A DNA stretch of 64,000 bases, from positions 2,880,001-2,944,000 of the forward strand of contig OY762492.1 of NCBI GenBank assembly GCA_963665845.2. The letters are read 5' to 3'. Source of the stretch: Candidatus Poribacteria bacterium. GTDB taxonomy: Bacteria; Poribacteria; WGA-4E; GCA-2687025. The notes beneath the pieces are model-generated. The model was not told where the DNA came from and made no database searches. It saw only the letters and a program-made list of their open reading frames with translations. Positions 1 to 64,000 of the stretch are shown here, one piece after another. Made by a program: the position numbers and the translations under genes. Each line of letters starts with the position of its first letter. Positions within the stretch are counted from its first letter, which is position 1.

Positions 1-1318
1 TCTCCCGAAGAACCGCCGCCAGACCGCGCGAGGAGGCGATGCCCAGCTTGCAGGAGTCGGTGCCGGGGCAGGCGAGAACGTCCGAGATGCCCTCGTTGCC
101 GAAGTCGTCCAGATGAATCGCCTTCAGGTCGTTGTAAAAGTCGAGCAGGTCGCCTTCGCTGATCCAGCGCACCAGGATGTTCTGCGGCACCGTCAGCCGA
201 ATCGTGTCCTTCACATACTTTCGGCAGACCGCCGCAAGAGCGCGGAACTGATCGGCGGTGATGTCGCCCAGCGGAAGCGTGACCTGCGCCGAAACATACC
301 CTTCCTCCCGCTGCGGCTTCACATTGCGATCCTTCCAGCGCAAGAAATCCGCCGGCAGGTCCGTCTCGTCCAGCGTTGAGGGCGGTTTCAACGGCGACTC
401 TTCCGTATCTTTCAGATGGTCAAGATACTCGGTCCAGCGCGGGTCGAAGTCCAGCTTTTCCCGCTCCTCTTCGACGAGGCGGCGGAATTCGTCGATGCCG
501 ATCTTGGCAATCAAAAACTTCATGCGCGCTTTCATGCGCCGTTTGCGTTCGCCGTGCTGGGTGAAGACGCGCGCGATCGCCTGCGACACCGGCAGCAGCT
601 CCTCTTCAGGCAGAAACTCGTACAGCTCCTTCGCCTGATGCGGCACCGCGCCGAGACCGCCGCCGACAAGGAAGCGGAAGCCGCGTTTCATTTCGCCGTC
701 CACCTCTTTGAGCGCGGCGATTGGTCCGATGTCATGCATGTTCGCCAGCCCGCATGCTTTGTCTTCGCAGCCGGAGAAGGCGATTTTGAACTTGCGCCCG
801 AAGTTTTGCGCTTCAGGGTGGCGCAGCAGGAAGTTTGCCAGCGCCTTCGCATACGGCGTGACGTCAAAGGCGTCGTCGGCGCAAACGCCCGCTTCGGGGC
901 AGGCGGTCACGTTGCGGACAACGTTGCCGCACGCTTCGCGCGTTGTGATGCCGACCGAGGCGAGCCGCCGCATGAGCGCGGGCGAGTCCTCGATCTTGAC
1001 GAAGTGGTACTGGATGTCCTGGCGCGTGGTGATGTGGGAGACGCCGTCGGCGTACTCTTCGGAGACGTCGGCGAGAACCTCCATCTGCTCCGTCGTCACG
1101 CCGCCGAACGGGATTTTGATGCGTATCATCTGGACGCCGTCCTGGCGCTGTCCGTAGACGCCGTGGCGGAGTCGGAATTCGGTGAAGATGTTTTCAGGAA
1201 TGTCGTCTTTTTGAAAGCGGTTCAGTTCGATTTCGAAGACGTTCAGTTCGCGCTCAATTTCTGGGGGTATGCTCGCAATCTTGGAGGCGATGTCAGCGTT
1301 GCGTACGGTGAGAGACAT
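1..1318 (-). CDS. Nitrite/sulfite reductase hemoprotein (NirA/Sir/CysI-like), 3' end outside window
   Basis: Not in the ORF track. Manual translation from the ATG at 1318 (RBS AAAGG) gives MSLTVRN...FRLRHGVYGQRQDGVQMIRIKIPFGG...HITTRQDIQYH...TREACGNVVRNVTAC...RKFKIAFSGC, motifs typical of the family. Confidence 0.9.
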   Translation of the reverse strand, partial: MSLTVRNADIASKIASIPPEIERELNVFEIELNRFQKDDIPENIFTEFRLRHGVYGQRQDGVQMIRIKIPFGGVTTEQMEVLADVSEEYADGVSHITTRQDIQYHFVKIEDSPALMRRLASVGITTREACGNVVRNVTACPEAGVCADDAFDVTPYAKALANFLLRHPEAQNFGRKFKIAFSGCEDKACGLANMHDIGPIAALKEVDGEMKRGFRFLVGGGLGAVPHQAKELYEFLPEEELLPVSQAIARVFTQHGERKRRMKARMKFLIAKIGIDEFRRLVEEEREKLDFDPRWTEYLDHLKDTEESPLKPPSTLDETDLPADFLRWKDRNVKPQREEGYVSAQVTLPLGDITADQFRALAAVCRKYVKDTIRLTVPQNILVRWISEGDLLDFYNDLKAIHLDDFGNEGISDVLACPGTDSCKLGIASSRGLAAVLRE

Positions 1319-1355
1319 ATCGCGCCTTTCTGTTTGGAACACGATGCTTTCATAT

Positions 1356-1384
1356 AGCCTACCTAGAGGTCAGGCGTTTGTCAA
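1356..1384 (-). promoter_or_regulatory. Sigma70-like promoter for the reductase gene
   Basis: TTGACA-17 bp-TAGGCT on the minus strand. Confidence 0.55.
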
Positions 1385-1454
1385 GCATGTTTTTACACCA
1401 GACGCGCGGGCGAGTCAACCAGAACCAATTCCGCGGCGTCAAATCAACCAGTTC

Positions 1455-1535
1455 GTCATTCCCGCGCAACCGGGAATCCAGAGGCGCCTCAGAAACCGTC
1501 CGCTCTCGTCAGGCGGAATGTCCCAACGAAAGCGG
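1455..1535. repeat. dRS3-like palindrome plus MITE right arm
   Basis: GTCATTCCCGCGCAACCGGGAATCCAGAGGCG...ATGTCCCAAC. Confidence 0.75.
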
Positions 1536-1610
1536 TAAGATCGGCGTCAACATTTTGCGGGCTTCGCCGTTATAATAGACGCCGCGCAAACTCAACAGGA
1601 GGAACAGCAG

Positions 1611-1991
1611 ATGAAACGAATCGCCGCGTTCTTGATCATAGCCGCCCTTGCCGGCTGCGAAAAAACAGACCTGTACGCGCCGCATCAGCCCGCTCCATTC
1701 AAGGCGGATATACGGGGAGAGATCGCATCTCTTGAGGACGGCGCTGGACCGAAGACGCTCGGCGTCATGCTGGTGGAGGGGGAGATTGAGGCGGACACAT
1801 CTTATGACCGCGCCTATGTCTCGGCAACCGCCTCAACCGCGGTAAGAGAAGCGGACGGGACGCGCCTGTCATGGAGCGACCTGAACGAGGGAGATCGGGT
1901 GGAGGCGCGGTTCATCGGTCCGGTGGCGGAGTCGTATCCTGTTCAGGCGACCGCGCAAACGATCATCCGCCTTGAAGCGGGCGCGCGCTGA
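1611..1991 (+). CDS. Lipoprotein, DUF3221/YobA-like OB-fold
   Basis: RBS AGGAGG; lipobox LAGC; C-terminal GDRVEARFIGPVAESYPVQATA motif. Confidence 0.7.
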   Translation: MKRIAAFLIIAALAGCEKTDLYAPHQPAPFKADIRGEIASLEDGAGPKTLGVMLVEGEIEADTSYDRAYVSATASTAVREADGTRLSWSDLNEGDRVEARFIGPVAESYPVQATAQTIIRLEAGAR

Positions 1992-2016
1992 ACGCTCGGA
2001 CAGCGCTTGCGCCGCC

Positions 2017-2088
2017 TAAGATTCCCGCTTGCGCGGGAATGACGGGGAGAAGGCGCGGGAATGACGGGGAGAAGGCGCGGGAATGACG
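2017..2088. repeat. dRS3-like palindrome with tandem half-copies
   Basis: CTAAGATTCCCGCTTGCGCGGGAATGAC followed by GGGGAGAAGGCGCGGGAATGAC x2. Confidence 0.85.
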
Positions 2089-2192
2089 GCCTGGGAGGCT
2101 GTCAGAAGGGAAGGGTTGACAGGGGGGAGAGAATGTCCCATGATTGCATCGTTGAGCGGCAAATGCGGGCGGCATTCTTGAAAGGAGAGCGG

Positions 2193-2885
2193 ATGAACGT
2201 TGAAGCGCAGGAGTTGAAATTCCATGCCACCGAGCAGCATGGCGAATGTTCGGCGCTGTTGACGCGCCCTGAAGGGGCGTCGGCGCTGCTGGTTCTGGGG
2301 CATGGAGCGAGTACGAACATGCGCCATGGGACGATTGAGACGATTGCGGAACGGTGCGCGGCGGCGGGCGTCGCGTCTCTGCGTTACAACTTTCCCTACA
2401 GCGAACATGGACGCGGGCGCAACTCCAACGCGCACTGCATGGAGACGATCCGCTCCATCGTCCGAACCGCGGCGGAGGTTGCGGACGGGCTGCCTGTGTT
2501 TGCGGGCGGGCATTCGTTCAGCGGGCGCATGACCTCCATGGCGGCGTCTGAAGAGCCGCTGGAGGGGGCGTCGGGGCTGATTTTCTTTGCGTTTCCGCTG
2601 CATCCGTCCGGCAAGCCCTCAACCGAACGGGCGGAACATCTGAGCGATGTGGCGATACCCATGCTGTTTCTGTCAGGGACGCGCGACAAGTTAGCGGAAG
2701 AAGACCTGTTGAAAACGTCGGTCGCGCAGCTGGGCGGCGCTGCCGTTCTTCACTGGCTCCACACCGCCGATCATGGCTTTAAGACGTTGAAACGAACGCG
2801 GAATACGGACGAAGACGTGTTTGACGAAATGGCGCGCGTCATACGCGGATGGGTGAATAGCGTCGCGGAAAGGAATGAAAGTTGA
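2193..2885 (+). CDS. Alpha/beta hydrolase (KANL3/Abhydrolase_11-like)
   Basis: LGHGAS, GGHSFSGRMTS nucleophile elbow, FPLHP, GTRDKLA, ADHGFK; start moved to MNVEAQ. Confidence 0.85.
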   Translation: MNVEAQELKFHATEQHGECSALLTRPEGASALLVLGHGASTNMRHGTIETIAERCAAAGVASLRYNFPYSEHGRGRNSNAHCMETIRSIVRTAAEVADGLPVFAGGHSFSGRMTSMAASEEPLEGASGLIFFAFPLHPSGKPSTERAEHLSDVAIPMLFLSGTRDKLAEEDLLKTSVAQLGGAAVLHWLHTADHGFKTLKRTRNTDEDVFDEMARVIRGWVNSVAERNES

Positions 2886-3772
2886 GTTGGCAATTTGAAA
2901 GGGTCGCAGGACCTTACGCCTTCACCGAGGGTCCCGCTTGGGACGGCACAGGCGTTCTTTTTACAGACATACCGAACAGCCGCATCATGCGTTACGACCC
3001 GTCGACCGGCGAGACGTGGGAGGCGCGAACCGAAACGCAGCAGGCAAACGGGCTGATGTTTGACCGGTCGGGGCGCCTGTTTGCGTGCGAAGGCGGCGGG
3101 CGGCGCATCGCGATGTATGACGGGGAAAACGCGGTCTCGGTCATCGACCAGTATGAAGGCAAGCGGTTCAACAGCCCCAACGACCTCGCGTTCGACGCGC
3201 ATGGGCGGCTCTGGTTCACCGATCCGCGCTACGGCGCCGAAGACGACCTGGAGCTGACGCATCAGTCGGTCTACCGTTGCGATCCGGCGGAGGGCGGCGC
3301 CTGGAGCTTGACGCGCGCCGTCTTCGACACGACGAAGCCGAACGGGCTGCTCGTCTCGCCCGACTGCAAGACGCTGTATGTGGCGCAGAGCGAATACGGC
3401 GACGGGCGGCCCCGCGAGCTGCGCGCCTATCCGATCTTGGAGGACGGCTCCGTCGGCGAATATGAAACGCTGCACAACTTTTACCCGCACCGCGGCATTG
3501 ACGGAATGTGCTTGGACGCGGAGGGGCGCATCGTGGCGACGGCGGGCTGGGAGGAATCGGGTCCTGGACCGATGATCTATGTGTTTGAGCCGTCCGGGCG
3601 CGTCCTTGAAACGCATCCGATAGAGGCGAAGCCGACCAACTGCACATGGGGCGGGGACAACCTCCAGACGCTGTATGTTACGGCGGGCGGGTGCCTCTAC
3701 CGCGCGGAGACGGACCTGCGCGGCTTTCTGATCTACCCGACAGACGGGGCGGCGCAAGGGTATCTGCTTTGA
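2882..3772 (+). CDS. SMP-30/gluconolactonase family protein
   Basis: FTEGPAW, FTDIPNSRI, FNSPNDL, WFTDPRYG, PNGL, DGMCLD. Confidence 0.9.
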   Translation: MSWQFERVAGPYAFTEGPAWDGTGVLFTDIPNSRIMRYDPSTGETWEARTETQQANGLMFDRSGRLFACEGGGRRIAMYDGENAVSVIDQYEGKRFNSPNDLAFDAHGRLWFTDPRYGAEDDLELTHQSVYRCDPAEGGAWSLTRAVFDTTKPNGLLVSPDCKTLYVAQSEYGDGRPRELRAYPILEDGSVGEYETLHNFYPHRGIDGMCLDAEGRIVATAGWEESGPGPMIYVFEPSGRVLETHPIEAKPTNCTWGGDNLQTLYVTAGGCLYRAETDLRGFLIYPTDGAAQGYLL

Positions 3773-3787
3773 GAGCGGGAGGCGGTT

Positions 3788-4558
3788 TTGGCAAAAAAGC
3801 GCCTTAGCCAGCATTTTTTGCGCGACCCCGGCGTTTTGAACCGCATCGCGGATTCGGCGGGGTTGTCGCCGGGAGCGGAGGCGGTTGAGATCGGGGCGGG
3901 TTCCGGCGGCTTGACGCGCGTCTTGGCGGAGCGCGTCCGCCCCGGCGGCAGAATCGCGGCGGTCGAGATTGACGAGTCTTTCATCGAGTCGTTGAAAGAG
4001 ATGGAGAATGTTGAGGCAGTCCACGCGGACATCTTAAAAACGCCCTTGCCGACGCTGCTGAAAGCGCCGGGCGCCGTCATCGGAAATCTGCCGTACCATA
4101 TCACGACGCCTGTTTTGGAGTGGCTTGTTCAATACCGTTCCATGTGTACGTCGGCGACGCTCATGGCGCAGCGGGAGTTTGCGCGTCGGGCGGCTCTGGC
4201 GCCGGGCGAGAAGGGGTGCGGCTCCATCTCCGTTTTTGTGCATTACTATTTTGAGGTGAAGACGCTGTTCGATGTCGGACCGGGAGCGTTCACGCCGCGC
4301 CCCAAGGTTTGGTCAACCGTGTTTCAGTTGGAACCTTTAAAGGAGACGCGCGTCCAGCCTCAAGACGAAGAGGTGTTTTTTGCGGCGGCGCGCGCCGCGT
4401 TTGGTCAACGGCGCAAGACGCTGCGCAACGCTTTGAAAAGCCGCTTTCCGCATCGGATCGAAGCGCTGCGCGAAGCGGGCATTGACGACAGCCGCCGCGG
4501 CGAGACGTTGAGTATGGAGGAGCTGCGCGCGCTCGCGGACGCTTTATGCAAACGCTGA
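3788..4558 (+). CDS. rsmA: 16S rRNA m6,2A dimethyltransferase
   Basis: KKRLSQHFL, EIGAGSG, GNLPYHIT, FGQRRKTLRNAL, RRGETLS. Confidence 0.95.
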   Translation: MAKKRLSQHFLRDPGVLNRIADSAGLSPGAEAVEIGAGSGGLTRVLAERVRPGGRIAAVEIDESFIESLKEMENVEAVHADILKTPLPTLLKAPGAVIGNLPYHITTPVLEWLVQYRSMCTSATLMAQREFARRAALAPGEKGCGSISVFVHYYFEVKTLFDVGPGAFTPRPKVWSTVFQLEPLKETRVQPQDEEVFFAAARAAFGQRRKTLRNALKSRFPHRIEALREAGIDDSRRGETLSMEELRALADALCKR

Positions 4559-4687
4559 AACATCCGCCGTTCCGATTCGTTTGAATTGACGCTCCAACAA
4601 AGCGGCGTCTCTAGACGGCGGGGGTCATTGCGCGCCGTTCCAAATGTCGTCTGCAGCCGCCTTTCACAAAGTTTCTTGAGTAGGTTT

Positions 4688-5761
4688 ATGAAGCCGCATC
4701 TTTTTTGGCGTTGTTTGCTGCTGGCCGTTTGTTTGGGCTGCGCGTCCGATTCGGGTCTGCGTCCGTTGATCGACGCGCAGCAGCGTTATGCAGTACAGGG
4801 AGCGTCGCCGGCGGAGTGGGTGTCGCTGGGCGAGGCGTTTGAGGCGCAGGAGCCGAAGGCGGGCTGCGAAGCGCTGTTCGGCGCGGCAATCAGTTACTAC
4901 GACGCCGAGGCGATGGCGCGGGCGGCGGCGGCGTTTGAACGTCTCCTGTCCGAGTATCCGACATCGCCGCGTCTGCCGGAGACGCTGTACTATCTTGCGG
5001 TTACATACGATGGGCTGGAACGGTCGGCGGAGTCATACCCCCTGCTGAATCGGTTGGTCAGCGAGTTTCCGGGCAATCGATACGCAAAGGAGGCGGCGCG
5101 TTATCTGTCCGGCGTTGAGGGGGGCGTCTTGATACGCGGAGCGGGTCGGGTCGGCGGGCGTTCTCGCTGGATCGTCGTGGACGCGGGACACGGAGGAGCC
5201 GACTCTGGGGCGGTCGCGCGCGGCGGGCGTCAAGAGAAGGAGATTGTTCTCGATATAGCGCGCCGCCTAACGGAAATACTGACCAGAAGCGGATACGATG
5301 TGCTGTTGACGCGCAACGAGGATCGTTTCGTTCCGCTGCCGCTCCGAAACCGCATGGGTCGGCAGAATCAGGCGGGCGTCTTTGTGAGCCTGCATGTGAA
5401 CTGGGCGCGGCATTCTTCGGCGAGCGGCATTGAGACCTGGGTGGCTCCGTTGTCGCATCCTGAATTTGCGGCGCTGCCTGCGGGGACGGCGTCCCGCCTT
5501 TATGAAGAGAACCGCGCCTTTGCGGCGATTGCGCAGCGGACGCTCACGCGCGAAACGGGGGCGAGAGACCGCGGCGTCAAGGAGGGCGCTTTCAGGGCTT
5601 TGAGGGGACTGCGCGTCCCGGCGATACTGGTCGAAATGGGTTTTTTATCGAACCGCGCGGAGGCGGCGCGTTTAGAACGTTCATCGTATCGGCAGCTCTT
5701 GGCGGAGGGGCTGGCGCGCGCGATCCTGTCCTATACTGAAAGCTCCGGCGCGAGTTCATGA
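4688..5761 (+). CDS. N-acetylmuramoyl-L-alanine amidase (Amidase_3) with N-terminal TPR region, probable lipoprotein
   Basis: VDAGHGGAD, EK, FVSLHVN, AILVEMGFLSN; TPR-like FERLLSEYPTS and LVSEFPGNRYA. Confidence 0.88.
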   Translation: MKPHLFWRCLLLAVCLGCASDSGLRPLIDAQQRYAVQGASPAEWVSLGEAFEAQEPKAGCEALFGAAISYYDAEAMARAAAAFERLLSEYPTSPRLPETLYYLAVTYDGLERSAESYPLLNRLVSEFPGNRYAKEAARYLSGVEGGVLIRGAGRVGGRSRWIVVDAGHGGADSGAVARGGRQEKEIVLDIARRLTEILTRSGYDVLLTRNEDRFVPLPLRNRMGRQNQAGVFVSLHVNWARHSSASGIETWVAPLSHPEFAALPAGTASRLYEENRAFAAIAQRTLTRETGARDRGVKEGAFRALRGLRVPAILVEMGFLSNRAEAARLERSSYRQLLAEGLARAILSYTESSGASS

Positions 5762-5953
5762 GGGCGCGCCGTTTTATTTTTTTTAACCGCGCCAACCGGA
5801 TCGTCATTCCCGCGCAAGCGGGAATCTTAGGCGCCGCCAACCGGATCGTCATTCCCGCGCAAGCGGGAATCTTAGGCGCTGTCCGCGTTCACCATCCGAA
5901 TTGTCCCAACTCTAAGAGTAAGTTCTGCATGAGGGCGCGGCGTTTCATTTTTT
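5757..5953. repeat. Composite repeat: two 45-bp dRS3-containing units plus MITE arm, bracketed by a ~26-bp direct repeat
   Basis: GCCAACCGGATCGTCATTCCCGCGCAAGCGGGAATCTTAGGCGC at 5791 and 5836; CATGAGGGCGCG[C/G]CGTTT[T/C]ATTTTTT at 5757 and 5928. Confidence 0.85.
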
Positions 5954-5966
5954 CCAGCCTCAAAAA

Positions 5967-7493
5967 ATGAAATTCTCCGACCGCGCCGTTCCTGTTGCGC
6001 TGTTGGCGGTCTGGCTCGCGCTGCGGTTTTGGACGCTCGCGGAGATGCCGTCGGCGCCCGACCCGCGCGAATCGCTCATTGTTCAAGACGCCCTGGCGAT
6101 TCTAAACGGCGGGGCGCCGCAGATGTTCAACTGGCCAGGGACGCCGTGGACGCATCTCGCCGCGCTGTTTTCTTGGCTGTTTCAGACGGCGGACGCCGCA
6201 CGTTTGGCGGGGTTGATGCGCGGGGCGTCGCTGCTGTTTGGGGCGGTTTGCCTGTTGTTGATGTACAGGCTGGGGCGGCGTTTCGGCGGGCAAAGCGTTT
6301 TGGCGCCGCTGCTGTTGGCGTTGACTCCCTCGTTTTCGGCGGGGGAGGCGAACGCCGCGCTGGTTGACGTTCCGGCGCTGGCTCTCGGTCTGGCGGCGAT
6401 CACATGCGCCTTTTCAAACCGCCCGCTCTCTTCAAAACGCGCGTTCTGGGTCGGGTCGCTCATCGGGTTCGGCATGGCGTTCAAATGGACGGCGGGCGTT
6501 TATGCGGTTCCCGCCGCCGTTTTTCTTCTGTTGGACGATTCCTCTCGACGCTCCAAGGCGGGCGCGGCGCTGTCGGCGGCGGGCGGGGGGGTTGTCGGCA
6601 TTCTTGTCGGCTGCCCGTATCTTCTGATCGATTTTCCGCTGGTTTGGGAGGGGCTGCGTTATGAGTTGTCGCATTACAAGGCGGGGCATTTCGCCCTGTT
6701 TCCAACCGCCGAAGACAACATTTTTTCATCGGCGCTGCGGCATGCGGAGGCGTTTGTCTGGTCGGCGGGACCGGGGCTGGCATTGACGTTTGCAGCCGTT
6801 TTTTGCGCCTCGCTCATTCCGTTTTTTAAAAAAGAAAAAGGGCGGGAGCGGATTGCGTTGACCGCGTGGACGCTGACGGCGGCGCTTTCGGTGGCGCTTC
6901 ATCATTTCAGTTTTTCGCGCCATTGGCTGTTGACGCTGCCGCCGCTGGCGTTGACGGCGTCGGCGGTTATGGGCGAATCAAAACGGCGGGCGGCATGGGC
7001 TGCGGTATGTTTGGCGGCGGCGCATTCGCTTCTGTTGACCGCCGCGCTTGACATGCAGACGCGGCAACCCTCAACGATTCAGCGGTGCGAATCCTGGATC
7101 AGCGAGAGCGGGCTGGAGGTTTCCCACGGACCTTCGGAGCCGACGCTCGCATGGATTTATCCGTCGGGGCTGTCGTCTGCGTTGGAGGCGGAGGCGTTTG
7201 CCGCTGCGTCGGCGGAGGCGAAGCTGCAGCGCGCTGTCTGGGAGAGGGCGGAACAGTACCGCGAGACCGATTTTTTTCCGTTGACGCGCGCCGATTTTAC
7301 AACAGGCAGGTTTCACGCGCGGCTGACGGAATCGGGCGAGTACCGCATGGCGGCGCGTTTTTCGGCGGAGCATTCCGCTTGGGTTCGCGCGTTTCTGTTT
7401 TTAGGTCGAGAGCCGCCGTTTCCGCACAACGCGCTGTTTCATCCAGAGCTGCGCGTTTATGTCCGCGGCGCGCCGAGCGAAACGGCGCCGTAA
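5967..7493 (+). CDS. Polytopic GT-C (ArnT/PMT_2-like) glycosyltransferase
   Basis: Many transmembrane segments; PDPRE loop, FNWPG, GMAFKWT, GCPY motifs. Confidence 0.65.
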   Translation: MKFSDRAVPVALLAVWLALRFWTLAEMPSAPDPRESLIVQDALAILNGGAPQMFNWPGTPWTHLAALFSWLFQTADAARLAGLMRGASLLFGAVCLLLMYRLGRRFGGQSVLAPLLLALTPSFSAGEANAALVDVPALALGLAAITCAFSNRPLSSKRAFWVGSLIGFGMAFKWTAGVYAVPAAVFLLLDDSSRRSKAGAALSAAGGGVVGILVGCPYLLIDFPLVWEGLRYELSHYKAGHFALFPTAEDNIFSSALRHAEAFVWSAGPGLALTFAAVFCASLIPFFKKEKGRERIALTAWTLTAALSVALHHFSFSRHWLLTLPPLALTASAVMGESKRRAAWAAVCLAAAHSLLLTAALDMQTRQPSTIQRCESWISESGLEVSHGPSEPTLAWIYPSGLSSALEAEAFAAASAEAKLQRAVWERAEQYRETDFFPLTRADFTTGRFHARLTESGEYRMAARFSAEHSAWVRAFLFLGREPPFPHNALFHPELRVYVRGAPSETAP

Positions 7494-7559
7494 AGAAAAA
7501 CGGCGGAACGTTGAGGCTCCGCCGTTTATCTTGAATTGCGGCTCATCGGTTGGAGGGCG

Positions 7560-8993
7560 TTATTCGCCGGGATTATCCGGCTGCGTATCGTCATCCCCGG
7601 CGCCGTTGCCGGGGTCAGGATTGGCGGTATTCCCGCCTCCGTTGCCTGGGTTGTCTCCGCCTCCGTTGCCAGTGTTCGGGTTGTCGATGGGTCCGCCGGG
7701 ATCGGCTCCCTTGAGCGGATTTTCCCACAGCGCATGGAACATGGACGCGCCGTCCTGAATCTTCATGATGACAAGGTCTTTGACCGCGAGCCTGTTTTCA
7801 TCGAAATGAGAGATGACGGTGGCGCCGCGGTAGTCGCCGATCTTGACCAGCGCCTCAAGAATGGCGTCCCCGTCTAGCGGGTTGCTTGCGCCGACAGTGT
7901 CATCGTCGCCGCCCCCGTTTTCTGGGAGCGGGGTTGCGTTCACGCCCGCATTTTCAATTGCCTCCGCAAGGATCATCATGGCGTCAAACCCGTTTCCGGC
8001 GAAGCTGTCGGCGGGCATGCCGTAGGCGGCTTCATAAGCGGCGGCGAACTGCTGCGCTTCAGGAGTCGCGCTTGGCAGAAAGTCGATGGTGAAATAGGAG
8101 CCGTCCAGAACCGAGTTGTCGTCCAAGACGGAGAAAAGCTCGGCGGGATTGTCCCATCCGTTCGGTCCGATGAAGACGCCCTCGTAGCCGGCGGCGCGCG
8201 CTTGGTCAATAATGAGCGAAACCTCCGGCGGAAAACAGATCAAAAAACAAACGTCGGAGCCGCCGGCGGCCAGCGCCGCCGCATGCGCCGAAAAATCGAC
8301 CGTTTCGACAACATAGGTTTCTGCCGAGACGACGGAGCCGCCTGCCGCTTCAAACAGCTGCGTAAAGGACGCTGTCAACTGCTCCGAGTAAGCGTCTCCC
8401 TCCAGCGCGAGGATAGACGCCGTTTCCGCCTTCAGCTCCTTGCGCGCAAAGTCGGAGAGAATCGTCGACTGCAGCGGCAGGTTGGCGCTGATCAGCGCGG
8501 CATGGGAGTAGCTTTGCGTCACAACAGGCGATGTGGCTGCCGGGATGAACGGGGTCGTCGCGCCCGCTTGGTTCAACGCTTGACCGAGAGCGATGGAGCT
8601 GGTTGAAAAGAAGGGTCCGACAATCGCCGCGACGCCTTCGTTCTGAATCAGGTCTTGCGCCGCGCCGATGGTGGAGGCGGCGGTCGGGTACGGGTCGCCC
8701 CCTTGGTTGTCGCGCTTGACGAACTCCGCCTGGACGCCATGAATGCCGCCGTTGGCGTTGACATGCGCGAGGGCAAGCTCGGCGCCGAGGGAGAAGCTCG
8801 GGAAGTAGCCGGAAGGCTGAATCAGCCCGATTTTGACCGCATCGCCGCCAACAGGACCGGACGGGTCGGTGTCAAGCGCGTCCATCAATGAATCGCACCC
8901 GGCGATCATGAACACGCCGAGAGCCGCCGCAAGCGCAGCGATGACGCCCATTTTTGAGGTTGTTTTGAGGTTCACTGAAATCCTTTCTAACAT
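7560..8993 (-). CDS. LivJ/LivK-like substrate-binding lipoprotein, paralog 4, with G/N/D/P-rich tail
   Basis: Lipobox IAGC; KIGLI..GAELALAHVNANGGI, DFSA, GFDAMMILAEAIE. Confidence 0.85.
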   Translation of the reverse strand: MLERISVNLKTTSKMGVIAALAAALGVFMIAGCDSLMDALDTDPSGPVGGDAVKIGLIQPSGYFPSFSLGAELALAHVNANGGIHGVQAEFVKRDNQGGDPYPTAASTIGAAQDLIQNEGVAAIVGPFFSTSSIALGQALNQAGATTPFIPAATSPVVTQSYSHAALISANLPLQSTILSDFARKELKAETASILALEGDAYSEQLTASFTQLFEAAGGSVVSAETYVVETVDFSAHAAALAAGGSDVCFLICFPPEVSLIIDQARAAGYEGVFIGPNGWDNPAELFSVLDDNSVLDGSYFTIDFLPSATPEAQQFAAAYEAAYGMPADSFAGNGFDAMMILAEAIENAGVNATPLPENGGGDDDTVGASNPLDGDAILEALVKIGDYRGATVISHFDENRLAVKDLVIMKIQDGASMFHALWENPLKGADPGGPIDNPNTGNGGGDNPGNGGGNTANPDPGNGAGDDDTQPDNPGE

Positions 8994-9093
8994 AGATGTA
9001 TGGATTCAACGGCTTTCACTAAACCGATAACGAGATGGGTTGTCAATTCGTTGACTCGGCTTTTAACGATCTCTACTTTATGTATGAGGTCAG

Positions 9094-10350
9094 TTAACCG
9101 CCCTCCGCTTTCTCGCGCTGAAGCGGATACGCATCGATCGGCTCGCCTGTCTCCGGACGCGGATCCAACGGCGGCATGCGCCGCTCCGCCGCCTCGATGG
9201 CGGACGCCAGCCGCTCCCGTTTCCGCGCTTCAATATCGGCGCGCCGCTCCTGAAACGCCGGCATCGTCTCCTCGGCGAAGAGTTGAAGCGACTCGCAGAT
9301 ATGCTCATGCCGATTATTGCCCGCCTGCTGCAAAAACACGACCTGGTCAACGCCCGCCTCCTCCATCTTGAAAAGCCGCTCCCCGACCTGCTCAGGCGTT
9401 CCGATGCCGACTCCTCCGCTCTTGAAAGCGGTCCCCCCTAGCTGTTCAGGCATTTCTTTGCCGTCTCCGCCGCTTCCAGGCTTGTTGTTCCGCTCCTTAA
9501 ACCGCTTCCAGATGTCGGAGCGCCCAGGCTGATGCGACCCGTTCACATAATAATGCGCGAGCGCAAACTGAAAGAAACGAAACCCCTCCCAGCCGCGTTC
9601 GAACGCCGTCCGCTCATCCGTATGGCACGAAAAGCTGGCGACCATCGCCACATTCGGATTCACCGCCCGTCCGATCGGCCGGCATTCCGTTTCAAAGACG
9701 CGGTAGTACTCGTCCACCCACATCTTCGCGTCTTCCGGGCTGACAAACGCAAACGCCAACGCGCCCATCCCTAGACGCGCCGCCCGCCGTATCGTCTCCC
9801 GACTCGAACAAGCGACCCACAACGGCGGATGCGGTTTCTGAACAGGCTTCGGAATCACATTGCGCGCGGGCATTGAAAAATGCTCGCCTTCATAACCAGC
9901 GTACGGCGTCTGCGCCATCATCTTTGCCGTTTCGCGCACCGACTCTTCCCACATGCTGCGCTTCGCTTCCGGCGCGATGCCAAATCCCTCCAGCTCCATG
10001 CGGGACGCCGACTCGCCCGTTCCCCATTCCACGCGCCCGTTCGACACAAGGTCCAGCGTCGCGATGCGCTCCGCAATGCGGGCGGGATGGTTATACGCCG
10101 GCGGATGCTGCACAATGCCATGCCCCAAGCGTATTCGGCTCGTCCGCTGGCTGCATGCCGCCAAAAACACCTCCGGCGCGGACGAATGCGAATACTCGTC
10201 TAAAAAATGATGTTCCACCTCCCAGACGCAATCGTAACCGAGGCGGTCTGCCAGCTCCGCTTGGTCCAGCGCCTCATGGTAGAGGCGCAGCTCAGAGCCT
10301 TCGTCCCAAGGGCGCGGCAGCTGATGCTCATAAAACAGGCCAAACTTCAA
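9094..10350 (-). CDS. LLM-class flavin-dependent oxidoreductase
   Basis: MKFGLFYEHQLPRPW, WEVEHHFLDEYSHSSAPE, RIAERIATLDLVSNGRVEWGTG, PKPVQKPHPPLW. Confidence 0.92.
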   Translation of the reverse strand: MKFGLFYEHQLPRPWDEGSELRLYHEALDQAELADRLGYDCVWEVEHHFLDEYSHSSAPEVFLAACSQRTSRIRLGHGIVQHPPAYNHPARIAERIATLDLVSNGRVEWGTGESASRMELEGFGIAPEAKRSMWEESVRETAKMMAQTPYAGYEGEHFSMPARNVIPKPVQKPHPPLWVACSSRETIRRAARLGMGALAFAFVSPEDAKMWVDEYYRVFETECRPIGRAVNPNVAMVASFSCHTDERTAFERGWEGFRFFQFALAHYYVNGSHQPGRSDIWKRFKERNNKPGSGGDGKEMPEQLGGTAFKSGGVGIGTPEQVGERLFKMEEAGVDQVVFLQQAGNNRHEHICESLQLFAEETMPAFQERRADIEARKRERLASAIEAAERRMPPLDPRPETGEPIDAYPLQREKAEGG

Positions 10351-10385
10351 TCCAACGATCCTTCCGGTATTTTACAAGAGCAGGG

Positions 10386-11609
10386 TTATTCGGACGCCTT
10401 GAGCGGATTGTCCCATAGAGCGTGGAACGCGGACGCGCCGCCCTGAATCTTCATGACAACAAGGTCTTTCACCGCGAGCCTGTTCTCGTCAAAATGCGAA
10501 ATGTAGGTGGCGCCTTGGTAACCGCGTATCGCTATCAGGGCGTCCATGATCGCGCCGCCGGTCAGTTCCGCCCCGTCCGCTCCCGCCGTTTCCATCGCCT
10601 GCGCGAGAATCGACATCGCGTCGAACCCGTTGCCCGCCAGGCTGTCGACAGGCTCGTCGTAAAACGCTTCGTACGCGTCGGCGAACTGCTGCGCTTCAGG
10701 AGTCGCGCTTGGCAGAAAGTCGATGGTGAAATAGGAGCCGTCCAGAGCCGAGTTGTCGTCTAAGACGGTGTAGAACGCGCCGGGGACATCCCACCCGTTC
10801 GGGCCGATGAAGATCCCCTCATAGCCGGCGGCGCGCGCCTGTCCGATGATGAGCGGAACCTCCGGCGGAAAGCTGGTCAAGAAACAAACGTCGGAGCCGC
10901 CGGCGAGCAGCGTTTCCACATTCGCCGAGAAGTCGACCGAGGCGACAACGTAGGTTTCAGACGAGGCGACCGTCCCGCCGTCCGCTTCAAACGCCTGCGT
11001 AAAGACGGCGGTCAACGCCTGGGAGACGGCGTCCGCTTCCTGCGCGATGATGGCCGCCGTTTCCGCCTTCAGCTCCTTGCGCGCAAAGTCGGAGAGGATC
11101 GTCGCATGGAGCTGGGCGTTCGCGCTAATCAGGGCGACATTGGAGTAATACTGCGTCACGATGGGCGATGTGGACGCCGGGATGAACGGGGTTGTTCCGC
11201 CCGACTGCGTCAACGCCTGCCCAAGAGCGATGGAGTTTGTGGAAAAAACAGGTCCGATGATCGCCGTCACGCCTTCGTTTATGATCAGATCGCGCGCCGC
11301 GTCGATGGTGGAGGCGGCGGTCGGGTACGGGTCGGTTCCGATGTTGTCGCGTTCGATAAATTCCGCCTGCCTGCCGAGAATGCCGCCGCTGGCGTTGATC
11401 TGGGCGAGGGCGAGTTCGGCGCCCATAGCGAAGCTTGGGTAGGCTGCTCTAGGCTGAATCAGCCCCAGCTTGATCGTTTCATCCGAAGGCTCGGACGGAT
11501 CGGAATCGAGCGCGTCAATGAGAGTGTCGCATCCTGCAAGGATGACAATGCCGAGAGCCGCCGCAAGAGCCGCGATGATGATCATTTTTGAGGTTGATTT
11601 TATGTTCAC
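10386..11609 (-). CDS. LivJ-like substrate-binding lipoprotein, paralog 3
   Basis: Lipobox LAGC; highly similar to neighbouring paralogs. Confidence 0.85.
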   Translation of the reverse strand: MNIKSTSKMIIIAALAAALGIVILAGCDTLIDALDSDPSEPSDETIKLGLIQPRAAYPSFAMGAELALAQINASGGILGRQAEFIERDNIGTDPYPTAASTIDAARDLIINEGVTAIIGPVFSTNSIALGQALTQSGGTTPFIPASTSPIVTQYYSNVALISANAQLHATILSDFARKELKAETAAIIAQEADAVSQALTAVFTQAFEADGGTVASSETYVVASVDFSANVETLLAGGSDVCFLTSFPPEVPLIIGQARAAGYEGIFIGPNGWDVPGAFYTVLDDNSALDGSYFTIDFLPSATPEAQQFADAYEAFYDEPVDSLAGNGFDAMSILAQAMETAGADGAELTGGAIMDALIAIRGYQGATYISHFDENRLAVKDLVVMKIQGGASAFHALWDNPLKASE

Positions 11610-11703
11610 TAAAACCCTTTCTAACTTAGAGATATGGATTCAATGGCTTTCACGATGCCCAATAACGAGATGGGGCGTAAATTCGTTGATCCGACCTTTA
11701 ACT

Positions 11704-11869
11704 CCGAACTTATCCTTAAAGTTGGGACATGTCGGCATACGAACGCAGACGCCGTCCGCGACGCCTCTAGATTCCCGCTTACGCGGGAATGACGATCCGG
11801 TTGGCGACGCTTTTTCCCATGAATAAAGGCTTTGGTCATTCAGATGTCTCAACTTTACACATGAGATTG
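11704..11869. mobile_element. ~165-bp MITE-like element carrying a dRS3-like palindrome
   Basis: Inverted ends AAAGTTGGGACAT ... ATGTCTCAACTTT; same element in opposite orientation at 56640-56804. Confidence 0.7.
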
Positions 11870-11872
11870 GGG

Positions 11873-13099
11873 TTATTCGGATTCCTTGAGCGGATTGTCC
11901 CATAGAGCGTGGAACATGGACGCGCCGCCCTGAATCTTCATGACGACAAGGTCTTTCACCGCGAGCCTGTTTTCGTCAAAATGCGAGATGTAGGTGGCGC
12001 CTTGATAACCGCGTATCGCTGTCAGGGCATCCATGATCGCGCCGCCCGTGAGTTCCGCCCCGTCCGCCCCCGCCGTTTCCATCGCCTGCGCGAGAACCGA
12101 CATCGCGTCAAACCCGTTGCCCGCTAGGCTGTCGACAGGCTGTCCGTAAAACGCTTCATACGCGGCGGCGAACTGCTGCGCTTCAGGAGTCGCGCCGGGA
12201 AGAAAGTCGACGGTGAAATAGGAGCCGTCCAGAACCGAGTTGTCGTCCAAGACGGAGTAAAAATCGGCGGGGACATCCCATCCGTTCGCGCCGATGAAGA
12301 CGCCCTCATAGCCGGCGGCGCGCGCCTGGTCAATGATGAGCGGAACCTCCGGCGGAAAGCTGGTCAAGAAACAGACGTCGGAGCCGCCGGCGAGCAGCGT
12401 TTCTACATTTGCCGAAAAGTCGACCGTTTCGACAATATAGGTTTCGGTCGAGGCGGCCGTCCCGCCGTCCGCTTCAAACAGCTGCGTAAAGGCGGCGGTC
12501 AACAGCTGGGAGTAGGCGTCCTCCTTCAGCGCGAGAATGGATGCCGTTTCCGCCTTCAGCTCCTTGCGCGCAAAGTCGGAGAGGATCGCCGCATGGAGCG
12601 GTACGTTCGCGCTGACCAGGGCGACATGGGCGTAATTTTGCGTCACGATAGGCGATGTGGACGCGGGGACGAACGGGGTCGTTTCACCCGCCTGCGTCAA
12701 CGCCTGCCCAAGAGCGATGGAGCTTGTGGAAAGGACAGGTCCGACGATCGCCGTCACGCCTTCGTTCTGAATCAGGTCGCGCGCCGCATCGATGGTGGAG
12801 GCGGCGGTTGGATACGGATCGCTGCCTTGGTTGTCGCGTTCGATAAATTCCGCCTGCCTGCCAAGAATGCCGCCGCCGGCGTTGATCTGGGCAAGGGCGA
12901 GCTTGGCGCCCATAGAGAAGCTTGGGCTTGTAGGATAAATCAGCCCAATCTTGATCGTTTCACCCGCGCCAGGCTCGGACGGATCGGAATCCAGCGCGTC
13001 TATGAGGGTGTTGCATCCGCCAAAGATGACGTAGAGAGCTGCCGCAATCGCAGCGATTATAGCGGCGGGAGATCGTTTTGAGGTCGCTTTTGTGTTCAT
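11873..13099 (-). CDS. LivJ-like substrate-binding lipoprotein, paralog 2
   Basis: Lipobox FGGC; C-terminal half near-identical to paralog 3. Confidence 0.85.
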   Translation of the reverse strand: MNTKATSKRSPAAIIAAIAAALYVIFGGCNTLIDALDSDPSEPGAGETIKIGLIYPTSPSFSMGAKLALAQINAGGGILGRQAEFIERDNQGSDPYPTAASTIDAARDLIQNEGVTAIVGPVLSTSSIALGQALTQAGETTPFVPASTSPIVTQNYAHVALVSANVPLHAAILSDFARKELKAETASILALKEDAYSQLLTAAFTQLFEADGGTAASTETYIVETVDFSANVETLLAGGSDVCFLTSFPPEVPLIIDQARAAGYEGVFIGANGWDVPADFYSVLDDNSVLDGSYFTVDFLPGATPEAQQFAAAYEAFYGQPVDSLAGNGFDAMSVLAQAMETAGADGAELTGGAIMDALTAIRGYQGATYISHFDENRLAVKDLVVMKIQGGASMFHALWDNPLKESE

Positions 13100-13124
13100 G
13101 GCGCGCCTTTCTAGTCGGTTCGGT

Positions 13125-14315
13125 TTACGGCGTCAGCAGCTGATAAAAACGCATCTCGCCGTCCTGTATTGTCTGGAGAACGATCGCTTTGATCGGCTGG
13201 CGGTCTTCGTTGAAACGGACCATGGAGGTGGCGCCTTCATAGTCGGTCGTCGCGGCGAGCGCGTCCCGCACGGCGGGGGAGTCCAGGCTGCCCGTCTGCT
13301 CAATCGCCTGCGCGAGCAGCGTCATCGCGTCGTACCCCTTCGGCGATTTGCCGGACGGCGGCTCGCCGTGCACCGCTTCGTAAAGGTTGACGAAATGCTG
13401 AACGCCCGATGACGGCGCCCCGCCGGAGTAGTTGGACGTAAAGAAGGAGCCGTTCAACGGGGCGTTGTCGTCCAATGCGTTCAAGAACGTGTCGGGAGTG
13501 TACCAGCCGGAGCCGCCGATGATGTTGCCTTCATACCCCGCCGCGCGCGCCTGCTCTATGGCGAGCGGAACCTCCGGGGCGAAGCTGGCCGCCAAGATCA
13601 CGTCCGGGTTCGCGGCTAAGAGGGTCTCGATCTGCTCGGAGAAGTCGACGCTTCCAACCGCATAGCTGGCGCGCGCCGCGACCGTTCCGCCCAGCGCTTC
13701 AAAGTTGGCGGTGAACGAATCGGCGAGAATGTTCGAGTACAGGTCGTTCGCTTGGAGAAGGATGGCGGCTGTCTGCGCGCCTAAGTTCTCCGCGGAGGCG
13801 GCGAATTTGGCGAGTTCAACCCCCTGGGAGCTGGTCGTCGGAGCGACCAGGAACACATACTCGCTGGAAGCCGATACGGGCGCGGAGGTGGCGTTCGTGA
13901 TGAGTATCGTTTCGGTCTGCGCGGTGATTTCAGCCAGCTCAACGGCGTTGACCGAGAAGATGACGCCGAGGAGCGCAAAGACCCCCTCGTCCACAATCAG
14001 CTCCTGCGCCGCCTGGACGGTCGCTTCGCCGGTGGGGAAGATGTCGTCGCCTTGGTTGTCGCGGTAGATGAATTCAACCTGTCGTCCGAGGACGCCGCCT
14101 TGCGCGTTCAACTCCTGTCGGGCAAGTTCGGCTCCGGTAGAAAAGCCGTTGAAGTAGCCGCTGGGTTGTATGACGCCGATTTTGAGAGCGCCGCTTGGCT
14201 GAGGTTCTGGGTCCAGCGTTTTGACGAGCTGGTCGCATCCGAGCAGCCCCAAGGTCAACCCGACCGCCAAGAGAATCGCCGCCGGCGCGCGCCATCGTAT
14301 CGTTCGCATTTGCAT
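13125..14315 (-). CDS. LivJ-like substrate-binding lipoprotein, paralog 1 (most divergent)
   Basis: Lipobox LLGC; GAELARQELNAQGGVLGR, GYDAMTLLAQAIE. Confidence 0.85.
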   Translation of the reverse strand: MQMRTIRWRAPAAILLAVGLTLGLLGCDQLVKTLDPEPQPSGALKIGVIQPSGYFNGFSTGAELARQELNAQGGVLGRQVEFIYRDNQGDDIFPTGEATVQAAQELIVDEGVFALLGVIFSVNAVELAEITAQTETILITNATSAPVSASSEYVFLVAPTTSSQGVELAKFAASAENLGAQTAAILLQANDLYSNILADSFTANFEALGGTVAARASYAVGSVDFSEQIETLLAANPDVILAASFAPEVPLAIEQARAAGYEGNIIGGSGWYTPDTFLNALDDNAPLNGSFFTSNYSGGAPSSGVQHFVNLYEAVHGEPPSGKSPKGYDAMTLLAQAIEQTGSLDSPAVRDALAATTDYEGATSMVRFNEDRQPIKAIVLQTIQDGEMRFYQLLTP

Positions 14316-14341
14316 ATCTCCGCATGATTCAATACATGGTT

Positions 14342-14370
14342 ATTATATCGACAGCGGGGCGAATCGTCAA
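14342..14370 (-). promoter_or_regulatory. Sigma70 promoter upstream of the LivJ-like array
   Basis: TTGACG-17 bp-TATAAT on the minus strand. Confidence 0.75.
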
Positions 14371-14379
14371 GAGCGATCT

Positions 14380-14790
14380 GCTGATCTTGCGTCTTTAGTT
14401 GGGACATGCCGGCTGACGTTCTACCGCAAGGGCGGACGGCTTCGGCGCCTCTAGATTCCCGCTTGCGCGGGAATGGCGATTAGCCCAATGACAGCGGGCA
14501 GGCGCGGGTTACTATACTCCCCCTTGAAACGGGGGGGTTTTTAAAGGCGCGGCGGATGCGATGCCTTAAGATTCCCGCTTGCGCGGGAATGGCGATTAGC
14601 CCAATGACAGCGGGCAGGCGCGGGTTACTATACTCCCCCCTTGAAAAGGGGGCCGGGGGGTTTTTTAAAGGCGCGGCGGATGCGATGCCTTAAGATTCCC
14701 GCTTGCGCGGGAATGACGGTATGAAGGGGGCGGGAATGACGGTATTATGAGGAGGCGGGAATGACGGTATGAGGGGGGTGGGAATGACAG
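14380..14790. repeat. Mosaic (BIME-like) cluster: MITE arm, three dRS3 palindromes, two CCCCCTTGAAA hairpins, tandem GGGAATGACGGTAT units
   Basis: ~115-125-bp unit duplicated in tandem at 14454-14700. Confidence 0.85.
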
Positions 14791-14810
14791 ACAAAGAGGG
14801 CGAATTATCT

Positions 14811-15350
14811 TTAACGCTTGCCGCCCAGGCGCATCTGTATCGCCGCCTTGACGGCGTTTTTTGCCTCGTCCCGCCGACCGAGCGCCGACAGCGCCAGCCC
14901 CAGACGCCCATACAGTTCGGCGGAGGGTTTTTCTGCCAACGCGCTCTGGTACGCCTTCGCCGCCTCTTCGTACTGCTCCAACGGCATGAGCGCATCCCCT
15001 AGGCTCTGCGCCGCATCCGGACCCGTATGCCCGTTTTCGATAGCGGTTCGGAACGAGTCGGCCGCCGACTCGTAATCGTTCATCATAAAACGCGCGAGGC
15101 CGAGGTAGTAATGCGAATCGCCGCGTTCGGGGTCTGTCTTAACCGCCTTGTTGAAAAGCAGCAGCGCTTGGTTGAACTTCTTGTCGCGCAGGGCGAAGAG
15201 TCCGTCGCGCAGATCGCGGGAGATGCGCTGATGCCGCTCTAGGTGCCGGCGTCCGCGCTGGGCGAGGCGGCGCGACCGTTCGGTCCCGCTTTCAGAGACG
15301 AGCGCAGGCTGGTCTTTTGTTTTGCTGTCGTCGGATGAGTCGTCGTTCAT
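14811..15350 (-). CDS. Tetratricopeptide repeat protein
   Basis: TPR helices HYYLGLARF, AQSLGDAL, YGRLGLAL. Confidence 0.8.
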   Translation of the reverse strand: MNDDSSDDSKTKDQPALVSESGTERSRRLAQRGRRHLERHQRISRDLRDGLFALRDKKFNQALLLFNKAVKTDPERGDSHYYLGLARFMMNDYESAADSFRTAIENGHTGPDAAQSLGDALMPLEQYEEAAKAYQSALAEKPSAELYGRLGLALSALGRRDEAKNAVKAAIQMRLGGKR

Positions 15351-15363
15351 GCGTTTTCTCTTT

Positions 15364-15834
15364 CTATTCTTCTGGCAGAACTTTCATGAGCGTCGCCATC
15401 TCCATCGCGGCGAGCGCGGCGTCAAATCCGCGGTTGCCCGCTTTCGTTCCCGCCCGCTCTATTGCCTGCTCAATTGTGTCGACGGTCAAAATGGCGTAGA
15501 TGACCGGCAGATCCGCCTCTAAGCTGGCGCGGGCGACCCCCTTTGCCGACTCGCCCGCCACATAATCAAAATGAGGCGTCGCGCCGCGGATCACGCAGCC
15601 GAGGCAGATGACAGCGTCGTACCTGCCCGACCGCGCCAGACGCGACGCCGCCAGCGGAATTTCAAACGCGCCCGGAACCCAGCAGATGTCGATGCTGTCC
15701 GCGTCGACTCCATGCCGCGTCAAGCCGTCCACCGCGGCGGCGACCAGCTTGGAGGTGATGAACTCATTAAAACGCGACGCGGCGACCGCGATGCGCAGCC
15801 CCTCGCCCGTCAGCCGTCCCTCAAAAACCGCCAT
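15364..15834 (-). CDS. ribH: 6,7-dimethyl-8-ribityllumazine synthase
   Basis: [40 protein letters not shown]. Confidence 0.96.
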
Positions 15835-17080
15835 GCTCATTCTCCCCGCTCTCGTCCTCGTCCGAATAGGATAGATCGTCCATGAGAAGATGCCCCAACT
15901 TCGTGCGTTTCGTCTGAAGATAACGCAGATTTTCCTTATGCGGCGGAACCTGTATCGGCTTCCGCTCCACCACCTCCAGCCCATGCCCTTCGATGCCGGC
16001 GATCTTGCGCGGGTTGTTTGTCATGAGCCGTATCTTGCGAATGCCGAGATCGTACAGTATCTGCGCCCCGATGCCGTAGTCGCGCAGATCCGCCTGAAAT
16101 CCAAGTTTTTCGTTTGCTTCTACCGTGTCGTAGCCGGTGTCTTGGAGCTGATACGCCTTCATTTTATTGACAAGTCCGATGCCGCGCCCCTCTTGGCGCA
16201 TGTAAAGTATCGCGCCCTTGCCTTCTTCTTGGATGACGCGCATTGCTTCGTCCAGCTGGTTGCCGCAGTCGCAGCGCAGCGAGCCGAACGTGTCGCCCGT
16301 GAGGCATTCGGAATGGACGCGGACAAGCGTCGGCTCTCCGCCGCTGACATCCCCGATTGTCAAGGCGAGATGCTCGCGCCGGTCGATGACGCTGCTGTAT
16401 GCATGGAGCAGAAATTCGCCGCGCTTCGTCGGCAGGCGCGCCGAGGCGGCTTTGGAGATTAACTTTTCGGTGCGCCGCCGGTACGCAATCAGATCGGCGA
16501 TGGTGATGATCTTGAGTCCATGGTTTTGGGCGAAGGTCATCAGCTGCGGCGCGCGCGCCATCGACCCGTCCTCGTTCATGATTTCGCACACGACGCCGGC
16601 GGGAAACAGCCCCGCCAGCCGCGCCAGGTCGACCGCCGCCTCCGTATGCCCGGCGCGCCTGAGAACGCCCCCCTCCCGCGCCTGAAGCGGAAACACATGC
16701 CCTGGACGTTGAAAGTCGCCCGCCTCGGCGTCCGGATCCGCCGCCCGGCGAATCGTCAACGCCCGTTCCGCCGCGGAGATGCCGGTCGTCAACCCCTCTT
16801 TGGCGTCAATGGAGACGCCGTATGCGGTTCCGAACGAATCCTGCTCCGAGACGGTCATCGGCGGAATGTCCAGCTCCTGAAACCGCCGCTTCGTCATTGG
16901 CAGGCAGATCAGCCCTCTTCCGTAGGTCGCCATGAAGTTGACCGCTTCGGGGGTCGCCTTCTCGGCCGCCATGGTCAGATCGCCTTCGTTTTCGCGGTCG
17001 CTGTCGTCGGTGACGATCACCATTTCGCCCCGGCGAATCGCCTCGACCGCTTCTTCGATACGCGCAAATTGAATGTTCAT
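15821..17080 (-). CDS. ribBA: Bifunctional DHBP synthase / GTP cyclohydrolase II
   Basis: [45 protein letters not shown]. Confidence 0.96.
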
Positions 17081-17718
17081 CGCATATACCCCTGCGCCTT
17101 CAACAGCTCCGCGCCGACGCCCCCGCCCGGTCTGTAGGTCAAGGCGCGCTCCGCGTATTTTGCCAATATATCGAACTCCAGGTTGACGCGGCTGCCGGCG
17201 GAGCGGCGCGCGAATGTCGTCATCTCCAGCGTATGCGGAACAAGCGCAACCTGAAAACCGTCCGGCAAAAGCGACGCGACCGTCAGGCTCACGCCGTCCA
17301 CCGCGACCGAACCTTTTTCAACAAGATAACGCATGCCGTCTGACGAAACGCGCACATCCAGCAGCATTCCGGCGCCTTCTGGAGAGAGCCGCGCGGCGAT
17401 TCCCGTCTCGTCCACATGCCCCTGCACAAAATGCCCGCCGAGGCGCCCGTCCGCTTTCAACGCCCGCTCCAGATGTACGAGCGCGCCTGGGCGCAGATCG
17501 CCGAGGGCGGTTCGGCGCATCGTTTCAAGGGAAACGTCCGCCTCCCAGACGCCGGCGCTTGGAACCGCCGCCGCGGTGAGGCAGACCCCGTTCAGCGCGA
17601 CGCTTTCACCCAGACGCAGCGGTTCGTCCGCTTCCATTTCGACGGCGAGGCGCATACCGCCGCCGGCGCGTTCGATCCGTTGGACGCTTCCGAGCGTTTC
17701 AATGATGCCGGTGAACAT
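17077..17718 (-). CDS. ribE: Riboflavin synthase (alpha chain)
   Basis: MFTGII start, [29 protein letters not shown]. Confidence 0.96.
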
Positions 17719-17764
17719 ACCGCTCTCCCATGCGGTAGGATAAGTTAAGACGGGGTAGGATGCG

Positions 17765-18742
17765 TTAGTCGGGCGGCTCCCCGCCTTCTTGAAAGACGCC
17801 GATCTGTCTAAATCGGCGCCGGCGCTGCTCAATCAGCTGGTCGGGCGTCAAGGCGGACAGCTCCTGCAGCCGCGCCTTGACAGCGTTTTGAACGCGCCGG
17901 TAGGTTTCCTGCGGGTCGCGGTGCGCTCCGCCCGGCGGTTCTGGGATGATCTCATCGATCACCTTCCATTTTTTAAGGTCTTTGGCGGTCAGTTTCAATC
18001 CGTCGGCGGCTTCCGGGGCGTGTTCGCCGGAGTCTTTCCATAAAATGCCGCTGCATGCCTCCGGCGGCGCGACGCAGTAGACGGCGTGTTCCAGCATCAG
18101 CGCCGCGTTTCCCATCGCCACGCCGAGAGCGCCGCCGCTGCCGCCTTCGCCGACAACGACCGCGATGAACGGCGTCGGCAGCCGCGACATTTCAAACAGG
18201 TTTTCCGCAATCGCGTTCGCCTGCCCGCGCTTTTCAGCATACGCGCACGGATGCGCCGCCGGCGTGTCGACAAAGCTGAGTATCGGGCGGTTGAATTTCG
18301 CCGCGAAGCGCATGAGGCGGCGCGCCTTGCGGTAACCCTGCGGATGCATCATGCCAAAACTGGTGCGGATATTCTCTTTGGTGTTGCGCCCTTTTTGCTG
18401 GGCGAAGTAGACAACCGGCGTTCCGTCGAACCATCCGACGCCTGTTAAGAGCGCCGGGTCGTCCCCGTCGATTCGGTCGGCGCTGATCGGAACAGGGTCT
18501 TCAATGAGAGCCTGTACATAGTCGGAGCCTCTTGGGCGCTCGGATCGGCGCGCCAGCCACACTTTTTGCCAGGGGGTCAGCTGTTCGTAATAGCCGTCCC
18601 GCTCCCGTTCATACGCTTCAAAAAGCCGCTGGGCGTCTTTTTGGAGGTTGATCGGCGCGTCCTCAATGGCGGCGCGCAGTTCGTTCAGCCGCTCCTCGAC
18701 AGCGAACATGCTCTCTTCAAAATGAATGTCGTTCGATTTCAT
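17765..18742 (-). CDS. accA: Acetyl-CoA carboxylase carboxyltransferase alpha
   Basis: LTPWQKV..AR..RP, FGMMHPQGYRKARRLM, GEGGSGGALG, IPEPPGGAHRD. Confidence 0.93.
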   Translation of the reverse strand: MKSNDIHFEESMFAVEERLNELRAAIEDAPINLQKDAQRLFEAYERERDGYYEQLTPWQKVWLARRSERPRGSDYVQALIEDPVPISADRIDGDDPALLTGVGWFDGTPVVYFAQQKGRNTKENIRTSFGMMHPQGYRKARRLMRFAAKFNRPILSFVDTPAAHPCAYAEKRGQANAIAENLFEMSRLPTPFIAVVVGEGGSGGALGVAMGNAALMLEHAVYCVAPPEACSGILWKDSGEHAPEAADGLKLTAKDLKKWKVIDEIIPEPPGGAHRDPQETYRRVQNAVKARLQELSALTPDQLIEQRRRRFRQIGVFQEGGEPPD

Positions 18743-18864
18743 GAGGCTCTCCGCCCGCCGTTTCCTTAATAGTATAACGCGCTTTCCGAATGCGCAACAT
18801 TTCCGCCCTTGCGGTTAAAGCGCGCGGAAATTTTAGGCTCCGCGTCCGATTCCCCCCTTGAAAA

Positions 18865-19279
18865 GGGAACTACACGTTTGACTATGTAAGCGGATTGCGC
18901 TACTCTAAAGGAAGATTGAAAAAGGAAATTCCAATGCGGTCTACCAATATCTACGAGATTTTTGAAAATATCCCGATGAAAAAGCGCCGCCCGATTCTTT
19001 GAAGAAAGCCGATGGCCGAAGCACATCTGCTGCCCCTGATGCGATTCCAAAAACATCGCCCGAGTGAAAAACGCCCAACCAATGCCGCTCAGATGCCGAA
19101 CATGCCGCAAGTATTTCAGCGTCCGCACAGGAACCGTCATGGAGAAAAGCAAAATTCCCCTGCATCTATGGCTTCTGGCGCTCTACTTGCTCCTGACGTT
19201 TAAAAAAAGCGTATCGAGCGTTACGATGGGAAAAATACTGGGCATAAGGCAAGACTCCGCATGGTCCCTAGGCCACCGC
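18865..19279 (+). pseudogene. Degenerate, truncated IS1595-family remnant
   Basis: Starts GGGAACTA (IS end-like); frameshifted Zn-ribbon region AQPMPLRCRTCRKYFSVRTGT...SAWSLGHR, homologous to the transposase at 36269; DDE half missing. Confidence 0.85.
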
Positions 19280-19359
19280 TTTCAAGGGGGGAATCGGACG
19301 CGGCGTTCTTTTCCGACGATGGCGCGGCAAATCTTTATCGCGCGTTGATTTCAACCGCG

Positions 19360-19662
19360 CTATCCTTCATCGCCGTTCTCCTCCAAAACGACATCCATCT
19401 GATGGGTCAGTTTGTCGAGACGGCTTTGCATGCCGCGCTCGGTCATCAGGGCGTTGAACGCTATGGCGACGGCGGCTTGGACGGCGATGCGCTCATTGGA
19501 TCGTCCAGGTCCGCTCAATCGGTTTGTTTGGTCTTGCACCTCGCGCATTGCCTGCTCTAGAGCTTTCAGCTGTGTTTTGGGCGCCCTCGCTCTGTATTGT
19601 CCGCCCAGAATTTCCACCATGACCGTTCCGGTGGATTCCACCATGTCGTCCATAATTTCCAT
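19360..19662 (-). CDS. zapA: Cell division protein ZapA-like
   Basis: VMVEILGGQY, VQDQT...RIAVQAAVAIA, C-terminal coiled coil; about 100 aa. Confidence 0.65.
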   Translation of the reverse strand: MEIMDDMVESTGTVMVEILGGQYRARAPKTQLKALEQAMREVQDQTNRLSGPGRSNERIAVQAAVAIAFNALMTERGMQSRLDKLTHQMDVVLEENGDEG

Positions 19663-20230
19663 GATCGCTCTTTCTTTTTTAGAATGCCGATGATGCGCAA
19701 CCGACCGCCGCTTCATTCTATAAGGAGAGCGCGCTTTTCTCAAGGGCAGGGACGTCCATTTTTGCTAATATCTTGTTCGCCAGCTCCCGAAAATCTTTGC
19801 CGGCGTCCTGAGCCGCAGCGTTATGCCATCTTACTTGACCGCTCGGATCGTCGCGAACACAAACGAGCTGTCAACTTTGAACTCAATATCAGGATGCCCC
19901 GCTGCTTGCAGCGAACGCCTTGCGGCAGGAATGCCGTATCCGGACCGCTGGGCGAAACCGAGCGCCTTCATTGTTTCCGCTAGATTCGGGTTGCGGTACG
20001 ATATATTGCCAGGCTTGCCGAAATTGTCGACCGTAACTTCGCCAAAGACTCCTCCAGGGCTGCTGATCTCAATCCGGTCGTTGTACCAGTAAACGCGGAC
20101 TGGCGCGTTGTTGCCTTCATAGGAGCGATGCATGATCGCGTTCCACACAATCTGAATCACAGCCCCATCGGATATGTATAGGTTCGAATCTCTCTCGGTC
20201 CCGATAGAATGTCAATAGAGACGCGGTTGT

Positions 20231-21052
20231 GGCAGTCTCTACAGGCGATGATTTCAAATCCATCGCTTTTTCAGAGCCACAAGCGCAATGGAGGCTTTTA
20301 ACGCCCAGAGCCGCTTTGTGTAGCCTTTGGTCTTCCGACGAAGGCGGTATAAACAGTCCCGCAAAACCGAATGTTTTGTTTCATTACGGTTCACCTCCGC
20401 GCCCTTGCCAGCCACATGCGGAAGAGGCGAAAGATAGCCGTAAACGGGATACTTGTCAGAGTAGTAACACCGTGCCGGAGGCAGACGAAACAGAAGCTTC
20501 AGAAACGTCTCTAAATCTCGATCTCCAACCTGAAAATCGAAGCTGAAAGAGCCATCATCCTGCTCTATGACAGCCGTCCAAATCCAACGAATCTTCCGAC
20601 TCGGACCCCTGCAGGCAGTCTGGTACGTGCACATCTCATCGAACGAAATCGCCCTGACCATGCGCGATGAACGCGCTTTCCTCCGTCTTTCAAGCGCCCT
20701 CTTTGCCCAGAGAAGTTTTTTTGATCCAGGAATAGATCGTCCCGGTTTTCACATTCAAAATTCGACCGATGGCGGAAACGCTGATGCCTTCGGCATACAT
20801 CAAAACCGCTTGTTGGCGCGTCTTTTCTGGATAGAAATGACGCTCGGCTGACGGCGTGTGCCGGTGATTGCACTGCCGACAAATAAAGGTTTGCTTTCCA
20901 CGGTCTTTGCCGTTCTTGACCATCCAGTCCGAGTTGCAATGGGGACACCGAATATTGTGGTCGACAATCCGCTTGACTGGCATATGCGACGACTCCTGTT
21001 GGACTCACGAATTCGGATAAATTATAGCGCATCATCGCCTGTAGAGACTGCC
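20231..21052 (-). mobile_element. IS1-family insertion sequence, 822 bp
   Basis: Perfect 22-bp TIR GGCAGTCTCTACAGGCGATGAT; 8-bp target duplication GCGGTTGT at 20223-20230 and 21053-21060. Confidence 0.95.
20254..20983 (-). CDS. IS1 transposase InsA/InsB, joined by -1 frameshift
   Basis: InsA (20690-20983): CPHC..KNG..GKQTFICRQC plus HTH; InsB (20254-20661): DEMCTY, WIWTA, YSDKYPVY, NETKHS..RLRRKT; AAAAAAAC slippery site at 20715-20722. Confidence 0.9.
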
Positions 21053-21474
21053 GCGGTTGTGGGAGTTCAACTTATCTTTTATGCGCCGCAGCGTTTCAGA
21101 AACCGTCCCGTCGATTTCCATTGCATCCACAATTTCATCGGGTATATTGAAACCGTCGATTCTTAAAAATTGGATGTAAGCGCACGGCAGGAAATATCGT
21201 GTACGCTTACCCAGCACAAGCAATCCCAAAAGCGTGGGCGTTGGGTCGTCAACGGAAGCGATCATCTTCGCCGCCGCTAGCTGCTCAGTCAAGCTTCGGT
21301 CGTCCGCCTCCAGTATTTCAGGCGCACACGCTTTAGGCAGATACTCATGCGCGAATCGAACCATGTCTAGATCGGACTGCTTAGCCATATAAATCGGGCG
21401 CAGATCGTACGGATTATACGGCTCCCGTTGTTCAGTCGTCTCGCTCATCGTCAGCATCCTCCCCCCCACAACGT

Positions 21475-22329
21475 CTACAAAGCCGCCAACAAAGCCCGCC
21501 GCATCGTCTCCACCGGCGCTTTCAGCCCCGTCCACCGCTCCAGCGCGATCGCCCCTTGGTGCGTTAGCATGCCGAGTCCGTTCAGGGTCTTGCATCCGTT
21601 TTGCGCCGCCGTTTTCAGCAGCCCTGTCTGCGGCGGCGAATAGACGATGTCGTACACCGCCAGCGGCGGACGGAGCGCGTCGGCGTCGATCGGAAGCCCA
21701 GCCGAGCCGTCCATTCCCGCGGATGTCGCGTTCACCAGAAGAGCGGTACCGTCCAGAGCCGACGCGATGCCCGCTTCCGTCAGCGGTTCCGCCCGCGCCG
21801 ACACTCCGATCGCCGCGTCTGCCTCCGCCGCAAGCGCCTCCGCCTTCTCGAAGGTGCGGTTCACGATCACAATCTCCCGCGCCTCCGCCTTCGCCAGCGC
21901 CGCCGCAACCGCGCGCGCCGCGCCGCCCGCGCCAATCACCGCCGCTTTTTTGCCGGCGGGAGGCGCGATGCCGCTCTCATCCATCGCCCGCAAAAAACCT
22001 TCCGCGTCCGTGTTGTAGCCGATGGAGCGCCCATCCTCGTGAAATAGAACCGTGTTGACCGCGCCGATAAACGCCGCCTCGCCGCTCACCTCGTCCAGCA
22101 GCGGCAGCAGGCTCTCCTTGTGCGGTATCGTCGCGTTGAAGCCGCGCGCCCCGACCGCTTGAAGACCGCGCACCGCCTCCGGCAAGCGGTCGGGAGCGAC
22201 CGGAAACGGCGCGTAAACCCAGTCCAGCCCCAGCTCCGCAATCGCCGCGTTATGCATCGCCGGCGACAGCGTATGCGACACAGGGTATCCGATCACCCCG
22301 ACAAGCCGCGTCTTTCCGGTGATTCTCAT
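21475..22329 (-). CDS. aroE: Shikimate dehydrogenase
   Basis: GYPVSHTLSPAMHN, NATIPHK, GAVNT, GYNTD, GAGGAA, NRT. Confidence 0.95.
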   Translation of the reverse strand: MRITGKTRLVGVIGYPVSHTLSPAMHNAAIAELGLDWVYAPFPVAPDRLPEAVRGLQAVGARGFNATIPHKESLLPLLDEVSGEAAFIGAVNTVLFHEDGRSIGYNTDAEGFLRAMDESGIAPPAGKKAAVIGAGGAARAVAAALAKAEAREIVIVNRTFEKAEALAAEADAAIGVSARAEPLTEAGIASALDGTALLVNATSAGMDGSAGLPIDADALRPPLAVYDIVYSPPQTGLLKTAAQNGCKTLNGLGMLTHQGAIALERWTGLKAPVETMRRALLAAL

Positions 22330-25300
22330 TCCGCGTCCAGCAGCCTTTCAACGCGCCGGCGAGCCTCCTCCATCTTCGGATAGCGCACCTCTCGATACCC
22401 GCGCGCCTCCTCCGGACACTCCAGCACTTCCGTCATGCGCCTGTAGCCCGCCTCGTCCTCGTAGGCGAACCGCTCCACCAGACCGATATACCAGTCCCGA
22501 AACTCTTTCTCTCTGCGGTGCCAAGACGGCATCCAGCGGCGCAAAAATTTCATCCGCCGCATCATGCGCAATTGCCAGTTGCGCGTGTTCATATTGAACG
22601 CGATGTCCTTGCCGAGTATCGTGAACACGGGGCGGTTCAGATGCAGATACCGCAGCCGATCGCCGTTGGCGCGGTTGATGTTGTAACGCGCCTCGTCGCG
22701 CCGCCGCTTCTCCTCGCTGGTCAACAGATGCGACACATAAATCTCATCCTTGATGCACATGACCTTGTGCAGATAACGGATCGCCGCTTTCGTCGCCGCC
22801 AACCCGTATTCAAGCGCGTCTTTCTGGTACATGTCCAGAACCAGATCGGCATACCGACGCGCGTAGTCAACATTTTCAAACTGAACGAGATCGTATGCGC
22901 GGATCGCAAAGTGGCGCCGCTCCTCGTCGTCCAGCGCCTCCATTTTCGCCGCCGATTCTTCAACCAGCTGGCGGTAGCGTTGCGCGGTTCGCGCGTTTTG
23001 GTCTTGGGTTAAAATCGCGGTTTTGTCGGCAAGCGCCTCGGCGTAATCGGGCGCCTCCTCCTCCGCAAAACGTTCAGGCTCCAGAACAATCAGCCGCCCG
23101 ATGTTGAAAGCGTTCATATTCGTCTCAAGGTCGTACCGCGGGACGCTGTTCTGAACCGCCCAGATCAGATTGTCCAGATCGAATGGAAGAAGCCCGCGCT
23201 GATACGCCGCGCCCAGCATCATCAGGTTGCCGTAGATCTTGTTGCCGAGATGCGTTTCGGAGATGTCAAAAAAGTCGGCGGCGAGAAACCCGTCCGGACG
23301 CGCCCTGCTCTCCAGCAGATGAACCGCCCCCTCCGCGTCCGATTCCTCCCGCCCGATGAGCATCGGAATCGTTTCCGTTTCCGACCTGTTTAAAATGACC
23401 GCCGTTCTGTCCGGCGACGCGATCCGAACGGCGCCGCGCGTGTCGGCGGCGCGCGCCGCTTCCAGCGGATCCATCCCCAAGATCACATCCGCCTTGCCCG
23501 CCGGTATCAGGGTTGAGACGACCGTCTCCTTCGACTTTGTGAAAAGCATGTGCGCATAGACGCCGCCGTTGCGTATCGCCAGCCCTTTCTTGTCGCAAAA
23601 GTGAACCTGATACCCCTCTTTATAGCCCGCCAGCGCCAGAGCCGCCGAAATGACGCCGATCCCCATGCCGCCGACTCCCGCTGAATAGACGCAGTAGGAA
23701 TCGTCAAAATCGAGGCGGGGCGGGTCCGCCTCCACCGCCGTCGGAAGGCTCGGCAGCGCCGGCGGCCCCTTCCGATGCACAACAACCCGCTCAAACGACG
23801 GGCAATGCTTGCCTTTGACGCACGCCTCGTCCGCGACGCACTTCGACAGGTCGGTCTCCACCTTCTTTCCGTAATCGGTGTCGGTGAATTTCAGGGCGGG
23901 GCAGCCGGTCGCCATGGTGCATTCCAAGCAGAATTCGCACACTTCTGGGGTGACGTTGATATGCGTTTCCTTCGGCAGATACCCTTTTTTCTTCACAATC
24001 TGCCGCTTTTCGCGCCGCAGCTTGCGGTGATGGGTGATGCCGCATTCTTTGTCGGCGATGATGAATTTGACGCCGTCCTGCAGGATCGCCCGCTCCAGCA
24101 GCGCCCTGTACGCCTCATGGTCGCCTGGATGCGCGCCGATGATGAGTATATCGTCGGCGCCGGCCAAACCGCGCAGCGCCGCCTCAATGTCCTGCGTCCG
24201 CGTCGGCTCGCCCATCAGATCGTATTCCAGCCCTGGCGTTGTCTGATGCCCCGTCATCCCGGTCGTTTTGTTGTCTAGGAGAATGTACGTGATGTCCTGG
24301 TTGTGCTTGATCGAGTCGGAGATGCCGGCAAGCCCGCTGTGAAAAAAGGTAGAATCGCCCATGAACACAATCTGCTTGTTCGTGATGAACGGATCCGCCC
24401 CGGCGCCCGCCCCTCCGCCGCCAAGACCCATGCCGGACAGGTTATGCATCAGGTTGTCGAACGGCTCATACAGAAACATGCTGTAACAGCCGATGTCCCC
24501 ATGAAAGACAAGGTTGATCGGATCGACGCCGTGCGTCTTGCGCATATACTCTGGGTCTTTGAAATCCTGAACGATGCGCTCCAGCAGCGTACCCGAATCG
24601 CGGTGCGGACATCCTGGACAAAAGCCGGGCGTCCGAGACGGCAGCACCGGCAGCTGCATCGCCTCAAAATCGGCGCCCTTCGGTTTCAGTTCCGGCGGGG
24701 GCGCCTTCAGCAGCGACTCCTCATAATTGAGACGCGCGGGATCCATTCCGATCTCCGGGAACGCCCGAAACAGCGGTATCAACCGTTCCAGAACGTTCGT
24801 CGGGTCCAAACCCAGCACGGACGGAAAACCTTCTACGCCGCGCGGCAGCTGCTTTCCCCATACCGGCGGAAGGCGCATGCTTTCATCCCGCTGCTTCAGA
24901 TCGGCGAAGAGCGTTTTGATCTGCCCCTCCAAGAGAGGACGCCGCTCCTCCACCACAACGATATTCTCCGTCAGCTCGGCAAACTCTAGAACGGTCGCCT
25001 CGTCCAACGGGTAGGTGATCCCCATCTTCAACAGCGGAAACGACCCTTGCGCGCCCAGCTCATGCAGCGCATGCTGAAGATACAGATAGGCGCCGCCCGC
25101 CGCGACGAAACCGATCGGCGCCCCCCGGCGCGGATTCTCGATGCGGTTCAGGCGCAGCTCCCGCGCCCGGCGCAGCAGTTCGGGGAAACGCCGCTCCGTG
25201 ACATCGATCTCCATCTTCGCCGTCCCCGGCGGCAAGATAATCCGCTCCTCTTTGACAATCTCGGTCGGGTCCAACGTCGCCTGCTGTTCTGGGGTAACCT

Positions 25301-25877
25301 CCAGCGGCGGATGCGGGAACAGCTCCACAATGCTTCCGCCGTCCGCCTGATGCGTCGTGATGATATAGGCGATATACAGGTTCGTTTCCGCCGACAGCTC
25401 AAACGCCGTGTCGATCCAGTCCTTCAGCTCCTGAAACGTCGCCGGCTCCATGACCGGCATGAACAGATGCTGCGCCAGATAACGCGAATCGGTCGGCACC
25501 TGCGTCGAGTTGGAATGCGGGTCTTCGCCCATGACGGCGATGGCGCCGCCGATGGCTCCCGCCATGTTGCTGATGGCGAGCGCGTCGCTGGCGACATGGA
25601 CGCCGACGCTTTTCATGACGGTCATGGCGCGCAGGTTCGCCATCTGCGCCCCGTTCAGCCGGGCGGCTCCGAGCGCCTCGTTGTTCGCCAGTTGAGCGAG
25701 AACGCCGCGCTCCTTCAGCTGCTGTCCGTGCCGTTCGATGATGTCAAAAAACTCGGATACGGGCGAACCTGGGTAGCCTGTTAAAAGATTTGCTTTACCT
25801 TCCAAAGCCCCTTTCACCAGCAGTTCGCATCCGGTGTAGATGTTGCGTCCGTCTTCTTGGAACAGTCGACTCGGCAT
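22326..25877 (-). CDS. Fused indolepyruvate:ferredoxin oxidoreductase family protein
   Basis: GYPGSP, RTPGFCPGCPH, GDIGCY, MGDSTFFHSG TPP motif, ferredoxin CEFC..C, GVGGMG gamma domain, DUF6537-like end. Confidence 0.9.
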   Translation of the reverse strand: MPSRLFQEDGRNIYTGCELLVKGALEGKANLLTGYPGSPVSEFFDIIERHGQQLKERGVLAQLANNEALGAARLNGAQMANLRAMTVMKSVGVHVASDALAISNMAGAIGGAIAVMGEDPHSNSTQVPTDSRYLAQHLFMPVMEPATFQELKDWIDTAFELSAETNLYIAYIITTHQADGGSIVELFPHPPLEVTPEQQATLDPTEIVKEERIILPPGTAKMEIDVTERRFPELLRRARELRLNRIENPRRGAPIGFVAAGGAYLYLQHALHELGAQGSFPLLKMGITYPLDEATVLEFAELTENIVVVEERRPLLEGQIKTLFADLKQRDESMRLPPVWGKQLPRGVEGFPSVLGLDPTNVLERLIPLFRAFPEIGMDPARLNYEESLLKAPPPELKPKGADFEAMQLPVLPSRTPGFCPGCPHRDSGTLLERIVQDFKDPEYMRKTHGVDPINLVFHGDIGCYSMFLYEPFDNLMHNLSGMGLGGGGAGAGADPFITNKQIVFMGDSTFFHSGLAGISDSIKHNQDITYILLDNKTTGMTGHQTTPGLEYDLMGEPTRTQDIEAALRGLAGADDILIIGAHPGDHEAYRALLERAILQDGVKFIIADKECGITHHRKLRREKRQIVKKKGYLPKETHINVTPEVCEFCLECTMATGCPALKFTDTDYGKKVETDLSKCVADEACVKGKHCPSFERVVVHRKGPPALPSLPTAVEADPPRLDFDDSYCVYSAGVGGMGIGVISAALALAGYKEGYQVHFCDKKGLAIRNGGVYAHMLFTKSKETVVSTLIPAGKADVILGMDPLEAARAADTRGAVRIASPDRTAVILNRSETETIPMLIGREESDAEGAVHLLESRARPDGFLAADFFDISETHLGNKIYGNLMMLGAAYQRGLLPFDLDNLIWAVQNSVPRYDLETNMNAFNIGRLIVLEPERFAEEEAPDYAEALADKTAILTQDQNARTAQRYRQLVEESAAKMEALDDEERRHFAIRAYDLVQFENVDYARRYADLVLDMYQKDALEYGLAATKAAIRYLHKVMCIKDEIYVSHLLTSEEKRRRDEARYNINRANGDRLRYLHLNRPVFTILGKDIAFNMNTRNWQLRMMRRMKFLRRWMPSWHRREKEFRDWYIGLVERFAYEDEAGYRRMTEVLECPEEARGYREVRYPKMEEARRRVERLLDAE

Positions 25878-27607
25878 TATTCCTCTTTTCCAGCCCGAAG
25901 GCTCGATACGGCGCGTTTCAATAAGTTGACGGCATGGGCATGGCTCGTGTCGGCGTCGCCTCCCAGCATATGCGCCAGTTCGGAGACGCGGCTGCCGTCG
26001 TCTAAGAGAAAAGCGGCGGCGGTCGTCCGCTCTCCTGTTTCGTTCTTTTCGACATGGAAATGCCGGTCGGCCATGGCGGCGATCTGGGGCGAATGGGTGA
26101 CGCAGATTGTTTGCCGCTGGTTGGAGAGCTGGCGCAGTTTCTCGCCGACCATCGCCGCCGCGGCGCCGCCGATGCCGGCGTCCACCTCGTCAAACACCAA
26201 TGTCGAGACGGTGTCCACCTCCGCCAAGACGGTCTTCAGCGCCAACGTGACGCGGGAGAGTTCGCCCCCGGAGGCGATCTGCGCAAGACCTTTCGGCTCA
26301 ATGCCGACATTCGGAGCGATCAAAAACTGCACTTTATCCATTCCGCTGCGCGTCAATTGATACCGAACGCCGCCGATTCGAACCAACCCTGAACTGGACT
26401 CTTCATGAACAGCCTCCACTGCAAAACGCGCTTTCGGCATGCCGAGGTCGCGCAGTATCGGCTGCGTCTGCTTTTCAAGATCGACCGCCGCCTCTCTCCG
26501 CCGCTCCGACAGCTGACGCGCCGCTTCGGTCGCTTCCGCCAACGCCGCGCGCAGCGCCTCTTTCACTTTAACCGTCCGGTCGGCGGCCGTCTCGATATTG
26601 TTGAGACGCTCCTCCGCCTTCCGCTGGTACTGAAGTATAGCGGGTATTGCGCCTCCGTACTTGCGCTTTAGTAAAAAGATTTGGCTCAAACGCGCTTCGA
26701 TCTCCTCAAGCCGCCCTGTTCCGCTCTCCAACGGCGACGCATGTTTGCGAAGCTGCAGCCCCGCGTCTTCCAGCTCATGCAGAAGCGATTCGATGCGCGC
26801 CTCGATCGGTTGAACGGACGGATCCAGCTCGCGCAGCTCCTGCAGCTCCGACAACGATTGCCGAATCTGATCCGACGCGGACGATTCGCTCTCCATCAGC
26901 CGACCCGACACCGAATGCGCAAGCTCCTCGATTCTTTCGGCGTTCATTAAGCGCCGGCGCTCCGTTTCAAGCCGCTCATCCTCGCCAGGCTGGAGAGCGG
27001 CGCCGCGCAGCTCGGCGATCTCATGCTCCGTCCGCTCCCGTTCGCGCTCCGCCGCCGCCGCCGCTTCGTTCAACGCCGACAGCTCCGCCCGCAGCGCGCT
27101 GAACCGGTCATACGCTTCTCTCACCCGCTGACGCAAAGCGCCGGCGCCGGCGAAAGCGTCCAGCAGCTCCATATGCGTACTCAACTGAAACAGCGACTGC
27201 CGCTCATGCTGACCGTGTATATCAACCCATTCGTCTCCCAGCGTTTTCAAAAGGCTGTTCGTTACCATGCGCCCGTTGAGCAGCGCGCGGCTTCGTCCGC
27301 TCGCATAGACGCGCCTTGAGGCGATGAACGGCTCTCCGTCGCTCCATTCGATGCCGGCGTCTTGCAGCGCCTGGCATGTTTCGCTTCCCAGGTCGGGCGC
27401 CTCAAAAGACGCCTCAACATGGGCAAAATCGGCGCCCGCGCGCGCCATATCGGAGTTCGCTTTCTCACCTGTAATCAGACCCAGCGCGCCCAGGATGATC
27501 GACTTCCCCGCCCCTGTTTCTCCTGTCAACACGTTCATGCCGTCGGTAAATTCCAGCTCGGCGTTTTCAATGAGAACCAGGTTTTGAATGCGCAGTTCCA
27601 GCAGCAT
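25877..27607 (-). CDS. recN: DNA repair protein RecN
   Basis: LTGETGAGKS, DIHGQH, ASGGELSR, FDEVDAGIGG, CVTHSPQIAA. Confidence 0.96.
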   Translation of the reverse strand: MLLELRIQNLVLIENAELEFTDGMNVLTGETGAGKSIILGALGLITGEKANSDMARAGADFAHVEASFEAPDLGSETCQALQDAGIEWSDGEPFIASRRVYASGRSRALLNGRMVTNSLLKTLGDEWVDIHGQHERQSLFQLSTHMELLDAFAGAGALRQRVREAYDRFSALRAELSALNEAAAAAERERERTEHEIAELRGAALQPGEDERLETERRRLMNAERIEELAHSVSGRLMESESSASDQIRQSLSELQELRELDPSVQPIEARIESLLHELEDAGLQLRKHASPLESGTGRLEEIEARLSQIFLLKRKYGGAIPAILQYQRKAEERLNNIETAADRTVKVKEALRAALAEATEAARQLSERRREAAVDLEKQTQPILRDLGMPKARFAVEAVHEESSSGLVRIGGVRYQLTRSGMDKVQFLIAPNVGIEPKGLAQIASGGELSRVTLALKTVLAEVDTVSTLVFDEVDAGIGGAAAAMVGEKLRQLSNQRQTICVTHSPQIAAMADRHFHVEKNETGERTTAAAFLLDDGSRVSELAHMLGGDADTSHAHAVNLLKRAVSSLRAGKEE

Positions 27608-27610
27608 CGT

Positions 27611-28468
27611 TCATCCCCGCAGCAGTTTGGCGCGCAGCACGGCGTAAAAATCGCGTTTGCGCGAACGCACCAGAGCGATTGTTTTGGAAGCGCGCCGCAC
27701 CCGCACAACGCTGCCTTCTTTGAGAGGCAGCTGCTCCTGCCCGTCCGCGCGAAGCGCGCCGCTCGGCGCCTTCGACATAACAGCGATCTCCACGCGCGCG
27801 CCGCCGGGAACCGCCATGGGACGCATGCCCAGCGTGAACGGCGAAATCGGCGTCAAAATGATCGCGTCGCAATTTGGATGCATGATCGGACCGCCCGCCG
27901 CGACCGAATAGGCGGTGGAGCCTGTCGGCGTCGCGACAATCATGCCGTCCGCCCGTATCGTGAAAGGACTCTCGTCGTTCACCTGTATCTGAAGCGCGAT
28001 GAGATGCGCGTTGTCCCTGATGACAAGGTCGTTCAGCGCGGAGCCGCGGATCATTTCGCGGTCGTCGCTTACCATCTCGTAATGGAGCATCCACCGTTCG
28101 TCCGTTTCATAATCGCCTTCCAGAACGCGCAGGAGGGCGGGATTCATCTCGGCGCGGGTTACGGAGGTCAAAAAGCCAAGGTTGCCGAGGTTGACCGCCA
28201 AAATGGGGATGTTGCCGGAACCGGCGGCGCGCGCGACGCCGAGCAGCGTTCCGTCCCCGCCTAGAGTCGCGAGCAGATCCGCCGCCGCAATGACCGATTC
28301 CAGCGGCTCCGCGCCGTTTATTCGATGGTCCGCGCCGGGCGCGTTCACGGCTCCAACAGAGGAGCTTAGCCCCTTTGAAGCGAGCCAGACCTGCGTTTCC
28401 TGCGCGGCGGCGGCCGCTTCAGGTATTGCAGGATTCACGATGATGCCGACATGTCGAAAACCGCTCAA
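27611..28468 (-). CDS. nadK: NAD+ kinase
   Basis: GGDGTLL, GNLGFL, LND, DGMIVATPTGSTAYS. Confidence 0.95.
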   Translation of the reverse strand: MSGFRHVGIIVNPAIPEAAAAAQETQVWLASKGLSSSVGAVNAPGADHRINGAEPLESVIAAADLLATLGGDGTLLGVARAAGSGNIPILAVNLGNLGFLTSVTRAEMNPALLRVLEGDYETDERWMLHYEMVSDDREMIRGSALNDLVIRDNAHLIALQIQVNDESPFTIRADGMIVATPTGSTAYSVAAGGPIMHPNCDAIILTPISPFTLGMRPMAVPGGARVEIAVMSKAPSGALRADGQEQLPLKEGSVVRVRRASKTIALVRSRKRDFYAVLRAKLLRG

Positions 28469-29103
28469 AACAACGCCTTCACCGCTATAAAACCGAGTAT
28501 CAGCAGCGCCGCAAACGCCACCGCCAGTATGTCAAAATATCGGTCGACCCAGGGCATCACCCTCGGACCGACGATGCGGACGACGCCGGCGACCAAGAAG
28601 AAACGCCCGCCCCGCCCGATGACCGACGCGCCGAGAAGGATCGGCAGCCCGACGGTCGCGTTCAACCCCGCCGCAATCGTGAACACTTTATAGGGGATTG
28701 GCGTAAAACCTGCAACCATGATCCATCCGGCGGCGCTTTCTTGATAGTATGCTAGAACCGTCTCCACCTTGCCGCCGATGTGGAGCGTCTCCAGAATCGC
28801 TTTTCCAATTGTATCGTAAAAAAGATACCCGATGTACCAGCCGAGAACCGCGCCGAGAACGGAGCCGATCGTACAGATGAGCGCGAACCAAAGCGCCCGG
28901 CGGGGCGCCGACGCCGCCAACGGAAGCAGAAGGACGTCCGGCGGTATAGGAAAAAAGGACGACTCCACAAACGCGACGCCAAACAGCCACCAAGACGCAT
29001 ACGGCGATTCGGCTAAAAGCTCCACGCGCCGCTTCATACGGCGCAGCCAGCCGAAAAAACCGCGGCGCTGGACAGGGTCGGGGGATGTTGGCGGTTGAGT
29101 CAT
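28465..29103 (-). CDS. YqaA/DedA (VTT domain) membrane protein
   Basis: AFVESSFFPIPPD, GFTPIPYKVFTIAAG, GRGGRFF. Confidence 0.9.
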   Translation of the reverse strand: MTQPPTSPDPVQRRGFFGWLRRMKRRVELLAESPYASWWLFGVAFVESSFFPIPPDVLLLPLAASAPRRALWFALICTIGSVLGAVLGWYIGYLFYDTIGKAILETLHIGGKVETVLAYYQESAAGWIMVAGFTPIPYKVFTIAAGLNATVGLPILLGASVIGRGGRFFLVAGVVRIVGPRVMPWVDRYFDILAVAFAALLILGFIAVKALF

Positions 29104-29148
29104 GTTTCCGCCCTTTTGCTGCGAGTTGTCCCGTTCATGCATTTCTTT

Positions 29149-30597
29149 CTAAAACAGGTTCAAGGTTTGATCGAGAACTTTGCCGGTGTACGGGTTTGTC
29201 ATGACGGGCATATCCGGACGCTTTTTGTTGAAATAGTCGCGTATCGACCAGAGCTGCAGGCGTCCGTATTCTACGCCGAGAACAGACGCCTTCCCGCACT
29301 TTGCCGCTTCCGCCCGCGCCTCTCTTGAGGCGACAGGGTCAAGCGTAATGAAGCAGCCGACCGCCGCCTTGTCGCGATTCAGAACGCCGATAAAGTCGCG
29401 CAGCGCGCTAAGGCTGAACCGCCCGCCCTTCACCTGCGCAAGCGCCAAGCGCGAGTCGATGTTGTCAGGTTTATGCGCCAATGTCGCCCTGCCGTCAATG
29501 CCCTTGTCGCCGACCTTCTTCGTGTTCGGCGCGAAACCTGGCAGCCGTGTGATCGCCCACGACTCAAAATCGAACGGTTTCTCCCGAGCCAGCATGCGCG
29601 CGGAAGCCATGTCGAACGGCATGCCCCTCGCCGGTATGCTCGGATCTTTCAAACGCACATTGCGGATGAGGTCGATAGCGAGGGAGGAGATGTCGATGCC
29701 CGCCCAGCGCCTGTTGAGACGCATTGCCGCTTCGATGGCCGTTCCGCAGCCGCAGAACGGGTCTAATACGACATCCTCCTCATTGCTGCTCGCCTTCACG
29801 ATCCGCTCCAACAGAGCGAGCGGCTTCTGCGTCGGATAATTCAAAAACTCCTTCGATGAGGAATGCTGCTGAAACGACATAATATCTGACCAGACAGAGG
29901 TCAACGCCACCCCAGGCGTCTCGTCAAGATACTGGCGGCGGCCGCCGGGGCGGTCGGAGCGGTAACGCCGTCCGTCTTCGTCTGCCTTGTTGAATCGCGC
30001 GATGTACTCTGGCTTATGCGGCGTATAATGTTTATTGAAAACAAAGCGCGACCGATCGTTCACATAATAAAAGATGGTGTCATGCCCGCGAATGTATCCA
30101 TGAACCGCCGATTTGTAACCCGACGCTGTTTGGAGATTCCAGATAATTTCCCGTCGGAAGTTGCGTTTGCCGAAGACCGCGTCCATGACGACTTTAAGAT
30201 AATGGCTCGCTGTCGGGTCGCAATGCAGGTAGATGGAGCCGGTCGGCTTCAAGAGGCGGCGCATATGTTCAAGGCGTTCCGCCATGTAGGTTATATACGC
30301 CAGCATGCCGCTCTCGCCCAGAACATGGTAAAGCCCAACAACTGCCTCATGCGCCGGCCGGGCGGCCGCGTCTCTAAACGCCGCATACCGTTCCACAGAG
30401 GCCGCGTCCCAATGCCAGGTGTCGTTGAACGCGCGGTACTGCGCCTTTTCCCCGTTGTCGACGGCGTTGGAGAAAAGGATGTTGTAGTTTGCGTTGGAGT
30501 TGAACGGCGGATCCAGATAGATCAGGTCGACGCATTCGTCCGCCCACTGCTCCATCCATTCGAGGCAGTCGCCGTAATATAAGGTGTTCAGCTCCAT
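29149..30597 (-). CDS. N6/N4 DNA methyltransferase (beta order) fused to Mrr-like nuclease domain, copy C
   Basis: LDPPF motif IV, variable TRD, YPTQKP, LDPFCGCGT motif I, C-terminal DKGIDG...QVK; start MELN at 30597. Confidence 0.92.
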   Translation of the reverse strand: MELNTLYYGDCLEWMEQWADECVDLIYLDPPFNSNANYNILFSNAVDNGEKAQYRAFNDTWHWDAASVERYAAFRDAAARPAHEAVVGLYHVLGESGMLAYITYMAERLEHMRRLLKPTGSIYLHCDPTASHYLKVVMDAVFGKRNFRREIIWNLQTASGYKSAVHGYIRGHDTIFYYVNDRSRFVFNKHYTPHKPEYIARFNKADEDGRRYRSDRPGGRRQYLDETPGVALTSVWSDIMSFQQHSSSKEFLNYPTQKPLALLERIVKASSNEEDVVLDPFCGCGTAIEAAMRLNRRWAGIDISSLAIDLIRNVRLKDPSIPARGMPFDMASARMLAREKPFDFESWAITRLPGFAPNTKKVGDKGIDGRATLAHKPDNIDSRLALAQVKGGRFSLSALRDFIGVLNRDKAAVGCFITLDPVASREARAEAAKCGKASVLGVEYGRLQLWSIRDYFNKKRPDMPVMTNPYTGKVLDQTLNLF

Positions 30598-30611
30598 GCC
30601 GCCGCTCCGCT

Positions 30612-32027
30612 TTAAAACAGGCTCAAGGTTTGATCGAGAACTTTGCCGGTGTACGGGTTTGTCATGACGGGCATATCCGGACGCTTCTTGTTGAAATAGT
30701 CGCGTATTGACCAGAGCTGCAGGCGTCCGTATTCCACGCCGAGAACGGACGCTTTGCCGCATTTTGCCGCTTCCGCCCGCGCCTCTCTTGACGCGACAGG
30801 GTCTAACGTGATGAAGCAGCCGACCGCCGCCTTATCGCGGTTCATAACGCCGATAAAGTCGCGCAGCGCGCTGAGGCTGAACCGTCCGCCTTTAACCTGC
30901 GCCAACGCCAAGCGCGAGTCGATGTTGTCCGGTGTATGCGCCAATGTGGCTCGACCGTCAATGCCCTTGTCGCCGACCTTCTTCGTGTTCGGCGCGAAAC
31001 CTGGAAGCCGCGTGATCGCCCATGATTCAAAATCGAACGGTTTCTCCCGGGCCAGCATACGCGCGGACGCCATGTCGAACGGCATGCCCCTCGCCGGTAT
31101 GTTCGGATCATTCAGACGCACATTGCGGATGAGGTCGATGGCGAAGGAGGAGATGTCAATGCCCGCCCATCGCCTGTTGAGCCGCATCGCCGCTTCGATG
31201 GCCGTTCCGCAACCGCAGAACGGGTCTAAGACCGCATCGCCCTCATTGCTGCTTGCCTTTACAATCCGCTCTAGCAGCGCGAGCGGTTTTTGCGTCGGAT
31301 ACCCAAGATACTCGCGGGAATTGCCCTTCAGCGGCGGGATGTATATCCAACTTTCTGGAAATTTCCCTCGCTCATCCAGTTCAACCTTTCCCGCCGCGAC
31401 CTTAGACGCTGTCGCCGCATAACCCTCTCGCGCACGGCTGCCGGGCGCGTAAGGCTGACGTATCTCGTCGGGGTTGAACGTCCACGCATCCCCGCGGGAA
31501 TACCAAAAGATAGTGTCATGCACTCTCGACAATTGACGCTGTCCCGGCGCAGAAGGTCGGCTGTAGCACCACACGATCTCATTGCGGAAGTTGCTTTTGC
31601 CGAAGACCGCGTCCATGACGATTTTAAGATAATGGCTCGCTGTCGGGTCGCAATGCAGGTAGATGGAGCCGGTCGGCTTCAACAGGCGGCGCATATGCTC
31701 TAAACGCTCCGCCATGTAAGTGATGTACGCCAGCATGCCGCTCTCGCCCAAAACGCGGCGAAGCCCAACAACCGCATCATGCGCCGGCCGGCCGGTCGCG
31801 TCTCTAAACGCCGCATACCGTTCCACAGAGGCCGCGTCCCAATGCCATGTGTCGTTGAACGCCCGGTACTGCGCCTTTTCCCCGTTGTCGACGGCGTTGG
31901 AGAAAAGAATGTTGTAATTCGCGTTTGAGTTGAACGGCGGATCCAGATAAATCAGGTCGACGCATTCGTCCGCCCACTGCTCCATCCATTCGAGGCAGTC
32001 GCCGTAATATAAGGTGTTCAGCTCCAT
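30612..32027 (-). CDS. N6/N4 DNA methyltransferase fused to Mrr-like domain, copy B
   Basis: Same frame, different TRD; start MELN at 32027 with RBS GGAG. Confidence 0.92.
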   Translation of the reverse strand: MELNTLYYGDCLEWMEQWADECVDLIYLDPPFNSNANYNILFSNAVDNGEKAQYRAFNDTWHWDAASVERYAAFRDATGRPAHDAVVGLRRVLGESGMLAYITYMAERLEHMRRLLKPTGSIYLHCDPTASHYLKIVMDAVFGKSNFRNEIVWCYSRPSAPGQRQLSRVHDTIFWYSRGDAWTFNPDEIRQPYAPGSRAREGYAATASKVAAGKVELDERGKFPESWIYIPPLKGNSREYLGYPTQKPLALLERIVKASSNEGDAVLDPFCGCGTAIEAAMRLNRRWAGIDISSFAIDLIRNVRLNDPNIPARGMPFDMASARMLAREKPFDFESWAITRLPGFAPNTKKVGDKGIDGRATLAHTPDNIDSRLALAQVKGGRFSLSALRDFIGVMNRDKAAVGCFITLDPVASREARAEAAKCGKASVLGVEYGRLQLWSIRDYFNKKRPDMPVMTNPYTGKVLDQTLSLF

Positions 32028-32041
32028 GCCGCCGCTCCGCT

Positions 32042-33625
32042 TTAAAACAGGCTCAAGGTTTGATCGAGAACTTTGCCGGTGTACGGGTTTGTCATGACGG
32101 GCATATCCGGACGCTTCTTGTTGAAATAGTCGCGTATTGACCAGAGCTGCAGGCGTCCGTATTCCACGCCGAGAACGGACGCTTTGCCGCACTTTGCCGC
32201 TTCCGCCCGCGCTTCTCTTGACGCGACAGGGTCAAGCGTGATGAAACATCCGACAGCCGCCTTGTCGCGGTTCAGAACGCCGATGAAATCGCGCAATGCG
32301 CTGAGGCTGAACCGCCCGCCCTTCACCTGCGCCAGCGCCAAGCGCGAGTCGATGTTGTCAGGTTTATGCGCCAATGTCGCCCTGCCGTCAATGCCCTTGT
32401 CGCCGACCTTCTTCGTGTTCGGCGCGAAACCTGGCAGCCGCGTGATCGCCCATGATTCAAAATCGAACGGCTTTTCCCGCGCTAACATACGCGCGGAAGC
32501 CATGTCGAACGGCATGCCCCTCGCCGGTATGCTCGGATCATTCAGGCGCACATTTCGGATGAGGTCGATCGCAAACGAGGAGATGTCAATGCCCGCCCAG
32601 CGCCTGTTGAGACGCATCGCCGCTTCGATGGCCGTCCCGCAGCCGCAGAACGGGTCTAAGACGACATCGCCCTCATTGCTGCTTGCCTTTACGATGCGTT
32701 CTAAGAGCGCGAGCGGTTTTTGCGTCGGGTATCCGAGACGTTCTTTACGGGCAACTTGCGGTATATCGCCCCAAAAATCGTTCGGGGCGACTCCCGCCCC
32801 CGGCCGCTGCTTTCTCCATATGCGCCCGTCTTCTGCAAATTCCAGCTCGCCGCTCTCGTCCAGCTCCCGCAGCCTCGTCAGGCTGACCGTCCATCCTGAC
32901 GGATGCGGCGGGGAGGCGCCCTTATACTCATAACATAAATTCGGACGGGCGCCGAGACCCGGCGGACGGAACGGACTGCGCCGCTTATACCGCCCTTTTT
33001 CGTCCGTGAACGGAAACGACGCCTCTATATCTTCATACGGCGCCGCGACAGCGGACAAATTCATCCCGCCTTCGTTCGTCTTAGAATAAAAGAGAAGCGT
33101 ATCGCTGCACCGCCCAAAACGCTTCGACGCATGCTGGCTAGTCTTTCCCGCGCCCTTGATCCGCTCCCATGTAATTTCGTTTCTAAAATTATTCATGCCG
33201 AAGACGGCGTCCATGACGACTTTAAGATAATGGCTCGCTGTCGGATCGCAATGCAGGTAGATGGATCCGGTCGGCTTCAAAAGGCGGCGCATATGTTCAA
33301 GACGCTCCGCCATGTAGGCGATGTACGCCAGCATGCCGCTCTCGCCCAGAACATGATAAAGCCCGACGACCGCTCCATGCGCCGGACGCGCCACGGCGTC
33401 TCTAAACATCGCATACCGTTCCACAGAGGCGGCGTCCCAATGCCATGTGTCGTTGAACGCGCGGTACTGCGCCTTCACTCCGTTGTCGACCGCGTTGGAG
33501 AAAAGGATGTTGTAATTCGCGTTTGAGTTGAACGGCGGATCCAGATAGATCAGGTCGACGCATTCGTCCGCCCACTGCTCCATCCATTCAAGGCAGTCGC
33601 CGTAATATAAGGTGTTCAGCTCCAT
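32042..33625 (-). CDS. N6/N4 DNA methyltransferase fused to Mrr-like domain, copy A
   Basis: Same frame, longest TRD. Confidence 0.92.
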   Translation of the reverse strand: MELNTLYYGDCLEWMEQWADECVDLIYLDPPFNSNANYNILFSNAVDNGVKAQYRAFNDTWHWDAASVERYAMFRDAVARPAHGAVVGLYHVLGESGMLAYIAYMAERLEHMRRLLKPTGSIYLHCDPTASHYLKVVMDAVFGMNNFRNEITWERIKGAGKTSQHASKRFGRCSDTLLFYSKTNEGGMNLSAVAAPYEDIEASFPFTDEKGRYKRRSPFRPPGLGARPNLCYEYKGASPPHPSGWTVSLTRLRELDESGELEFAEDGRIWRKQRPGAGVAPNDFWGDIPQVARKERLGYPTQKPLALLERIVKASSNEGDVVLDPFCGCGTAIEAAMRLNRRWAGIDISSFAIDLIRNVRLNDPSIPARGMPFDMASARMLAREKPFDFESWAITRLPGFAPNTKKVGDKGIDGRATLAHKPDNIDSRLALAQVKGGRFSLSALRDFIGVLNRDKAAVGCFITLDPVASREARAEAAKCGKASVLGVEYGRLQLWSIRDYFNKKRPDMPVMTNPYTGKVLDQTLSLF

Positions 33626-33663
33626 GTTTCCGTTCCGTTTTCATACGCGGCGGTCCCGTACGT

Positions 33664-34635
33664 TTACGAAAACGGAACCCCCTGCGCTTCAACATAAAGA
33701 GCGTAAAGCGACCGGCTCGCGGTCATAAACAGCCGCTTGCGCTTGAGACCTCCAAAACACAGGTTCGCGCACGGTTCAGGAAGAAGTATCTGTCCAATCA
33801 TGCCGCCGTCGGGCGCGCGCACATGGACGCCGTCAAACCCGTCCCCGCCCCAGCCGGCGCCGATCCACAGGTTCCCGTCCATGTCGCACCTTATGCCGTC
33901 GGCGATCCCTGGCGACATATCGCAAAACTCGCGTCCGTTCTGAATGCGCTGTCCGTCAACCTCATACGCATAGACGGCGCGCGGACACCCAGGCTGATGC
34001 GTCACGCCCGTATCCACGACATACAGCAATTTAAAATCGGGCGAAAATGCAAGCCCGTTGGGACGCTCCAGCTCCTCCGTCAACACGGCGGCTTCTCCGC
34101 TTTCAGGGTCAAGGCGGTAGACGGCGGTCGGCAGCTCCGGCTCCGCTTGATGCCCCTCGTAATCCATCAGGATTCCGTAGCCAGGGTCGGTGAACCAGAT
34201 TGATCCGTCCGGATGGACGACAACATCGTTCGGGGCGTTCAGCCGCTTCTTCTGGTAGGCGTCCATCAGAACCGTCACGCGCCCGTCCAGCTCGGTGCGC
34301 GTCACGCGGCGCGACCCATGCTCGCATGTGATGAGACGCCCCTGGCGGTCGCGCGTGTTTCCGTTGCTGAAATGAGACGGGCTGCGGTAGACGCTCACCT
34401 GCCCGTCCTCCTCTTTCCAGCGCAGGATGCGGTCGTTCGGTATGTCGCTCCAGAGAAGGCAGCGGCTGTCTCCAAACCAGACGGGACCCTCCGCCCATCT
34501 GCAGCCGGTGTAAAGCCGCTCCACGCCGGCGTTGCCGATCGCATACTTTTTGAAGCGGTCGTCATGGGCGATCACGTTCGGATCGGGATAGGAGGCGTTC
34601 TCTGTATAAGAAAGAGACGTGTAAGAAAGAGGCAT
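33664..34635 (-). CDS. SMP-30/gluconolactonase family protein
   Basis: WAEGPVW, WSDIPNDRI, LNAPNDVV, FTDPGYG, PNGLAFSPD, DGIRCD. Confidence 0.92.
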   Translation of the reverse strand: MPLSYTSLSYTENASYPDPNVIAHDDRFKKYAIGNAGVERLYTGCRWAEGPVWFGDSRCLLWSDIPNDRILRWKEEDGQVSVYRSPSHFSNGNTRDRQGRLITCEHGSRRVTRTELDGRVTVLMDAYQKKRLNAPNDVVVHPDGSIWFTDPGYGILMDYEGHQAEPELPTAVYRLDPESGEAAVLTEELERPNGLAFSPDFKLLYVVDTGVTHQPGCPRAVYAYEVDGQRIQNGREFCDMSPGIADGIRCDMDGNLWIGAGWGGDGFDGVHVRAPDGGMIGQILLPEPCANLCFGGLKRKRLFMTASRSLYALYVEAQGVPFS

Positions 34636-34645
34636 GGCGGTTCGC

Positions 34646-35263
34646 TTACTCCTCAATCACTTGTCCGAGCTGGGCGATGGCGACCTTTCCGCCTTTGTAA
34701 TGCAAATGCCGTTCGCCGACGATCGGCTGGCTGCTGACCACCTCCACGACGCCCTGAACCGCGCCGCCCATCGCCTTGTCGCCCACCTGCCACCATCCCC
34801 ACGGTTTGACCGAGTGGCTGCGCTGTACAATGATCTTCGCCGTCTTCACCTCGCGGACGATGAAGGAGATGTGCGCGTCCGCTTCGCCGACATTCAAAAA
34901 ACGGAACCAGTCGCTGGCTCCGGCCGCCAGCTCTGGGAAAAACATGCGCCGCCCGACCGTGCGTCCAAATTCAGAAGCGCCGGGCAGGTCCAGCACCTGC
35001 GTGTCTTTGTGGCAGTGGCGTTCCCCGACGATCGGCTCCCCGTCGCTTTTCACCTCCAGCGAGATGTCCACCTTCGGCTTGTCCACCTTCGGCGTCCAGG
35101 TTTCAAACGGAGAGGTCTCTCCCTCGTCTGTCCAAACGATGTCGCCTCTGTTGTTTCGGCCGATGGCGGTCAGCTTCGCCTGCTCATTTCCGATATTGAC
35201 GATCTGCACCCAGTCATGCCACTGCGGGTGGAGGTGGGCAAAATAGAGCGTTGTGGACGGCAT
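34646..35263 (-). CDS. Hypothetical protein with two internal beta-rich repeats
   Basis: RBS GGAAGGAG; both halves contain DW..(I/L)VN/LN(I/V)G and end EVxS..PIVGERH. Confidence 0.75.
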   Translation of the reverse strand: MPSTTLYFAHLHPQWHDWVQIVNIGNEQAKLTAIGRNNRGDIVWTDEGETSPFETWTPKVDKPKVDISLEVKSDGEPIVGERHCHKDTQVLDLPGASEFGRTVGRRMFFPELAAGASDWFRFLNVGEADAHISFIVREVKTAKIIVQRSHSVKPWGWWQVGDKAMGGAVQGVVEVVSSQPIVGERHLHYKGGKVAIAQLGQVIEE

Positions 35264-35518
35264 CGTCGGTCTCCTTCCGTTGAGGACGCGCAAGTTGTCG
35301 GTACTTTTTTCGGCATTTATATGATACCATAAAACTCCGCCCTTGTCTCTTCATATCCGCCCTCGCCCTTTGAGCGCGGCGACCAGCGGAAAAGCCTACG
35401 CCCCGCGAGGCGCCGTTCCCGCCCCTGCGGTACAACGAACGGGAATCTTAGGCGCCGCAGACGACGTCCGCGTTCATGAGATTTGCCCCAACTCTAAGGG
35501 TAAGATCAGGAGAAGCGG

Positions 35519-35546
35519 TTGACAGAAGCGGAATACGGGCTACATT
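35519..35546 (+). promoter_or_regulatory. Sigma70-like promoter for apt
   Basis: TTGACA-16 bp-TACATT. Confidence 0.5.
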
Positions 35547-35598
35547 TAACATGCCTCCCGTTAGGGCGGCGCATACGGAGATTCATCAGAAGAGGGCT

Positions 35599-36114
35599 AT
35601 GAACAATTACGCAGACCTGATACGCACCGTTCCCGACTTTCCAAAGCCGGGCATTCAATTCAAAGACATCGCGCCTTTGCTTCAAAATCCGCAGGGGTTT
35701 CAAGCGGCGGTGAACGACCTCATCGCCAAAGTTGACGGGATCGAGTTCGACACGATTGCGGCAATTGACGCGCGCGGGTTTCTCTTCGGAGGCGCCCTCG
35801 CCTATCAGATGGGCAAGCCGCTGGCGCTCATCCGAAAGCGCGGCAAGCTGCCGTATGAGACCGTTGAAGCGGAGTATGCGCTGGAGTACGGAACCGCCGC
35901 CGTCGCGCTTCATGTGGACGCGCTGAGCGCGGGGCCGCGGACGCTTCTTGTGGATGATGTCATCGCAACGGGCGGGACGCTGCGGGCGGCGATTGAGCTG
36001 ATCAAGGCTCTCGGCGGGGAGGTTGCCGCCATCGCGGCGCTCATTGAGCTGACCTTTTTGAACGGGCGGACGTTGTTTGAAAAGGAACGGGTGATCTCGC
36101 TCATCTCCTACTGA
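35599..36114 (+). CDS. apt: Adenine phosphoribosyltransferase
   Basis: PDFPKPGIQFKDI, DARGF, RKRGKLP, YALEYG, VDDVIATGGT. Confidence 0.96.
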   Translation: MNNYADLIRTVPDFPKPGIQFKDIAPLLQNPQGFQAAVNDLIAKVDGIEFDTIAAIDARGFLFGGALAYQMGKPLALIRKRGKLPYETVEAEYALEYGTAAVALHVDALSAGPRTLLVDDVIATGGTLRAAIELIKALGGEVAAIAALIELTFLNGRTLFEKERVISLISY

Positions 36115-36195
36115 TCATTTTCGCGGAAGCGGGAATCTTAGGCGCCGCAAACGGCGCCCGCTGGCGCGAAAACCCCGCCAGCCCTCCTTGAGAAA

Positions 36196-37220
36196 GGGGG
36201 CTATTTACTTAACTAACCTCGCGTTTCGCGCTAGTATACATGCTAGTCATGGCACAAGGAGCGATCCGATGCAGTTTAGCAGCCTTTACGATTTATTCGA
36301 GCAGATTCCAAACGAGAAAGCAGCCGCGCGGTTCTTTGAGCAGCATCGCTGGCCAGACGGCAGATGCTGTCCCAAATGCGGCTCCAAAAACACGATGCGC
36401 GTCCAAAATGCGAAACCGATGCCGTTTCGATGCCGAACCTGCCGCAAGCATTTTAGCGTCCGGACCGAAACCTTGATGGCGGAGAGCAGGTTAGCGCTGC
36501 GCAAGTGGGTCCTAGCGATTTACCTGATGCATACCTCGCGCATGGGCATCTCCAGCGTTGAGATGGCAAAGCAGATCGGAACGACGCAGAAGACGGCATG
36601 GTCCCTAGGCCACCGCATTCGAGCCGCAATGGTGAGCGACGACGAAATGCTGAGCGGCATCGTGGAGGCGGACGAGACCTACATCGGCGGCATCGAGACA
36701 AAAAAGCATCGCAGGAAAAAGCTGGGCGTCGGAAGCGGAACCAGCGGGAAGCAGCCTGTGATGGGCATGCGTCAAAGAAACGGCGAGATCCGCGCATTTC
36801 TGCTGGACAATGAGCTCAAGAAAACGCTGCAGGATGCTGTAAGGGCGAATGTGGCGCGCGGATCGTCCATTTTTACCGACGCTCTTCCGACCTACAGGGG
36901 CATGCTGGAATACACGCATGCGGTTGTGGAGCATCAGAAAGGCGAGTATGTTCGCGGCGATGTTCACACCAACAGCATCGAGTCGTTCTGGGCCGTGTTA
37001 AAACGCGGGTACCGCGGCGTTTACCATTTCATGTCGTTTAAACATCTGGGTTTATATGTCAGCGAATTCGTGTATCGTTTCAATGTTGGCATCGACAACA
37101 GCCTGGACACTCTCGGCAAACTAATTCCGCGCATGGTCGGCAAGCGTCTCACCTTTGCGGATCTGAAAGGAGAGGGCGGCGAGAAACGACAGCAAATGGC
37201 TATCTAGGAATATAGCCCCC
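36196..37220 (+). mobile_element. IS1595-family element, copy 1 (1025 bp)
   Basis: Imperfect TIRs GGGGGCTATTTACTTAACTAACC and GGGGGCTATATTCCTAGATAGCC. Confidence 0.92.
36269..37207 (+). CDS. IS1595-family transposase (intact)
   Basis: Zn ribbon CPKCGS..CRTC, HTH, VEADETYIGG, FTD, HTNSIESFWA, EFVYRFN. Confidence 0.95.
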   Translation: MQFSSLYDLFEQIPNEKAAARFFEQHRWPDGRCCPKCGSKNTMRVQNAKPMPFRCRTCRKHFSVRTETLMAESRLALRKWVLAIYLMHTSRMGISSVEMAKQIGTTQKTAWSLGHRIRAAMVSDDEMLSGIVEADETYIGGIETKKHRRKKLGVGSGTSGKQPVMGMRQRNGEIRAFLLDNELKKTLQDAVRANVARGSSIFTDALPTYRGMLEYTHAVVEHQKGEYVRGDVHTNSIESFWAVLKRGYRGVYHFMSFKHLGLYVSEFVYRFNVGIDNSLDTLGKLIPRMVGKRLTFADLKGEGGEKRQQMAI

Positions 37221-37322
37221 TTCATCTTTGAAATCCTTTCATCCTAGTTCAGAAAATAAGATTCCCGCTTGCGCGGGAATGACGGAAAAAGGCGCGGGAA
37301 TGACAGCGGAGAAAGCGGGCAA

Positions 37323-37595
37323 TCAACGGGAATGAGGCAGCGAGTCGACGATGCCCATGACCAGCTCGCGTATCGGCGCCCGTTCTAAACCGAACACGCC
37401 CTTCGCGACGCCGGGGCCGGCGCCCACCAGCGCGATGTCGCCTTCGCCCGCGCCGACATAATCGACCGCCAGCTTTGCGGCTCCGCGCGCCGTTCCGTCC
37501 GGCGCGATCGGCTGCACAATCAGCAGCGTCCGCCGTTCGTATGCGGGATGCTTCGAGGTCGAGACCGCCTTTCCGATGACGCGCGCCAAGATCAT
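37323..37595 (-). CDS. EutN/CcmL microcompartment vertex (BMC-P) protein
   Basis: MILARVIGKAVSTSKH, AVDYVGAGEGD, MGIVD. Confidence 0.92.
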   Translation of the reverse strand: MILARVIGKAVSTSKHPAYERRTLLIVQPIAPDGTARGAAKLAVDYVGAGEGDIALVGAGPGVAKGVFGLERAPIRELVMGIVDSLPHSR

Positions 37596-37921
37596 TCGTC
37601 CGCGCCTTCCTCCATGTCCACCGTGTCAAGGCGGACGGGCGCCGACTTGCTCAGCGCCATCGTATCGATCAAGCCGACAACTGCCGCGTCGATCGGCATG
37701 AACGGCTTCGGCGGACGGGGAACCGATGCCGCGTCCGCGCCCGTGACAAAATAGACGCGGGAGCCGAGACCTGTAATGCCCTCCGTGTCGACGGCGACGA
37801 GCGGGCGTCCGAGCGGGCGTTCGCGCTCATCGGTCGGTTGAACAACGACGAAGCGGGTTCCTTGAAGGGAGGGGTCTTTGCGAGTCGCCCTTACGGAGCC
37901 GATGACGAAGCCGAATTCCAT
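37592..37921 (-). CDS. EutN/CcmL microcompartment vertex (BMC-P) protein
   Basis: VIGSVRATRKDPSLQG, LVAVD, PIDAAVVGLID. Confidence 0.9.
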   Translation of the reverse strand: MEFGFVIGSVRATRKDPSLQGTRFVVVQPTDERERPLGRPLVAVDTEGITGLGSRVYFVTGADAASVPRPPKPFMPIDAAVVGLIDTMALSKSAPVRLDTVDMEEGADE

Positions 37922-37927
37922 GCGGCT

Positions 37928-38257
37928 TCAGACCACCTTGATGGAGTTGTCGCCGTTTTCCGAATCGTCGTCCTCTTTGTCGTCGGGCGCGGGCGGGGCG
38001 GGTATATCCGCCTGAATGGAGCGCGCGGCGTTGGCGATGGATTGACGCATGGCGTTCAGATGCACATCGATGCGCGCGTCCAGCGCCTGCAGATGCGTCA
38101 ACCATGACTCTTTGGACTGCTCGCCTTCCTCTTCAAACCCGTTCGACATGGCGAGCCGCATATATTTCATGCGTTCTTCGATGAGCGTCTCCACATAGCT
38201 GTCATGCGTTTCAATGCCGTGCTGTAGAAATTTGGCGAGCTGGCGGATTTTTTCCAT
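37928..38257 (-). CDS. Hypothetical helical protein
   Basis: RBS GGAGA; co-oriented with and 6 bp from the EutN pair; no recognisable motif. Confidence 0.65.
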   Translation of the reverse strand: MEKIRQLAKFLQHGIETHDSYVETLIEERMKYMRLAMSNGFEEEGEQSKESWLTHLQALDARIDVHLNAMRQSIANAARSIQADIPAPPAPDDKEDDDSENGDNSIKVV

Positions 38258-38419
38258 GCGCGTTTCTCCGTCATGTTGCTGAGCGGCTTATACCTGCATA
38301 CGCATATCTTAACGCGCTTTTGACCGCCGCGCAAGGGGCGCGCCTCTGGAGGCAGTCTCTATAGGCGATGATCTTGATTTTAGAGAGTCGTTTTTGGAAT
38401 GCGGAGGCTGTCTGGGAAA

Positions 38420-38640
38420 ACTCTGGATTCCCGCTTACGCGGGATGACGATCCGGTTTGCAACGGTTTTTTCCGATCCATAAAGGTTTGTTCGTTCAAAG
38501 TCCCAACTTTATGCATGAGGTCAGGCCTAAGATTCCCGCTTACGCGGGAATGCATGTCCTCGCGGAAACGGGGGACGATTTGGCTGGCGAGGCATTTTCT
38601 CCATGAATAAAGGTTTGTTCGTTCAAAGTCCCAACTTTGG
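38420..38640. repeat. Two tandem MITE halves with dRS3 palindromes, one bearing the 22-nt insert
   Basis: ATAAAGGTTTGTTCGTTCAAAGTCCCAACTTT occurs twice. Confidence 0.8.
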
Positions 38641-38752
38641 ATGCGATCGGGGATGACTGGTTGCGCCGCTTGCCAGAATCGGATTGTTGCGTTCCGCTCC
38701 GCGTTTCGTTAAACTGCGCTCAAGTTGGATGCGGCATTCGGAGAAAGGATAT

Positions 38753-39709
38753 ATGTTTAGAGTGTCTGTGTGGGATAAGGGTCTCTCGGAACGGTATCTG
38801 CGGTTTGTGACGCAGCTCGGCGCCGACGCCATCGACTTTGGAGGCGGCAACTCGTTTCCGGGCGCGCGAGAGCAGGGGTATCCGTCCCCCGAAGGCGTCC
38901 AAGAATATCAGCAGAAAATCGCCGCCTTCGGCATGGAGATCAACCGCGTCACGCTGCCCGACATCTCCGCCGGTTTCATGCGCGGCGCCGAAGGCAGCGA
39001 ACGCGAGATTGAAAACTCGGTGAAGGCGATACAGGTTTTCGGCGAGGCGGGAATCAGTATCGCGCGTCAGCGTTTCTGGGGCGATGTGTTCCGCGAGCAG
39101 ATGTTCCGCTACAGGTCGGTTCACCGCGGCGGCTATCTGTCGCGCGGGGAGACGCGCATTCCGCCCCATCAGGCGCAGGAGACGCCCGATAAAGAAGCGC
39201 TGGATTACTGGTGGAGCCGATTCTGCGCCGTGTATGAACAGCTGACCCCCGCCGCGGAAAAATACGGCGTCAAGCTGGCGATCCATCCGTCCGACACCCC
39301 GCTGCCGGACACGCCGCTGGGAGGACTCGGTTACCACCGCGTCATTGACGCTTTTCCGAGCAAGAATGTCGGATACCTCTACTGTTGCGGGACGCGGGCG
39401 GAGGCGGGCGGTTCCTCGCTGGTGCTGGACGAAATCAACAACTACGGGCGGAAAGGGCGCATCTTCACCGTACACATGCGCAATGTGCGCGGGAGCCTCG
39501 CCACCGCCGGCGCGTTTGAAGAGACGCTGCTGGACGACGGCGACATGAACGTGTTCAAAATCTTGAAGGAGCTTCAAAAGGTCGGGTTCAGCGGATGCAT
39601 CAACGCCGACCATGTGCCGCAACTGGAGGGCGACTACGAGAATTTGAGCTTCGGGCTGGCGTACTCCATCGGCTATCTGAAGGCGATGTTTGCGGCGCTG
39701 GCGGCTTAA
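38753..39709 (+). CDS. uxuA: Mannonate dehydratase-like protein
   Basis: LTPAAEKYGVKLAIHPSD, CCGT, HMRNVRG, FEETLLDDGDMNV, DHVP, YSIGYLKAM. Confidence 0.85.
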   Translation: MFRVSVWDKGLSERYLRFVTQLGADAIDFGGGNSFPGAREQGYPSPEGVQEYQQKIAAFGMEINRVTLPDISAGFMRGAEGSEREIENSVKAIQVFGEAGISIARQRFWGDVFREQMFRYRSVHRGGYLSRGETRIPPHQAQETPDKEALDYWWSRFCAVYEQLTPAAEKYGVKLAIHPSDTPLPDTPLGGLGYHRVIDAFPSKNVGYLYCCGTRAEAGGSSLVLDEINNYGRKGRIFTVHMRNVRGSLATAGAFEETLLDDGDMNVFKILKELQKVGFSGCINADHVPQLEGDYENLSFGLAYSIGYLKAMFAALAA

Positions 39710-39740
39710 GGTGTTATGCCTCGCATTCTGACGACGAGAT

Positions 39741-40035
39741 GGGCGCGCCTCTGGATTCCCCCTTGAAAAGGGGCGCGCCTCTGGATTCCCCCCTTGAAAA
39801 GGGGCGCGCCTCTGGATTCCCCCCTTGAAAAGGGGGGCTAGGGGGGTTTAAGGCGCGGAAAGCGCCTGCGGCGCCGAAGATTCCCGCTTACGCGGGAATG
39901 ACGAAATGGGGGGCGCCTCTGGATTCCCGCTTGCGCGGGAATGCATGCCCTCGCGGAAGCGGGGGACGGGGAGAGGAGTCGGAATGCATGCCCTCGCGAG
40001 CATGTCCTCGTGAAAACGGGGAAGCGGGGGACGAT
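39741..40035. repeat. Mosaic repeat cluster between convergent genes
   Basis: GGGCGCGCCTCTGGATTCCCCCTTGAAAA x3, two dRS3 palindromes, single and nested 22-nt inserts. Confidence 0.85.
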
Positions 40036-40039
40036 GATG

Positions 40040-41056
40040 TCAGTCGTATTCGTTCAAATAGGCGCATGTCAGCTGGATGATCTGCTCAACGTCGTTCAGG
40101 TTGACGACTTCAGTTGAGCTGTGCATATACCGGCAAGGGACGCTGACGACGCTGACCGGCATTCCGCCGCGCTGCGTGGAGGCGGCGTCCGCGTCGGTGT
40201 GCGTTCTCCCCGTTTCCGTTTCAACCTGCCATGGGATGTCATGTTTTTCGGCGGTGGCGCGGAGCCGTTCGAAGATGCGCTGGCTTGTTCGGACGCCGCG
40301 AATGAGAACAGGTCCGCCGCCCAGTTTCACTTCTCCGCGCTTCGCAGCGGAGGTGGACGGATAGTCGGTCGCCCAGGTCACATCGAACGCGATCGCTTCG
40401 ACAGGTTCTCCATCGTATGCGGCTTGCCCTGCGCCGAGTCCGCCCGTCTCTTCTTGAACGGAGGAGACGGCTAAGACGGAGGCGCGCGGCGGTCCGTTTT
40501 CGCTGAGTCGGCGGATCGTTTCCGCGGCGATGTAGCACCCGATGCGGTTGTCGAAATTGCGCGCGGCGGCGAGTTCGTTCGGCAGGTCAAGCCAGCCTTC
40601 GCCGACCACGATCGGGTCTCCCAGCTCCACATGGTTCATCGCTTCGTCGCGGTCTTTGGCGCCGATGTCGATGAAAATTTCCTCGATGGCGGGATCGGGC
40701 TTTCCGCCGGCGAAGGTTCCGACGATGCCGCGGACAATGCCGTTTCGCCCGACAATCTGAACCCGCTGCGATTGCAGCAGATGTCTCGGCAAACCGCCGA
40801 CCGTTGCCGCTTTCAAAAAGCCGTTTCCTTCGATATGTTTCACGATCATGCCGATTTCGTCCATGTGTCCGATCAGCATAACCGCGTCGTTCAGCTCTCC
40901 GCGCAGGGAGGCGGTCAAGGCGCCGTGCGTGTGTTGCCGGACGCTGTCCGCATGCGGTTCGACATACTCGCGCCAGACCTGCTGCGCGTTCTCTTCGTAG
41001 CCGGAGATGCCGGGTTCCGCCATGAGACGTTTTAAAAATTGTAAAGATTCAGACAT
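40040..41056 (-). CDS. M42 family metallopeptidase
   Basis: GISGYE, GHMDEIG, FDNRIG, VQEETG, DVT, TDAD, RYMHS. Confidence 0.92.
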   Translation of the reverse strand: MSESLQFLKRLMAEPGISGYEENAQQVWREYVEPHADSVRQHTHGALTASLRGELNDAVMLIGHMDEIGMIVKHIEGNGFLKAATVGGLPRHLLQSQRVQIVGRNGIVRGIVGTFAGGKPDPAIEEIFIDIGAKDRDEAMNHVELGDPIVVGEGWLDLPNELAAARNFDNRIGCYIAAETIRRLSENGPPRASVLAVSSVQEETGGLGAGQAAYDGEPVEAIAFDVTWATDYPSTSAAKRGEVKLGGGPVLIRGVRTSQRIFERLRATAEKHDIPWQVETETGRTHTDADAASTQRGGMPVSVVSVPCRYMHSSTEVVNLNDVEQIIQLTCAYLNEYD

Positions 41057-41087
41057 ATTGTTCTTTCTAAAAATGGACGGCGCCGTT

Positions 41088-42161
41088 TCACATTCTCTGC
41101 AGAATCGCGTCCGTCATCTCTTGCGTTCCGCAGGTTTTCATTCCTTTTTGGGCGATGTCGGCGGTGCGGTAACCGTCTTCCAGCGCCTGATCAACCGCGT
41201 CTTCGATGGCGCGCGCCTCATCGCGCAGACTGAAGGAGCGCCTGAGCATCATCGCGGCGGAGAGTATCATGGCGATCGGGTTCGCCTTGTCCTGACCGGC
41301 GATGTCCGGCGCCGTTCCATGCACCGGTTCATAAAGGGCGGCGCGCCCAGAGCCGACGCTGGCGGACGGCAGCATACCCAAGGAGCCGGCGAGCGCGCCC
41401 GCCTCGTCCGAAAGTATGTCGCCGAAAATGTTGCCTGTCACAAGCACATCAAACCGCCTCGGTTGCGAGATAAGGGCAAGCGCGGCGGCGTCGATCAGCA
41501 GATGATCCAGTTTCACGCCGGGATATTCGTCGGCAAGCTGCGCCGTCGTTTCGCGCCATAGCCGAGACGTTTCCAGCATATTCGCTTTGTCGATGGAGGT
41601 GAGGCGTCCGCTGCGCTCTTTTGCGAGTTCAAATGCCGCCCTTGCGACCCTCTCGATTTCCGCTTTGGTGTAGATCATCGTGTTGTATCCGCGCGTTTCT
41701 CCGTTCTCGGTGGAGATGCCGCGCGGCTCACCGTAGTAAAGTCCGCCGGTGAGTTCGCGGACGATGAGCATATCGATGCCGCCGCCGATGAGGCGGTTTT
41801 TAACAGGCAGTATGGGGGCGAGCGTTTTTCGTCCGCGCACGGGGCGCAGGTTGACGAACAGGTCCATCTCTTTTCGGAGTTGGGCGAGGGCGCGTTCGGG
41901 GCGTTTTTCAGGGGAGGCGTTGTCCCATTTGGGTCCGCCGGCGGCTCCGAAGAGTATGATTTCGGCGTCAAGGCAAAGATCAAGCGTTTCGTCCGGGAGA
42001 GGTACTCCGACCGCGTCGATGGCGCAGCCGCCTAGGAGGGCGCATTCGTATTGGAACTTGAGACGGCTCCGTTTCTGGACGGCGTCTAAGACCTGGACGG
42101 CGGCTCGCATGACCTCTTCGCCGATGCCGTCGCCTGGAATGAGAACGATGCGCATATCCAT
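41088..42161 (-). CDS. leuB: 3-isopropylmalate dehydrogenase
   Basis: PGDGIG, GGPKW, VRELTGGLYYG, DKANML, NIFGDILSDE, EPVHGTAPDIAG. Confidence 0.96.
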   Translation of the reverse strand: MDMRIVLIPGDGIGEEVMRAAVQVLDAVQKRSRLKFQYECALLGGCAIDAVGVPLPDETLDLCLDAEIILFGAAGGPKWDNASPEKRPERALAQLRKEMDLFVNLRPVRGRKTLAPILPVKNRLIGGGIDMLIVRELTGGLYYGEPRGISTENGETRGYNTMIYTKAEIERVARAAFELAKERSGRLTSIDKANMLETSRLWRETTAQLADEYPGVKLDHLLIDAAALALISQPRRFDVLVTGNIFGDILSDEAGALAGSLGMLPSASVGSGRAALYEPVHGTAPDIAGQDKANPIAMILSAAMMLRRSFSLRDEARAIEDAVDQALEDGYRTADIAQKGMKTCGTQEMTDAILQRM

Positions 42162-42232
42162 AAAGGTCTCCCGTTTTGACAACGCCGATACGATACCGCC
42201 TTTTAACCAAAAAAGCAACGGCGCATGCGTCA

Positions 42233-42365
42233 GGGCAGTACGCCCATAGGGATATTCGCGGCGCCGCATCCGATTCCCCCCTTGAAAAGGGGGGCTAGGG
42301 GGGTTTTCCACGGGGCGGATGGCGCCTGGTATGGCTAAGATTCCCGCTTACGCGGGAATGACGAC
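42233..42365. repeat. CCCCCTTGAAAAGGGGG hairpin unit plus dRS3 palindrome
   Basis: Intact version of the unit interrupted by IS1595 at 47350 (GGCAGTACGC..GGATATT.GCGGCGCCGC.TCCGATTCCCCC). Confidence 0.8.
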
Positions 42366-42385
42366 GCGCGAGGGTTCGTTTCTGC

Positions 42386-43141
42386 TTAAGCCTCTGACGA
42401 TTCCTGCTCGGCGCTGTCCGCTTTCTTTTCTATGCGGAAGGAGGCGGCTATTAGCCCGGCGTACGCCGCAATCAGCGCCGCCCAAAGCGCCCATTCGGGG
42501 ATCAACGGCGCGGCAGACGCCTCAAAATAACGGCGCGCGATGATAAAGACGGAGAGCAGCGGCATGAACGCCGCCGCTTTATACGCCTCGCGGAGCGGTT
42601 CCGAGCCGAGGGGTACCGACCGTCGGCAGAGCCAGTAAGCGAATCCGATCAACGCCAACAGCAGCGCGCCGAGCAGAAACGGAAGAGACCTGCCAAAAAA
42701 GGAGTTCTCAAGCGGGACGAGAAATGCGAGCGGAAAGGAGAGAGACGCCAACCCTACGGTCGCCGCCGCGAGAGACGCGCCTCCTAAATCGTCTTCCTCC
42801 TCTATCTCTTTAAACTTTTGAAACGCCTCCCCGACAGCCCCGCCCGCGAAGAGCGTCCAGACCGCTGTGAACATAAATGTCGATAGCGAATCCGACCAAA
42901 ACAGCATGGTGATCGCCCCGAATCCGACGAAGACATCCCACGTCCAATGTACAGATTTGATACGCGCTACCGCTGTTGCCAAGAGGATGATCGCGCCCGC
43001 TGTAACCCCGAATCCAACCGCAACGTCGCTCGCTAGTACATCGAATGGAATGAGCGCGTCCAAGCCCGGCGCTATAAAGGCGATTGCGGCGAAACCGAAC
43101 GCTATTAAGATGATCAGCAGCGCGACCAATACGATCCCCAT
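42386..43141 (-). CDS. Hypothetical integral membrane protein
   Basis: About 8 hydrophobic segments; RBS GGGAGGG. Confidence 0.7.
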   Translation of the reverse strand: MGIVLVALLIILIAFGFAAIAFIAPGLDALIPFDVLASDVAVGFGVTAGAIILLATAVARIKSVHWTWDVFVGFGAITMLFWSDSLSTFMFTAVWTLFAGGAVGEAFQKFKEIEEEDDLGGASLAAATVGLASLSFPLAFLVPLENSFFGRSLPFLLGALLLALIGFAYWLCRRSVPLGSEPLREAYKAAAFMPLLSVFIIARRYFEASAAPLIPEWALWAALIAAYAGLIAASFRIEKKADSAEQESSEA

Positions 43142-43167
43142 GGAACCCTCCCGCGTTTGAGTTGCCG

Positions 43168-44163
43168 CTACTCCGCACGCCTCTCCCAAGGCAACTGGAT
43201 GTCAAGCGTCCGCGCCGTCTCTTCCAGCCGGCGCCGGTGATGTTCTCCAAACGGGACGCCCTCTTGTTTCCAGAGACGCTCGCGATGCGATTCAAGACCG
43301 CCCGGCATGAAGCATTCATCGAACCGCTCCACCGGCTCCAGCCGTTTCACATCTCGAATATAGGCGTCCATATGCCGCTTGAACTCTGCAGGCTCCGCAA
43401 ACAGATCGATGCGGAACGCGATGAGCAGCGCGCCTTGATTCGCGCCCGTCCATTTGCGGTCTTCAGGCGGCGCGCCGTATGGAACACCCGCCAAAAAACC
43501 GCCCCATGACTGACATATGCCGCCCAGCCCGACGCCTCTAAAGACAACCGCCGGCGCCAGCAGCGAGATCGCCTTTCGGTGAACGTCGCCTTCGTAGCAG
43601 TCATGTATCGCGCCGAAGTCCACGACGAGGCTCTCCTCCTCTCCCGCGGGAGAGCTGAACGACATCGGCGATCCGCCCGCCGCTGTCACATACGGCCTGC
43701 CGGGAGAGAGCGACATCTGATGCCCCGACGTGACGAAGGCGAGCAGGTCATGCCCCAGCGTCAGCCGCGTGTAGATTCCGGCGGCGCCGAAATGCCCATG
43801 GTTGCCTGTAGAGAGAACGCCGATCCCGTTCTCCAGCGCCTTTTCGATAACGCGCAGGGTTCCCTCATACGCGGGAAAGTAGCCCAGCCCGCCGTCCCCG
43901 TCCATCTGTAGACTGGTCGGCGTTTCTCGGACGGGGCGCAGGTTCGGCGCTGGATTTAGCTGTCCGCTTGTGAACTGGCTCGCGTAGGCTGCCATTTGCT
44001 GCGTGCCGTGGCTGAAGACGCCGCGCGCGTCGTTCGTCGCCAGCAGCCGCGCCAGAAGAGACGCCTGCTGTTCAGGCATTCCAGCGGCGCGCCCGATGAG
44101 CGACGCGCCGCTTTCCAGCTGCTCATACGGAATGCGCGCGTCCGTTTTGGGAGGCGTATTCAC
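43168..44163 (-). CDS. Ldh_2 (malate/L-lactate/ureidoglycolate dehydrogenase-like) oxidoreductase
   Basis: DARGVFSHG, DGDGGLG, NHGHFGAAGIY, MPGG.E. Confidence 0.85.
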   Translation of the reverse strand: MNTPPKTDARIPYEQLESGASLIGRAAGMPEQQASLLARLLATNDARGVFSHGTQQMAAYASQFTSGQLNPAPNLRPVRETPTSLQMDGDGGLGYFPAYEGTLRVIEKALENGIGVLSTGNHGHFGAAGIYTRLTLGHDLLAFVTSGHQMSLSPGRPYVTAAGGSPMSFSSPAGEEESLVVDFGAIHDCYEGDVHRKAISLLAPAVVFRGVGLGGICQSWGGFLAGVPYGAPPEDRKWTGANQGALLIAFRIDLFAEPAEFKRHMDAYIRDVKRLEPVERFDECFMPGGLESHRERLWKQEGVPFGEHHRRRLEETARTLDIQLPWERRAE

Positions 44164-44169
44164 GGCGCT

Positions 44170-46113
44170 TTACCGCCGCCACTGCTGGTTGTCGGGCTGC
44201 GGCGGGCGTATCAGAACCTGCTGCCCTTCGCTAATGCCGGAGACAATCTGATAGAAACCGTCGTTTTTCATGCCGACCTGAATGGGCGTTTTCTTTTCGC
44301 CGCCGTTTCCTCCTTCGCTGTCGCTTTCCGGTTTTCCGTTACCGCCGGGCGCGCTGCCGGCGTTTGCCAGCTCCACATAAAACGCCTCTCCGCGCGAGAT
44401 CTCGCCGCTCAAACCGCGCAGCGTTTCGCCCGACGCGGTCGAGACCGCGATGTTGACCGTCCCGGCGCGCCAGCCGCGCGCCTCGCCTGTCAACACAAAA
44501 CGCGCCGCCCCGTCGTTCAACGACCGAACCAGCGCCTGCACGCCCTTGCCCATCTGCGTTTCAACCGTCACCGCTTCCCCAAACGTCAACTTCTGCATCT
44601 GTTCAGGCGTCAACTCCGAGCGCACCTCGTAGGTGTCGGTCTTGCTGACCGCCTCCAGCGGAACCTGAAGTATATCCTGCCAGTCCACCACAAAGATGTC
44701 CACATTCGCGGTCATGCCCGGCAACAGCTCCTTCGGCGACCCGACCAGCCGCACCTCCACCTCAAAACGAACGATGTTGTCGACCTGCTGTCCGTTCGGC
44801 GCGATGCGCAGCACCTCGCCTTCAAAGGTTTTGTTGCGGTAGGCGTCCACGCGAATCTCGGCGCGCTGCCCGACCTCCATCCGCCCCATGTCCACCTCGT
44901 TGACGCCGACGCGCACAATCATCTGCGTCAGGTCTTCGATGGTCATGATCGGCGGGCTTTGGGCGAAGGCGCTGCGTCCGGAGGTTACAATCTCCCCCTG
45001 CTCCACAACAAGGTTCGTCACGGTGCCGTTGATCGGAGCCGTCAGCGTCGTCCATTCTTTGCGCTGGTTCGCCGTTTCCAGAGAGCTTTTATTGCGGAGA
45101 ACGGAGGCTTGCGCCGTTTTTTCAGACAACGCCGCCATGTTCTTTTCCGCGTCAATGTTGCTCTGCGCCTCCTCTAGACGCGACTTGGAGCTGGCGAGGT
45201 TCGCTTCCGCCTGCCGCTCCGCCGCGTCTCTGGAGGCTTTCAAGATTTCCAAATTCGCCTTTTCAAACTCAAGCCGCGTCTGGCTGGACTGGATGACCCG
45301 CTTCTGCGCTTCGATGGACGCCCGCTGCGATTCGACCGCCTTTTCCTGATTGCTCAGGTTGCGCTGGGCGCTCTCTAGGGACGCCTTGGCGGAGCTTTCC
45401 CGTTCCTGCGCATTTTCTAAGACGCTGAGGCTCACATACTTTTTCTCGTACAGCTCTTCGTTCCGCTTCAGCTCTTTCTGGGCGTTTTGGTACGCCAGCT
45501 GCGCCGACTCCAGCGACGTTTTCAGTTGGTTTTTGTTGATTTCGTACTGTTGAAGGGTGATCTCCGCCTGGTTGAGCGCGATACGGTCTCTCGCCAGCCC
45601 GTCTTCCGAAGTGGAGATGCCTGTTTCGGTCTGCGCCACCTCCCGAATCGTCGACTGCTTGCTCGACTCCAGCCCCGCCTGGGCGGAGCGCACATTTTCA
45701 ATTGCTTGCTGAAGCTCGGCGTCCAGACGCCGCCGCGTGACGCTTGTCTGCTCCTTCGCCCGTTCCAGCTGCGCCAGCGACGCCTCGTAATTTGCCGCCG
45801 CCTGATTCACCTGCTCATCGACCTGCTTCGGGTCGATCTCGATGAGAAGGTCGCCCGCTTTTACGCTGTCGCCGTCCTCCACATTGAGCGTCAGGATTTC
45901 CCCCTCCACGTTCGATTTCACTTCGACCGCGATGAGCGCCTCAAGCCGCCCCGATTCCTGCACTCGGACGACAAAGGGCGCCTTGCGCACCGCCTCGGCG
46001 CGCGCCTGTCCGCTCCGCGCCTCCGATTCGCCGCCGCATCCTGCCGCCGTTACAGATAAACCCGCGATACATACAGCCGCTAGCCATGCCGTTCGTTGTC
46101 TCATGTCGCTCAT
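44170..46113 (-). CDS. Efflux periplasmic adaptor (MacA/HlyD-like) with long coiled coil
   Basis: Lipobox AAGC; VKSNVEGEI..VEDGDSVKAGD, LTAPINGTV, LLPGMTANV. Confidence 0.88.
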   Translation of the reverse strand: MSDMRQRTAWLAAVCIAGLSVTAAGCGGESEARSGQARAEAVRKAPFVVRVQESGRLEALIAVEVKSNVEGEILTLNVEDGDSVKAGDLLIEIDPKQVDEQVNQAAANYEASLAQLERAKEQTSVTRRRLDAELQQAIENVRSAQAGLESSKQSTIREVAQTETGISTSEDGLARDRIALNQAEITLQQYEINKNQLKTSLESAQLAYQNAQKELKRNEELYEKKYVSLSVLENAQERESSAKASLESAQRNLSNQEKAVESQRASIEAQKRVIQSSQTRLEFEKANLEILKASRDAAERQAEANLASSKSRLEEAQSNIDAEKNMAALSEKTAQASVLRNKSSLETANQRKEWTTLTAPINGTVTNLVVEQGEIVTSGRSAFAQSPPIMTIEDLTQMIVRVGVNEVDMGRMEVGQRAEIRVDAYRNKTFEGEVLRIAPNGQQVDNIVRFEVEVRLVGSPKELLPGMTANVDIFVVDWQDILQVPLEAVSKTDTYEVRSELTPEQMQKLTFGEAVTVETQMGKGVQALVRSLNDGAARFVLTGEARGWRAGTVNIAVSTASGETLRGLSGEISRGEAFYVELANAGSAPGGNGKPESDSEGGNGGEKKTPIQVGMKNDGFYQIVSGISEGQQVLIRPPQPDNQQWRR

Positions 46114-46169
46114 ACGCGCCTCTCCATAGTTCTCTTACCAATTCATGACGTTCCAATGCGCCGAAAGGT

Positions 46170-47215
46170 TTAAACCGACGGCGCGCATCCGTACCTTTCC
46201 GCCTCCTCCATGACCTGCGCCCATGTCGTCTCGTCGATCCAGACGCCGTTTTCGGCGCGTTCCTTTTCGGCGCGCGCTTCAGGTTCGCCGGGCAGCAGGA
46301 TTTCGTCAAAACCTTCCGCCAGCCGCGTCTCCTTCAAGAAACGTCCGAGGCGCGACACGCCGCTTTGAAATTCGCCCAACGGACGAAAGGCGTCGATCTT
46401 GATCAGCAGGCAGAAGACGCCGTTACCGACATGCCCCTCCCTCTCGCGCACATTGCCCGCGCCGGTGAGCGTCCCCGCCAGCAGCTCGGCGAACAGCCCA
46501 AGCCCATAACCTTTATGCGCCGCCTGCCCCCCGAACGATAAGATCGCGCCGCGCGGCGGTCCGTAAAAATCGGCGGGATCGGTGGACGGCTTGCCTTCCA
46601 GGTCCAGTATCCACCCGGCAGGCAGCGGCTGATTCGCGTTTCGACGCGCCCGTATCTTTCCTTCCGCCGCGACGCTGGAGGTCATGTCGATGAGGACGGG
46701 GTCGCCCTCAGTCGGAAACGCGGCGCAGAACGGGTTCGTGCCGAGCCGCGGCTCTGAACCGCCATGAGGCGCGACCGCCGACGCAGAACCGGTGCTGTTG
46801 ACAACAATTAGCGCAAAACAGCCGCGCTTCGCCGCCAGATGCGCATAATGTCCAAGCCGACCGATATGGTTGCAGTCGCGGATGCCGAAGGAGACGGGCG
46901 CTCCTTTTTCGGCGCGCTCCAGCGTCTCGTTCAGCGCATGCGTCATGGAGACCTGCCCGAAATTCCAGTTGCCGTTATAGACGGCGGCGCCGTCCGCGTC
47001 CTGAACAATCTCCGTCGGCGCGCCAGCTGAATAAATCCTTTTCGTACCGCTTCGGCGTATTGCGGTATTCGGATCAGTCCGTGTGAGTCATGCCCCGTCA
47101 TGTTCGCCTGCGTCAACACATCCGCCACCGTTTGCGCCTCGTCTTTAGGCGCGCCGAGAGCCTCAAAGATGCGCGTCATGAGGTCATGGAGCTGATTGCG
47201 GGAGAGGTTTGGCAT
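46170..47215 (-). pseudogene. Ldh_2 family oxidoreductase with one frameshift near 47026
   Basis: 5' ORF GHDSHGLIRI; 3' ORF HIGRLGHY, GTNP, DMTSS, HKGYGL; adding 1 nt at CAG^CTGGC joins them. Confidence 0.8.
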
Positions 47216-47350
47216 GGCGCGTTTTTTCTAAAGCGGTATGATTGAGCGTTAGGATAGCGCGCGCGTCGGCGGAGCGCAAGCTTATCTTCTTGACGGCAGT
47301 ACGCTCATACGGGGATATTTGCGGCGCCGCGTCCGATTCCCCCTTGAAAA

Positions 47351-48377
47351 GGGGGCTATATTCCTAGATAGCCATTTGCTGTCGTTTCTCGCCGCCCTCT
47401 CCTTTCAGATCCGCAAAGGTGAGACGCTTGCCGACCATGCGCGGAATCAGTTTGCCGAGAGTGTCCAGGCTGTTGTCGATGCCAACATTGAACCGATACA
47501 TGAATTCGTTGACGTATAGACCCAGATGTTTAAACGACATGAAATGGTAAACGCCGCGGTACCCGCGTTTTAACACGGCCCAGAACGACTCGATGCTGTT
47601 GGTGTGAACATCGCCGCGAACATACTCGCCTTTCTGATGCTCCACAACCGCATGCGTGTATTCCAGCATGCCCCTGTAGGTCGGAAGAGCGTCGGTAAAA
47701 ATGGACGATCCGCGCGCCACATTCGCCCTTACAGCGTCATGCAGCGTTTTCTTTTTCATATTGTCCAGCAGAAACGCGCGGATCTCGCCGTTCCTTTGAC
47801 GCATGCCCATCACGGGCTGTTTGCCCCCGGTTCCGCTTCCGACGCGCAGGCGCTTCTTCTTATGCTTGTTTTTCTCCTGGTTCCGCCGATGTAGGTCTCG
47901 TCCATCTCCACGATGCCGCTTAGCATTTCGTCGTCGCTCACCATTGCGGCTCGAATGCGGTGGCCTAGGGACCATGCCGTCTTTTGCGTCGTTCCGATCT
48001 TTTTTGCCATCTCAACGCTGGAGATGCCCATGCGCGAGGTATGCATCAGGTAAATCGCTAGGACCCACTTGCGCAGCGCTAACCTGCTCTCCGCCATCAA
48101 GGTTTCGGTCCGGACGCTAAAATGCTTGCGGCAGGTTCGGCAGCGAAACGGCATCGGTTTCGCATTTTGGACGCGCATCGTGTTTTTGGAGCCGCATTTG
48201 GGACAGCATCTGCCGTCTGGCCAGCGATGCTGCTCAAAGAACCGCGCGGCTGCTTTCTCGTTTGGAATCTGCTCGAATAAATCGTAAAGGCTGCTAAACT
48301 GCATCGGATCGCTCCTTGTGCCATGACTAGCATGTATACTAGCGCGAAACGCGAGGTTAGTTAAGTAAGTAGTCCCC
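47351..48377 (-). mobile_element. IS1595-family element, copy 2 (1027 bp), transposase frameshifted near 47880
   Basis: Same TIRs as copy 1, inverted; ORFs 47810-48379 and 47364-47975 are the two halves. Confidence 0.92.
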
Positions 48378-48474
48378 AAGATGAAAGGATTCGTTCTTTG
48401 GAGAAAGCCGCATCATCCTTCCATCTTTTCAATCTTGCAAATCCTAGTTCAGGCAGCGCCGCGGAAACTTGCGT

Positions 48475-48503
48475 TTGACACCGCGCACATTTTAACCTAT
48501 CCT
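48475..48503 (+). promoter_or_regulatory. Sigma70-like promoter upstream of nrdJ
   Basis: TTGACA-17 bp-TATCCT. Confidence 0.55.
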
Positions 48504-48676
48504 GTATAGCGTACAGGCGCCGCTGCAAGCGCGCCGCCGTGTAATTGACGCATGCTTGCTTCGTTTTAGCGTATTTGCAGGGCAAGAGCAGAGCGGACTC
48601 TTGACAAAACTAGGATTTGTCCGCAGCAGGAATCGTCAAAGCAAGACAAACAACGGCTTTGGCTTAGGAGTCCGTC

Positions 48677-51600
48677 ATGGTGGACAGCCGGCAGGAAACA
48701 ACGACAGAGACCGCAACGCAACATAGCCTGAAGGTGGAGCGGCATTTTACCAGCCCCGACATCCACCCGTTCGACGACATCGAGTGGGTGGAGCGGCGCT
48801 CGGCGATCTATTCCGAGAAAGGCGAGACGATCTTTGAGGCGGACAATGTGCGCGTGCCGAAAAGCTGGTCGCAGCTTTCCACCGACATACTTGTCTCCAA
48901 ATACTTCCGAAAAGCGGGCGTCCCCGACACGGGCAGCGAACGCGGAGCCGATCAGGTCGTCCGGCGCGTCGCGCGGACGCTCCGAAACGCCGGCGAACAG
49001 GACGGGTATTTCGCCTCAACCGACGACGCCGACAACTTCGAAGCGGAACTGACGCATCTTCTCATCCACCAGATGGGCGCCTTCAATTCGCCGGTCTGGT
49101 TCAACTGCGGACTCTCGCAGGAATACGGCATTCAAGGCTCGCCCGGCAACTGGCGATACGACGAAAGCAAGGGCGAAGCGGTCATGCTGCAGGACAGCTA
49201 TCTCCATCCGCAAAACTCCGCCTGCTTCATTCAGTCGGTCGACGACGACCTGATGGCGATCTTTGAGCTGGCGCAGAACGAGGCGCGCCTTTTCAAGTTC
49301 GGCTCTGGTACCGGCACCAACTTCTCAACGCTGCGCGGAAGCATGGAGAAGCTGACCAGCGGCGGCACCAGCTCGGGGCTGATGTCGTTCCTGGAGGTCC
49401 TGGACCGAGGCGCCGGGGCGACCAAATCGGGCGGAACGACCCGACGAGCCGCCAAGATGGTCATCCTGGACATGGACCATCCCGAAATCGAAGAGTTCAT
49501 CAACTGGAAGGTGCGCGAAGAGGAGAAGGTGAGAGCGCTCATCGCCGCCGGCTACGACAGCGATTTCAACGGCGAGGCGTATAAGACCGTCTCTGGGCAG
49601 AACTCGAACAACTCGGTACGCATCACGGACGCTTTCATGGAAGCGGCGCTGAAAGACGGAACCTGGACGACGACGCTGCGCACCACCAAAGAGCAGCACA
49701 GCTCCCATAACGCGCGCGACCTGCTCAACCAGATTGCCGAAGCCGCATGGACGTGCGCCGACCCCGGCGTCCAGTTCGACTCGACCATCAACGACTGGCA
49801 CACATGCGCCAACGCCGACCGCATCTACGCCAGCAACCCGTGTTCCGAGTATATGTTCCTGAACGACTCGGCATGCAACTTGGCGTCGCTCAACCTGCTC
49901 AAATACCTGAACGCGGACGGCTCCTTCAACGTCGCCGACTACGAGTCCGCCGTCCGAACCTTCACCGTCGCGATGGAGATCATCGTCGGATTCTCCTCCT
50001 ATCCGACGAAGCGGATCGCCGAAAACAGCCATACGTACCGCCCGCTCGGTCTCGGATACGCGAACCTGGGCGCGCTGCTCATGGTGAAGGGCATCCCTTA
50101 CGAAAGCGAGGAAGGTTATGCGTGGTGCGCCGCGCTGACGGCGGTTCTGTGCGGGAAGGCGTATGTGACCTCCGCGGAAATCGCGTCTGTCAAGGGGCCG
50201 TTTGAAGGGTTTGAGCGCAACCGCGACCCGATGCTGCGCGTCATGAACAAGCACCGCGCCGCCGTGTACCGCATCAACCCTGAACGCTGCCCAAGCGAGC
50301 TGTTGAAAGCCGCCGAAAAGAACTGGAACGAGGCGGTTCAGATGGGCGAGGCGCATGGATACCGCAACGCGCAGGCGACCGTTCTGGCGCCGACCGGAAC
50401 CATCGGGCTGCTGATGGACTGCGACACCACAGGCATTGAGCCGGACTTTGCGCTGGTGAAATTCAAAAAGCTGGCGGGCGGCGGCTTTTTCAAGATCATC
50501 AACCAGTCGGTTCCGAGGGCGTTGGAGGCGCTCGGTTACTCCAAAGATCAGATCGACGCGATCGCCGCTTACGCTGTCGGAACGCCGACGCTCATGGGCG
50601 CGCCGTATATCAACCACTCGACGCTCCAGGAGCGCGGGCTGCGCGCCGAAGAGATCGACCGCATCGAAAAGGCGCTCCCAGGGGCGATGGACCTGAACTC
50701 CGCCGTCAACGTATGGACGCTCGGCGAAAAGACGGTCAAGCGGCTCGGCTACACGCCTGAAGAATACAACGATCCGCGTTTCAACCTGCTGGACGCGCTC
50801 GGTTTCACGCCGAATCAGGTTGAGGAGGCGACGAAGGCGGTCTGCGGGACGCAGACCGTGGAGGGCGCGCCCGACCTGAAAGAGGAGCATACCGCCGTCT
50901 TCGATTGCGCGAACCGGTGCGGCAAATACGGACAGCGCTCCATCTCTCCGATGGGGCATGTGCGGATGATGGCGGCGGCGCAGCCGTTCATCAGCGGCGC
51001 CATCTCCAAGACGGTGAACCTGCCGAACGAGGCGACCGTGGACGATGTGCGCGATGTGTATGTGGAATCGTGGCGGCTTGGGGTGAAGGCGATCGCGGTG
51101 TACCGAGACGGCTCCAAGGCGTCGCAGCCGCTCAGCGCCGGCGGAAGCGAGGAGGAAGCGGAGCTGGAGCAGGCGCAGGGTCCGGTGCGCCGCCGCCTGC
51201 CGGACGAACGCCAATCGATCACGCACAAGTTCAGCGTCGGCGAGCATGAGGGTTACATCACCGTCGGGCTGTACGAGGACGGATCGCCCGGCGAAGTGTT
51301 TTTGACGATGTCCAAAGAGGGGTCGACGATCTCTGGACTGATGGACGCCTTTGCGACGATGACCTCGCTCGCGCTTCAGTACGGCGTCCCGCTGGACGCG
51401 CTGGTGCGCAAGTTTTCGCATATGCGTTTTGAGCCGCAGGGGTTCACCAGCAACAAGCAGATACCGCTGGCGAAGTCGCTCATCGATTACATCTTCCGCT
51501 GGCTCGCGTTGAAGTTTGTGGATGAGGATCGGGAAAACGGCGACGCCGCAGTCTACCATGCGAATCTGGAGCGCGTTCAGATCTCCTCGCTGCCGTCGGC

Positions 51601-51754
51601 GGCGGACAGCGCGGACGGCGCGGAGACCCCGTTCGCAGGCGAGCCGTTCACCAAGTCGGACGGCGTCGCGTGCCACATGTGCGGCGCCATCATGCTGCGT
51701 TCTGGAACATGCTATGTGTGCGCCAACTGCGGCGCCAACACCGGCTGCGGCTAA
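48677..51754 (+). CDS. nrdJ: Class II (B12-dependent) ribonucleotide reductase with TSCPD domain
   Basis: FNSPVWFN, SACFI, GGTTRRAAKM, NPCSEY, APTGTI, GAISKTVN, C-terminal CHMCG..CANCG. Confidence 0.95.
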   Translation: MVDSRQETTTETATQHSLKVERHFTSPDIHPFDDIEWVERRSAIYSEKGETIFEADNVRVPKSWSQLSTDILVSKYFRKAGVPDTGSERGADQVVRRVARTLRNAGEQDGYFASTDDADNFEAELTHLLIHQMGAFNSPVWFNCGLSQEYGIQGSPGNWRYDESKGEAVMLQDSYLHPQNSACFIQSVDDDLMAIFELAQNEARLFKFGSGTGTNFSTLRGSMEKLTSGGTSSGLMSFLEVLDRGAGATKSGGTTRRAAKMVILDMDHPEIEEFINWKVREEEKVRALIAAGYDSDFNGEAYKTVSGQNSNNSVRITDAFMEAALKDGTWTTTLRTTKEQHSSHNARDLLNQIAEAAWTCADPGVQFDSTINDWHTCANADRIYASNPCSEYMFLNDSACNLASLNLLKYLNADGSFNVADYESAVRTFTVAMEIIVGFSSYPTKRIAENSHTYRPLGLGYANLGALLMVKGIPYESEEGYAWCAALTAVLCGKAYVTSAEIASVKGPFEGFERNRDPMLRVMNKHRAAVYRINPERCPSELLKAAEKNWNEAVQMGEAHGYRNAQATVLAPTGTIGLLMDCDTTGIEPDFALVKFKKLAGGGFFKIINQSVPRALEALGYSKDQIDAIAAYAVGTPTLMGAPYINHSTLQERGLRAEEIDRIEKALPGAMDLNSAVNVWTLGEKTVKRLGYTPEEYNDPRFNLLDALGFTPNQVEEATKAVCGTQTVEGAPDLKEEHTAVFDCANRCGKYGQRSISPMGHVRMMAAAQPFISGAISKTVNLPNEATVDDVRDVYVESWRLGVKAIAVYRDGSKASQPLSAGGSEEEAELEQAQGPVRRRLPDERQSITHKFSVGEHEGYITVGLYEDGSPGEVFLTMSKEGSTISGLMDAFATMTSLALQYGVPLDALVRKFSHMRFEPQGFTSNKQIPLAKSLIDYIFRWLALKFVDEDRENGDAAVYHANLERVQISSLPSAADSADGAETPFAGEPFTKSDGVACHMCGAIMLRSGTCYVCANCGANTGCG

Positions 51755-51999
51755 ACACAACGCGGCAAATGCGCGGGCTGGAGGCTTCGCTTCAGCCCGC
51801 GCTGTCTTTCCATGCCGTAAGGCAAATCGTCCGGCATCCGCGCGCATTAAAAGAACAAGGCCGCCTATTCATAAAGGCGGCCTCGCTAGATAAGGAGGTT
51901 AACGGATTCTCCCGCGGGGGAAGGAAATGTGCGGGAGAACCTTTCGCGCTAGAGTATAGCCGAAGCCGCGCCGCGATACAAACCTTTTTTCTGACCGCA

Positions 52000-52436
52000 T
52001 TGGGACAGCTGAACGGCCAAAGCCTTTATTGATGGAAAAAGGCGCCGCCAACCAGGTCGTTCCCCGCTTCCGCGAGGGCATGCATTCCCGCGCAAGCGGA
52101 AATCCAGAGTCGAACAGACAACGTCCGCGTTCATCCTAAGCGTTCAGCAGTACAATTCGTCATTCCCGCGCAAGCGGGAATCCAGAGGCGAACCCGAAAC
52201 CGCCCGCGTCCGGCCGCCGCAAGCGGCGGAAACCCCCCCAGCTCCCCTTTTCAAGGGGGGAGTCTCAGAAACCGCCCGCGCCGCGCCTCTTTCCGTCATT
52301 CCCGCGTCCGGCCGCCGCAAGCGGCGGAAACCCCCCAGCCCCCCTTTCAAGGGGGGAGTCCAGAAAGCCCCCGCGCCGCCTTCCCGTCATTCCCGCCCCC
52401 TCTCCTCGTCATTCCCGCGTAAGCGGGAATCTTAGG
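52000..52436. repeat. Mosaic repeat cluster: MITE arm, 22-nt insert, dRS3 copies, two hairpins
   Basis: Duplicated CGCGTCCGGCCGCCGCAAGCGGCGGAAACCCCCC...TTTCAAGGGGGGAGTC. Confidence 0.85.
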
Positions 52437-52440
52437 CAAC

Positions 52441-52469
52441 TTGAATCAAAAGACGGCTTCGCGTATACT
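52441..52469 (+). promoter_or_regulatory. Sigma70-like promoter for the MTase-nuclease pair
   Basis: TTGAAT-17 bp-TATACT. Confidence 0.6.
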
Positions 52470-52501
52470 GACACGCACACGGGCGAAATTGGACGCATAT
52501 T

Positions 52502-53425
52502 ATGTCTAGCAACAACAATCTGATCGCTGCGCAGAGGGCGAGGTTCGACGAGTTTTACACCCAACTTTCGGACATCGAGCGCGAACTCAAAGAGTACCGA
52601 GAGCATTTCAGCGGCAAAACGGTCTACTGCAACTGCGACGATCCCACTGTCAGCAATTTCACCCGTTATTTCCAGAAAAACTTCGAATTCTTCGATCTGA
52701 AACGGTTGATAACGACCTGCTACAAAAGCCGGCAGCCGAACCTCTTCAGCAAACACGACACGGAATCTGCTGTCTGGCTTGAGTATGTCGGCAACGGCAC
52801 AGAACCTATCGTCCGTCAACTGGAAGGCGACGGCGACTTCAAGAGCGACGAGTGCATTGAGTTTCTGAAGCAAGCGGACATTGTGGCCACAAACCCGCCA
52901 TTTTCTTTGTTCAACGAATACATCGCGCAGCTGATCGAATACCGCAAGAAGTTCCTCGTGATTGGCAACTTTAACGCGGTATCATACAAAAAGGTGTTCC
53001 CCCTTATCAAGAGCGGTAAAGTTTGGCTTGGTTTCAGCCCCAGAGGCATGACATTCGAAGTCCCCAACGATAATGGAGAAATATCCACCAAAACAACCAA
53101 CGCCGCATGGTTCACCAACCTTGACCACAGAAAGCGGCGTAAAGACATACGCATCTACAGGAAATACGCCCCTGAAGAATATCCGAAATACGACAACTAC
53201 GACGCCATCGAAGTAGGCAAGGTCGCTAAAATCCCAGCGGACTATGCTGGAGAAATGGGCGTGCCGATTACCTTTTTGGACAAGCACAACCCAGACCAGT
53301 TTGAAATTATCGGCATGGACCGACCGCTCATAACCCAGCTAACAGGCAAACAGAGCAGATTTAAAATCAACGGCGAAGAGATTTATGCGCGAATCGTCAT
53401 CCGCAACAGGAGGCTGCAGGAATGA
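52502..53425 (+). CDS. Adenine-specific DNA methyltransferase, M.EcoRI-like family
   Basis: DEFYTQL, VYCNCDDP, GDGDFKS.EC, ATNPPFSLF, WFTNL, MGVPITFLDK. Confidence 0.9.
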   Translation: MSSNNNLIAAQRARFDEFYTQLSDIERELKEYREHFSGKTVYCNCDDPTVSNFTRYFQKNFEFFDLKRLITTCYKSRQPNLFSKHDTESAVWLEYVGNGTEPIVRQLEGDGDFKSDECIEFLKQADIVATNPPFSLFNEYIAQLIEYRKKFLVIGNFNAVSYKKVFPLIKSGKVWLGFSPRGMTFEVPNDNGEISTKTTNAAWFTNLDHRKRRKDIRIYRKYAPEEYPKYDNYDAIEVGKVAKIPADYAGEMGVPITFLDKHNPDQFEIIGMDRPLITQLTGKQSRFKINGEEIYARIVIRNRRLQE

Positions 53426-54504
53426 AAATCGAGCCGCTCGATCTCACGGTGCGGGAGCTTGTCGCGGATTATGAGGATGACGGCGAAGATGGCGTGACTG
53501 GATACGGCGGCAAACTGGACATACGTCCGCCGTATCAGCGGGAGTTTATCTACAAAGACAAGCAACGCAACGCGGTCATCGAATCGATTCTGGAAGGATT
53601 CCCGTTGAACGTGATGTATTGGGCAGGCCGAAAAGACGGCAGGTTCGAGATCATCGATGGACAGCAGCGCACCATCTCCATAGCGCAGTATGTGGACGGC
53701 GATTTTTCGGTCGATGGGCTGTACTTCCACAATCAGCCGTCCGACATACAGGAATCGATACTGAATTACGAGCTGATGATCTACGTCTGTACTGGGAGCC
53801 ACAGCGATAAGTTGAAGTGGTTCAAGACGATCAACATTGCCGGAGAGGAGCTGTCCAACCAAGAATTGCGCAACGCCGTCTACGCTGGACCTTGGTTGTC
53901 GGACGCCAAAGGGTATTTTAGTCGGCGCACTTGCCCTGCGTCCGACGTCGGCAAAGATTATGTCAAAGGATCGTACATCCGGCAAGAGTACCTGGAGACC
54001 GCGATCCGATGGATCAGCGGCGACGAGATTGAGGACTACATGGGGACGCATCAGCATGACGAAAACGCGGAGCCGCTATGGGCATATTTTCAAGAGGTTA
54101 TCGAGTGGGTTGAGTCGACGTTCAGGACCAAAAGATCGTTCATGAAGGGCGTAGATTGGGGTACGCTGCACCGCGACTTTGGCGGCGCCGACCTTGACCC
54201 CGAAGAGATTGAGCGGAAAACCGCCCGACTTGTAGCGGACGATGACGTGACGCGGAACGCGGGCATCTACCCGTACATCCTGACGGGCGATGAAAAACAT
54301 CTGAACATACGCGCCTTTCCAGACAAGACGAAGCAAAAGGTGTACGAGAAACAGTCCGGCGTTTGCCCCGTCTGCGAGGACGAATTCGAACTCAAAGCGA
54401 TGGAAGCCGACCATAAGACGCCCTGGTCGGAGGGCGGCAAGACCGACGAGGAGAATTGCCAGATGCTTTGTAAATCGTGCAACAGGGAAAAGTCCGCGCG
54501 GTAA
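53422..54504 (+). CDS. DUF262 (GmrS/ParB-like) plus HNH endonuclease
   Basis: RPPYQREF, IIDGQQRT, F..IN..G, C-terminal CPVC..EADH..GG...NCQMLCKSCN; ATGA overlap with the MTase. Confidence 0.9.
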   Translation: MKIEPLDLTVRELVADYEDDGEDGVTGYGGKLDIRPPYQREFIYKDKQRNAVIESILEGFPLNVMYWAGRKDGRFEIIDGQQRTISIAQYVDGDFSVDGLYFHNQPSDIQESILNYELMIYVCTGSHSDKLKWFKTINIAGEELSNQELRNAVYAGPWLSDAKGYFSRRTCPASDVGKDYVKGSYIRQEYLETAIRWISGDEIEDYMGTHQHDENAEPLWAYFQEVIEWVESTFRTKRSFMKGVDWGTLHRDFGGADLDPEEIERKTARLVADDDVTRNAGIYPYILTGDEKHLNIRAFPDKTKQKVYEKQSGVCPVCEDEFELKAMEADHKTPWSEGGKTDEENCQMLCKSCNREKSAR

Positions 54505-54519
54505 TCCGCCGCGGCGGCG

Positions 54520-54595
54520 CGTCCGATTACCCTTGAAAAGGGGCTTTCTGGACTCCCCCTTGAAAAGGGGGGCTGGGGGGGTTTTCCGCGGGCGC
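54520..54595. repeat. CCCCCTTGAAAAGGGGG hairpin pair
   Basis: CCCTTGAAAAGGG...CTCCCCCTTGAAAAGGGGGGCTGGGGGG. Confidence 0.8.
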
Positions 54596-54613
54596 GCTGG
54601 TTACGCTTGGTTT

Positions 54614-54704
54614 TGAACTAGGATTAAAGGATTAGTAAGATTGCCAAGATAGCGATTTCAGGATTTTCTTGGCAATCTTTTCAATCTTGGCAATCCTAGT
54701 TCAG
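54614..54704. repeat. Palindromic element with 9-nt periodic AGGATT/AATCCT subrepeats
   Basis: TGAACTAGGATT-AAAGGATT-AGTAAGATT...AATCTT-TTCAATCTT-GGCAATCCTAGTTCA. Confidence 0.85.
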
Positions 54705-54717
54705 ACAATAACTGCGG

Positions 54718-56523
54718 CTAAGATTCCCGCTTGCGCGGGAATGACGACCTGATTGATGACATGAGGTCAGGATTTCCGCTTCCCCCGACGGGGCGGCAGG
54801 AGCGCAGCGCCGGCAGAAAATACTCCTCCGCGACCGTCTCCCAGCTCATTTTGCGGGCGATCTTGTAGCCGCGGTCTAGCAGCGCCTGCGCCTCGACCTC
54901 GTTTTTCGGGAGACGTTTAAACAGCTCCTCCGCGGCGTCGGCGGCGCGCCTGCGCTCGATCGCGTCCCGTTCCGCCCATCCGATCTGGTCAGCCGCTTCA
55001 GGGGACAGATGCCCGCCTTCAACCTGCGTGTAGTCGACCGCAATCAGGCTCGGCGGGTTCGGCTCCCCCGCCGCTTTTTGAACAAAGCCGACGCAGCCGC
55101 ACACGTTCGTCACGACGCAGACGGCGCCAAAACTGAGCGGCTCAATCTGCGCGATGCCGAACGGCTCATAGATCGACTGCCCGAATTCGGCGTCCGTCCC
55201 TTGACGGATGTCTAGAAAGCTCATGTCGGCGGGCATGCGCTCCCCGCACCGCTCCTGCGACCATCCGAACTGATTCACAAACACCACCTTCACGGCGCTG
55301 GAGCGTTCGTTGAACGCATTGACGGAGCGGGAGAGCGGTATCTCTCCGCCGACAAGGTCGGGATACCCCTCTCGATGATAGACGGGCCATCCGTACTCTT
55401 TTTCAAGGCGGCGCATCTCATCGCCGGGGCGCCCCGGCCCAATTTCGGTGGAGAGAATGAACATCGCGGCGGTCAGCCCCGCTTCGCGCAGCCGTTCGTC
55501 CAGCGTTTCCAGGACGCGCAGATCGCGCCACAGCCCCTTGCTGGGGACGAGCCGCGTCACATGCGTGAAGATGTAATCGGGCTGAAAACCGAGCAGGCGG
55601 CTTGCGTATTGAACGAGCCGCCCTTTTGCCGTTTTCTTTTCGTCTAAACCGATCCGCTTCGCCGGCGCGCCGTTGTAGACGAGGCGGATGTTCGCCTGCG
55701 CGCATTCATGGCTCAAGAATCGATACTCCTCTTTCACAAGGTCGCCGACCGCAAAGACGCCCCCGCAAAACTGCGCCCGTTCAATGAGCGCGTGCCGATG
55801 CGAACCCCACTGGTTGCCGAGCGCCTGTTCGATGGTTCTGCCCTGCGCGCGGCTCTGGCGCATCAGGTTGTAAAAGCGGGTGTCGTGTCCTGGGTGATGC
55901 TCAACATGGGCGCGGGCGGTGGAGACCTCGTGGGCGTAAAAGGCGGTACGGACGCCGCGTTCGTTCTCCATGACCGCTTTCAGCGCCGTCGGCATGCCCA
56001 TATACTCGTGGGCGATAAAGGCGGTTTCTTCGTTGTCTAAAAGGGCGCGGCATGCGTCGTATGCCGGCTCGGCGATGCGCATCCATTCGTCGTAATCATG
56101 CGCCTGTTCGTAGTCTCCCGACGCGACGCCGAACCGCTGATAGAAGGTGGCTTTGAAGTAGTCGTACTGCTGCGGGTTCAGTTGCGAGGTTTCGATGAGC
56201 AGCGTTTCAACCTCGGCGCTTTTGCCGTCCGGTTTGTTTTCAAGCAGCCGTTTTCCGTAGGAGATCCAGACGCGGTATTTTTCTTCAATCGGTTTAAAGA
56301 GGGCGCGCCAGGCGCCGTCGTCGATGCCGTCGCAGACCGAGTAAAGCGTTTTGGAGTTGCCGCCGAGCCGTTCGGCGGGGTCGGAGCCGAGGCTCCATGT
56401 TCCGACAAGGACGGTGCGGTCGACGGCGTTTTGGTAGGCGTCGGCGGTGAGCAGCCCCTCTAAGACGGTTCCGATGCCGCCCATTTTCTGCGTCGCTTCG
56501 TGCGTGATGTGTACGATGTTCAT
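54718..56523 (-). CDS. GT-B glycosyltransferase, glycogen synthase (GT3)-like
   Basis: HEATQKMGGIGTV (KxGG), AHEYM, YEPFGIAQIE (E-X7-E), MSW. Confidence 0.75.
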   Translation of the reverse strand: MNIVHITHEATQKMGGIGTVLEGLLTADAYQNAVDRTVLVGTWSLGSDPAERLGGNSKTLYSVCDGIDDGAWRALFKPIEEKYRVWISYGKRLLENKPDGKSAEVETLLIETSQLNPQQYDYFKATFYQRFGVASGDYEQAHDYDEWMRIAEPAYDACRALLDNEETAFIAHEYMGMPTALKAVMENERGVRTAFYAHEVSTARAHVEHHPGHDTRFYNLMRQSRAQGRTIEQALGNQWGSHRHALIERAQFCGGVFAVGDLVKEEYRFLSHECAQANIRLVYNGAPAKRIGLDEKKTAKGRLVQYASRLLGFQPDYIFTHVTRLVPSKGLWRDLRVLETLDERLREAGLTAAMFILSTEIGPGRPGDEMRRLEKEYGWPVYHREGYPDLVGGEIPLSRSVNAFNERSSAVKVVFVNQFGWSQERCGERMPADMSFLDIRQGTDAEFGQSIYEPFGIAQIEPLSFGAVCVVTNVCGCVGFVQKAAGEPNPPSLIAVDYTQVEGGHLSPEAADQIGWAERDAIERRRAADAAEELFKRLPKNEVEAQALLDRGYKIARKMSWETVAEEYFLPALRSCRPVGGSGNPDLMSSIRSSFPRKRES

Positions 56524-56639
56524 GGACAAGCCCTCCCGCTTCTATAGTAGCGCTTAATGGGGCGCGAGTCCGCAAAGACGCATCTTTCTTGCCTTGCCGT
56601 ACCGGATACGGCATAATCAGGGAAACGAGAGAAGAAACA

Positions 56640-56804
56640 TGGCCTCATGCATAAAGTTGGGACATTTGAACGAACAAACCTCTATTCATGGGAAAAAGGC
56701 GTCGTCAACCAGGTCGTCATTCCCGCGTAAGCGGGAATCTAGAGGCGCCGCCGAAACCGTCCGCGTTCGCCCGCCGGCATGTCCCAACTAAAGACGCAAG
56801 GTCA
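56640..56804. mobile_element. 165-bp MITE-like element (TG...CA)
   Basis: Ends TGGCCTCATGCATAAAGTTGGGACAT and ATGTCCCAACTAAAGACGCAAGGTCA; central dRS3 palindrome. Confidence 0.75.
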
Positions 56805-56822
56805 GAGAAACGGGCTGACATC

Positions 56823-57191
56823 ATGAGAACATCACATTATGCGTTCACTATAACCTTTGCGCTGTGCGCCGCCGCCATTTGCGCAACAACAGCGCTGGCT
56901 GCTAACCAGTCCGTCGCAAAAGATCTTTTGCGGGCGGAAGACGGCAGCGTGGTCGCAGGAACGGCGCTCGCCACTAAATCTGACATGGACAGATTGGACC
57001 GCCGACTGGACGATCTAGAGAAGGCGATCGTTCGGATTCAGACATGGGGCTTGGTCATTGGCTGCATCATCACGTTGGCGTCCCCAATTTTGACGGCGCT
57101 CTGGATTCGAAAATTCGGAACGCCTAAAACCATGGTACAGGATGACCAGGGGCGTCTCTTTATTGCGCTTGAAAAAAACGAGAAGAGGTAG
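56823..57191 (+). CDS. Small exported, membrane-anchored coiled-coil protein
   Basis: Signal peptide, LATKSDMDRLDRRLDDLE coiled coil, C-terminal transmembrane helix. Confidence 0.65.
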   Translation: MRTSHYAFTITFALCAAAICATTALAANQSVAKDLLRAEDGSVVAGTALATKSDMDRLDRRLDDLEKAIVRIQTWGLVIGCIITLASPILTALWIRKFGTPKTMVQDDQGRLFIALEKNEKR

Positions 57192-57283
57192 GGACGATTT
57201 CAGATCTGCCATGCGGCGTTGAATAGGAAGCCGTCGCATGGTCATAAGCGGAAGGCGGAAATCTTAGCCGCCGCAGACGCTGT

Positions 57284-57426
57284 CCGCGCCCGCGGAAAAC
57301 CCCCCCAGCCCCCCTTTTCAAGGGGGGAGTCCAGAAATACCGCGCCCGCGGAAAACCCCCCCAGCCCCCCTTTTCAAGGGGGAGTCCAGAAATACCGCGC
57401 CCGCGGAAAACCCCCAGCCCCTTTTT
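57284..57426. repeat. Tandem ~55-bp hairpin units
   Basis: CGCGCCCGCGGAAAACCCCCCCAGCCCCCCTTTTCAAGGGGG(G)AGTCCAGAAATAC, about 2.5 copies. Confidence 0.85.
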
Positions 57427-57449
57427 AGCGGGAGCGATCCGCGCGGCAT

Positions 57450-57478
57450 TTGACGAACCCGCCCAGCTTCTGTAAACT
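57450..57478 (+). promoter_or_regulatory. Sigma70-like promoter
   Basis: TTGACG-17 bp-TAAACT. Confidence 0.55.
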
Positions 57479-57496
57479 GACCATAAATATGTCCAT

Positions 57497-60400
57497 GTGG
57501 AGAATATCTTGACGAACGGGAGAGGCGCGCGCGCTTTTGTTTTCGCGCTGTTTGTATTGTCTGGAACGGCGGGGCTGGTGTATCAGGTGGTCTGGTCGCG
57601 CATGTTGACGACCCACGTCTTCGGCGCGACGGTTCAGGCGGTCAGCGCGACGCTGGCGGCGTTCATGGCGGGGCTGGCGCTCGGCGCTTACTGGCTTGCC
57701 AAACGCGCCGACCAGATGCGCAGCCCGCTCCGTTTCTACGCCGTCCTTGAAGCCGCCATCGGCTTGTACGCCTTTCTCTTTCCGCTCCTTTTAAAAGGGA
57801 CGCTGGCGGTCTATCTGTTGTTCGCAAAGGGGCGCGACCCGAACGCTTTTTTAACCGCGCTTCGTTTTGCGCTCGCGTTGGCGCTTCTGCTCGCTCCGAC
57901 CGCGATGATGGGCGCGACGCTTCCAGCCTTGGCGCGCCAATTCGCCCGCCGCTTCTCGGACGCCGGACAGCAGGGCGGGTTTCTTTACGCCGCCAACACG
58001 TTCGGCGCGGTCGCCGGCGCGTTGCTTGCCGGCTTCGCCCTGATACGCTGGCTCGGCGTCAACGGGACGCTGTTCGCCGCTGGAATCGTCAACATCGCTG
58101 TCGGAGCCGCCGCATGGTACGCCGCGCGTAAACTCCCGGAGCCGGACGAAGAGGAGGCAACGCCCGAAACGGAACCGACCGAAACGTTCAGCCCCAGCGT
58201 CGTGAACGCCAGCGCCGCCGCCTTCGGGATTTCTGGGTTCTGCGCGCTCGCTTATGAGGTGTTCTGGACGCGCATACTGGTCTTTTTTCTCGGCAGCACC
58301 ACCTACGCCTTTGCGACGATGCTTGCCGCGTTTTTGACCGGCATCGCGTTCGGCAGCGCCGTTTTAGCCCGCTTCCTGCCGCGCATACGGCGGCCGGCGC
58401 TCGCCTTGGGGGCGGTTCAGGCGCTGATTGGGATCGCCTCGGTTCTCTCGCTTCCGATCATCAGCGAAATGAACGCGATTGTGCGCGGCGTCGGGTTCGG
58501 CGGGCGTCCAATGGTGTTTGCTGTTTGCGTCCTTGTCATGCTCGGTCCGACCTTTTTGATGGGCGCGTCGTTTCCGCTGGCGGCGCGCATCGCGTCGGCT
58601 GGATCGTCCCGTATCGCCGCGGCGGTCGGCGGCGTTTATGCGCTCAACACCGCGGGCGCGATACTCGGCTCCGTCGCCGCCGGCTATCTGATGGCGCCCC
58701 TTTTTGGAATACGCAACAGCGTTCTGCTGACGGCGCTGCTCAACCTTGTCGCGGCGGGCTGGGTCTTGTCGGCGGACGCCTCGCTGAACGTCTGGGAGCG
58801 GCGCGCGCCTCTTTTGACGGGCGCGGCGGTTGTGTTCGCGGCGTTTTTCCTTTTCCCAAAAACGCATTTCTTCTTAAAAAGCGCCATCTATTATGAGCAG
58901 TTTAAAGACGAAAAACCGCCCAAAACGCTTTCTTATGTGGAAAACGCGGACGCGAGCGTCACGGTCCTGGAAGACGCCGACGGCATACGCAGCCTCTATG
59001 TCGACACAAACGAAGCGGCAAACAGCAGCCGATGGGACGCCCCGTCTCACCGCGTTATTGCGCATGCGCCGCTGCTGCTTCACCCGAACCCGAAACGCGC
59101 GCTCGTCGTCGGCTTCGGCATGGGCCGCACCTCCAACTCGATCATTCAGCATGGCGTCTTTGTGGACGCGGCGGAGATCTCGCCGGGCGTTCCGGTCGCG
59201 GCGCGGCAATTTTTTTCTAAAGAAAACAACCGCGTTCTCGACTCGCCCCAGTTTCGCCTCCATGTGAACGACGGGCGCAACTACATTCTGACGACGACGA
59301 ACCGATACGACATGATCTCCACCGGCATCATTCATCCGCTGGTGAGCGCCGGCAGCTCCAACATTTACAGCAAAGATTTTTACGAGATGTGCCGCGGCAT
59401 CCTCAAAGAGGACGGGGTGATGAGCCAGTGGGCGCCGCTGCATCGGCTGCCGCTGAAGGAGCTGAAGATCATCGTGCGCACCTTTTTGGAGGTGTTTCCA
59501 CATACGACCGTCTGGTATAAATACACGCCCGATTTTATCATTCTTGCCGGTTCCATGAAGCCGTTTGAGATCGACTTTTGGGAATGGATGCGCCGCGCGC
59601 AGCTGCCCGATGTGGACGCCGATCTGGCGAAGGACGATATGGACGCATGGTCGCTTCTCGACTCGTTTTTGATGGGGCCGGATCAGGCGCGCGCCTTTGC
59701 GGGCGAGGGTCCGATCCATACGGACGACAAGCCGCTGCTGGAATTCTTCGGCTCCAACCTCGGCGGCGAAATGACGACGCAGGCGGAAAATATACGGGCG
59801 ATGGCAAAGTATCGGGAGCCGGCGTTTCCGTATCTGCGCAATTTTACAAGCGCCGCGCAAAAACGAGAGGCGAAAGCGGCGCTGGACGAATACTATGCGG
59901 CAACCGAAAAACTGATACTGGGGCAGGCGGAATTCGCCGAGCTGCGTTATGAAAAAGCGGCGGAATTGTACAACGAAGCGGCGGATCTCAACCCGCTGGA
60001 TCCGACCGTCGGCTACCATCAGCTGGTCGTATCCGAACGCATCCACAGCGAACTGAGCGGCGAGGCGCAGGCGTTGATTCAGCCGCTGCTAAATCGGCTT
60101 CAAGCCGACCCGAACAACCTTGCGCTCATCGCGCAGATCGGAGCGGCGTACCGCGAAGCGGGCGACCTGCAGGAAGCGGTACGCATGTTTCAGCGCGCCT
60201 TGACCCTCTCGCCGAACGACATTCGGTTGTTGCTGCCGCTCGCGGAAACGTACCATCAAAACGGGCAGCTCAAGGAGGCGATCCAGGCGTATCAGAAGGC
60301 GCTGGACATCGACCCGCGGGCGCCGATGGAGATCTACGGGCAGCTGTCGGAGGCGTATGCGGACGCGGGAAATATGCAGGAGGCGATACGGACGCTGCGG

Positions 60401-60694
60401 CAGGCGTTGACGATGGATCCGACGCATGCGTTGACGCATTCGCGGCTTGGGTCTTATCTTTACACGGCGGGTCAACTGGCGCAGGCGGCGGAGCATTTTG
60501 AGCGCGCCGTTGAGCTGGAGCCGAACTCGCGGGCGGCGCGCATTTCATGGTATGAGCTGGGGTTGATTCGGTATCAACAAGGGCGCAGCGCCGACGCCAA
60601 ACAAGCGTTTGAATCGGCGCTGCGCATCGATGCGTCCTTTACGGAGGCGCGGCAGCGGTTGAAAGAGCTTACGGCGCCTCCGGGCTTAGAATGA
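57497..60694 (+). CDS. Fused MFS-like membrane domain / spermidine synthase-like domain / TPR protein
   Basis: SGTAGLVYQVVW, LYAANTFGA, ALVVGFGMGRT, NDGRNY, HTDDKPLLEF, multiple C-terminal TPRs. Confidence 0.88.
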   Translation: MENILTNGRGARAFVFALFVLSGTAGLVYQVVWSRMLTTHVFGATVQAVSATLAAFMAGLALGAYWLAKRADQMRSPLRFYAVLEAAIGLYAFLFPLLLKGTLAVYLLFAKGRDPNAFLTALRFALALALLLAPTAMMGATLPALARQFARRFSDAGQQGGFLYAANTFGAVAGALLAGFALIRWLGVNGTLFAAGIVNIAVGAAAWYAARKLPEPDEEEATPETEPTETFSPSVVNASAAAFGISGFCALAYEVFWTRILVFFLGSTTYAFATMLAAFLTGIAFGSAVLARFLPRIRRPALALGAVQALIGIASVLSLPIISEMNAIVRGVGFGGRPMVFAVCVLVMLGPTFLMGASFPLAARIASAGSSRIAAAVGGVYALNTAGAILGSVAAGYLMAPLFGIRNSVLLTALLNLVAAGWVLSADASLNVWERRAPLLTGAAVVFAAFFLFPKTHFFLKSAIYYEQFKDEKPPKTLSYVENADASVTVLEDADGIRSLYVDTNEAANSSRWDAPSHRVIAHAPLLLHPNPKRALVVGFGMGRTSNSIIQHGVFVDAAEISPGVPVAARQFFSKENNRVLDSPQFRLHVNDGRNYILTTTNRYDMISTGIIHPLVSAGSSNIYSKDFYEMCRGILKEDGVMSQWAPLHRLPLKELKIIVRTFLEVFPHTTVWYKYTPDFIILAGSMKPFEIDFWEWMRRAQLPDVDADLAKDDMDAWSLLDSFLMGPDQARAFAGEGPIHTDDKPLLEFFGSNLGGEMTTQAENIRAMAKYREPAFPYLRNFTSAAQKREAKAALDEYYAATEKLILGQAEFAELRYEKAAELYNEAADLNPLDPTVGYHQLVVSERIHSELSGEAQALIQPLLNRLQADPNNLALIAQIGAAYREAGDLQEAVRMFQRALTLSPNDIRLLLPLAETYHQNGQLKEAIQAYQKALDIDPRAPMEIYGQLSEAYADAGNMQEAIRTLRQALTMDPTHALTHSRLGSYLYTAGQLAQAAEHFERAVELEPNSRAARISWYELGLIRYQQGRSADAKQAFESALRIDASFTEARQRLKELTAPPGLE

Positions 60695-62888
60695 TCGGTT
60701 CCGACTCCACATGGCTGCGTATCTGAAGGCGCGCCGCTTCCGCTTCGTTGCGCTCGCCGAAACGCCCGACCAGAACGCGGTACCAGCTTCCCGAATCGAC
60801 AAGGCGGTTTTCGACCACCGCAGAGAAACCGGCGATGTCGAGAGCCTGCCTTGCGCGTTCGGCGTTTTCGGCGTTTTTAAACGAACCCGCCAGGACGCGG
60901 AAAGCGCTCGTCGGCGCTTCGGGTTCGGGGGCGGGCGCTGGAGCGCTCAACTCCGCCGCGCTCACCGCGAGGCGCACCGGCGCGCCGACGGGACGAGACG
61001 CGGACAGCGCGCCCGACCGTACCCGCTTCGGATCGGATCCAAACACGGTCATATACTGAAGCAGCTCATCCGCCCGCCCTTTAGACAGACCAGGATCGCC
61101 CCCGCCGGTTCCGATCTCCACATGCAGCCCGTCTTCGATGGCGCGGGCGAGTTCCCCCGCGAGCAGCGCGCCGCGCGCGTTCAACCCCTGCCGCCCTTCG
61201 TTGAAAGCGTTCTCCGGCATATCGACCAACAGCCGCCCGCCGTCGATCCAAGCGTCCGCGCCGCGCAGGTCCAGCGCCGCAAACGCGCGCGAGATTTCAG
61301 CGCGGTTGCCGGCAGCATCCTCCGCGGCAAACGCGAGCGTGTAACGGGCGCCCGGTTCCAGAACGTCCAGCGGTATTTCAGCCGACGCGGCGTCGCCGTT
61401 GGCACTGTGAACGACATCGCCGCCGTTCCGCAGCTCAACCGTCCATTGATGAAGCGCGTTCGATTCCTCCGCATGCGCGGTTATTTTGCCGACAGGCTCG
61501 TCCCCGTTCGCAAACGCGACCGGCGTCAAGTCGATCCGCAGCGCCGGCGCCGTTGTGTCGACCGCGACCGTACCTTCGGCGATGGTGAGGAGTCCTCTAA
61601 CTATAGCCCATTTGTAAACGCCGTCCAGCGCGCCGTCTGCGTTCCATGCGACGCTTTCGGGGCGGTCGGACAGGTCAAACGCTTCCAGCAGGACGCCCCC
61701 TGAACTGCTCATCTCCAGTTTGGCGCCCTCCGGCAGATTGGAAAGATGGAACAGGGCGGCGTCTTTTTTACCGTCTCCGTTGGGCGAAAAGACGCTGTTT
61801 TCGATTCGAACATGCCGCTCATGGGAGTCGGGCAGAATCAGCCCGCCTTCCGTCTCGCTGTCAAGCTGGCGCGCGCCGCTCTTGTTCCCATGCGGCATGT
61901 TCGACCCCGCCCATTGAAGCGACATCGTTACCAGATGGCGCCGTTCCATCGGGTCGTCCAGCCCGTTCATGCCCCATAAATAAGCGTAATCGATGCGCCC
62001 GCCGCCGACCTGCGCCGACGCGCCGACGGAACCCATCCCGCTTCCAATGCGGTAGTAGTTCGCGGCGGTGTTGTATCCCGCTCTCAACGCGGCGGCTCCG
62101 CTCCAGAAGCGCGCCTCCACGCCGGCGCCGGCGCGGAACCGGTCCTGGGCGAGGCGCAGGCTGTCGTCCACATATGCCAGGTCGCCCGCCGCGGTCCATT
62201 CGACGCCCGCCCGTTCAAAGATCGTATACGCCGCTCCCGCCCGTACCGTGAACGGCGACAGCGAGGCGGACATCTGCTGTCCTTCAGCGTCCCAAAAGCG
62301 CGACCCGACATTGGAGACGGCGAGGCCGAGGTCAAGGGCGCGCCCGTTCGACAGAGCCTTATTCCATAAAACGCCGGCGTCCATTCCCCACGCGGAAAGG
62401 GTTTTGCCGGGCAAACGGCGGCTTTCATGGCGGGCGGCGGCGCCGACGAAGACGTTGTCGGCGACCGGCAAAGCGTAGCCGAAAGCGACGGCGCGGTTGC
62501 GCGTCGGGTCGCCTGTCCATCCCTCAAACTGCGCCGCAGCGCCGAAGTAACCGGCGTCGTCGGCGCCGATAGCGCGCAGGTTTCCGCTCAAGTCAAAGCT
62601 GGAGAGCCGCGCCGAACTTTGCGGCGAAAACGGCGCCTGCGATAAGGAGCCTTTGATGTCGGGCGAGGAGGCAATCAGCGCGGGGTTCCAGAACATACCT
62701 GCCGCTCCGCTGGATACCGCCGCGCCCGCGCCGCCAAGACCTGCCAGCCGCGCGTTCGTTCCAGGCTGTATCTCGCGTAAAATGGATGTTTGATACAGAT
62801 AATTCCAGTCCGAATCGGCGGCATCCTCCGCATACGCCGCCGTAACCATGCATACTGCCGCAAACCCAGCGGCGAATCGCTTCAACAT
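60669..62888 (-). CDS. Secreted multidomain protein: PorV/FadL-like barrel, Ig-like FSPNGDG region, SPOR domain
   Basis: ARLAGLGGA..A..FWNPA, DAGVLW, LRAGY, IDYAY; VFSPNGDGKKD; FRVLAGSF..ENA...WYRVLVGRF. Confidence 0.75.
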   Translation of the reverse strand: MLKRFAAGFAAVCMVTAAYAEDAADSDWNYLYQTSILREIQPGTNARLAGLGGAGAAVSSGAAGMFWNPALIASSPDIKGSLSQAPFSPQSSARLSSFDLSGNLRAIGADDAGYFGAAAQFEGWTGDPTRNRAVAFGYALPVADNVFVGAAARHESRRLPGKTLSAWGMDAGVLWNKALSNGRALDLGLAVSNVGSRFWDAEGQQMSASLSPFTVRAGAAYTIFERAGVEWTAAGDLAYVDDSLRLAQDRFRAGAGVEARFWSGAAALRAGYNTAANYYRIGSGMGSVGASAQVGGGRIDYAYLWGMNGLDDPMERRHLVTMSLQWAGSNMPHGNKSGARQLDSETEGGLILPDSHERHVRIENSVFSPNGDGKKDAALFHLSNLPEGAKLEMSSSGGVLLEAFDLSDRPESVAWNADGALDGVYKWAIVRGLLTIAEGTVAVDTTAPALRIDLTPVAFANGDEPVGKITAHAEESNALHQWTVELRNGGDVVHSANGDAASAEIPLDVLEPGARYTLAFAAEDAAGNRAEISRAFAALDLRGADAWIDGGRLLVDMPENAFNEGRQGLNARGALLAGELARAIEDGLHVEIGTGGGDPGLSKGRADELLQYMTVFGSDPKRVRSGALSASRPVGAPVRLAVSAAELSAPAPAPEPEAPTSAFRVLAGSFKNAENAERARQALDIAGFSAVVENRLVDSGSWYRVLVGRFGERNEAEAARLQIRSHVESEPIILSPEAP

Positions 62889-62989
62889 TGCCCATCCCTC
62901 CAGTCTTCAGAACGCGTCATGACGCATTTTCTATGGAAAACGCGCGCCGATGGACGTTAGTTACATGCCGCAGGGCAAGGACGGCGCCA

Positions 62990-63579
62990 GCCTCGTCTCT
63001 TTGAGTTGAGACATTTGAACGACCAAAGCCTTTATCATGGGAAAAGGCGTTGCCAACCAGGTCGTCATTCCCGCGCAAGCGGGAATCTAGAGGCGCCGCA
63101 GAAACCGTCCGCGTTCACCTCAAGCGTCCGGCGGTCCAAAACGTCATTCCCGCGGAAGCGGGAATCTTAAGGCATCGCAGCCGCCGGGGCGTCTAAAACC
63201 CCCCCTGCCCCCCTTTTCAAGGGGGGAGTTCAGAAACCTGCGCCATCGGTCGTTCCCCGCTTCCGCGAGGACATGCATTCCCGCGCAAGCGGGAATCTAG
63301 AGGCGCCGCAGAAACCGTCCGCGTTCACCTCAAGCGTCCGGCGGTCCAAAACGTCATTCCCGCGGAAGCGGGAATCTTAAGGCATCGCAGCCGCCGGGGC
63401 GTCTAAAACTCCCCTTTTCAAGGGGGAGTTCAGAAACCTGCGCCGTCGGTCGTTCCCCGCTTCCGCGAGGACATGCATTCCGGGCGCGTCTAAAACCCCC
63501 AGCCCCCCTTTTCAAGGGCGGAGTCTAGAAACTCCGCGCCCTACCCGCCGGCATGCCCCAACTAAAGACGCAAGGTCAG
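62990..63579. repeat. Expanded MITE containing a ~210-bp tandem duplication, four dRS3 palindromes, three hairpins and two 22-nt inserts
   Basis: Left end AGTTGAGACATTTGAACG; right end ATGCCCCAACTAAAGACGCAAGGTCA. Confidence 0.85.
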
Positions 63580-63668
63580 TTGGTTGCGCGCCCAATCGGT
63601 TTGCGGTATGCTAAAAGTGAATCGTTGTGAAGCCGCCGTTCGGTATGGTCATGAAGGGAGCGTTCCCA

Positions 63669-64000
63669 ATGAAGGCAATCAAAACGTTACGACTTGCTCT
63701 CTGCGCCGGCATGCTGCTTGCATATGCGGGCTGGGCGGACGCCGCCTCGGTCGCCGTGATCGAAGTGCGGCGCGAAATCAACAAAGGGCTGGAACGGTAC
63801 ATCAACCGCGCCCTGAACGAAGCGGAAAACAAAGCGGACCTCATCCTGTTCGACATGAACACGCCCGGCGGACGGGTCGACGTCATGAGCGAGATCATCA
63901 ACCATATCTACAACCTTGAGATTCCGTCCATCGCCTTTGTGCATGTGGAAGCGATCTCTGCCGGGGCGGTCATCGCGCTGGCGGCGGATCAGATCGCGAT
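63669..64000 (+). CDS. nfeD: NfeD/YqeZ-family membrane-bound ClpP-class protease, partial
   Basis: Not in the ORF track. Manual translation MKAIKTLRL...YINRALNEAE...DMNTPGGRVD...AFVHVEAISAGAVIALAADQIA; RBS GGGAG. Confidence 0.88.
   Translation, partial: MKAIKTLRLALCAGMLLAYAGWADAASVAVIEVRREINKGLERYINRALNEAENKADLILFDMNTPGGRVDVMSEIINHIYNLEIPSIAFVHVEAISAGAVIALAADQIA

Follow-up and report, generated by a model that had tools for sequence, protein, structure and literature searches.

A 64-kb stretch of a Candidatus Poribacteria genome (the window, 64,000 nucleotides) carries a real array of three intact beta-order DNA methyltransferase genes, each with a C-terminal Mrr-type nuclease domain. By tree and topology tests, the shared frames of these genes have evolved in concert around central blocks, putative target-recognition domains (TRDs), whose alleles are old and common to several lineages. 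We consider the array likely to be a slowly restocked set of predicted one-protein restriction-modification (R-M) enzymes, since the central segments have been swapped between genes and kept across lineages in related genomes. Rather than being the window's best candidate for an undescribed system, as the original prediction had it, the array is one local instance of a larger family: the 4-Mb genome encodes 41 methylase-nuclease genes with Mrr or HNH tails, in 39 TRD types and 16 frame families, and holds a second array.

Layout of the array

ORF coordinates and alignment bear out the predicted three head-to-tail genes (527, 471 and 482 aa) with an identical 14-bp spacer. In the order of transcription, the features are as follows.

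33664..34656, minus strand: upstream flank, SMP-30/gluconolactonase gene, separated from gene 1 by 38 bp; also the neighbour in the same-genus genome G001
32042..33625, minus strand: gene 1, 527 aa, amino-methyltransferase of beta order carrying TRD T1 and a C-terminal Mrr-type PD-QxK domain
32732..33166, minus strand: variable block T1, 145 aa
31951..32191, minus strand: homogenised junction tract 1, 241 bp, same sequence as tract 2
32028..32041, minus strand: spacer 1, 14 bp, with a GGAG ribosome-binding-like motif
30612..32027, minus strand: gene 2, 471 aa, frame as gene 1, TRD T2
31302..31568, minus strand: variable block T2, 89 aa
30645..31082, minus strand: gene 2 nuclease domain, roughly residues 316-461, with D357, Q377 and K379; Pfam Mrr_cat
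30521..30761, minus strand: homogenised junction tract 2, 241 bp identical to tract 1
30598..30611, minus strand: spacer 2, 14 bp, identical to spacer 1
29149..30597, minus strand: gene 3, 482 aa, frame as gene 1, TRD T3
29839..30138, minus strand: variable block T3, 100 aa
28465..29142, minus strand: downstream flank, gene for a YqaA/VTT-like membrane protein, 6 bp from the end of gene 3

Gene 1 has DPPF at 29-32 and DPFCGCG and retains GDKGIDG...QVK; genes 1 and 3 end in domains equivalent to the nuclease domain of gene 2, and spacer 1 shares 9 of its 14 bases with the gene 1 leader. The frames had been described as near-identical, which holds for the proteins (92-94% identity over the 153-aa N-frame and 97-98% over the 229-aa C-frame) but not for the DNA, where identity is 91-94% and dS 0.23-0.38. 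The central blocks do differ in length and share little, as had been noticed: their mutual identity is 17-24%, and blastn of each block against the whole genome did not match the other two. All retain a strand (R-x-x-D-T-I/L) that we take to be that of motif VIII and a W-x-x-I ahead of what we take to be motif X, both labels following the general motif scheme of beta-class methyltransferases. Because these elements are kept, we read the block as a variable loop plus TRD within a conserved skeleton, and it is this segment that likely sets which DNA sequence is read.

Beyond the YqaA/VTT-like gene, whose VTT match lies under the Pfam cut-off, come an NAD kinase gene and a recN-like gene (yqaA and recN being names that we presume for these downstream genes), and the neighbours are alike in G001. 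A scan for promoters and terminators gave hits no commoner than in shuffled sequence (3 vs 3.3 and 7 vs 7.3). Carriage of the array as IS1595 cargo was not supported, with the nearest transposase 2,563 bp off and three genes between, and only one of 40 paralogues has a transposase within 3 kb.

Concerted frames and shared TRD alleles

In the frame tree, sequences group by genome, while the TRD alleles cross lineages. The clade of the array's own three frames has support of only 87/90, and AU tests, for groups named after inspection of the frame tree, reject frames grouped by TRD type with p of 1e-6, 2e-11 and 3e-18. The sole fully homogenised stretch is the 241-bp tract across both junctions, which was reached in none of 20,000 permutations; this tract and the AU tests uphold the original proposal of recombination between copies. 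The dS among array copies equals that of housekeeping genes between the two species, and homogenisation has therefore been slow and partial.

The TRD alleles recur well beyond the array. T1 is 80% identical to a block from another assembly and belongs to a family of 395 cluster representatives found in Mrr- and HNH-type frames alike, T2 reaches 93-96% identity in sister lineages and 79-83% inside frames that are just 46-74% identical, and T3 has counterparts at 96% and 87% in other assemblies. Matches in distant frames, for which a search by single TRD had been proposed, are thereby seen for T1 and T2. Allele sets in other assemblies, put together from proteins whose contigs have the same length, include T4+T2+T3 and T1+T3, taken here as putatively co-located sets and not as gene orders. 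Comparison of the locus with related genomes, proposed at the outset, was informative: in G001 a different TRD, T4, sits at the array locus in a single gene copy, and the array has undergone allele replacement, with T1 here and T4 in sister lineages. The predicted import of alleles is borne out, whereas the predicted contraction of the array finds a case only in the one copy of G001, a draft genome in which assembly collapse may be the cause.

Import through conserved flanks, also foreseen, is clearest among family paralogues, where one TRD is 94% identical at the DNA level between frames that are 59% identical. Crossovers of moved TRDs fall in the codons of FRNEIVW and YPTQK. A TRD shared by non-orthologous frames is thus seen in DNA for family paralogues and at the protein level for T1 and T2. 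Across the family, frame identity and TRD identity have a Spearman correlation of 0.05, and 62 TRD types occur among 120 homologues. A scan of JGI metagenomes returned only distant relatives (best 59%), T2 gave one weak match against phages, and gene 2 matched 10 plasmid records, all below 60%.

Predicted enzyme activity and competing readings

All three proteins match N6_N4_Mtase and Mrr_cat above the Pfam cut-off. The AlphaFold model of gene 2 has a pLDDT of 83.5 with most of the TRD resolved (an earlier model from 16 sequences had a pLDDT of 64 and an unresolved TRD). The best folds for its methylase part are M.MboIIA, M.BceJIV, M.RsrI and CcrM (Z 22.8-25.4), and its nuclease fold matches MspJI, LlaBIII and AspBHI (Z 8.5-8.6, rmsd 2.6-4.1, 112-124 aligned residues). 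The closest solved structures are 26-31% identical over the methylase portion only, and no characterised close relative was found. Methylase, TRD and nuclease are all under purifying selection, and the nuclease of the array looks intact from its residues. Taken together, we lean towards the array proteins being one-protein R-M enzymes.

According to this reading, head-to-tail duplication, which is itself evident, gave three intact copies whose frames recombine with one another while each keeps its own central block, and this block would set the target of methylation and cutting alike. The genes would be co-transcribed within a housekeeping operon, and each protein, as a beta-class dimer, would methylate an adenine or cytosine motif different from those of the other two; dimerisation would also pair two PD-QxK domains for cleavage, close to the site, of incoming DNA that lacks methylation. 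If one TRD directs both activities, a single recombination event would be enough to create a specificity that is new and already self-protected. A gene first duplicated and then given another TRD would enlarge the set without loss of the existing specificities, the alleles would be maintained by selection for many specificities (through phage, mobile DNA or addiction), and gene conversion would erase differences between frames. Were the proteins active, this would be a compact (400-560 aa) one-gene R-M design with its specificity in one exchangeable cassette, and would offer a clear example from bacteria of concerted evolution with alleles common to several lineages. The array is a natural controlled experiment, in which three proteins are nearly alike save for that cassette. 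We regard as doubtful a bolder version, in which methylase-nucleases of this beta-order, single-chain build, with a portable specificity cassette of 80-165 aa, make up an undescribed R-M subtype and their tandem arrays an immune repertoire, with old TRD alleles under cross-species balancing selection, frames interchangeable by gene conversion, and co-expressed copies acting as mixed dimers that read more targets than there are genes.

The main competitor is methylation only, in which solitary methylases of different specificities protect the chromosome from other restriction systems or regulate genes, while the C-terminal domain has a part in DNA binding or nicking or stays silent, so that the array evolves likewise but restricts nothing. 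About 38 active nucleases per cell would indeed be a heavy load. The tail has a weak, sub-threshold match to the inactive-nuclease family NA-iREase1 (E 2e-4 to 4e-4), and a few paralogues have lost catalytic residues (Lys in 2 of 15 Mrr copies, His in 1 of 22 HNH copies) or the whole nuclease tail. Site avoidance specific to the family is also missing: the genome, which encodes only one C5 methylase, avoids many palindromes, with 13 of about 1,830 6-mers avoided here, 17 of 2,047 in a 400-kb sample of G023 and 21 of 2,016 in G034. We dropped restriction-site avoidance as support for the nuclease, since it is as strong in G023, a relative with no match to the family. We nevertheless judge methylation only to be unlikely, given that the catalytic motif is kept in 119 of 120 homologues and in all three array copies and that dN/dS in the nuclease domain is 0.01-0.04 among the copies (dS 0.30-0.32, dN 0.003-0.014). 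The same position is moreover held by two unrelated nuclease folds; because one methylase core and TRD family bears either an Mrr or an HNH tail, we argue that the tail serves as a nuclease.

It is quite improbable that the methylase part marks its own motif while the Mrr-type tail cuts foreign-methylated DNA in the manner of Type IV enzymes. The Mrr_cat match, the PD-QxK site and the presence of MspJI and AspBHI among the fold matches are in keeping with such a modification-dependent nuclease. In Type IV Mrr enzymes the PD-QxK domain is accompanied by one that reads the modification (winged helix or SRA), as described in the accessible part of PMC12707154, and neither the Pfam matches nor the gene 2 model contains such a reader. 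LlaBIII, an enzyme that cuts at unmethylated sites, is among the fold matches as well (PMC2790903, accessible part, for the LlaGI layout), and with tails 97-98% identical, tripling them would gain nothing on this reading.

An equally improbable alternative is a fast switching locus, a reservoir of the shufflon or phase-variation kind, with cells of one population frequently changing in copy number or in the order of their TRDs. Long direct repeats would permit unequal crossover, G001 has one copy, and slippery G tracts interrupt relatives in other genomes. Against this, and as originally remarked in separating the array from hsdS shufflons, the inverted repeats and site-specific invertase of a shufflon or inverton were not found: the genes lie in direct orientation, the longest inverted pair is 35 nt at 74%, and no ORF in the window matches an invertase or recombinase (some match no family at all). 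The array genes contain no simple repeats or long homopolymers, and repeat-based phase variation was rejected on that ground. In four contig data sets from one study, which may include the source sample, unitigs of T1, T2 and T3 stood at flank depth without differences in three; no switching within the population was seen in these three runs, although contigs drop rare variants and minor switching could escape detection. Frame dS is about 0.3. Because the TRD alleles are old and shared and the three runs lack variation, we conclude that allele turnover is slow and do not read the array as a fast shuffling device.

Concatenation of one locus's alleles from three strains, the artefact that had been feared, is scarcely credible and was rejected, even though no contig or long read spans the full array and G001 has one gene, because each TRD stands at full flank depth and not at one third of it, because the end-to-start junction with the same spacer forms its own contig in two of four runs taken from other studies, the two belonging to a single study (in run X5 at twice flank depth), and because tandem pairs recur in the single-chromosome relative G034. 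In that poribacterial genome there are eight such pairs, seven of them with TRDs 17-36% identical.

Precedents and differences

Each ingredient of the array has a precedent in BtgZI, in the movement of Type III mod TRDs or in Mycoplasma bovis PG45; the combination and its scale were not found in the literature covered, mostly open-access main texts, where no beta-order methylase-Mrr/HNH fusions or arrays were described. The tandem layout is not the novelty it had seemed. As far as the accessible part of PMC5909438 goes, the triple mod locus of PG45 (M1-M3.Mbo45ORF167P) holds three co-localised beta-order methylase genes, proposed to have arisen by duplication and then TRD acquisition, and shares with the array conserved 5' and 3' parts, a variable central TRD and tandem alleles. 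Its genes are Type III mod genes with GA repeat tracts; the array lacks a repeat switch, no res gene turned up beside it, and it differs further in having its own nuclease domain in each gene and in its frame homogenisation and cross-lineage allele sharing.

The array proteins resemble Type III Mod in having a beta-order methylase with the TRD between motifs VIII and X, but no linked res gene was found in the 64-kb window, and the only ResIII-family match within 3 kb of any paralogue is a DSHCT-type helicase. TRDs of Helicobacter pylori Type III mod genes move between non-orthologous genes (Furuta and Kobayashi 2012, PMC3467074, accessible part). In both cases the TRD is flanked by motifs IV-VIII and X-III and moves between distant beta-group frames, with recombination in short conserved motif codons; H. 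pylori is described there with five loci per genome, compared with 41 genes here, fused to nucleases.

Sponge symbionts are reported to be marked by COG0863-type methylases and Type II R-M genes, and the accessible parts of those reports (PMC4453008, PMC5099237) give gene counts only, with no fused nucleases, TRD exchange or tandem arrays. The one-gene R-M design, if the proteins are active, would supply a mechanism for this so far unexplained methylase excess.

With Type IIC enzymes the array proteins agree at the domain level only, in having methyltransferase and endonuclease domains in one polypeptide. The layout of Type IIG and typical IIC enzymes is not theirs, as DPPF precedes motif I and the nuclease is C-terminal. 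In Type IIC/IIG enzymes such as MmeI, by the accessible part of PMC4081073, restriction and methylation are tied to one specificity module, some without a partner methylase, and the MmeI type, unlike the array proteins, has its nuclease at the N-terminus, a methylase of the gamma class and a specificity module that is either C-terminal or separate. The atypical Type IIC enzyme BtgZI, as described in the same source, comes closer, since its single chain begins with the methyltransferase and ends in a nuclease of a PD-QxK variant, the order also found in the array. Compared by description, BtgZI has an alpha-class methylase, whereas the array has a beta-order one with an internal exchangeable TRD, and many array paralogues, unlike BtgZI, bear an HNH tail.

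Structure and assembly of the tandem array

Three methylase-nuclease genes lie head to tail on the minus strand of the window:

33625-32042, minus strand, gene 1, 527 aa
32027-30612, minus strand, gene 2, 471 aa
30597-29149, minus strand, gene 3, 482 aa

The original prediction of a three-gene tandem array with a shared frame and unrelated central regions was confirmed. Both junctions consist of an identical 14-bp spacer, and the N-frames (first 153 residues) and C-frames (last 229 residues) are 92-94% and 97-98% identical among the genes, whereas the central blocks (TRDs) T1, T2 and T3, of 145, 89 and 100 aa, share only 17-24% identity. All three products exceed the Pfam cut-offs for N6_N4_Mtase and Mrr_cat, with DPPF ahead of DPFCGCG, i.e., in beta order. 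Because the intergenic gaps are just 38, 14, 14 and 6 bp, we infer that the three genes are co-transcribed. The window ORFs yielded neither a res gene nor a recombinase, in line with the lack of an invertase or res gene nearby that was noted originally. Upstream of the flanking gluconolactonase gene, a conserved 215-aa ORF (34646-35293) has no Pfam match and a dN of 0.014 relative to the same-genus genome G001.

The window sits within a 3.95-Mb contig, and the worry that the array concatenates the alleles of three strains was not borne out: each TRD would then show about one-third depth, and flank-like depth was seen instead. In sequencing runs X1, X2 and X3 (with X4, one study, which may include the source sample), the T1, T2 and T3 unitigs have depths of 22-43, within the range of same-run unique flanks (in X1, flanks at 28.7 and 21.5 and TRDs at 27.4, 24.4 and 23.9), and zero differing letters. 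Run X4 is shallow, with T3 alone among the listed pieces, and no contig in X1-X4 spans the whole array. Independently, two of four other runs (X5 and X7, both of a different study) contain a contig in which the 14-bp spacer links the end of one gene to the start of another; in X5 the depth of that contig is 56.5 versus 27-29 for the flanks, as expected for two junctions, and the TRD there is of a fourth type, T4. A T4-like contig is also present in the sponge metagenome run X6.

TRD exchange and homogenisation of the frames

We compared 17 G001 paralogues to the set from the window's own genome, G000. They come from 20 retrieved regions of 25 matches, of which two could not be parsed, including the array-locus gene, which was handled separately. 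One TRD has 94% DNA identity between a G001 gene and a G000 gene with N-frames 59% identical; identity climbs in the FRNEIVW codons and drops past YPTQK. Two further G001 TRDs occupy other frames than in G000. Of seven pairs of shared TRDs, five show dS of 0.31-0.46 and dN of 0.01-0.04, and two show a dN of 0.13. T2 recurs in proteins with frames just 46-74% identical, its own identity there being 79-83%. A search with T1 retrieved 395 cluster representatives, and among the best 150, which have a median N-frame identity of 40%, 136 carry pieces of the array methylase frame; an HNH tail is present in 30 and an Mrr tail in 23.

G000 encodes 41 members of the methylase family, of which 15 end in an Mrr-type tail, 23 end in an HNH tail and three are truncated. 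Clustering at 80% identity gives 16 frame families, but clustering at 60% gives 39 TRD types. Frame and TRD identity are uncorrelated over 820 pairs (Spearman 0.05); median TRD identity is 27% among the 52 pairs that share at least 80% frame identity, versus 25% for distant frames. G001, whose proteins are labelled Ca. Poribacteria by their source, has 25 matches to the methylase family, and the six other genomes of the same taxonomic family (64-95% complete) have 0-1 each.

At the array locus, G001 has a single gene between the same flanks, carrying T4 (38% identical to T1). This single copy may result from contraction or, G001 being a draft of 40 contigs, from assembly collapse. In other assemblies, T4, T2 and T3 types are assigned to one 28,347-bp contig, T1 and T3 types to one of 203,077 bp, and at least two C-frames to one of 3.66 Mb, with adjacency inferred from proteins having equal contig sizes. 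TRD alleles are common to several lineages (T2 at 93-96%, T3 at 96% and 87%, and T1 at 80% identity), and the frames cluster by genome, although the clade of the three G000 frames has support of only 87/90. Trees uniting frames by TRD type were rejected (AU p 1e-6, 2e-11 and 3e-18, for groups named after the first tree was seen). With old TRD alleles crossing lineages and frames clustering by genome, the pattern is one of concerted evolution. Homogenisation is partial: the array frames are 91-94% identical in DNA (dS 0.23-0.38, dN/dS 0.02-0.13), their dS resembling the G000-G001 dS of four housekeeping genes nearby (0.23-0.33), and the sole fully identical stretch is a 241-bp tract across the junctions (0 of 20,000 permutations).

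The proposed recombination-driven array stood as regards TRD import through conserved flanks and recombination among the copies. Fast switching was not supported: no invertase was found among the window ORFs, there are no simple repeats or notable inverted ones, and alleles are identical in X1-X3, as read from contigs, which drop rare variants. In other genomes, G8-G11 tracts interrupt the N-frame of relatives (L228; L067 and L074 near 5430), which comprise both copies of one tandem pair in the Ca. Poribacteria genome G034 and genes of two Rhodothermales genomes. This suggests ON/OFF switching of a kind absent from the window array.

Elsewhere in the window, IS1595-family transposase genes lie at 36188-37207 and 47367-48379 (the second split into two ORFs), synteny with G001 stops at 35352, and four paralogous branched-chain amino-acid-type substrate-binding protein genes stand in a row at 7563-14315, interrupted by an LLM oxidoreductase gene.

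Predicted structure and activity

The gene 2 structure model (71 input sequences, pLDDT 83.5) matches M.MboIIA, M.BceJIV, M.RsrI and CcrM over residues 1-315 (Z 22.8-25.4, rmsd 2.5-3.2) and MspJI, LlaBIII and AspBHI over approximately 316-461 (Z 8.5-8.6, a moderate score). In beta-group enzymes, specificity is established to reside in the region from motif VIII to motif X (PMC3467074), and the central blocks of the array proteins presumably play that role.

All three array genes retain an intact nuclease motif, as do 13 of 15 G000 Mrr-type genes and 119 of 120 homologues, and strong purifying selection acts on the array tail (dS 0.30-0.32, dN 0.003-0.014). Since no partner gene was found and two unrelated nuclease folds occur at one position, the likeliest reading is that these are one-chain restriction-modification enzymes whose TRD would direct both activities. 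The array proteins may form dimers, as beta-class methylases can, and such a dimer would pair two nuclease domains. Among 50 neighbouring ORFs (20 loci, 23 of the 41 family genes), mostly housekeeping, Pfam searches found no restriction endonuclease or res family, and any of the 15 without a match could be an unrecognised partner. Counting against one-chain enzymes are a few degenerate paralogues, a weak Pfam match of the array tail to an inactive-nuclease family, and site avoidance, which did not separate genomes with from those without the family. The G000 genome strongly avoids GGCC, GAGCCC/GGGCAC, ACGCGT, CCCGAG/CTCGAG, CTCAG and ACAGT; it has only one C5 methylase, and the avoided sites are not assignable to the methylase-nuclease family.

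Precedents and further arrays

The component features of the array have precedents. In BtgZI, an alpha-class methylase at the N-terminus is fused to a PD-QxK nuclease (PMC4081073). TRDs of H. pylori Type III mod genes move between non-orthologous frames through motif codons (PMC3467074), and in M. bovis PG45 three mod alleles that differ in their TRDs and bear GA repeats lie together (PMC5909438). Restriction-modification and methylase enrichment in sponge symbionts is given as counts (PMC5099237, PMC4453008), and Type I/IIG domain movement and Mrr are treated in PMC3077401 and PMC12707154, respectively. The array functions like these systems, yet departs from each family in a defining test. 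We found no description of the methylase-nuclease fusion family or its arrays in open papers. The original interpretation is supported in part. The evolutionary evidence around the array is of unusual clarity, and through the array, specificity in a very large, uncharacterised family of enzymes becomes open to direct testing.

A second array in G000 (C1:1185860-1191150) has three methylase-HNH genes with an identical 12-bp spacer, followed by a 101-aa ORF without a Pfam match and a fourth copy. Its N-frames are 80-86%, C-frames 87-96% and TRDs 30-58% identical, and the corresponding flanks in G001 enclose a single gene. The single-chromosome genome G034 has 45 family matches and eight same-strand pairs, seven with N-frames 71-99% and TRDs 17-36% identical and one with a TRD identity of 71%. 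The fusion is mostly solitary elsewhere: none of 89 loci from many phyla is arranged head to tail (three have a second copy nearby), and one of 80 metagenome loci has a clear pair, with flanks short at many surveyed loci (65/80 and 36/80 reach 7 kb).

Several single loci are also of note. Two paralogues adjoining AAA_15/AAA_21 ATPase genes and a small partner ORF (L053 472-1860 and L270 3746-5044) are possibly defence modules. At G000 C1:1548802-1551255, two fragments, one an N-terminal methylase piece from an HNH-associated frame family and the other a C-terminal catalytic piece, flank an oppositely oriented Mrr-type gene, which looks as though it had inserted into the TRD region of a different family member. 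A degenerate tandem pair at C1:3761498-3763420 consists of a C-half methylase ORF and, immediately downstream, a copy without a nuclease tail. Finally, the gene at C1:1299441 has a near-duplicate (98-100%), frameshifted, at C3:13109-14146, and C3 is possibly a strain variant that is redundant in the assembly.

Follow-up and report, generated by a model that had tools for sequence, protein, structure and literature searches.

The intergenic repeat cluster at positions 39709-40044 of the window, the 64-kb stretch of Candidatus Poribacteria DNA analyzed here, raises the question of whether a 22-base hairpin that occupies the same point in several copies of a host repeat, and in one place lies inside itself, moves independently of that repeat, and by what means.

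The inserts and the repeat that hosts them

The host repeat is the CGTC REP, or NTS/SRM repeat, which has a CGTC-type tail and an ATTCCC-N8-GGGAAT palindrome and is present in 857 full copies in the genome. According to the available parts of the respective papers, CGTC repeats have no dedicated transposase (Di Nocera et al., PMC3733652) and NTS/SRM repeats are associated with Ssn GIY-YIG nucleases (Chenal et al., PMC11893778). All six inserts in the window were found where the first-pass annotation had placed them, each flanked by GAATG and ACG, and 27 sites reading G(G/A)AATGAC were empty. The features are:

38553..38574, + strand: 22-base element A, within the full host repeat 38531-38577
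39709..40044, no strand: intergenic repeat cluster, entire; absent at the orthologous place in the sister species and bypassed by one contig (run X5) from another study
39879..39903, - strand: host repeat, empty, in the same cluster as the elements at 39944 and 39987
39922..39968, - strand: CGTC/SRM host repeat of NTS type, interrupted by the element at the GAATG/ACG junction; motif as in the available part of PMC11893778
39944..39965, + strand: variant-A element of 22 bases within a full host repeat; folds into a 7-bp stem with a GGAA loop behind the CATG tail
39987..40030, + strand: outer element A, split in its loop (39987-39999 and 40022-40030), 44-base form in a half site
40000..40021, + strand: inner element, variant B (G plus CATG tail, GTGAAAAC loop region), in the corrected register
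52061..52082, - strand: 22-base element A, within a full host repeat
63063..63087, + strand: empty host repeat, unit 3 of a tandem array, with the upstream context of filled unit 2
63254..63275, - strand: 22-base element A, unit 2 of the tandem array, within a full host repeat
63454..63475, - strand: 22-base element A, unit 1 of the tandem array, in a half site

The unit had been described as a tail plus a hairpin, and the tail was indeed found to be conserved and the hairpin to covary. The inserts do not all split the usual palindrome, as had been stated, since at 39987 and 63454 the host is a half site (a 3' arm without an upstream hairpin). The copies at 63254 and 63454 belong to one tandem array, as proposed, and the third unit of this array (63063-63072) is empty. 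Nesting within 39987-40030 was confirmed, but the inner 22-mer, formerly placed at 40001-40022, fits best at 40000-40021 (G plus core), a shift of one base leftward, because this is the sole register that gives a family-type outer loop; the loop so restored is GAAA here and GGAA in other nested copies.

Contigs covering the nested 3' junction (40008-42277) were unique and without differences in three of four runs, from one study that is possibly the source. None of the contigs listed spanned the entire 44 bases with 31 letters on either side. Matches of 55 bases to the nested form, with two and four differences, were present in runs from two other studies and possibly represent a different locus. 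Several runs containing window DNA were labelled sponge metagenome. The cluster is flanked by two convergent genes (window 38684-39709 and 40040-41056), one encoding a mannonate-dehydratase-like protein and the other an aminopeptidase of the M42 type, and the ends of these genes nearly abut in the sister species. A third hairpin repeat (a C-run, a TTGAAAA loop region and a G-run), with about 270 copies in the genome, is interleaved with the SRMs and is found in the window at 39750-39850, 63200-63240 and 63400-63520; no DUF559 gene, a candidate partner of this repeat, was found genome-wide. An Rfam search of the 64-kb window gave no match.

The genome comprises 3.98 Mb in three contigs and is 90% complete. 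Allowing up to two substitutions, we found 244 cores in it, and none when the reversed sequence was used as a control. The invariant part is a core of 21 bases, with a CATG or CCTG tail followed by a stem with a GNAA loop. Folding, which did not separate RNA and DNA forms of the element, indicated that the stem is stabilized by a G-T pair on one strand only. The base beyond the core depends on the site, being either a G at the left or an A or G at the right; the ends differ by one or two purines and the net insert is 22 or 23 bases. Insertion without target duplication, as claimed earlier, holds for duplications of at least two bases, and copies ending in G are formally G-core-G with a one-base ambiguity.

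The element does not occupy one exact site, as had been thought, but is also found at other sites and outside repeats. With site classes assigned by the left flank, 240 of the 244 cores fell at four sites, leaving four unclassed. The host-tail site contained 158 cores, of variant A (GGAA loop) plus a few of variant B, and the host stem was split by three cores of B. Variant C (CCTG tail) contributed 49 cores, found immediately outside the host hairpin with their orientation reversed. The remaining 30 were nested in the loop of another copy: 28 were the sister variant B, which has a GAAA loop and a T-A closing pair and occupies the loop of A, and two were the same variant as their host. Nesting "once inside itself" is therefore correct for the window only; genome-wide, nesting is a class, mostly of one variant within another, and not a single event. 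The single nested copy that had been taken as a sign of independent mobility is weak evidence when considered alone, given that nested forms make up a class of 30 copies. Tail sites of the host repeat were filled in 188 cases and empty in 1343, and about one in eight copies of the genome's commonest repeat is filled.

The element is gained independently of the host repeat

It could be argued that filling happened a single time at each site in the distant past, after which the filled copies were multiplied and shuffled together with the host repeats, the element no longer being mobile by itself. The genealogy of the host modules makes this highly improbable. In a tree of 140 modules, constructed with the insert removed, the 40 filled modules needed 34 changes, compared to a mean of 35 after shuffling; this tree, which is based on short sequences, is mosaic and poorly resolved, with 23 of its 134 branches starred, and gains and precise losses count alike in it. 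Filled modules formed one group in 0% of 200 bootstrap trees, and the supported branches force at least 12 changes. On a quick tree the fill state was slightly clustered (26 of 500 shuffles). Markers on either side retained the genealogical signal that the fill state lacks: a control base 23 nt upstream was clustered (26 vs. 46 changes, 0 of 500 shuffles), as was one 4 nt downstream (27 vs. 36 changes, 0 of 500), and a loop base 11 nt away was weakly so (38 vs. 44 changes, 13-17 of 500). Because the filled copies are scattered over the host genealogy, a single origin followed by passive amplification is rejected for variant A, and the 22-mer was not confined to one monophyletic subfamily of the repeat.

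Among 34 pairs of modules sharing a rare tail of at least 35 bases, 25 consisted of one filled and one empty module and nine were both filled; two of the pairs listed were neighboring tandem units. In the tandem array of the window one unit is filled and the next is empty despite the same upstream context. Together, the tree and the module pairs bear out that this is a minimal mobile unit, gained independently of the repeat it occupies. The nine doubly filled pairs would nevertheless fit an ancient filling, as would the existence of only four main sites, the 63254/63454 pair within one tandem array, and variant C, which always has the same flank and almost no empty counterpart.

Variant A was found with all three host loop types without association (p = 0.61) and was unevenly distributed across the more distant upstream flank classes (p = 1e-6). 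Half sites were filled in 50 of 319 cases and full hairpins in 94 of 888, and 171 of 171 junctions had a GCGG(G)AATG-like flank. By a stricter definition, about 336 GAATGAC words lack a repeat-type flank and none of these was filled, for which selection in genes may be responsible. As half sites are filled as often as full hairpins and all junctions bear the flank, copying guided by flank identity appears more probable than recognition of a target.

The CATG pattern was searched for in 41 related genomes, with 150 exact matches in this genome, 34 in the sister species and none in the others. Both species use the main site as well as one of the minor ones, which again would suit an old filling. 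In the sister species variant B is mostly found in GNAA loops, both of the host and of itself, and self-nesting accounts for 10 of the 41 contexts listed, up to three deep. Our ortholog comparison covered 1.66 of the 3.6 Mb of the sister species and did not reveal a clean, precise filled/empty pair for variant A. A usable ortholog was lacking for 186 of the 206 clusters; at the corresponding place in the sister species, 13 others were repeat-free and seven had some repeat. At two orthologous sites a C module with approximately 10 flanking bases had replaced other sequence, and we infer that the replacement was into this genome. One of these patches, near C1:1830303 (region C1:1829300-1832800), is in frame in a gene for a 1106-aa TPR/FG-GAP/ASPIC protein, which is eight residues longer than its ortholog in the sister species.

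Relatives in other phyla and in transposase genes

A scan of GTDB genomes with an exact degenerate pattern gave at least 123 stretches. The matches listed included Proteobacteria, Chloroflexota, Planctomycetota, Bacteroidota, Actinomycetota and Verrucomicrobia, as well as several candidate phyla and one Promethearchaeota record. Five rich carriers had 15-71 exact copies each, and variant A was letter-identical in one Binatia genome. Among the 127 distinct contexts listed, the base to the left was a purine in 123. The closing pair was C-G in 88 of them, T-A in 35 and another pair in four; the basal pair was C-G in 79, T-A in 32, T-G in nine and unpaired in seven. The tail at the 5' foot of the hairpin was CATG in 23 and CCTG in 104 contexts, as selected by the pattern. 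In three contexts from other taxa the core is enclosed by related hairpins that have different tails, and the family is therefore wider than the pattern searched for. Viral contigs contained 23 element stretches, some deeply nested. Two viral contigs carry left and right arms stacked about five-fold, apparently in frame near a gene start, which may be the result of deep nesting or of slippage. A description of this cross-phylum family was not found in the literature searched, namely the main texts of openly accessible papers.

The targets were several positions in SRM-like repeats, other palindromes and transposase genes identified by Pfam (IS family names are our reading of the Pfam matches), dozens of them unrelated. 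The net insert in transposase genes is 23 bases. In Dehalococcoidia one or two positions per transposase family were struck repeatedly, with few sites per gene, and this return to the same few positions disfavors a loose target recognition. Several transposase families of three Dehalococcoidia genomes are disrupted by the 23-base form at recurring codons, on both strands and often twice per gene; such breakage could represent a parasite of a parasite or be of benefit to the host.

The same codon was struck in transposase copies of 78% identity that differ by 20 silent and nine replacement codons, in a comparison that excludes the IS5 rows and one indel-affected set at site 1. For a second pair of transposase genes, from two genomes, 23 of 37 differences were at third positions. 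Since a frameshifting insert cannot predate the silent divergence, these are repeated arrivals at the same codon, which further counts against sites filled once and long ago.

Alternatively, a putative enzyme that recognizes the tail plus hairpin as donor would paste the element de novo each time into purine-rich single-stranded junctions, i.e., hairpin loops and feet. Recurrence would then reflect target preference, and self-nesting would follow from the element's loop being itself a target. We regard this as a possibility of some weight, if an unlikely one. It agrees with the conservation of tail and stem across phyla with compensatory changes, as for a protein-recognized substrate, with the G-T wobble favoring one strand, with the many unrelated targets and with the three-deep nesting in the sister species. 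The target consensus has no fixed tetramer, being C-rich and then purine-rich before a G, and non-repeat sites lay in predicted loops in 43 of 72 cases compared to 43-48% of matched controls (p 0.003-0.03), although these sites are not independent. On the other hand, a motif this loose should strike far more than four sites per genome, filling of the main site does not require the host hairpin, and the search for a gene encoding such an enzyme, described below, gave no candidate.

The search for a mover and a model for spread

The first-pass annotation read the element as an HUH substrate (IS200/IS605, RAYT), i.e., as the non-autonomous substrate of a Y1 transposase (IS200/IS605 TnpA or RAYT) for which the four-base tail serves as guide. 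Four bases 5' of the hairpin foot and the lack of target duplication do resemble IS200/IS605 ends and REP/REPIN with RAYT, as described in the available parts of PMC6006769 and PMC3116915; unlike these, the element is a single hairpin and not a doublet. The Y1_Tnp profile (PF01797) was found neither in this genome (90% complete) nor in the sister species (91%), and was missing from four of the five element-rich carriers; none of 11 further carriers had it, compared to 10 of 89 non-carriers. There is no fixed target tetramer, two different tails share overlapping targets, and filled copies did not differ between the leading and lagging strands (81 vs. 95, p = 0.20; GC skew weak). An HUH transposase is consequently very improbable indeed as the mover.

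No other mover was identified. Among the 125 neighboring ORFs scanned, of 205 listed, neither a nuclease nor a recombinase recurred; the only recurring genes were those of transposases, which are targets. No inverted cassette with a gap of 272-332 bases was found in metagenomes, and among 71 repeat-flanked ORFs in this genome, inspected by eye, the only nuclease-like gene was ssn. The RVT_1 reverse transcriptase was absent from three of five carriers, including this genome, and present in two; all five had MutS. In one Dehalococcoidia genome, inverted pairs with a spacing of about 850 bases looked like cassettes but proved to be a transposase gene with an insertion at two places. The genes between direct pairs in viral contigs are ordinary ones. 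Two of the other GIY-YIG matches in this genome, with frames of 365 and 640 codons, are not repeat-flanked cassettes.

The ssn-type GIY-YIG gene of this genome (102 aa, C1:2298872-2299180) is bracketed by SRM arrays in inverted orientation, and two SRMs immediately upstream of it are filled. The sister species has one intact copy and a second split into two matches. It had been suggested that GIY-YIG genes might be flanked by the 22-mer; the ssn genes were found to be flanked by SRMs and not by the element. All seven element-rich carriers (this genome and six others) had ssn, some copies being broken, compared to one weak match among 39 other relatives. Within one order ssn was present in seven of 11 carriers (four without a match) and in 31 of 89 non-carriers (p = 0.10). 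Among 80 ssn loci, 60 had SRMs, and loose element-like matches numbered five vs. three in the control. Viral contigs contained no ssn. The link between the element and Ssn is thus weak.

Ssn may still matter through its cleavage. The available part of PMC11893778 describes that SsnA of Neisseria cleaves single-stranded DNA at a distance of a few bases on the 5' side of the repeat, and that this cleavage requires three bases adjoining the palindrome. Insertion of variant A alters two of these three bases, as read directly from the sequence, and filled sites are predicted to resist Ssn cutting; from this a homing-like drive would result. In the sister species, where copies sit mostly in loops, Ssn would not be blocked.

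The explanation that we put forward, at about even odds of being correct, is that the element is a hairpin without a gene (a 21-base core with one or two terminal purines) that spreads by homology-guided copying and has no dedicated enzyme. A filled copy would act as the template from which it is patched into an empty look-alike site. Single-stranded donor DNA would anneal by about 4-15 bases on each side with the 22-base hairpin looped out, and in this genome nicks or fragments made by Ssn beside intact SRM repeats would supply the starts. Flanking mismatches would be corrected to the recipient by MutS, the loop being too large for MutS, and replication would fix the insert. New sites would arise rarely, at purine-rich junctions similar to the flanks of copies already present. 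Mismatch repair in bacteria copes with loops of up to about 4 nt (available part of PMC2504288), for which reason a looped-out hairpin would survive.

In support of homology-guided copying, patching together with the flanks is visible for variant C. Counting against it, large-loop repair also exists in E. coli, according to a source available in part, and one IS110-type gene pair from two genomes has only about four identical bases beside the site. Copying also leaves the first arrival at a new site unexplained, and de novo insertion in some form is needed there.

The closest known systems are the SDRs of Nostoc. SDR1-8 of Nostoc and relatives, units of 21-27 nt, were reportedly described by Elhai et al. 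(2008, in Genome Res 18:1484), who are also said to have noted hairpins with compensatory changes and nesting in own copies. The SDRs are reportedly confined to one cyanobacterial group, and movement through RNA is said to have been proposed. The available parts of later papers cite the Nostoc SDRs (PMC4390886, PMC3116915, PMC2884548) and report that SDR5 is inserted precisely at one point of the HIP1 repeat (PMC4390886). The element resembles the SDRs in size, covarying hairpin, exact insertion in another repeat and self-nesting; it shares exact ends, a length of 22 nt (23 in transposase genes) and the coexistence of filled and empty sites. These features, all of structure and insertion behavior, place it among the very small mobile elements exemplified by the Nostoc SDRs. 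It differs in range, spanning many phyla among the matches listed, in having a stem-loop that mirrors the SRM repeat, and in breaking transposase genes. As regards the RNA route proposed for the SDRs, RVT_1 was found in two of the five carriers and not in the other three, this genome among them.

With respect to CGTC REP/NTS-SRM repeats, the stem-loops of the element copy the two loop types of the host, whereas its tail is CATG or CCTG and not CGTC, and it sits inside SRMs instead of flanking ssn. The available parts of the SRM literature (PMC3733652, PMC11893778) do not describe inserts of this type. A different precedent is the homing of introns and inteins. There, as in the element, the insert splits the recognition site of a nuclease; introns and inteins are copied into empty alleles by gene conversion, and the element would be copied likewise. 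The element differs in its size of 22 bases, its short flank homology and the lack of a nuclease of its own, and its drive is a prediction.

On a more speculative level, and rather doubtfully, the family may be viewed as cross-phylum "homing hairpins" that dispense with a transposase, combining patching by short homology, escape from mismatch repair as loop-outs, immunity of the filled sites to Ssn, passage between unrelated symbionts (this genome and a Binatia genome have letter-identical copies) and, in some hosts, the systematic knocking out of resident transposase genes by a parasite of parasites.

The mobility of units this small has been suspected, without a mechanism, since the Nostoc SDRs. 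The present family is abundant, young and cross-phylum, and because Ssn, the nuclease of the host repeat, is biochemically tractable, oligonucleotide experiments could address both copying vs. cut-and-paste and the predicted resistance of filled sites to Ssn. If the element is merely shuffled with REPs, it is a curiosity. If homing without an enzyme of its own is true, it would set a lower limit for selfish DNA and would provide an additional route to the inactivation of insertion sequences.
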